Origin: Nitrospinales bacterium
GTDB lineage: Bacteria > Nitrospinota > Nitrospinia > Nitrospinales > JAJDAT01
DNA length: 23,462 nt
Reading direction: 5' to 3'
NCBI GenBank assembly: GCA_046757665.1
Contig: JBHHYO010000041.1
Location: 1-23,462 of the forward strand
The notes under the pieces were generated by a model, which made no database searches, was not told the DNA's origin, and worked only from the letters and a program-made list of their open reading frames with translations. Position numbers and translations under genes: made by a program. Positions 1 through 23,462 of the stretch are shown here, in pieces (the first letter of the stretch is position 1; each line of letters starts with the position of its first letter).

Positions 1-286
1 ATGAGAAACTGCCATCCTAACAACTTCCAACGAAGTTTGGGACAGTCTCTTTAAAAAAGCCCAAGGATTGAAAGTTTCCTCTCAAAAAGACTTTTATTCA
101 CAGGAGGAGGGGTAAATGTTATAATCTGGGTCGAATCCAAACAAAATTTTAGGTCTCAAAAGACGGTTTACTCAATCAAGGGTAAATTTCAAAGAATTTT
201 GATGCTCATATGGGAAATCTCGGGTACAATAAAGCCTGTTTTGGCTGACACTACTGAACCTTCTTTTTAATTTTGCGGAGGGAATC

Positions 287-2083
287 ATGAAACAGACAAA
301 CAAAACAAGCGCCGTGTTGCTTGGAGCGGGGTTGATCCTGCTTCTCGTCTTTACGTTCGCCGGACGGGCGGCGGCGCAAACGGCGCCGACACTTGCAAGC
401 GTCAATTTCTTCGGAGGAAGCGGCGACCAGGGCGGAGCCCACTGGGCTCGCGGGACCAGAATTGACATTAACAACGGCAACATCTTGCTGACGGGCACTA
501 TTCTGCCTATAAAAGGAAATGGCGGCAATGCCGCGATTGTCGTCAAATACGCGGCACCCACGACCTCGACCTCATCGCCGGTGTGGTCAGGGACCTGGCC
601 GTTGGGCAACCTTTTTGGAGTCACCTCAACCAATAACGCCATGTACGCTGGAGGCTGGAGTCATCCGAGTTCCGGCTTGACCATCGATAACGTCGGCGGC
701 CAGGAAGTCAAGAGTGTATTGGTGAAGTTTCCAACGAACGGTTTTACCGGGGCCGGCCCCGGCGGTTCCACATGGGTAGCGACGCCCAACCTGCGACTGC
801 CCAACTCGTCCGGTTTCTTTTCCTTCGCCGGTTGGGAAGAACACATAGGCCTCACTACGGCGGTGGAAGGCGGCAATACCTTTATTTACGCCATCGGCGG
901 GGGCCAACCCTGTAGCCACTTCGGCCAGATCATCGCCAAGTACGATACCCTGGGCAATCTCGTAGCCGCGGCCCCGGATACGGCGGCCGGACATGTTTTC
1001 AATAGCTGTTCCTTCCCAGCTGCTTCCAGTAGCAATGGAGCGGAGATAACGATCCTCAACGGCAACAACTACTCAGTCGGCGTTGCAGAAACAAGTGTGG
1101 ACGGCGCGGCCCCTACCATATGGAAGCGCGATCCGAACTTGAACCTGATCTGGAGGAAGCGAGACGCAAGCTTGAGTGGGGACTTTCTTGGAGTAACGGC
1201 GTCCGGAGGCGCTCTCTACGCCGTCGGCGTCACACGCGGAACACCACAAAACTACATCATCCAGAAATACGATGAGGCCGGCAACCAATTGTGGAGCACG
1301 GTATCCAGCGGGGCGGGAGACGATCTCCTCCTCGGCATCGTCGAGGTCGGCGGCCGCCTCTTTGCCGTGGGTCACACCAATAGCCAGGGCGCGGGGGGAA
1401 CGGATGTCATTATCCTGGAGGTCGACCCCAACAACGGCGCGATTTTGTCGCAGACTCTTTTTGGCGACGCCCAGGACGACAGGGCATTTGACGCGGCGAC
1501 CGATGGGACCGACCTGTATGTCGTGGGAGATTCCAGGAGCTTTGCCTCCGCCGACGGCAACGTGGTCGGACAAAGCGATTTGATGCTTCTGCGGTATACT
1601 CTCGGACCTTCCGCCCCATCCCTGGCAAACATCACTCTCGACATCACCAAGGCCAAGGTCAAGCTGGGCAAGAAGGCCGGCAAGGACAAGTTTGAGGTCA
1701 AGGGCAGTCTAACCTTGGACGCCGACAGCGACGGCATCGACATTCTCAACGAGGACGTCACCGTAACGCTGGACGGGTTCAGCGAAACCATCCCCGCCGG
1801 ATCGTTTTTCCAGAAGCACAACAAGTTCAAATTTCATAGCGGCTCCGCCTCCGGCATCAAGGAAATCGAAATCCGGAGCGACGGCCGGTTTAAGGTCGAG
1901 GCCAAGCGGCTGGACCTGGGGGCGATCGATTTCTCCGCGCCGGTGCCGTTCTCGTTGCAAATCGGCAACGACCTCGGCGAAACGGACCTTCTCCTCGACC
2001 ACAAAGGCAAGTTGAGCGAGCCTGAGGATGACGATGAGGATGAACATGAAGACGAGCATGAAGACGACGGAGATGACGATTAA
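287..2083 (+). CDS. Secreted beta-propeller-like (SBBP/beta-rich repeat) protein with a distinct C-terminal beta domain and an Asp/Glu/His tail
   Basis: GGAGGG SD before the ATG. Signal peptide ends in AAA-Q. Repeated K-Y-D-x-x-G-N-x-x-W and YAVG/YVVG blade-like motifs. Tail is PEDDDEDEHEDEHEDDGDDD. Confidence 0.75.
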   Translation: MKQTNKTSAVLLGAGLILLLVFTFAGRAAAQTAPTLASVNFFGGSGDQGGAHWARGTRIDINNGNILLTGTILPIKGNGGNAAIVVKYAAPTTSTSSPVWSGTWPLGNLFGVTSTNNAMYAGGWSHPSSGLTIDNVGGQEVKSVLVKFPTNGFTGAGPGGSTWVATPNLRLPNSSGFFSFAGWEEHIGLTTAVEGGNTFIYAIGGGQPCSHFGQIIAKYDTLGNLVAAAPDTAAGHVFNSCSFPAASSSNGAEITILNGNNYSVGVAETSVDGAAPTIWKRDPNLNLIWRKRDASLSGDFLGVTASGGALYAVGVTRGTPQNYIIQKYDEAGNQLWSTVSSGAGDDLLLGIVEVGGRLFAVGHTNSQGAGGTDVIILEVDPNNGAILSQTLFGDAQDDRAFDAATDGTDLYVVGDSRSFASADGNVVGQSDLMLLRYTLGPSAPSLANITLDITKAKVKLGKKAGKDKFEVKGSLTLDADSDGIDILNEDVTVTLDGFSETIPAGSFFQKHNKFKFHSGSASGIKEIEIRSDGRFKVEAKRLDLGAIDFSAPVPFSLQIGNDLGETDLLLDHKGKLSEPEDDDEDEHEDEHEDDGDDD

Positions 2084-2106
2084 GTCATCGCCGCGCCGTC
2101 TCATGG

Positions 2107-2132
2107 AGGGCGGCCCCTTCGGAGGCCGCCCT
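2107..2132. terminator. GC-rich hairpin between convergent genes, probable bidirectional terminator
   Basis: AGGGCGGCC/GGCCGCCCT stem capped by a C(UUCG)G tetraloop, lying between the stops at 2083 (+) and 2150 (-). Confidence 0.6.
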
Positions 2133-2149
2133 TGTGCCCTCCGCATTTC

Positions 2150-2929
2150 TTATTTTTTCGAAGACTTTTTTTCCCGGCGCGCCGGTTTTTTGGCAGGGTA
2201 AGTCACCTCGACGAGGCAGAGGCCGAGCGGCGGGGCGGTGGGGCCGGCGCGGATGCGGTCGCGGGAATCCAAGATATCCTTCACCTGTTTGGCGCTCATC
2301 CTGCCTCGACCCACTTCCACCAGGGTGCCGACCACGATCCGCACCATGTGTTTCAGAAAGCCACTGCCTTCCAGGGTCAGGTGAATGAAGTCGCCATCCT
2401 TCTTTAAATCAATCCGGAACAGCTCGCGCACCGCGTTGCGGTTGCTTGTGTTTGCGGCGCGGAACGCGGAGAAGTCATGCTCGCCAAGCAGATGCCTGGC
2501 GGCCCGCCGCATGGCGGCCAGGTTCAGGGCATGGGGAATGAACCAGACGCGGCCGCGGTGCAGGGCCGAGGGATAATCGCGGTTGAGGATGGTGTAGCGG
2601 TACCGCTTGCGCGCCGCCGACCGGCGGGCGTTGAAGTCCTCTGCCACTTCCTCCACCTGCCGGACGGTGATGTCGCCCGGCAAAAGGCTGTTCAAGGCTT
2701 TCAAAAACTGCCGCCCGGTCATGGCGGACGAGGTGGTGAAATGAGCCGTCTGCGCCTCGGCGTGCACTCCGGCGTCGGTTCTCCCGGAACCGACCACGGC
2801 CGTTTTTTTTCCGGTGATGGTGCGCAGGCGCTGTTCCAGGACTTCCTGAATGGTCGTGCCGTTGGGCTGGCGTTGCCAGCCGCTGTATGCGGAGCCGTCG
2901 TATTCAAGAACGATTTTGATTTTGCGCAT
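2150..2929 (-). CDS. truA: tRNA pseudouridine(38-40) synthase TruA
   Basis: Motifs LEYDGSAYSGWQRQ, GRTDAGVHA, G.HDFSAF, GFLKHMVR.IVG and GPTAPP.GL. ATG at 2929 has a GGAGG SD. Confidence 0.97.
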   Translation of the reverse strand: MRKIKIVLEYDGSAYSGWQRQPNGTTIQEVLEQRLRTITGKKTAVVGSGRTDAGVHAEAQTAHFTTSSAMTGRQFLKALNSLLPGDITVRQVEEVAEDFNARRSAARKRYRYTILNRDYPSALHRGRVWFIPHALNLAAMRRAARHLLGEHDFSAFRAANTSNRNAVRELFRIDLKKDGDFIHLTLEGSGFLKHMVRIVVGTLVEVGRGRMSAKQVKDILDSRDRIRAGPTAPPLGLCLVEVTYPAKKPARREKKSSKK

Positions 2930-3288
2930 CGACAGCCGCGCCTCCAGGCAAATAACAAAAAACGCGCTGGACCGATCCAACGCGCTTTTTCTCTTTTTTA
3001 CGGCCGCGGATATTCCGGCGGACCATTCATACTTCAGGTATGAATTTCAATGTGCTCATGGTACTGCAACTTCCTGGAAAGGTGGACTCAAGCTCCTATC
3101 AGCCTCCATGATTTGTTGATCCTGAGCTTTAATATATTCCTTCTTCGCAATTCCGCAAGTGGTGAACGGCATTTTTGCCGCATTTTTTTCGGCAAGGAAG
3201 TTAACCTTTCAATGAATCGTTTTTTCTTATATCATAAAACCAAGATAACGGACAATCGAACCAATTTTTTTCTGTGGAGTTTCCATCC

Positions 3289-4188
3289 ATGAAAACCTAT
3301 CAGGACCTGGCAACCGACGGGGGTTCCCAGATCATCGAGCAGGTCACGTATCAGTTAAACAAACTGCGAAAACGGCTGGACCGGATCAAGCACAAGGTGG
3401 CGTTGATGAGCGGCAAGGGCGGCGTGGGCAAAAGTTCCATCACCGCGAACATCGCCGCGTGCCTGGCGGACCGCGGACTGCGGGTGGGCATTCTCGACGC
3501 CGACCTCAACGGCCCCAGCATCGGCAGTCTGCTGGGCGTCGGCAACGACCGCAAACTGGCCGTCGACGAAAACGGCGTCAACGCCGGCGAGGGCGCCATG
3601 GGAATCAAAATCATGTCCATGGACATGCTCCTGCCCAACCCCGACTCGCCCGTCATGTGGACCCACGGAAGCGGCGAAACCGCGTCCTGGGTGAGCATGT
3701 TCGAATCGACGGCCCTGCGGGAACTGCTGGCCGACACCCATTGGGGCGACCTGGATTACCTGCTCCTCGACATGCCGCCGGGTAGCGACCGCATCGACAA
3801 CATCAAGGAGTTGATCCCGGAACTCGCCGGCGTGGTGGAGATCACCATTCCCGCGCAACTCTCCCAGCACATCGTTTCCAAGTCCATTTCCAAAAATAAC
3901 AAGATGCAGGTCCCCATCATCGGCCTGGTGGAAAATATGGCCTCCTACGTCTGCCCGCATTGCGACAAGGAAGGCCGACTGTTCGACGGCGGCGACGTCC
4001 GCGAACTGGCGCAACGCAAGGGCATCCCCCTGTTGGGCAGTATTCCCTTCGATTCCCGATTGTCGCAAAAAACGGATTCGCTGTTTTACGCCGAACACAA
4101 AGATTCCCTCGCCGGCAAGGCGATCGAATCGATTGCGGACAAAATCATCAATTTTGCTAATGAAAAATCCCAAAAGGAGAGTCAATGA
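3289..4188 (+). CDS. Mrp/ApbC/NBP35-family P-loop ATPase (Fe-S carrier), divergent paralog lacking DUF59
   Basis: Deviant Walker A SGKGGVGKS, DADLNGPS, W.DLDYLLLDMPPG and ENM...CPHC. GGAG SD before ATG 3289. Confidence 0.9.
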   Translation: MKTYQDLATDGGSQIIEQVTYQLNKLRKRLDRIKHKVALMSGKGGVGKSSITANIAACLADRGLRVGILDADLNGPSIGSLLGVGNDRKLAVDENGVNAGEGAMGIKIMSMDMLLPNPDSPVMWTHGSGETASWVSMFESTALRELLADTHWGDLDYLLLDMPPGSDRIDNIKELIPELAGVVEITIPAQLSQHIVSKSISKNNKMQVPIIGLVENMASYVCPHCDKEGRLFDGGDVRELAQRKGIPLLGSIPFDSRLSQKTDSLFYAEHKDSLAGKAIESIADKIINFANEKSQKESQ

Positions 4189-4619
4189 AATTCCTTTGTA
4201 TCCCTTGCGACGAGCAAATGAAAACGCAAACGGACGGCATCATGCCTTCCGACAGCAAAAACTTGGCGCTGAAGTTCAAGTGCGAAAAATGCGGCCACGA
4301 GATCGCCATGCTGACCAACCAGTTTGAAACCGAATTCGTCAGCAAGATCGGCGTGGAACTGGGGGGCCAGTCGGCGGAGGCCAAGGGGCCGTTCACCATG
4401 GTCGGCTCCAACCTGGACGAGGCCAAGGAAGAACTCGCCAAAAGCAAACCCAAGGACGAATTCGCCTGGACCGAGGAAGCGATGGAGCGGCTCAACCGCG
4501 TACCCTTCTTCGTCCGCAACATGGCGAAGAAAACCATCCTCGACTTCGCCCGCCAGAAAGGCGTCTCCCTCATCGACGCCAAGCTGATGGACGAAGTGCG
4601 GCAAAAGGTGGGGATGTAG
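4185..4619 (+). CDS. CxxC...CxxC protein with a C-terminal PCP_red (protochlorophyllide reductase B C-terminal-like) domain
   Basis: N-terminal CIPC and CEKC. C-terminal WTEEAMERLNRVPFFVRNMAKKTILDFARQKG matches the PCP_red pattern. ATGA overlap with the upstream ATPase and AAGGAG SD. Confidence 0.8.
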   Translation: MKFLCIPCDEQMKTQTDGIMPSDSKNLALKFKCEKCGHEIAMLTNQFETEFVSKIGVELGGQSAEAKGPFTMVGSNLDEAKEELAKSKPKDEFAWTEEAMERLNRVPFFVRNMAKKTILDFARQKGVSLIDAKLMDEVRQKVGM

Positions 4620-4644
4620 GGATCAGGCATGCCTGATCCCTACA
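4615..4644. repeat. Perfect 30-bp palindrome, GTAG-type REP-like element
   Basis: TGTAGGGATCAGGCATGCCTGATCCCTACA equals its own reverse complement and contains the upstream TAG stop codon. Confidence 0.8.
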
Positions 4645-4664
4645 AATAGGATGCCCGAAGGCCG

Positions 4665-4865
4665 ATGAAACAGAGTAAACTTCCCCCGGGCTGGGACCCG
4701 GAGCGCGTGAAACGGGCGCCGGCTCATTATGAATCGCAGTCCGAGGAAGAAGCGCTGGCCAAGGACGAGGCGGAACTCGAAGCGCCGGGCCAAACGGTCA
4801 TGCAAATCTCCACGGACCTCGTTCCAGCGGTCCGCGAACTCATCGCAAAGCACACAGCCGCATGA
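4665..4865 (+). CDS. Small conserved acidic protein, probable orphan antitoxin
   Basis: P.GWD.ERV...HYE.Q.EEEA.A.DEA...VP.VRELIA pattern, recalled from small TA-associated proteins. Sits next to other TA cassettes. Confidence 0.55.
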   Translation: MKQSKLPPGWDPERVKRAPAHYESQSEEEALAKDEAELEAPGQTVMQISTDLVPAVRELIAKHTAA

Positions 4866-4895
4866 AAGCGGCAAGCGGGGAGTGTCGAAATAGCT

Positions 4896-4938
4896 TCACA
4901 CTTCGACAAGCTCACACTTCGACAAGCTCAGTGTGACA
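4896..4938. repeat. REP-like CTTCGACAAGCTCAG element with a 16-bp tandem duplication
   Basis: TCACACTTCGACAAGC occurs twice in tandem, followed by TCAGTGTGACA. Same core as 6907-6962. Confidence 0.8.
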
Positions 4939-5010
4939 CAGAGGTATTTGCGTTGCCTTCGGTGCCGGCTTGCCCGAAGTGCTCCGGATGATAATGGGTC
5001 AATGGGAAGA

Positions 5011-5211
5011 TCACGGCGTGGATTGAAAGTCTACGTGCCGGGCGTCGGTTACGCGGCGGGAGGCGTCTAAAATTTCCATGGACACCAGGTCTCCCCGGTC
5101 GTCATAGTCCAGAATGACTCCCGGCTTGTCCTCGTCGCTTTCGGCCACCGCCGCCTTATCCTTTAAAATAAGGCTTAACGTATCGGTTTTGGAATCATAG
5201 GTGATTTTCAT
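5011..5211 (-). CDS. DUF2283-family putative antitoxin
   Basis: MKITYD...D.L and ESDE..PGVILDYD..G.LV.MEILDAS patterns. Overlaps the upstream DUF4258 gene. Confidence 0.85.
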   Translation of the reverse strand: MKITYDSKTDTLSLILKDKAAVAESDEDKPGVILDYDDRGDLVSMEILDASRRVTDARHVDFQSTP

Positions 5212-5482
5212 ACTCTTTTCCCCAGTATTTTGAAATTTTCCTTGTTCGATATGCCGTAACTACTTCCGGAGGGTCTCGATCCGTATCTACAAATACCCGG
5301 ATCAAGTACGCCTTTTGTGAAGGTGTCGTTCTGGATTGGAACACCATTCTGCCGGGTCGTATTTCAAATTTTTGCTCAGGCTTGGCTAAAACAGAATGAA
5401 CTGCTTTCTCGTCCAAGCCTCTTCGTTTTATCTGATATGCCACATGAGAAGTAATGACATATCTCGTTTTCCGCTCTTCCAT
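5195..5482 (-). CDS. DUF4258-family putative RelE-like toxin
   Basis: T.H...QIKRRG, L..P and IRVFVD.....VVTAY.T.KI.KYW patterns. DUF4258-DUF2283 is a typical pairing. Confidence 0.8.
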   Translation of the reverse strand: MEERKTRYVITSHVAYQIKRRGLDEKAVHSVLAKPEQKFEIRPGRMVFQSRTTPSQKAYLIRVFVDTDRDPPEVVTAYRTRKISKYWGKEYENHL

Positions 5483-5492
5483 AAGACGCTTT

Positions 5493-5522
5493 ATTGTAAC
5501 ACCAACCCGCCATGCACATCAA
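5493..5522 (-). promoter_or_regulatory. Putative sigma70 promoter of the DUF4258/DUF2283 pair (near-leaderless mRNA)
   Basis: On the minus strand, TTGATG-N18-TACAAT with an extended TGn. The -10 ends 10 nt before the ATG and no SD is present. Confidence 0.5.
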
Positions 5523-5538
5523 GAACGGCATTGAAGAA

Positions 5539-5553
5539 CCGAGCTTGTCGAGG
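5539..5553. repeat. Degenerate half copy of the GAGCTTGTCGAAG REP-like element
   Basis: CCGAGCTTGTCGAGG compared with CTGAGCTTGTCGAAG at 6914-6928. Confidence 0.5.
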
Positions 5554-5580
5554 TATCTTCCTTTGCCGATGCACTCCGGG

Positions 5581-5985
5581 CTAAGTCAGCGAGATTTTTC
5601 TTGAACGCAGGTACTCCGCCGGCGGCAGGACGCGGATACCCGCCATGGTTTTCCCGTACCAGGCCCCGAAGTGGGCGATGTCTCCGGTCAGCAGGTGAGT
5701 GGTCCCGCCGGAAATCGCATCCGCAAGGATCGGCATGTCCTTTGCCGGAAGTTTAATCCCCCGAGGCGGCGGGGCTTGCGTTGCCTCCACCACGGCCATT
5801 TTCCGAACCAGCTTTTCCAGATCGTTTATTTGTCGGGGCTTTTCAAGGTTTCGCAGAACTTCCGTCAAAACATAGGAGGAGGTCAGGAGCACGATGTTTT
5901 TGACTTTCCACAACCGGCGAAACTTTGAATCTCTACGCCAGGCGGTGGAAAAAAGAACGTTCGAGTCTAAAAACACCCGGTCCAC
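5581..5985 (-). CDS. PIN-domain (VapC-like) toxin
   Basis: RVFLDSNVL, E..RNL, KD.PIL..A and LLTGD..HFG acidic PIN motifs. Directly downstream of an AbrB-type gene. Confidence 0.9.
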   Translation of the reverse strand: MDRVFLDSNVLFSTAWRRDSKFRRLWKVKNIVLLTSSYVLTEVLRNLEKPRQINDLEKLVRKMAVVEATQAPPPRGIKLPAKDMPILADAISGGTTHLLTGDIAHFGAWYGKTMAGIRVLPPAEYLRSRKISLT

Positions 5986-5988
5986 GAG

Positions 5989-6285
5989 TCAGGTTTTGGT
6001 GCAATTGTAGTGGCGGATTTTATCGGGGTCGAGACCCATTTTGCGAACCTCCTTGGCCGCCGCGGCGTAGTCTTCCTTGTCTACGGCATTGGAAAGCAAA
6101 AACGTCGCTATGCGCTCCGGGGTGTAAACTTCGACGGGCAAGGTGCAGGCGGGGCGAATCAAAACGCCGTCTTCCGTCTCCTCGACGAGCACCTCGGCCC
6201 CTTCCTCAAGGCGGAACTGTTTGCGCAGGGCGGCGGGAATCACGAGGGTCCCTCGTTTGCCGATTTTTGTGGCCTTGGTGAACAT
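5989..6285 (-). CDS. AbrB/MazE/SpoVT-family antitoxin
   Basis: IGKRGTLVIPAALRKQFRLEEG..V.VE....GVLIRP. True start is probably ATG 6285 (GGAG SD), because the longer ORF runs into a repeat element. Confidence 0.9.
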   Translation of the reverse strand: MFTKATKIGKRGTLVIPAALRKQFRLEEGAEVLVEETEDGVLIRPACTLPVEVYTPERIATFLLSNAVDKEDYAAAAKEVRKMGLDPDKIRHYNCTKT

Positions 6286-6297
6286 GAGCGCAAAATC

Positions 6298-6356
6298 TCC
6301 GAATATCTGAATTTCCGATCTTCTGACATCATAGGATTCCGCGAGCGGGAAGTCAA
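6298..6356 (-). promoter_or_regulatory. sigma70 promoter plus a four-repeat putative operator of the AbrB/PIN operon
   Basis: Minus strand TTGACT(6356-6351)-N17-TATGAT(6333-6328). Four 8-bp-period units: TCCGAATA, TCTGAATT, TCCGATCT, TCTGACAT (6298-6329). Confidence 0.7.
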
Positions 6357-6387
6357 TCCGTGTGGTGGGGAGTGGCGGCTCAGCCGA

Positions 6388-6505
6388 CGAAACAATCCAG
6401 AAAGGACCCATTCCACCGGGCGTGGCCCGGCTGGATCGCCACGCCGCCGGTGGCGGCTCGCGACGACACCGGAGGAGCGAGGAATCTCGGTTATGCAAAG
6501 CTCTC
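6388..6505 (-). mobile_element. Partial MITE-like dispersed repeat, inverted copy of the ~15964-16086 segment
   Basis: Reverse complement reads GAGAGCTTTGCATAACCGAGATTC...TGTCGTCGCGAGCCGCCACCGGCGGCGTGGCGATCCAGCCGGGCCACGCCCGGTGGAATGG...TTTCTGGATTG, closely matching 15964-16086. Confidence 0.75.
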
Positions 6506-6528
6506 TTTGTGAAAATTCGGCGCTGTGT

Positions 6529-6867
6529 TTACGGCTTGCACTGCTTGCACTCGCAGAGTTCGCGCAACAACTGGTAGGTGTAGAGTCCGGTGCTGTGACC
6601 GTCGCTCCACTCGAACTGAATGGCGTAACGACCCACGGACTTGAGGTTCAGCGGCTTGATGGTGTCGGGGATGGAGCCCGGCGCGAGGCGTTTTTCGCCG
6701 GTCCATTCGTCAATGCAGTTGGCGCAGGGGCATTTTTCCCGCAACATTTTCACGGCATACACGGAATGGTGCCCGTCCACCCAGTCGATGCCCAGGGTCT
6801 TTTCATCGACTTGCCGGACTTTTTGCGGCAGGAGTCCGGTCTGGTTGTTTTGTGAATCGTCGTTCAT
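6529..6867 (-). CDS. DUF971 (GBBH-like N-terminal domain) protein, Cys-rich
   Basis: L.IDW.DGH.S.Y....LRE.CPCA.C and VGRYAIQFEWSDGHSTGLYTY..L, plus a C-terminal CECKQC. Start taken at ATG 6867 because the upstream ATG lies inside a repeat. Confidence 0.9.
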   Translation of the reverse strand: MNDDSQNNQTGLLPQKVRQVDEKTLGIDWVDGHHSVYAVKMLREKCPCANCIDEWTGEKRLAPGSIPDTIKPLNLKSVGRYAIQFEWSDGHSTGLYTYQLLRELCECKQCKP

Positions 6868-6906
6868 CGGTTTTTCATTGAAAGCGCCGTCACTGGGCTT
6901 GTCGTT

Positions 6907-6962
6907 TGTCTCCCTGAGCTTGTCGAAGGGTGACGCCATGCTTCGACAAGCTCAGCATGACA
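6907..6962. repeat. Inverted pair of REP-like elements
   Basis: TGTCTCCCTGAGCTTGTCGAAGGG-TGACGC-CATGCTTCGACAAGCTCAGCATGACA. CTGAGCTTGTCGAAG and CTTCGACAAGCTCAG are exact reverse complements. Confidence 0.85.
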
Positions 6963-6997
6963 ATTTGAGCCGAGGAAAATACAATCTGTTTTCCTTA

Positions 6998-8092
<1,095 letters not shown>

Positions 8093-8203
8093 GGTTTTTG
8101 GCTATCCTCTATAATTTACGTTAACTGTTGGATGCGTATTCGGCAAAAAGGATTTCAACCGGCAGAAGGAATTTTTAACTCCCGCAACCGTTAGTATAGC
8201 GGT

Positions 8204-9592
8204 TTATTTTCTCCGGGGAAAAACAATTTCAACCTTCAGGCCGGGATGATTGTCGTGCAATCGTATTTCGCCGTCATGCAGTTTGACAACGGCGGCGACC
8301 AGGCTGAGCCCCAGACCGCTTCCGGCGACGTCCGGAGTTTCCTCCAGCCGGGCGAAACGCTGAAACACCCGGCCCCTCGCGTGGGCGGGGATTCCCTTGC
8401 CGGTATCGGCGATGACCACGCGGACGCCGTCGGCATCGCGGTCAAGCGCCACGCGGATTTTGCCGTCTCCGGGCGTATACTTCGCGGCATTGTCGAGAAG
8501 ATTGGCAAACGCCTGGAAGAGCAGGTCCCGGTCGCCGAGGACGGTCAAATCCCCCCGCAAATCCACCTCAAGGCTTTGGCCCTTCTCGGTCATCAGCGGC
8601 TCGTAAAGCTCGACGACATCCAGGATCACGGTTTTCAGTTCCACGCCGGCGAACCCGGCGCGGCGGCCGCCGGCCTCGACGCGGGCGATTCGTAACAGCG
8701 CGTTGAACGTCGCCAGAAGATTGTCGGCTTCCTTGACAATTTTGTCGACGATGGGCCGGTTGGCGTCGGGGCCGGCCAATTGGCCCTGCCAGAAGTCCAG
8801 ATGACCGCGCAAACGGGTCAGGGACCCCCTGAGGTCGTGGGCGATATTATCGGAGACTTGCCGTATGCCGTCCATGAGCGTCTGCATTTGGTCCAGCATG
8901 TTGTTCAGGTTTTGCGCCAGCTGGTCAAATTCATCGCCCGAGCCGCTCAGAGGCATTCTTCTGGAAAGGTCGCCGGTCATGATCCGGCGGCTGGTTTCAT
9001 TGATGGTTTCAATGCGGCGGAGCATACCGGCGCTGATGACGAATCCTCCGGCCAACCCCAGAACCACGGTCAGGGCAAACGCCCAGGCGAGAGCCTGGAG
9101 GATGATCGCCCGTTTTTCTTCCAGCTCATGGATATCCCGTCCGACAAGCAAATACAGTGCGTCGGACAGCCGCGTGGTGTAAACCAGAGCAAAATGCCTG
9201 TCTTCCTCGCCGTCGTCTTCTTCCGCGTCGTAATCGTCGATTTCGATCGTCACCCATTGGCCGGGCACGAGTTTCGCCACCGGCAAGCTCTCCAGATTTC
9301 CGCTCAGGGTCTTGCCGGAGCGGTCCGCCAGTACATAAACTTTTTCCTGCCCGCGGGTCTGGCTCACGCGCTGTGCGATCAACTGTTTGAGGGCCTCCTC
9401 ACCGTTCAAGTGAAACCGGTCGGCCAAGCCGGCGGCATCGGTTTCGATGACGACCCTGGTCTGCCGCTCAAGGTACCCGGCGGTGGCCCAATAAATAAAT
9501 CCGAACAGGATCAGAACGGACGTTCCAAACAACGCCATGTATATGGCGGCAAAGCGGACGGCGGAACTCAGAAACAATTTATTCAGGCGCAT
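8204..9592 (-). CDS. Membrane sensor histidine kinase (2 TM, HAMP, HisKA, HATPase)
   Basis: Two hydrophobic segments, HAMP (DEFDQLAQNLN.ML), H-box IAHDLR, N-box NLLDNAAKY, DTGKGIP and GSGLGL. Overlaps the regulator stop. Confidence 0.93.
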   Translation of the reverse strand: MRLNKLFLSSAVRFAAIYMALFGTSVLILFGFIYWATAGYLERQTRVVIETDAAGLADRFHLNGEEALKQLIAQRVSQTRGQEKVYVLADRSGKTLSGNLESLPVAKLVPGQWVTIEIDDYDAEEDDGEEDRHFALVYTTRLSDALYLLVGRDIHELEEKRAIILQALAWAFALTVVLGLAGGFVISAGMLRRIETINETSRRIMTGDLSRRMPLSGSGDEFDQLAQNLNNMLDQMQTLMDGIRQVSDNIAHDLRGSLTRLRGHLDFWQGQLAGPDANRPIVDKIVKEADNLLATFNALLRIARVEAGGRRAGFAGVELKTVILDVVELYEPLMTEKGQSLEVDLRGDLTVLGDRDLLFQAFANLLDNAAKYTPGDGKIRVALDRDADGVRVVIADTGKGIPAHARGRVFQRFARLEETPDVAGSGLGLSLVAAVVKLHDGEIRLHDNHPGLKVEIVFPRRK

Positions 9593-10256
9593 GAAGCATG
9601 TACCCCGCGCCACGCACGGTGGTCAAAAGCTGAAGTTGGAACCCCTTGTCGATTTTCTGCCGCAACCGGCTGATGTGCACGTCGATGACGTTGGTCTGCG
9701 GGTCGAAATGGTAATCCCAGACGCTTTCCAGCAACATGGTGCGCGTCACCACCTGGCCGGCATGTTTCATCAAATATTCCAGCAACCGGAACTCCCTCGG
9801 CTGGAGGTCGATGGTTCGCCCGGCGCGGGTCACTTTATGAGTCAACAGGTTGATTTCCAGGTCCGCCACTTCCAGGGAAGTCTGCGGCGCGCCGCTCGAG
9901 CCGCGGCGGCAAATGGCGTCCAGGCGCGCCAGCAGTTCGGAAAACGCGAACGGTTTGACGAGATAATCATCGCCGCCGGCCTTCAGGCCTTGCACGCGGT
10001 CATCGACCTCGCCCAGGGCGCTTAAAACCAGGACGGGATTCCGGTTGCCGGCGGCGCGGAGTTTTTGAATCACGGAAAGTCCGTCCAACCGGGGAATCAT
10101 GCGGTCCACGATGAGGGCATCGAAACTTTCGCTGGTCGCCAGGTACAAGCCGTCTTCGCCGTCGGCGGCATGAACAACGTTATGCCCGGCCTCTTTCAGG
10201 CCTTTCTTCAGGTAAGCGGCAACCTCGGGGTCGTCTTCTATAACCAAAATTCGCAT
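9579..10256 (-). CDS. OmpR/PhoB-family response regulator (CusR/CzcR-like)
   Basis: MRILVIEDD, D..IP..DG, GGDDYLVKPF, REFRLLEYL and NVIDVHISRLRQKID...TVRGAGY. Confidence 0.95.
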   Translation of the reverse strand: MRILVIEDDPEVAAYLKKGLKEAGHNVVHAADGEDGLYLATSESFDALIVDRMIPRLDGLSVIQKLRAAGNRNPVLVLSALGEVDDRVQGLKAGGDDYLVKPFAFSELLARLDAICRRGSSGAPQTSLEVADLEINLLTHKVTRAGRTIDLQPREFRLLEYLMKHAGQVVTRTMLLESVWDYHFDPQTNVIDVHISRLRQKIDKGFQLQLLTTVRGAGYMLHAPE

Positions 10257-10284
10257 ACGTCGCCTGAGTCACAGGGTTTTTTAA

Positions 10285-10824
10285 TTATGAGCTTTTTGCG
10301 TCCAGGGGCTCATTGGCCGCCGATTTCATGTAAATCGTATAGGCGAACAAGCCCAAGGAGGCCACGCCCGCCACAAAAAACGATCCGGCGGATAGCTGTG
10401 CCAAAAGGGACAGCGCTTCCTTTGAGGCATCAGTTGATCCCATGCCGGGAGCCAACATTCCCGAGCCCCACCAGAAAACACCGTAACCCAGACTGCCAAA
10501 GCCACCCAATAGCGAAATCCCCAATTGGTACTTGGGCCGGAACCGAAGCCCCACGGCAACCAGGGAAAATACAATGCTGATGACGCCCATGGTTTGCGCA
10601 TGGAAATGCGCTCGTAGCAAATATTCCCAGGACTTGTCAACCACTTTGTCCGCGGCTTCCGCATCTCCGTTATACTTTTCAGCCAGCACCGGCTGGGATT
10701 GGCCTTTCAAAAACCCTATAATGTCATCCTCGCAACAGCCGAAGGAAAGCCCCAGCAGTCCTCCGAAAAGAATCGCTATCAACGACAAGCTTACTCCGTA
10801 TTTGATGGAAGAGAAATCAGTCAT
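10285..10824 (-). CDS. Uncharacterised multi-pass membrane protein with an RAHFHA motif
   Basis: About four hydrophobic segments. AAGGAG SD. Lies in-strand between the PepSY gene and the regulator. Confidence 0.75.
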   Translation of the reverse strand: MTDFSSIKYGVSLSLIAILFGGLLGLSFGCCEDDIIGFLKGQSQPVLAEKYNGDAEAADKVVDKSWEYLLRAHFHAQTMGVISIVFSLVAVGLRFRPKYQLGISLLGGFGSLGYGVFWWGSGMLAPGMGSTDASKEALSLLAQLSAGSFFVAGVASLGLFAYTIYMKSAANEPLDAKSS

Positions 10825-10927
10825 TGGTCTGCTCCTTTTTTAGGTGAAGTAAATTCATTTTAATTCCAGCACGAGAACCTGCTTCAAGCCCCGTCCCGGC
10901 CGCCATACAGGCGATGAGGACAGAGGC

Positions 10928-10966
10928 TCCCCCGGCGCCGCCGCTTTCGCGTTTGACGCCGGGAGA
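10928..10966 (-). other. Intercistronic stem-loop after the PepSY gene (possible mRNA stabiliser or attenuator)
   Basis: On the minus strand a 12-bp stem UCUCCCGGCGUC/GGCGCCGGGGGA capped by CGC-GAAA-GCG. No U-tract. Confidence 0.5.
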
Positions 10967-10981
10967 AATCGGCGGATCACC

Positions 10982-11320
10982 TCAGTCTTTTTCCATATGT
11001 TCATGTTCCGACTCGTGGTCGTCCTCTTCTTTCTCGCTGGACAACACCTTGCCGGTTGTCGGGTCGATGACAAGCTCAAACTCCTCACCATTCCTGACGA
11101 CTTCAACCTCATAAAATATTTTGCCTCCCTCGGTTTCCAACTCGGCTTCATAAGCCTTGCCGCCGACATGGTTTTCGGCGATGGCGATGGCCGCCTGAAT
11201 TCCCAGGCTGGCTTCACCGAGAGCCTTGGCATCCTTCGAAGCATCGGAGGCGAATGCCGTTCCCAATCCAAAAATCGAGGCGATGAAAGTTGCAACCGTC
11301 AACAGACTTATTTTTTTCAT
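10982..11320 (-). CDS. Secreted PepSY-domain protein with an acidic/His tail
   Basis: Signal peptide (AFA-S). AIAIA....GG..YEAELE...YEVEV....IDPTTGKVL PepSY pattern. Tail EEDDHESEHEH. AAGGAG SD. Confidence 0.88.
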   Translation of the reverse strand: MKKISLLTVATFIASIFGLGTAFASDASKDAKALGEASLGIQAAIAIAENHVGGKAYEAELETEGGKIFYEVEVVRNGEEFELVIDPTTGKVLSSEKEEDDHESEHEHMEKD

Positions 11321-11395
11321 AATGAATCTCCTTTAAAAAAGCACACACGATTAAGTTGTTTCATGATTGCAATATACATTCGCCATCCTTACCGC

Positions 11396-11428
11396 AACAT
11401 TGCTGGAACATTATAATTCGGTAATGTT
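11396..11428. promoter_or_regulatory. Candidate response-regulator binding site
   Basis: AACATT direct repeat with 11-bp period (11396, 11407) plus the palindrome AACATTA-N8-TAATGTT (11407-11428), upstream of the PepSY-TCS unit. Confidence 0.5.
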
Positions 11429-11556
11429 AAAGAAGAAAGACAACAACATATTGTATGTGGTTGATTTTTTTATACAATATAAGGTATGGTAATCGACGTT
11501 ACTTCTGTCGGCGGCATCCGCCGCGAAAATCAAGGCCGTTAATCGGAAAGTTTATC

Positions 11557-13851
11557 ATGGCAAATATCAGCACATCCGACATCCAGTCCGAGCTGGAAAA
11601 CCGGTTTTTGACCTACGCGCTATCGACCATTGTTTCGCGTTCCCTGCCGGACGTGCGCGACGGACTGAAACCCATCCACCGGCGAATCCTGTTCGCCATG
11701 AACAGCATGGGGGTAAGCGCCGCGGCCAAGCACGTGAAATCCGCGAAAATCATCGGCGAGGTGTTGGGCAAGTACCATCCCCATGGCGACGCATCGACCT
11801 ATGAATCCATGGCGCGGATGGCGCAGGATTTTTCGTTGCGCTATCCGCTGGTGGACGGCAAGGGCAATTTCGGTTCCATCGACGGCGACCCGCCCGCCGC
11901 CTACCGCTACACGGAAGGCCGGCTGACCCCCATTTCCGCCTTTCTGCTGAACGACCTGAAAAAAAACACCGTCGATTTTCAAGCCAACTACGACAACACC
12001 ATCCGGGAGCCGTCGGTTCTGCCGGCGCGCCTGCCGAATCTGCTGATCAACGGCGCGTCGGGAATCGCCGTCGGCATGGCCTGCTCCTTTCCCTCGCACA
12101 ACCTGCGGGAAGTCATCGGCGCGTTGACCGCGCTGATTGAGACGCCGGACCTGCCGGTTGCCAAATTGATGAAATATATCAAGGGGCCGGATTTCCCCTC
12201 CAGCGGGATTATCCTCAACTCCAAAAAAGAGTTGTGCAAGGCCTACGAGGAAGGGTCGGGATCCGTCAAAATCCGCGGCGAATGGCTTACCGAACTGCGC
12301 CCGCGGGGAAAGATTCATGTCATCATCACCGCCCTGCCCTACGGGATCAACAAGGCCCGGCTGATCGAAAAAATCGCCGAGATCATCATTGCCAAAAAAG
12401 TTCCGGCGTTGACGGACGTGCGCGACGAAAGCGACGAGAACATCCGCGTGGTCCTGGAAATCAAAAGCGGCGGCGATCCGGAAAAAATCATGGCCTACCT
12501 TTTCAAAAACACCGACCTGGAATCCAACTTTCAGATCAATTTCACCTGCCTGACGCCGAGCGGCGAACCGGCGCGCCTGTCGCTCACGGAAATCTGCCGC
12601 TATTTTCTGGATTTCCGCAAGCAGGTGGTCACCCGCAGATTGCGTTACGAGTTGGAACTCATTCTGAAACGGTTGCACCTGCTGGACGGCTTCGCCGTTA
12701 TTTTCAACAATCTCGACAAAGCCCTCAAACTGATCCGCGCCAGCAAGTCGCGCCCGGAGGCTCACGGGAAACTGATAAAAGCCTTCAAGCTGGACGACGA
12801 GCAAGTCGGCGCCATCCTGGAAATTCCCCTCTACCGCCTGGTGTCGATGGAAATTTCCAAAATCATCGACGAGAAAAAAGAAAAGACCCGGGAAAAAAAT
12901 AAAATTCAATCCATTTTGAAATCCTCGGCGAAAATCTGGAGCATCGTCAGGGAAGAACTGGAAACGATCCAGCAAGCGCACGCCGACAAGCGCCGAACCA
13001 AAATCAAAAGCGTCGAGACCGTGGAGATCAGCGAGGCGGATTTTATCGAGGACGAGGAAGCGTTCATCGTCCTCAGCCGCAACGGCTGGATCCGGAAATT
13101 CAAAAACGCCGTCGATCCGGCGTCGCTCAAATTCAAGGAAAACGACGGCCTGCTGGCGATGGTGAAAGCCAACACCCGGGAATCGATCGCCCTGTTCACA
13201 TCCTTCGGCATGGTTTACGTGCCGCGGGTGTTCAACCTGCCCTACACCCGCGCCGGGTTCGGCGACCCCATTCAAAACCTGTTCAAGTTCAAGGACGGAG
13301 AAAAAGTGATCCGCCTGCTTTCGCTCGACCCCAGGGAGCTGGAGGCGGCTTTCGGGTTCGCGGCGGATGGCAGCGGCAAGGGCAAACGGCAAACGTCCCT
13401 CGACTTTTCCTCCAACAAGGAAAGCGCCTGGCAGGGGATCGTTGCCGGCAGTACGGGCTACGGGTTCCGGTTCCCCCTGGCGAACCTCACGGAAACCAGC
13501 AAGGCGGGCAAAAAACTCATGTCGCTCAAGGAAGATGAAACCCTGCTGGCGGTGGAACCGCTGACCGCGCCGCTCATCGTCCTGGTCTCCGAGAAAGGCA
13601 AGGGCGTCGTCATCCCGGCGGAGCAGGTATCCGTGCTCACCGGCGCCGGACGAGGCGTCAAACTCATGGGCCTGGCCGACGGCAAACTGGCCGGATTGAA
13701 ACCGGTCAACTTGAAGGATAAAATCACCCTGGAGTTCGAGGACGGCGGCAGTAAGGAAATCACCGTAAAAAAAATCCCCGTCTATAACCGCGGTAGCCAA
13801 GGCGTCATCCTGTCGAAACGGAGACGAGTCGCAGGTATCGAAACGTCATGA
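11557..13851 (+). CDS. parC: Type IIA topoisomerase subunit A, ParC-like (no GyrA-box)
   Basis: [35 protein letters not shown] catalytic Tyr and GPDFP. The C-terminal pinwheel lacks QRRGGKG. ATG 11557 chosen as start. Confidence 0.85.
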
Positions 13852-15737
13852 CCACTTATCAGGCAAAAGACATACAAGTGCTCGAGGGGCTGGAGCCGGT
13901 GCGGCGGCGGCCGGGAATGTATATCGGCTCGACGTCATCGACCGGACTCCACCACCTGGTCTGGGAGATTCTCGACAACGCCGTGGACGAGGCCCTCAAC
14001 GGCCATTGCGACACCATCAACATCGTCATCGACCCCAAACTGGGAATCACCATTGCCGACAACGGCCGCGGCATCCCCGTCGATGCGTTCAAAAACACCA
14101 AAAAAAGCGCCATGGAAATTCTGTTCACCACCCTGCACTCCGGCGGCAAGTTCGACGAGCGCTCCTACAAGGTGTCGGGCGGACTGCACGGCGTCGGCAT
14201 GGCGGTGGTGTGCGCCCTTTCGGAAACGCTGGTGGCGACGTCGCGGCGCGACGGGTTTGAATGGACGCAAACGTACTCGCGCGGCAAGGCCGTCTCCAAA
14301 CTGAAAAAAGGCAAACCCATCCGCATCAAGGGCACTACCGTTTTTTTCCGGCCGGACCCGAAGATTTTCCCGAAAGTGCAGTTCAACGCGAAACTGATTC
14401 TCGAACAGGCGGAGTCGAAAGCGTTCCTCAACAAGGGCCTGACGATCAACGTCAAGGAAAACGGCCACACGCACCGGTTCCACTTCGCCGAGGGCATCAA
14501 GGACTACATCCGCAAAATCACGGCGGGAAGTCCGACGCTGATTCCGGACCCGGTCTATGTGGAAAAGGACGACCGCAGTCTGCGGCTGGAGACGGCGTTT
14601 TTGTGGACCACGCGCACGGACACGGTGATCCATTCTTTCGCCAACGCCATCCGCACCGTGGACGGCGGCAGTCACGAAAACGGTTTCCGCAACGGCGTCG
14701 CCAGAGCCCTGCGCGCCTATATCGAGCGGCGCGGCCTTCTGCCCAAGGGAATTACCGGCATCACCCACGACGACATCAAGGAAGGCCTGATCGCCATCAT
14801 CAACGTTTACCTGCGCGGCGACGTGGAGTTCCAGGGGCAAACCAAGGGGCGGTTGAACTCGGACATCACGTCGCAGGTCGAATCCGTCATCATGCACTCC
14901 CTGGAACACTACCTGCACGAAAACCAGAGCCAGGGCGACCAGATCGCCAACCGGGTCATCCTGGCGGCGCAGGCCCGAATCGCGTCGCGCCAGGCGAAGG
15001 AAGCCGTCAACCGCAAGTCCGCCGTGTCCCACCGGCTGAACCTGCCGGGAAAGCTGTCGGACTGCTCATCCGTGCACCGGGACGAATCGGAGCTTTTCAT
15101 TTGCGAAGGCGAGTCCGCCGGCGGTTCCAGCAAAATGGCGCGTGACCGCAAGACCCAGGCCATCCTGCCGTTGCGCGGCAAAATCCTCAACGTCGAAACC
15201 GCCGTCATGGGGAAAATCCTCGCCAACACCGAAATCCAGAACATGATTTCCGCCATCGGCACGGGGATCGAGCCCAACTTCAATTACGACAAACTGCGCT
15301 ACGGGAAGATCATCATCATGACCGACGCGGATGTTGACGGCGCGCACATCTGCACCTTGCTACTGACCTTTTTTTACCGCTACATGCCGGAACTGATCCG
15401 CAACGGCCATCTGTTCATCGCCCAGCCGCCGCTGTACCGGATTGATGCGGGCAAGCGGGTGTATTACGCCATCGACGACGCGGAGAAGGACAAGATCGTC
15501 AAGCAATTGAACGGCGCCGGCCATGAAGTGGGCCGGTTCAAGGGGTTGGGCGAGATGCCCGCCGCCGACCTCAAGGCCACCACCATGGATAAAAACACGC
15601 GCTCGCTCATCCGGGTGGAGATTCAGGACGAAACCAGCGCCAGCCTGGCCTTCGACCGGTTGATGGGCAAGGACGCCCGGCCGCGTTTCACGTTCATCAA
15701 GGAACGCGCCGCCGTTTTTCAAGACCTGGATGTTTGA
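13848..15737 (+). CDS. parE: Type IIA topoisomerase subunit B, ParE-like
   Basis: [58 protein letters not shown] and RFKGLGEM. 629 aa with no proteobacterial GyrB insert. ATGA overlap with subunit A. Confidence 0.85.
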
Positions 15738-15867
15738 ATAAAACGCCCATACCTCCCCCTCCCTGTCTTTCAACCCGCCGGATCAAAAGGGTTCCCGCCA
15801 GTGCATACCTGCATTCCACGCTATATATAAGGGCAGTTGTCTGTTGACGGTTGGCGGAAAAACCGGG

Positions 15868-16220
15868 AACCGAAAAGGCGCGGGCGCAAAGAAAAGCAAA
15901 AAAGTTGAACCACCGATGCACACGGATGGACACAGATGGACACAGAGAAAAGCCCTCTTCAATGAAGACCTTTGCATAAGTCGAGATTCTTCACCGTACC
16001 CGCTGTCATCGCGAGCCGCCACTGGCGGCGTGGCGATCCAGCCGAGCCACGCCCGGTGGGAATGGCTCATTTCTGGATTGCTTCGGCTACCGCCTCGCAA
16101 TGACAATCGAACAAGTGCGCTTATGCGAGGGTCTCCCTTGAAGGAGGTTTTTCTGTTTCATCCGTGTGTATCGGTGGTTAGATTTTTCTTTTCTTTGCGT
16201 TCTTGGCGGCTTTGCGGTGA
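15868..16220. mobile_element. Nested inverted-repeat composite (MITE/REP-like), non-coding
   Basis: Paired arms: 15885-15896 with 16188-16199; 15908-15928 with 16159-16179 (1 mismatch); 15947-15980 with 16120-16153 (27/34 by hand count). Inner TGTCATCGCGAG...CTCGCAATGACA at 16004-16105. Confidence 0.8.
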
Positions 16221-16613
16221 TTTCGGTATTGTAAATTTTAATCTTCAAAACGCGGGGTTCGGCATGGGAAAATATGTAACAAAAATATCTTTTAATACTA
16301 ATAAGTTAAGTATAAATACTTAAACCTTTTTCAAGCATGGTTTTTCCGCGAAATTCGTTGATTTTTTACCTGACGGGAGCGCAAAAAAACCGGTTGTGGG
16401 ACAAGGGGTTAGCGGTTTTACAGGCTGACATTTAGACTATTTCGTTCCTCGTTTTTCAAAAATTTTTTTTTCATAAAAACGGGCTCCGGTCAGGGTCCGG
16501 CCCAAGGCCGGGGTGAGTGGGCTGGTCTGTATCACGCGATTAACCGGGATCAAGCGCAATCGGGCGTACGGCGGGTGTGGGCGGGGTCGGTCAGGGGAGC
16601 GGCGACGGCGGTT

Positions 16614-17054
16614 TTACGGCTTTAAAATTTCCCGGACGATCTGGCTGGCCAGTTTGCCGTCGTATTCGCCCGGATGCTTCTCCTTCAACTCCGCCATAAC
16701 CGCGCCCATGGATTTCATCGACTTTTCATGGCCGGCGGCGATTTCCAACAGGATGTTTTTTAACTGGTCCGCGGACAATTGTTGGGGAAGGTACCTGGCG
16801 ATGGCCGATTTTTCCTCGCGCAAGTCCGCAGAGTTGGGATGGTCCTCGCTGAGGGCTTTCAAGGTTTCGTCGATATTTTTTATGAAACCGCGGATTTTCC
16901 CCACTACCTCGGCGTCGGTGGTTTCCCGGTTTCCGTCGTTTTTGCCGATCATCATTGATTCGGCGTACAATGTGCTGAGGATACCGGTCAATTTCTGGTC
17001 CTTGGCTTTGCGGGCTCGGAGAAGGTCTTCCTTGATGCGATTCAATAAACTCAT
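16614..17054 (-). CDS. GatB/YqeY domain protein
   Basis: MSL..RIKEDL..ARKAKD, E...I..YLPQQLS and K.MG.VM..LK....G..DGK.AS..VR..L. AAGGA SD. Confidence 0.88.
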   Translation of the reverse strand: MSLLNRIKEDLLRARKAKDQKLTGILSTLYAESMMIGKNDGNRETTDAEVVGKIRGFIKNIDETLKALSEDHPNSADLREEKSAIARYLPQQLSADQLKNILLEIAAGHEKSMKSMGAVMAELKEKHPGEYDGKLASQIVREILKP

Positions 17055-17208
17055 GATGGCGGCGTTCCTTTCAAGTCGTCAAAACGGCGGCGCGGCTTTT
17101 CGACCCGGCAAACCCGGGCGGCAAACGAAAAGTCGGCATCGCAAAATTTTAAAAGTCATTAGACCACAAATCCCGCGCCATGTTAACGTCTTTCCGGGTC
17201 GGCGGGAT

Positions 17209-17237
17209 TTGACATCTTTGGGAAATTTTATCAAACT
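17209..17237 (+). promoter_or_regulatory. Shared promoter-like motif, copy A
   Basis: TTGACA-tctttggga-AATTTTAT-CAAACT, 22 nt before ATG 17260. Confidence 0.6.
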
Positions 17238-17259
17238 AATTATTTAACAGGTGTTCACC

Positions 17260-17712
17260 ATGTGGACAGGAAAAACAAACCGTCTCTTTTTTGGCTTGGC
17301 GGTCGTAGCAATCTGCGTTTTTTCCCTGGGCAACAGCCCGCCGGCATTGACCGATGCCGACAGGTCCGCCATCCGGGATGTGATTCAGCGTCAGTTAACC
17401 GCGTTTCGGGAAAATGACGGCGTCAAGGCATTTTCCTACGCGGCGCCGGGCATAAAGGTTATCTTCCAAACGCCCGCAATATTCATGAAGATGGTTCGCG
17501 CCAGCTACAAGGCGCTGATCCATCCGCGGCGGGTTGTTTTTGCCGAATTGACCAACAACCAGGGACAAGTTCATCAAAGGGTGATGATTTTTTACGAGGG
17601 CGAATGGCTCGCCGCCGTTTATCCCATGCAAAAGCAACTCGACGGCCGATGGCTGATCGCCGGATGCACGTTAAAAAAAACGCCGGACAAGCTGGCCTGG
17701 CAAAGCCGGTAA
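17260..17712 (+). CDS. Exported DUF4864-family protein
   Basis: N-terminal signal. I..VI..QL.AF...D...AFSYA.PGI...F..P..FM.MV...Y and Y.M..Q.DG.W.I.GC patterns. Confidence 0.85.
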   Translation: MWTGKTNRLFFGLAVVAICVFSLGNSPPALTDADRSAIRDVIQRQLTAFRENDGVKAFSYAAPGIKVIFQTPAIFMKMVRASYKALIHPRRVVFAELTNNQGQVHQRVMIFYEGEWLAAVYPMQKQLDGRWLIAGCTLKKTPDKLAWQSR

Positions 17713-17737
17713 ATTTGGTCGCGGAAGATAATCAAAC

Positions 17738-17953
17738 ATGGCTCCCAGAACGACTTTAATCATTTTTTTCATTTATTTCTCGTGTCTTGCCGGCCTGGGT
17801 TGCGGCAACAGCAGGGGGCGGGTTGGAATCACGACCCCTAACGTGAGTATCAGTAGCGATTCTCAGGGAACCCAGGCAGTAGTGAAGCTCCCCGGCGGTA
17901 AAAGCAAAATCGTGCTGAACGGCGGCGCGGCGGCAAACCCAGCCGTGCCATGA
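17738..17953 (+). CDS. Small putative lipoprotein
   Basis: Hydrophobic N-terminus ending in LAGLG-C. ATGA overlap with the next gene. Confidence 0.55.
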   Translation: MAPRTTLIIFFIYFSCLAGLGCGNSRGRVGITTPNVSISSDSQGTQAVVKLPGGKSKIVLNGGAAANPAVP

Positions 17954-19233
17954 GACGCAAGCCATGGCTCGTATTTCTCTCATTTTTTATTACTTTAAAC
18001 ACGTTGTTCTTTTACGGTTTCGTCCGTGACGGTACATGGCTGGTCATCGCTCTTTTGCTCATACCCGTTTATTACCGTGTCGGTTACGTTAATTTTTTTA
18101 TCGGTTCCCTGGCCTTTCTGGGAATCACTCTGGCGCTGATTTTGGTTTTCCGGCTGGGATTCCATGACAAAATTTATTCGCAGGCCCAGCAAATGCTCCT
18201 CACATCTGACAGTGACGGGCGGCTGATTTACAAAAAAAATTCACGTGTCGAGTTGATGCGCCGTCACGGCGACCTCAAGGGTCTTGCGGATGAGGATGAC
18301 AAATTCGATGCCCAGCCGCACCGGGTGAAATTTCGCGTGGATTCGTTTGGGTTCCGCAACGATACGGACTACAACAATGAAAAATACGTTCTCGTCGGCG
18401 ACTCCTTTATTGCCGGGGCCAACAACAGCCAGGAAGATATTTTCAGCTCGCAGATCAGAAGAAAATACCGGGTCAAGGCATACAATCTGGCGATCCAGGG
18501 GGACATTCCGGACTATGTTTACAACGTCAAAAAATTCGAGCGAAAATACGGCGGCAACTTCAAAGTCCTGTTGTTCGTGTTCGAGGGGAACGATTTCGAG
18601 TCCGTCAAAAAGCAAAGCGCCTACGGCTCCGTAAGAAACTTCAAACGGTTCTACAAAAAGTATCTGAGAATTTATAAACGTTTTTTCAAGGAAACGGATC
18701 TTTACCGCTATACGTTTATCGCTTACAAATCGCTGACGAAAAAGAAAAAGGAGGCCAACCGCGTCACGGAACTGAAAATTAAAAATCATCGCATCGCGGT
18801 ATTCAACGATTATCTTCGGGTGACGCAGAGGCGGGCTCACCCGTTTCCGGAAGATGGCCTTGCGGAGAGCATCCGCTCCATCCGCCCGCGGCTTGCGGCC
18901 ATCATTTTTATTCCGGCGAAATACCGGGTGTATTACGGCCTGATGGAACCGCGGCCCGTTCTTCCATTGCCCCACGCCCAATGGGAGCACATCCGGAGCA
19001 TCGCCGAAAGGCTGGCCGTCCGGGCCGTAGATTTGACGCAACCGCTGGCGCAGGAATCGAAGCGACTGCTCATTGAAAAGAATGAATTGACCTATTGGGC
19101 GGACGACACTCACTGGAATGCCAACGGCATTTCCGTCGCCGTCGATGAAGTTTGCCGGGCGCTGAAGGAGCTGAAATGCTCGCCGCTGGATGCCCCTCCT
19201 GCGAATCGAGCGACTCCGCTTATGAACGGTTAA
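17950..19233 (+). CDS. Membrane-anchored SGNH-type protein, AlgX/AlgJ-like (putative polysaccharide O-acetyltransferase or esterase)
   Basis: N-terminal TM segments. D..GFRN, block I VGDSF, EGND, FIP.K and the C-terminal DTHWN..G (DxH) motif. Confidence 0.75.
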   Translation: MRRKPWLVFLSFFITLNTLFFYGFVRDGTWLVIALLLIPVYYRVGYVNFFIGSLAFLGITLALILVFRLGFHDKIYSQAQQMLLTSDSDGRLIYKKNSRVELMRRHGDLKGLADEDDKFDAQPHRVKFRVDSFGFRNDTDYNNEKYVLVGDSFIAGANNSQEDIFSSQIRRKYRVKAYNLAIQGDIPDYVYNVKKFERKYGGNFKVLLFVFEGNDFESVKKQSAYGSVRNFKRFYKKYLRIYKRFFKETDLYRYTFIAYKSLTKKKKEANRVTELKIKNHRIAVFNDYLRVTQRRAHPFPEDGLAESIRSIRPRLAAIIFIPAKYRVYYGLMEPRPVLPLPHAQWEHIRSIAERLAVRAVDLTQPLAQESKRLLIEKNELTYWADDTHWNANGISVAVDEVCRALKELKCSPLDAPPANRATPLMNG

Positions 19234-19351
19234 AAAACTTTTACTATTGCTGATTTTATGGTAGAAAAGCAGAGCTGTGCGTTGCGCAACGGGCAGTTCA
19301 GGGATGTCCCCGCGTGAAGATCAACTCCCTGAGAAAAGGAGGTGATCCCCT

Positions 19352-19396
19352 ATGTCTAATGGATGTATTAAGGGAGCTTCCGGAGCAACTTGTTAA
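19352..19396 (+). CDS. 14-aa small ORF MSNGCIKGASGATC
   Basis: ATG lies 9 nt after the GGAGG of a maximal SD. In-frame TAA at 19394-19396. No homology evidence available. Confidence 0.4.
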   Translation: MSNGCIKGASGATC

Positions 19397-19427
19397 CGCC
19401 AGGTAAACCGAAGCTCCTTTAGCACCG

Positions 19428-19457
19428 AAAAGGCTCCACGACAGTGGAGCCTTTTTT
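19428..19457 (+). terminator. Rho-independent terminator
   Basis: AAAAGGCTCCAC-GACA-GTGGAGCCTTTTTT. Confidence 0.88.
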
Positions 19458-19489
19458 GCTAAACCCGGATGCGCCGCTCGAAGTCCGGC

Positions 19490-19523
19490 TTGACTTGACG
19501 GCGCAAATTCATCAAACTTTAAT
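19490..19523 (+). promoter_or_regulatory. Shared promoter-like motif, copy B
   Basis: TTGACT-tgacggcgc-AAATTCAT-CAAACT (19490-19518). An overlapping TTGACG-N17-TTTAAT is also possible. Confidence 0.55.
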
Positions 19524-19556
19524 CCACCATCAATAACCTGTACTTGCCTTTCGCCA

Positions 19557-20303
19557 ATGGAATTTGAAACTTTCGATTTTGTCAAGGACTATCCCCTGCT
19601 CACCGGAGCCTGCGCAACCCTTTATCTGTGGCTTATTTACAGTATCAATAAAAAACGCGCCGAGGCACGAAAATCCAATCCCGAACTGGAAGCAAAGCTG
19701 GACAAGGCCAACCGGTTGCTGGAGAGCAATTCCGTACGCGACGCGCTGGGCAAATACCATGAACTGCTGAAATGCCTTTCGCGAGACGAGGAACCGGACC
19801 TCTACGGCAAAATCAAAAACAACATGGGTGTCGCCTACTTTTATCTGTCACTGGAAAGCAACAAGAAACTCAACCTCAACAAAGCGCTGGACGCCTACAT
19901 GGAAGCGTTGCAAGCGAGGAAATCCGACAAGATGCCCGTTGACCATGCGATGACCCAAAACAACATCGGCACCACCTACCGGGCGCTCTCCGACGTGGGA
20001 AACCGGGAGAGAAATCTCGAACGATCCATCGCCGCACATAATGACGCCTTAAAAATTTTCCGAAAGAAAAAATTTCCCATTGCCCACGCCACAACCAAAA
20101 ACTACCTTGGGCTGTCCTACGCCAGCCTGTCGGAGATTCGCGATCCGGAAGAGTACCTGGACAAAGCCGTTACGGTGCATAAAGAGGCCTTGAAAATATT
20201 TGAAAAGGAAAAGCAGTTCGAAGAATGTGAAAACGTGAAAATCAATTTAGAGAAAGTCAGTCAGACCCTTTCGGCAACCCGGGAGAAAAAAGCCGTCCCG
20301 TAA
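19557..20303 (+). CDS. Membrane-anchored tetratricopeptide-repeat protein
   Basis: One N-terminal TM segment. Repeated ~47-aa units of the form (A.T)xN(N/Y)xGxxY..LS......L..A...(Y/H).(E/D)AL. Confidence 0.85.
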   Translation: MEFETFDFVKDYPLLTGACATLYLWLIYSINKKRAEARKSNPELEAKLDKANRLLESNSVRDALGKYHELLKCLSRDEEPDLYGKIKNNMGVAYFYLSLESNKKLNLNKALDAYMEALQARKSDKMPVDHAMTQNNIGTTYRALSDVGNRERNLERSIAAHNDALKIFRKKKFPIAHATTKNYLGLSYASLSEIRDPEEYLDKAVTVHKEALKIFEKEKQFEECENVKINLEKVSQTLSATREKKAVP

Positions 20304-20415
20304 ACCGGATTTTTCTCAAGGCGTTCTCCGTCACCGGTCGCCCGCAGGGTTAACTCGGGAGCGGCTATCGATCAACCCGGCCCGTGAGGCCTGCAACTGA
20401 GAAAACGGACTCAAG

Positions 20416-21196
20416 ATGAAACCTTTTTTTTTTTACAATAGCGATTCTTCTGGGCTTGCATGCCGGCCTTCCGGCTTTTTCAAGCGCCGGTACAGATATC
20501 AAGAAATATGAACAAGCCGTCCGTAACCATCCCGGCAACGCCAAATCGCACCTCGCCCTGTCCCGCGCTTATCGAAAAGTCGGACGATACCAGGAATCCC
20601 TTTCGGAACTGATACAAGCGTTACGGATCAGTCCGAAACAAGAGATCGCCGCGCGCGAGCGGGCAGTTAAAAAAAGTCCCAAAAGCGTCAAGGCCCACAC
20701 CGCACTGGGCGCCGCTTATCTGGGTCTTAAGGAATATAAAAAGGCTATACGATCCCTGGAGGCCGCCTTAAAACTCAAGCCGAAAAATATTGAAGCGCGC
20801 CTGTACCTCGGAATAACCTATCGCAAACTCAAGCAATACACAAAAGCCATCAACGAATTCAAAACCGCCATAAAAATCGATCCCGACAATACCGAGTCGC
20901 ATTATATCCTCGGGCTTTCCTACCGCCTGCTCAAACGTCACAAGGAATCTATCCGGGAACTGAAGGAGGTTCTGCGGATCAAGCCCAAGGAGGCCGAAGC
21001 TTATTATTATATTGGCAAGGCATACCAGAAACTCGAACAATACAAAAAAGCCGTCGCGCCATTAAAAAAAGCCACAGAACTCCGGAAAGGATTTGTCGAC
21101 GCGCACTATGCGCTGGGAATCATCTATCGGAAACTCGGAAAGGACAAGGAGTCCGCCGACGAATTTGAAAAGGCCATGCTTGCGATTGCCGACTGA
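20416..21196 (+). CDS. Secreted TPR protein, frameshifted at a T11 tract (phase-variable, pseudogene or sequencing error)
   Basis: TPR repeats at 20456-21196. ATG 20416 joins this frame only if the T run at 20424-20434 has 10 T, giving signal peptide MKPFFFTIAILLGLHAGLPAFSSA. Confidence 0.8.
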
Positions 21197-21243
21197 CATC
21201 AAGTGTTGAACTTTTTTCACAACGCGAATGGCCAGGGTGGACG

Positions 21244-22326
21244 TTACTTTTTCCCAGGTTGAGCATAAAACGCTCCCGTTGGAGTTTTAAGAAAAGTGTC
21301 CAGGGGAATTTCTTCCTGCTTGATAAACCCGCGCCCCGGTAGATGACCCGCGGCAACCATATCCAGAACGGCGCAAACGGAAGCCGCGGTTGTCCATGAA
21401 ATCGCTTTCCACATGCGGCCCTTGATCCGCAAGGGGTAATAACTGCGGACAAATTCTTCCCGGCACAGGGTGTTCCGTTGCCACCCTTCCACCGCCGCGT
21501 GAACATAAACCACATCCTCATTGACCGGCGGCTTGGCATTGACGAGAATTTTCCCCGCCTGCTTGCGGTCGTTTTTCATGAGGAGTTCATTGAAAAAAAA
21601 CCGCATCAACTGGCAATGACCCGGGTAACGAATGGTTTTGTAATTCAGCTTGGTCACTTTTCCCGAGAAAGTTTCGCACATGGTTCCCAAGCCGCCGGAG
21701 GTCGTAAACGCCTCCAGTTGCACCCCGTCAATGACAATGGTCTCCAATCCTTCCATTGAAGTGACCTTGGCGACTTTACCGTCCTTGATCACTTCACAGT
21801 CATTCAGGTACTCATTCACCACACCCTCGGGAGACCAGTTGAAGGCGTAGCCCAGCAAACCGCGCGGATGTTGCGGCAAAGCCCCTACGCGCAACTCGAT
21901 ACTACGCAGTTTGTCAAATCGTTTCGCCGGGTCAGCGCCGGCAATCCCGATAAAGCCGGGTGCCAGGCCGCACTGCGGCGCCATGACCCCCTTCGCGGTT
22001 TTTGCCAGTTTGAGAACCGCCTTGGTAGTGGCGACATCCTCGGTAAGATCAAAATAATGCCGTCCCGCATCATGCGCCGCCCGGGCAATGCCCAGGTTCA
22101 AATGATAAGGAAGACAAGTCACCACCGCGTCATGATCTTTAATGGCGGACCGGACGACTTTCGTATCGCTCACATCGCCGGTCACCAATTTAAACGGCGT
22201 ATCTCTTTCCGTCCGCGCCATCGCGGTTACGCGGAACTTATTGTTGTGTAAAAGTGCGGCAACGAGTCCACCCACTTTGCCCAGACCAACCACCAGAACC
22301 GATTTGATTTTTTTCTTGCTCATCAT
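21244..22326 (-). CDS. Saccharopine dehydrogenase-family protein (lysine 6-dehydrogenase-like)
   Basis: Rossmann GLGKVG, HYFDLTEDV, PQCGLAPG, VGALP, W S.EG..NEY, EAF.TSGG and YKTIRYPGH. Confidence 0.88.
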   Translation of the reverse strand: MMSKKKIKSVLVVGLGKVGGLVAALLHNNKFRVTAMARTERDTPFKLVTGDVSDTKVVRSAIKDHDAVVTCLPYHLNLGIARAAHDAGRHYFDLTEDVATTKAVLKLAKTAKGVMAPQCGLAPGFIGIAGADPAKRFDKLRSIELRVGALPQHPRGLLGYAFNWSPEGVVNEYLNDCEVIKDGKVAKVTSMEGLETIVIDGVQLEAFTTSGGLGTMCETFSGKVTKLNYKTIRYPGHCQLMRFFFNELLMKNDRKQAGKILVNAKPPVNEDVVYVHAAVEGWQRNTLCREEFVRSYYPLRIKGRMWKAISWTTAASVCAVLDMVAAGHLPGRGFIKQEEIPLDTFLKTPTGAFYAQPGKK

Positions 22327-22389
22327 CAATCCATCAAAACGTTTGCGGCAGGGAAAAAGCAGGAGAAACGACCCAAAAGGAAGGTGTGG

Positions 22390-22546
22390 GGCTTGCGAAA
22401 GAATCTAAAACCACGATGTCACCCGAGCCCTTCAACGGGTTCAGGACAGGCTCTGTCGAAGCACGAACCCTATCCAAAGAGTTCGCCACCCTTTGACAAA
22501 CTCGGGGTGACGAGCCATGACACTCAAAAGACTTTTTCAGCAATCC
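22390..22546. mobile_element. Degenerate MITE-like element enclosing REP-like hairpins
   Basis: Inner TGTCACCCGAGCCCTTC...CACCCTTTGACAAACTCGGGGTGAC (22417-22511) resembles the CTTCGACAAGCTCAG family. Outer GGCTTGCGAAAGAATC and GACTTTTTCAGCAATCC are loose inverted ends. Confidence 0.5.
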
Positions 22547-22547
22547 G

Positions 22548-22766
22548 TCAGTTGTAATTTTGCCGGATCAAATACTCCGGCAAAGTCCATTCCACCGTAT
22601 CAGTGTCGATATTGTAATGACCCAAGGCGCCACAATATGAGCAATGCTCAATGCCGTTGTCATAATCAATGGTCACCGACCCGCTTTTATGGTCGCAAAA
22701 TTTTCTCTTTTTTTCAGCTGGGTCATCCTCGTTATACCAGCCCTTGGGTCTCGGCAAGTCTTTCAT
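22548..22766 (-). CDS. Small putative Zn-finger-like protein (C-x-H...C-x2-C)
   Basis: AAGGAG SD 7 nt before the ATG. FCDH...HCSYCG. 72 aa. Confidence 0.65.
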   Translation of the reverse strand: MKDLPRPKGWYNEDDPAEKKRKFCDHKSGSVTIDYDNGIEHCSYCGALGHYNIDTDTVEWTLPEYLIRQNYN

Positions 22767-22982
22767 GAGCGATCTCCTTTACTCAGCGATGAAAGAAAAC
22801 TTTAAATTTGATCTGAGTTGGAAGCTATTAAACCCACCCTTTATTATCAAATCGGACCGCAGGCAAGTCAAGTTGAATGAGCAATCGCCGCACCGGCAAA
22901 CATCATTAAGAAGAATTTCCGTCGCGTTGATAAAACCTTTGGGAGCAATTTTCTCTATTTCGTGGAGTTGCGCTGATAGCAC

Positions 22983-23011
22983 TTGACTTCCCGGTGTAAT
23001 TTTATCAAAGT
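22983..23011 (+). promoter_or_regulatory. Shared promoter-like motif, copy C
   Basis: TTGACT-tcccggtgt-AATTTTAT-CAAAGT upstream of ATG 23066. Confidence 0.55.
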
Positions 23012-23065
23012 AGAGAATCAGAACCCATACATAAATCAGGATCTAACTTTGCAAAACATCATTTC

Positions 23066-23437
23066 ATGAGCCCCGAAACGAGCAACCCCGTAAAATTTAT
23101 TATAATCGCGCTACTTGCAATCGTTGTTATTTGGCCGGGCCATGCAAGCATTGCGCTGGGCGCCTCTTCCGAAACCATCCGGACGATTGACCTGCAAGCC
23201 CAAAACAAGGTTTTGTCCCCCACAGTAGAATCAGTGCCGTTTGTTCAAGTATCCGACCCAAATTCGAGCCAATCAACGAAAGTCTCCGATAAAAAGCAAG
23301 TAAAAGCCTGCAAAAAGAGCTGTAAGCAAAAAGGTAAAAAATGCGAACGGCGATGCTTTACGACCACTGTTATGAGGGGATTTTGCATGGAAACTTGCAA
23401 AAATGATCGGCGAATTTGCATGGAAAAATGCGAATAA
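23066..23437 (+). CDS. Secreted protein with a C-terminal 8-Cys CX3C-repeat domain
   Basis: Signal-like N-terminus, Ser/Thr/Pro-rich linker, then C-x3-C-x6-C-x3-C-x9-C-x3-C-x6-C-x3-C. Confidence 0.7.
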   Translation: MSPETSNPVKFIIIALLAIVVIWPGHASIALGASSETIRTIDLQAQNKVLSPTVESVPFVQVSDPNSSQSTKVSDKKQVKACKKSCKQKGKKCERRCFTTTVMRGFCMETCKNDRRICMEKCE

Positions 23438-23462
23438 ACCGATAACATCACAACAAACTTTT

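Follow-up and report, generated by a model that had tools for sequence, protein, structure and literature searches.

The DNA analysed here, which we call the window, is a stretch of 23,462 nucleotides from a Nitrospinales bacterium. Between positions 19240 and 19457 it carries a self-contained unit made up of a promoter-like region, a structured RNA with a very long Shine–Dalgarno (SD) sequence and a 14-codon open reading frame, and an intrinsic terminator; the gene that follows, for a TPR protein (19557–20303), starts 100 nt past that terminator. The features of the unit are as follows.

19240–19457, plus strand: the self-contained RNA unit, with a predicted RNA of about 185 nt.
19240–19267, plus strand: promoter-like region, TTTACT (19240–19245), 16 nt and TAGAAA (19262–19267); weak in the window.
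19282–19317, plus strand: hairpin Pa, in which 19282–19287 and 19291–19295 pair with 19305–19309 and 19312–19317 (constrained fold).
19297–19333, plus strand: pseudoknot helix, TTCAGGGA (19297–19304) with TCCCTGAG (19326–19333), its 3' end a few bases before the SD.
19335–19348, plus strand: maximal SD AAAGGAGGTGATCC, the complement of the last 14 nt of 16S rRNA.
19352–19396, plus strand: 14-codon ORF MSNGCIKGASGATC, with ATG at 19352 and TAA at 19394–19396 within the apical loop of P3.
19338–19381, plus strand: alternative hairpin Palt (OFF fold), GGAGGT of the SD with GCTTCC (codons 9–10), and TCCC plus the start region with codons 4–8.
19372–19418, plus strand: hairpin P3 (ON fold), 19372–19392 with 19400–19418; lower stem GGGAGCTTC/GAAGCTCCT, upper stem ACTTG/CAGGT, loop TTAACGC.
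19428–19457, plus strand: intrinsic terminator, AAAAGGCTCCAC-GACA-GTGGAGCCTTTT then TT; stem 19428–19439/19444–19455, T-run T6.

The 190-nt stretch has a fold energy of -79.1 kcal/mol (z = -5.6), and none of 200 shuffles is as stable. An earlier note on this DNA, made from the sequence alone, had drawn a promoter, two hairpins, an SD outside those stems, a long hairpin and a terminator. The long hairpin followed by a strong terminator is seen as described. The promoter-like motif is present but weak, and a consensus promoter scan of the window called no promoter at 19240–19267; of 60 homologues, 42 carry TTGACA with at most one mismatch, 16–18 nt and nAnnnT at the corresponding position, ending 62–72 nt before AGGAGG. 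The terminator hairpin with its U-run is present in 56 of 60 homologues, and in one of the four misses the sequence is cut by the end of a contig. The first hairpin of the note (19275–19296) is not conserved as drawn, the conserved fold there being Pa. The second (TCAGGGA/TCCCTGA) is real as complementarity but is no hairpin: it is the pseudoknot helix, whose 5' strand is contained in the loop of Pa and whose partner is the stretch 5' of the SD. An RNA read from the minus strand, which would bear the anti-SD sequence itself, was rejected because the promoter and the terminator T-run are both on the plus strand. A 95-aa minus-strand ORF at 19298–19585 overlaps the conserved RNA and is taken as a mechanical ORF.

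The unit belongs to an uncatalogued structured RNA family with one copy per genome. A covariance model (R1) finds one copy of the RNA in 86 of 120 Nitrospinota genomes, all 86 from one order, the Nitrospinales (family f1, 5 of 5 and the window's own genome; f4, 3 of 5; f3, 20 of 21; f2, 57 of 70), and in 0 of 18 genomes of other Nitrospinota families. The unit is single copy in the window's genome, and the earlier proposal of a self-contained unit is borne out. The distinct homologues compared keep the extended SD, the ORF and the structure together; the 5' domain is different and longer in two genomes (L010 and L012). Counts of ORFs, SDs and energies given below refer to 65 distinct homologues. 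Additionally, a pattern scan across 185,579 species returned 55 stretches. Of these, 43 can be aligned with the unit; the remaining 12 comprise ten stretches of other phyla, a single match at the start of a contig and a Nitrospinaceae contig. When four genomes of another family were scanned with a 12-mer, the only matches lay within coding frames or belonged to one ordinary small gene.

A match to an already described RNA family, which the earlier note had listed as a check on its proposal, was not obtained: at Rfam 15 gathering thresholds there is no match in the whole window and none in nine homologous loci. In E-value mode, the best matches are sau-19 at 26.3 bits (cut-off 80) and Phe_leader (RF01859) at 25.5 bits (cut-off 55). 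Identity with 6S RNA or SRP RNA was ruled out, as the same genome has its 6S RNA at contig C115 and its SRP RNA at contig C84, and identity with a tRNA or tmRNA was ruled out by ARAGORN, which finds none in 19000–19700. A thin literature search returned no description of this RNA, and for the SD 13-mer only 16S primer mentions appear among the matches listed.

The SD itself was read in the earlier note as a 14-nt perfect complement of the 16S rRNA 3' end. The 16S gene is absent from the window's own assembly, and the claim is confirmed against the tail as read in complete relatives, where the 3' end is ...GGATCACCTCCTTT in five of five; this anti-SD tail is identical to that of E. coli. The 13-mer AAGGAGGTGATCC is exact at 19336–19348, and the 14-mer occurs once in the 2.97-Mb genome, in which the 16S tail has no other complement longer than 12 nt (a single 12-mer, followed by three 11-mers); the note had called this SD longer than any other that it noticed. 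Across the 65 homologues the 13-nt complement is nearly invariant, and AGGAGGTGATC is kept in all of them, with a one-base change in two (GGCGATCC and GGTGGTCC). The predicted SD/anti-SD duplex amounts to -23.0 kcal/mol for 13 nt and -23.9 kcal/mol for 14 nt, versus -8.6 kcal/mol for a six-base SD. One report on E. coli at 37 °C describes SDs of more than six bases as less efficient (PMC2176067). The note placed the SD outside its two 5' hairpins, but it is not simply free: plain folds predict it to be mostly paired in 63 of the 65 sequences, and pairing partners are possible both upstream and downstream.

Behind this SD, the start, frame, length and stop of the mini-ORF are all kept in 65 of 65 homologues. 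The start codon is TTG in 39, ATG in 25 and GTG in 1, at a GGAGG-to-start spacing of 7 nt in 62 and of 9 nt in the 3 that have 2-nt insertions between SD and start. The frame runs for 14 codons in 55 homologues, 13 in 4 and 15 in 6, and it is closed by TAA (46), TGA (14) or TAG (5), every one of these stops lying inside the apical loop of the covarying P3, in alignment column 154 for 61 homologues and column 149 for 4. In all 10 homologues with a frame of other than 14 codons, the in-frame indels are multiples of three, and when the sequences are compared by eye these read as five separate events. A comparable ORF is found in frame +1 in 1 of 69 rows and in frame +2 in none.

Is it the peptide that is being kept, or the reading of the frame? 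In a small-protein gene, which was one of the suggestions of the earlier note and which we consider unlikely, the 13–15-residue peptide (M-S-S/N-x-S-I/T-x-G-A-S-G-x-x-x) would be functional, and the mRNA structure and the SD would provide stability and high or regulated expression. The universal conservation of the ORF speaks for such a gene, as do the invariance of Gly8 and Ser10 and the presence of Ala9 in 63 of 65 homologues, the only changes to codons 8–10 in the 51 14-codon ORFs being four third-position events, all synonymous. Serines at positions 3 and 5 are also kept through different codon families in some lineages (Ser3 is encoded by both TCT and AGT families, and Ser5 by TCG rather than AGT in one genome), and because Ser3 draws on two families some selection on the peptide may exist. 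The rest of the frame argues the other way. Substitutions in the unpaired codons 2–7 number 21/28/26 at codon positions 1/2/3, with no third-position excess, and the ratio of amino-acid to codon events in frame (78/96) is indistinguishable from those in shifted frames (81/93 and 69/102). Positions 2, 4, 6, 7 and 11–14 are widely variable, codons 12–14 freely so, and the 65 sequences encode 52 distinct peptides. The conserved residues, Ser5 and Gly8-Ala9-Ser10, fall exactly on nucleotides that are paired in Palt or P3. Gly-Thr-Ser appears in two genomes together with a compensating change in the other arm. At codon 7, the second base, which decides between K, R and M, covaries with the nucleotide immediately 5' of the start codon. 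Features of RiPP precursors (e.g., of the microcin C type) were looked for: the three C-terminal residues vary freely, and the neighbourhood has no conserved gene whose product might modify or bind the peptide. With their many Ser, Gly, His and Lys residues, the peptides lack any hydrophobic stretch, in agreement with the earlier judgement that a type I toxin is unlikely. The ORF of the small-peptide suggestion stands, but selection on the peptide as a peptide is not detectable in these sequence comparisons, and the peptide is probably a by-product of translation.

The helices of the RNA covary. Two alignments were used to assess them: A4, which is fitted to the covariance-model structure and therefore favours Pa and P3 (the pseudoknot helix lies outside that model), and A3, a MAFFT alignment that is not fitted to any structure. 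In A4, 89.7% of cells pair, versus 77.2% in shuffles (0 of 500 reach the observed value) and at most 55% when the helices are slid, and 26 of 36 pairs change on both sides; in A3, 86.8% of cells pair versus 78.6% in shuffles. Both-sided changes are found in 11 of 11 pairs of Pa in A4 (10 of 11 in A3) and, in A4, in 7 of 7 upper-stem and 4 of 11 lower-stem pairs of P3. The pseudoknot helix takes forms such as CAGGG/CCCTG, CCGGGG/CCCCGG and CCAAGG/CCTTGG, with 4 of its 7 pairs changing on both sides in A4; the automatic pseudoknot picker gave spurious helices in about 9 of 60 sequences.

RNAalifold, run on a MAFFT alignment (A2), returned only a helix between the SD and the arm of P3 and failed to pick up Pa and P3, as the registers of these two vary from clade to clade; Palt was examined as a result of that SD:P3-arm helix. 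On A3, 93.7% of Palt cells pair, versus 40–57% when slid, and the outer 10 pairs are 96.6% paired in the 65 sequences in A4. The support for Palt consists of one strongly covarying pair (in A3, C-G in 9, U-A in 8, A-U in 6 and other in 4) and one-sided changes, the remaining pairs being invariant. None of the changes seen in the 5' arm of P3 weakens its pairing with the SD, which they keep or improve (nine sequences have G-C in place of G-U, and two have U-A in place of U-G). In A4, 16 of the 65 sequences leave pair 93:126 unpaired, and the Nitrospina clade, whose members start with ATG, keeps the inner part of Palt poorly. Palt and P3 exclude each other, the strand GGAGCTTCC being common to both. 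In the window, their energies are -15.4 kcal/mol for Palt and -19.4 kcal/mol for P3; across the 65 sequences, the median is -28.9 kcal/mol for the OFF fold and -24.8 kcal/mol for the ON fold with an open leader, the OFF fold is favoured in 51 of 65, and the median difference is -3.4 kcal/mol. In other words, the predictions put both folds at almost the same energy.

In its layout, with a promoter, an SD and a short frame (about 14 codons) overlapped by hairpins that exclude each other, ahead of an intrinsic terminator, the unit resembles the trpL and pheL leaders, and among the weak Rfam matches the best one to a leader is Phe_leader. We nevertheless regard a leader-peptide attenuator, or another cis-regulator of the downstream gene (in the window, the TPR protein gene), as very improbable. 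The Phe_leader score is far below its gathering threshold, and codon tables of the homologous frames contain no repeated or regulatory codon run. In the folds inspected, the competing helices would hide the SD and the start codon, and the terminator is intact in six of seven, the seventh sequence ending before it. The RNA is not linked to particular neighbouring genes, let alone to a conserved downstream operon: flanking genes vary from family to family (downstream there may be a mechanosensitive-channel-like gene, unknown genes or a TPR protein), and no flanking-protein cluster is common to the window and the loci of other families. The 100 nt between terminator and next gene also fit poorly with such a leader.

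We hypothesize instead, with a probability of roughly one half, that members of the family are free-standing switch RNAs of about 185 nt that are translated and gated at their SD, and that translation, not the peptide, is the point. In the OFF fold, the SD and start codon would pair with codons 5–10 of their own mini-ORF (Palt), and the freed 3' arm would pair with the GGAG of codons 11–12 to give a shorter hairpin, P3'. In the ON fold, codons 8–14 would pair with the 3' arm (P3), so that some 35 nt separating the 5' pseudoknot from P3 would stay single-stranded, a stretch that would present the 13–14-nt 16S-tail complement together with a correctly spaced start codon. Since a predicted gap of no more than a few kcal/mol separates the folds, formation of the full SD/anti-SD duplex could allow a 30S subunit to pull the RNA open; a ribosome would then read 13–15 codons, unwind P3 and terminate inside its loop. 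Selection would act on ribosome capture and on a short, self-terminating translation run, and for this reason we read the RNA as a possible sensor of, or buffer for, free ribosomal subunits. We infer that the unit is transcribed and translated, that the 30S subunit drives its switching and that the peptide is irrelevant, in each case solely from comparison and nearest-neighbour energies.

Would a 30S-binding RNA need to be translated at all? A pure 30S-binding sRNA, be it a sponge or a docking site of the 5'-stabiliser kind, would have a stop codon that merely prevents run-through, and productive translation would play no role. The longest 16S-tail complement in the genome, its predicted duplex of -23 kcal/mol and a predicted pseudoknot-to-P3 stretch of about the size of a 30S footprint are all compatible with this simpler explanation, which we hold to be decidedly unlikely: the fixed spacing of the start codon, seen in all 65 homologues, the stop at one alignment column in 61 of 65 and the restriction of in-frame length changes to multiples of three are tighter constraints than a safety stop requires. 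The earlier suggestion of an sRNA that binds or sequesters 30S subunits survives in part; binding is plausible, but the RNA is more probably a translated two-state switch than a passive sponge. CsrA binding, RNase III processing (as in arfA), frameshift signals and an Era-binding mimic of the 16S tail were also considered, and nothing specific was seen in favour of any of them.

A more specific and quite improbable version of the SD-gated switch would make the RNA a ribosome-parking (hibernation) factor. Accumulating free 30S subunits would open the OFF fold through the 13-bp SD/anti-SD duplex, and idle initiation complexes would sit between the pseudoknot and P3 with their anti-SD occupied; on regrowth, the 14 codons would be read, termination would occur in the loop, and release would follow by ordinary recycling. 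Among the known hibernation factors, RMF and the linker of long HPF are described as occupying the SD/anti-SD site of hibernating ribosomes (PMC6177447), the same 30S site as the putative target of the Nitrospinales RNA, although these factors are proteins and not RNA. In the RNA-bearing order, RMF is found in 0 of 58 genomes and the HPF C-terminal domain in 0 of 51; long HPF is present in 6 of 7 high-quality genomes of families that lack the RNA, a complementary distribution that amounts to a single phylogenetic split. If the RNA does park ribosomes, this would account both for the conservation of the frame without that of the peptide and for the RNA-bearing order having only short HPF and no RMF.

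The Nitrospinales are marine bacteria responsible for a large part of oceanic nitrite oxidation, and to our knowledge almost nothing is known of their RNA biology. The RNA described here, for which translation and switching are putative, appears to join features that usually occur separately, i.e. the strongest possible SD, a seemingly irrelevant translated product and two folds in balance. Should the signal consist in translation of the frame itself, the RNA would report or buffer ribosome availability as a free-standing device, and we know of no such RNA that has been described. Since E. coli has an identical anti-SD tail, the switch is directly testable in standard systems, and it could potentially find use in synthetic biology as a ribosome-responsive part.

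Several known systems share parts of this design. SgrS/SgrT, RNAIII/hld and Spot 42/SpfP are dual-function sRNAs with a conserved, functional peptide and known base-pairing targets; like them, the Nitrospinales RNA is a stand-alone, terminator-ended small RNA that is presumably also translated, but the conserved functional peptide and the known targets belong to those RNAs. The STAB-SD of Bacillus thuringiensis cry3A and other orphan SDs are very strong complements of the 16S tail, credited with holding a 30S subunit on the RNA, and they lack a start codon, whereas here a start at fixed spacing and a closed frame follow. The extended SD of Bacteroidia rpsU (bS21) is presented as reporting ribosomes with a free anti-SD through pairing below -13 kcal/mol (PMC9976891). 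The likeness is that of a single exceptional SD per genome, and the -23.0 kcal/mol predicted for the Nitrospinales SD passes that threshold; the differences are that the rpsU SD is described as heading a real ribosomal-protein gene in organisms that otherwise ignore SDs (PMC9976891), whereas the Nitrospinales SD heads a 13–15-codon frame with no conserved peptide, a terminator behind it and no bS21. Translational riboswitches and RNA thermometers precede a protein gene and answer a ligand or temperature, whereas the Nitrospinales RNA would regulate its mini-ORF alone, and no known aptamer in Rfam matches it; in these systems as in the Nitrospinales RNA, with its predicted pseudoknot just upstream, two helices that share a strand would set the accessibility of the SD and the start codon.

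The unit, a stand-alone small RNA gene, belongs to a real RNA family of Nitrospinales that is not catalogued, and sequence comparison together with predicted folds indicates a translated RNA whose maximal Shine–Dalgarno sequence (SD) is gated by a two-state fold. Most likely, this RNA senses or holds ribosomes, and its peptide is a by-product. Its layout is as follows.

Layout of the unit in the window, as read from the sequence
Start of 19240–19457, plus strand: weak promoter-like pair, TTTACT-N16-TAGAAA
Between that pair and the SD, plus strand: structured 5′ domain
19335–19348, plus strand: SD, AAAGGAGGTGATCC
19352, plus strand: ATG start codon
From 19352, plus strand: 14-codon frame, MSNGCIKGASGATC, with stop TAA at 19394–19396
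19372–19418, plus strand: long hairpin (P3)
19428–19457, plus strand: strong intrinsic terminator

All energies for the unit are nearest-neighbour predictions only; the 190-nt stretch is predicted to fold at −79.1 kcal/mol (z = −5.6), and 0 of 200 shuffles were as good. A 95-aa ORF on the minus strand (19298–19585) overlaps the whole RNA and was taken as mechanical. The promoter-like site is weak in the window itself, but 42 of 60 homologues carry TTGACA (at most one mismatch), a 16–18 nt spacer and nAnnnT at a fixed upstream distance, 62–72 nt before AGGAGG. Their −35 is near-perfect; in place of TATAAT, the −10 is mostly CATTCT, CAATCT or CACCAT, and an unusual promoter class or sigma factor may be the reason. 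The strong terminator proposed in the earlier note recurs as a hairpin and U-run 3′ of P3 in 56 of 60 homologues, and the orientation of promoter-like site and terminator places the RNA on the plus strand.

Is this an already described RNA? At gathering level, neither the window nor nine homologous loci matched Rfam 15, and hits below threshold were only noise; no tRNA or tmRNA lies at the locus. 6S RNA and SRP RNA were rejected as identities, both being encoded elsewhere in the same genome. Homologues retaining the extended SD with the ORF or structure, for which the earlier note had called, do exist (65 distinct sequences). By DNA search, the core from SD to hairpin was matched in 58 of 61 related genomes. 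Scanning one genome per species for the pattern returned 55 stretches, 43 of which align to the unit; these are titled Nitrospina, Nitrospinaceae, Nitrospinales or Nitrospinota, apart from two titled ‘Nitrospirae bacterium’. Scanning 120 genomes of the phylum with a covariance model trained on 27 diverse members gave one copy in 86. These 86 fall within the four families of a single order (f1, 5/5 plus the window's genome; f2, 57/70; f3, 20/21; f4, 3/5), and 18 genomes of the other families yielded none; two genomes have two matches each, and the order's 16 genomes lacking any match are fragmented assemblies, 57–94% complete. Such a distribution points to a conserved gene rather than a motif arising by chance.

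Flanking genes are common to close relatives and differ between families (those of the window recur in none of the others), and thus the unit travels alone. That it might be an attenuator of a downstream gene is very improbable: the genes downstream differ between families, the frame has no codon runs, and the terminator is intact in 6 of 7 inspected folds, the seventh sequence ending before its terminator. Within one genus, three complete genomes (G009, G025 and G037) have the 16S rRNA gene 8.5–10 kb from the unit on the same strand; since the two are far apart in G015, this proximity is probably synteny within the genus.

The SD was earlier described as a 14-nt perfect complement of the 16S rRNA 3′ end. 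The 16S gene was not found in the window's own assembly; in five complete relatives the 16S ends in GGATCACCTCCTTT, which confirms the perfect match, and the motif occurs once in the 2.97-Mb genome, where the runners-up are one 12-mer and three 11-mers. A near-match to the tail complement, AAGGAGTTGATCC, lies at 3805–3817 on the plus strand of the window, and the 12-mer AGGAGGTGATCC, followed by GTG, lies on another contig of the same genome (C27, about 27850). One family that lacks the RNA has the 13-nt SD AAAGGAGGTGATCT ahead of a small Cys-rich ORF, MAAAGEVFVCEKCGNMVVV... (locus L142; genome G063, contig C5, minus strand), so ordinary small genes of the phylum, too, can follow very long SDs. 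In one study, SDs longer than six bases were less efficient in E. coli at 37 °C (PMC2176067), a finding that makes tight holding, or competition with an alternative helix (Palt, below), a likelier reason than yield for keeping a 13-nt SD.

The structure around the SD covaries. In the alignment of the 65 distinct homologues fitted to the covariance model, which favours the 5′ hairpin (Pa) and P3 and leaves the pseudoknot outside, 89.7% of cells are paired, versus 77.2% in shuffles (0 of 500 reach this value) and at most 55% with partners slid. Both sides change in 26 of 36 pairs: 11/11 in Pa, 4/11 in the P3 lower stem, 7/7 in the P3 upper stem and 4/7 in the pseudoknot that joins the Pa loop to the bases immediately 5′ of the SD (CAGGG/CCCTG, CCGGGG/CCCCGG, CCAAGG/CCTTGG). 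In a MAFFT alignment of 27 sequences not fitted to the model, pairing is 86.8%, versus 78.6% in shuffles. Two loci of one genus (L010 and L012, genomes G017 and G020) have a longer GC-rich 5′ domain without a clear counterpart of the Pa-loop pseudoknot strand; their SD, frame, P3 and terminator are normal.

Among the 65 homologues, the start codon is TTG in 39, ATG in 25 and GTG in 1; GGAGG-to-start spacing is 7 nt in 62 and 9 nt in 3, owing to three 2-nt insertions between SD and start; the frame has 14 codons in 55, 15 in 6 and 13 in 4; and the stop is TAA in 46, TGA in 14 and TAG in 5. The stop's first base occupies one alignment column in 61 of 65, immediately past the upper stem's 5′ strand, and lies five columns earlier in 4. 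All ten frames of other lengths differ by exactly three bases, in what we read from the sequences as five separate events, and shifted frames are comparable in just 1/69 and 0/69 rows. Comparison thus speaks strongly for ribosomes initiating and terminating at the mini-ORF, and such tight constraints on start, frame and stop contradict a passive 30S sponge, which we consider quite improbable.

A functional micropeptide, in line with the small-peptide gene proposed earlier, would account for a frame kept in 65 of 65, but its amino acids show no independent selection, and we think it unlikely. In unpaired codons 2–7, substitutions fall 21/28/26 at codon positions 1/2/3 with no third-position excess (parsimony, 51 14-codon frames); amino-acid changes per codon event are 78/96 in frame versus 81/93 and 69/102 in shifted frames; and the 65 sequences encode 52 distinct peptides. 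Codons 12–14 track the covariation of the P3 upper stem, and the conserved Ser5, Gly8, Ala9, Ser10 and mostly Gly11 all lie on nucleotides paired in P3 or Palt; Gly-Thr-Ser in two genomes is matched by a change in the opposite arm. Counting against an irrelevant peptide, codons 8–10 of the 14-codon set show four changes, all third-position, and position 3 stays serine although its codons come from different families, as does position 5 in one genome. Overall, the comparison indicates that the peptide is not what is conserved in the unit; in view of these last observations, it may be under weak constraint.

The structural reading also involves a competing fold. RNAalifold pairs the SD (GGAGGT..TCC) with the P3 5′ arm, GGAGCTTCC, and constrained folds extend this helix to the start codon and codons 5–8; this is Palt, which would hide the SD and start codon (OFF fold) and excludes P3 (ON fold). 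In the unfitted MAFFT alignment, 93.7% of Palt cells are paired, versus 40–57% slid, and its outer ten pairs are 96.6% paired across the 65 sequences. P3-arm changes all keep or improve SD pairing (G-U to G-C in 9, U-G to U-A in 2). In the unfitted alignment, the base before the start codon pairs with the second base of codon 7 as C-G in 9, U-A in 8 and A-U in 6, and is unpaired in 4, which is why residue 7 varies among Lys, Arg and Met. Support for Palt is thinner than for P3: one pair covaries fully, five are invariant, and the inner part is poorly kept in the ATG-start clade. Once Palt forms, the 3′ arm may pair with GGAG of codons 11–12 (P3′), as in 45 of 65 isolated folds. One genus has GGAACC/GGTTCC arms and, as judged by eye, a GGAA upstream at the place of this GGAG; since P3′ is absent from the isolated fold of that sequence, we do not count it as covariation for P3′.

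Predicted medians are −17.1 kcal/mol for Palt and −24.8 for P3, and −28.9 for OFF (Palt plus P3′) versus −24.8 for ON (P3, open leader). OFF is predicted to be more stable in 51 of 65 sequences (median gap −3.4 kcal/mol, range −9.6 to +3.7). Plain folds of the complete RNA pair most of the SD in 63 of 65 sequences, and folds with the pseudoknot strands blocked do so in 34 of 65; in the window, GATCAACTCC, which nearly copies the 16S tail, is the predicted upstream partner of the SD. The full SD/anti-SD duplex, at −23.0 kcal/mol versus −8.6 for AGGAGG, is predicted to suffice to open the OFF fold, and an ordinary SD's is not.

Helices and frame are observed; the order of events we infer. The resting RNA would conceal its SD and start codon. 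A free 30S subunit would zip a 13–14-bp SD/anti-SD duplex, shifting the RNA to the P3 fold and placing the ribosome between the pseudoknot and P3, which begins about 20 nt past the start codon. The ribosome would then translate 13–15 codons, melt P3 and terminate in its loop, with the 5′ arm inside the ribosome and the 3′ arm exposed, 12 nt past the stop in most sequences. After release, local hairpins could restore the OFF fold. Candidate outputs are RNA decay, 3′ arm exposure or merely the holding of ribosomes.

One form of holding involves ribosome hibernation. RMF and the long-HPF linker each fill the SD/anti-SD site on idle ribosomes (PMC6177447). Among 58 high-quality genomes of the phylum, 56 have the HPF N-terminal domain and none has RMF; the C-terminal dimerisation domain (PF16321) exceeds its cut-off in 6 of 7 from families that lack the RNA and in none of 51 from the RNA-bearing order, which thus has short HPF only (110 residues in the window's genome, contig C25, 10350–10682). 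That the RNA fills the same site, parks idle ribosomes and frees them through a run of 14 codons would agree with all the conserved features; we nevertheless give it low odds, its sole lead being complementary distributions that reflect a single phylogenetic split.

As a putative ribosome-sensing or ribosome-holding RNA, the unit invites comparison with known systems. STAB-SDs are strong SDs without a start codon, whereas the unit has one. It would work like a leader peptide and an SD-sequestering switch combined, with the difference that it stands alone. The likeness extends to the rpsU autoregulatory site of Bacteroidia, likewise a single exceptional SD per genome, which reports ribosomes with a free anti-SD (PMC9976891).
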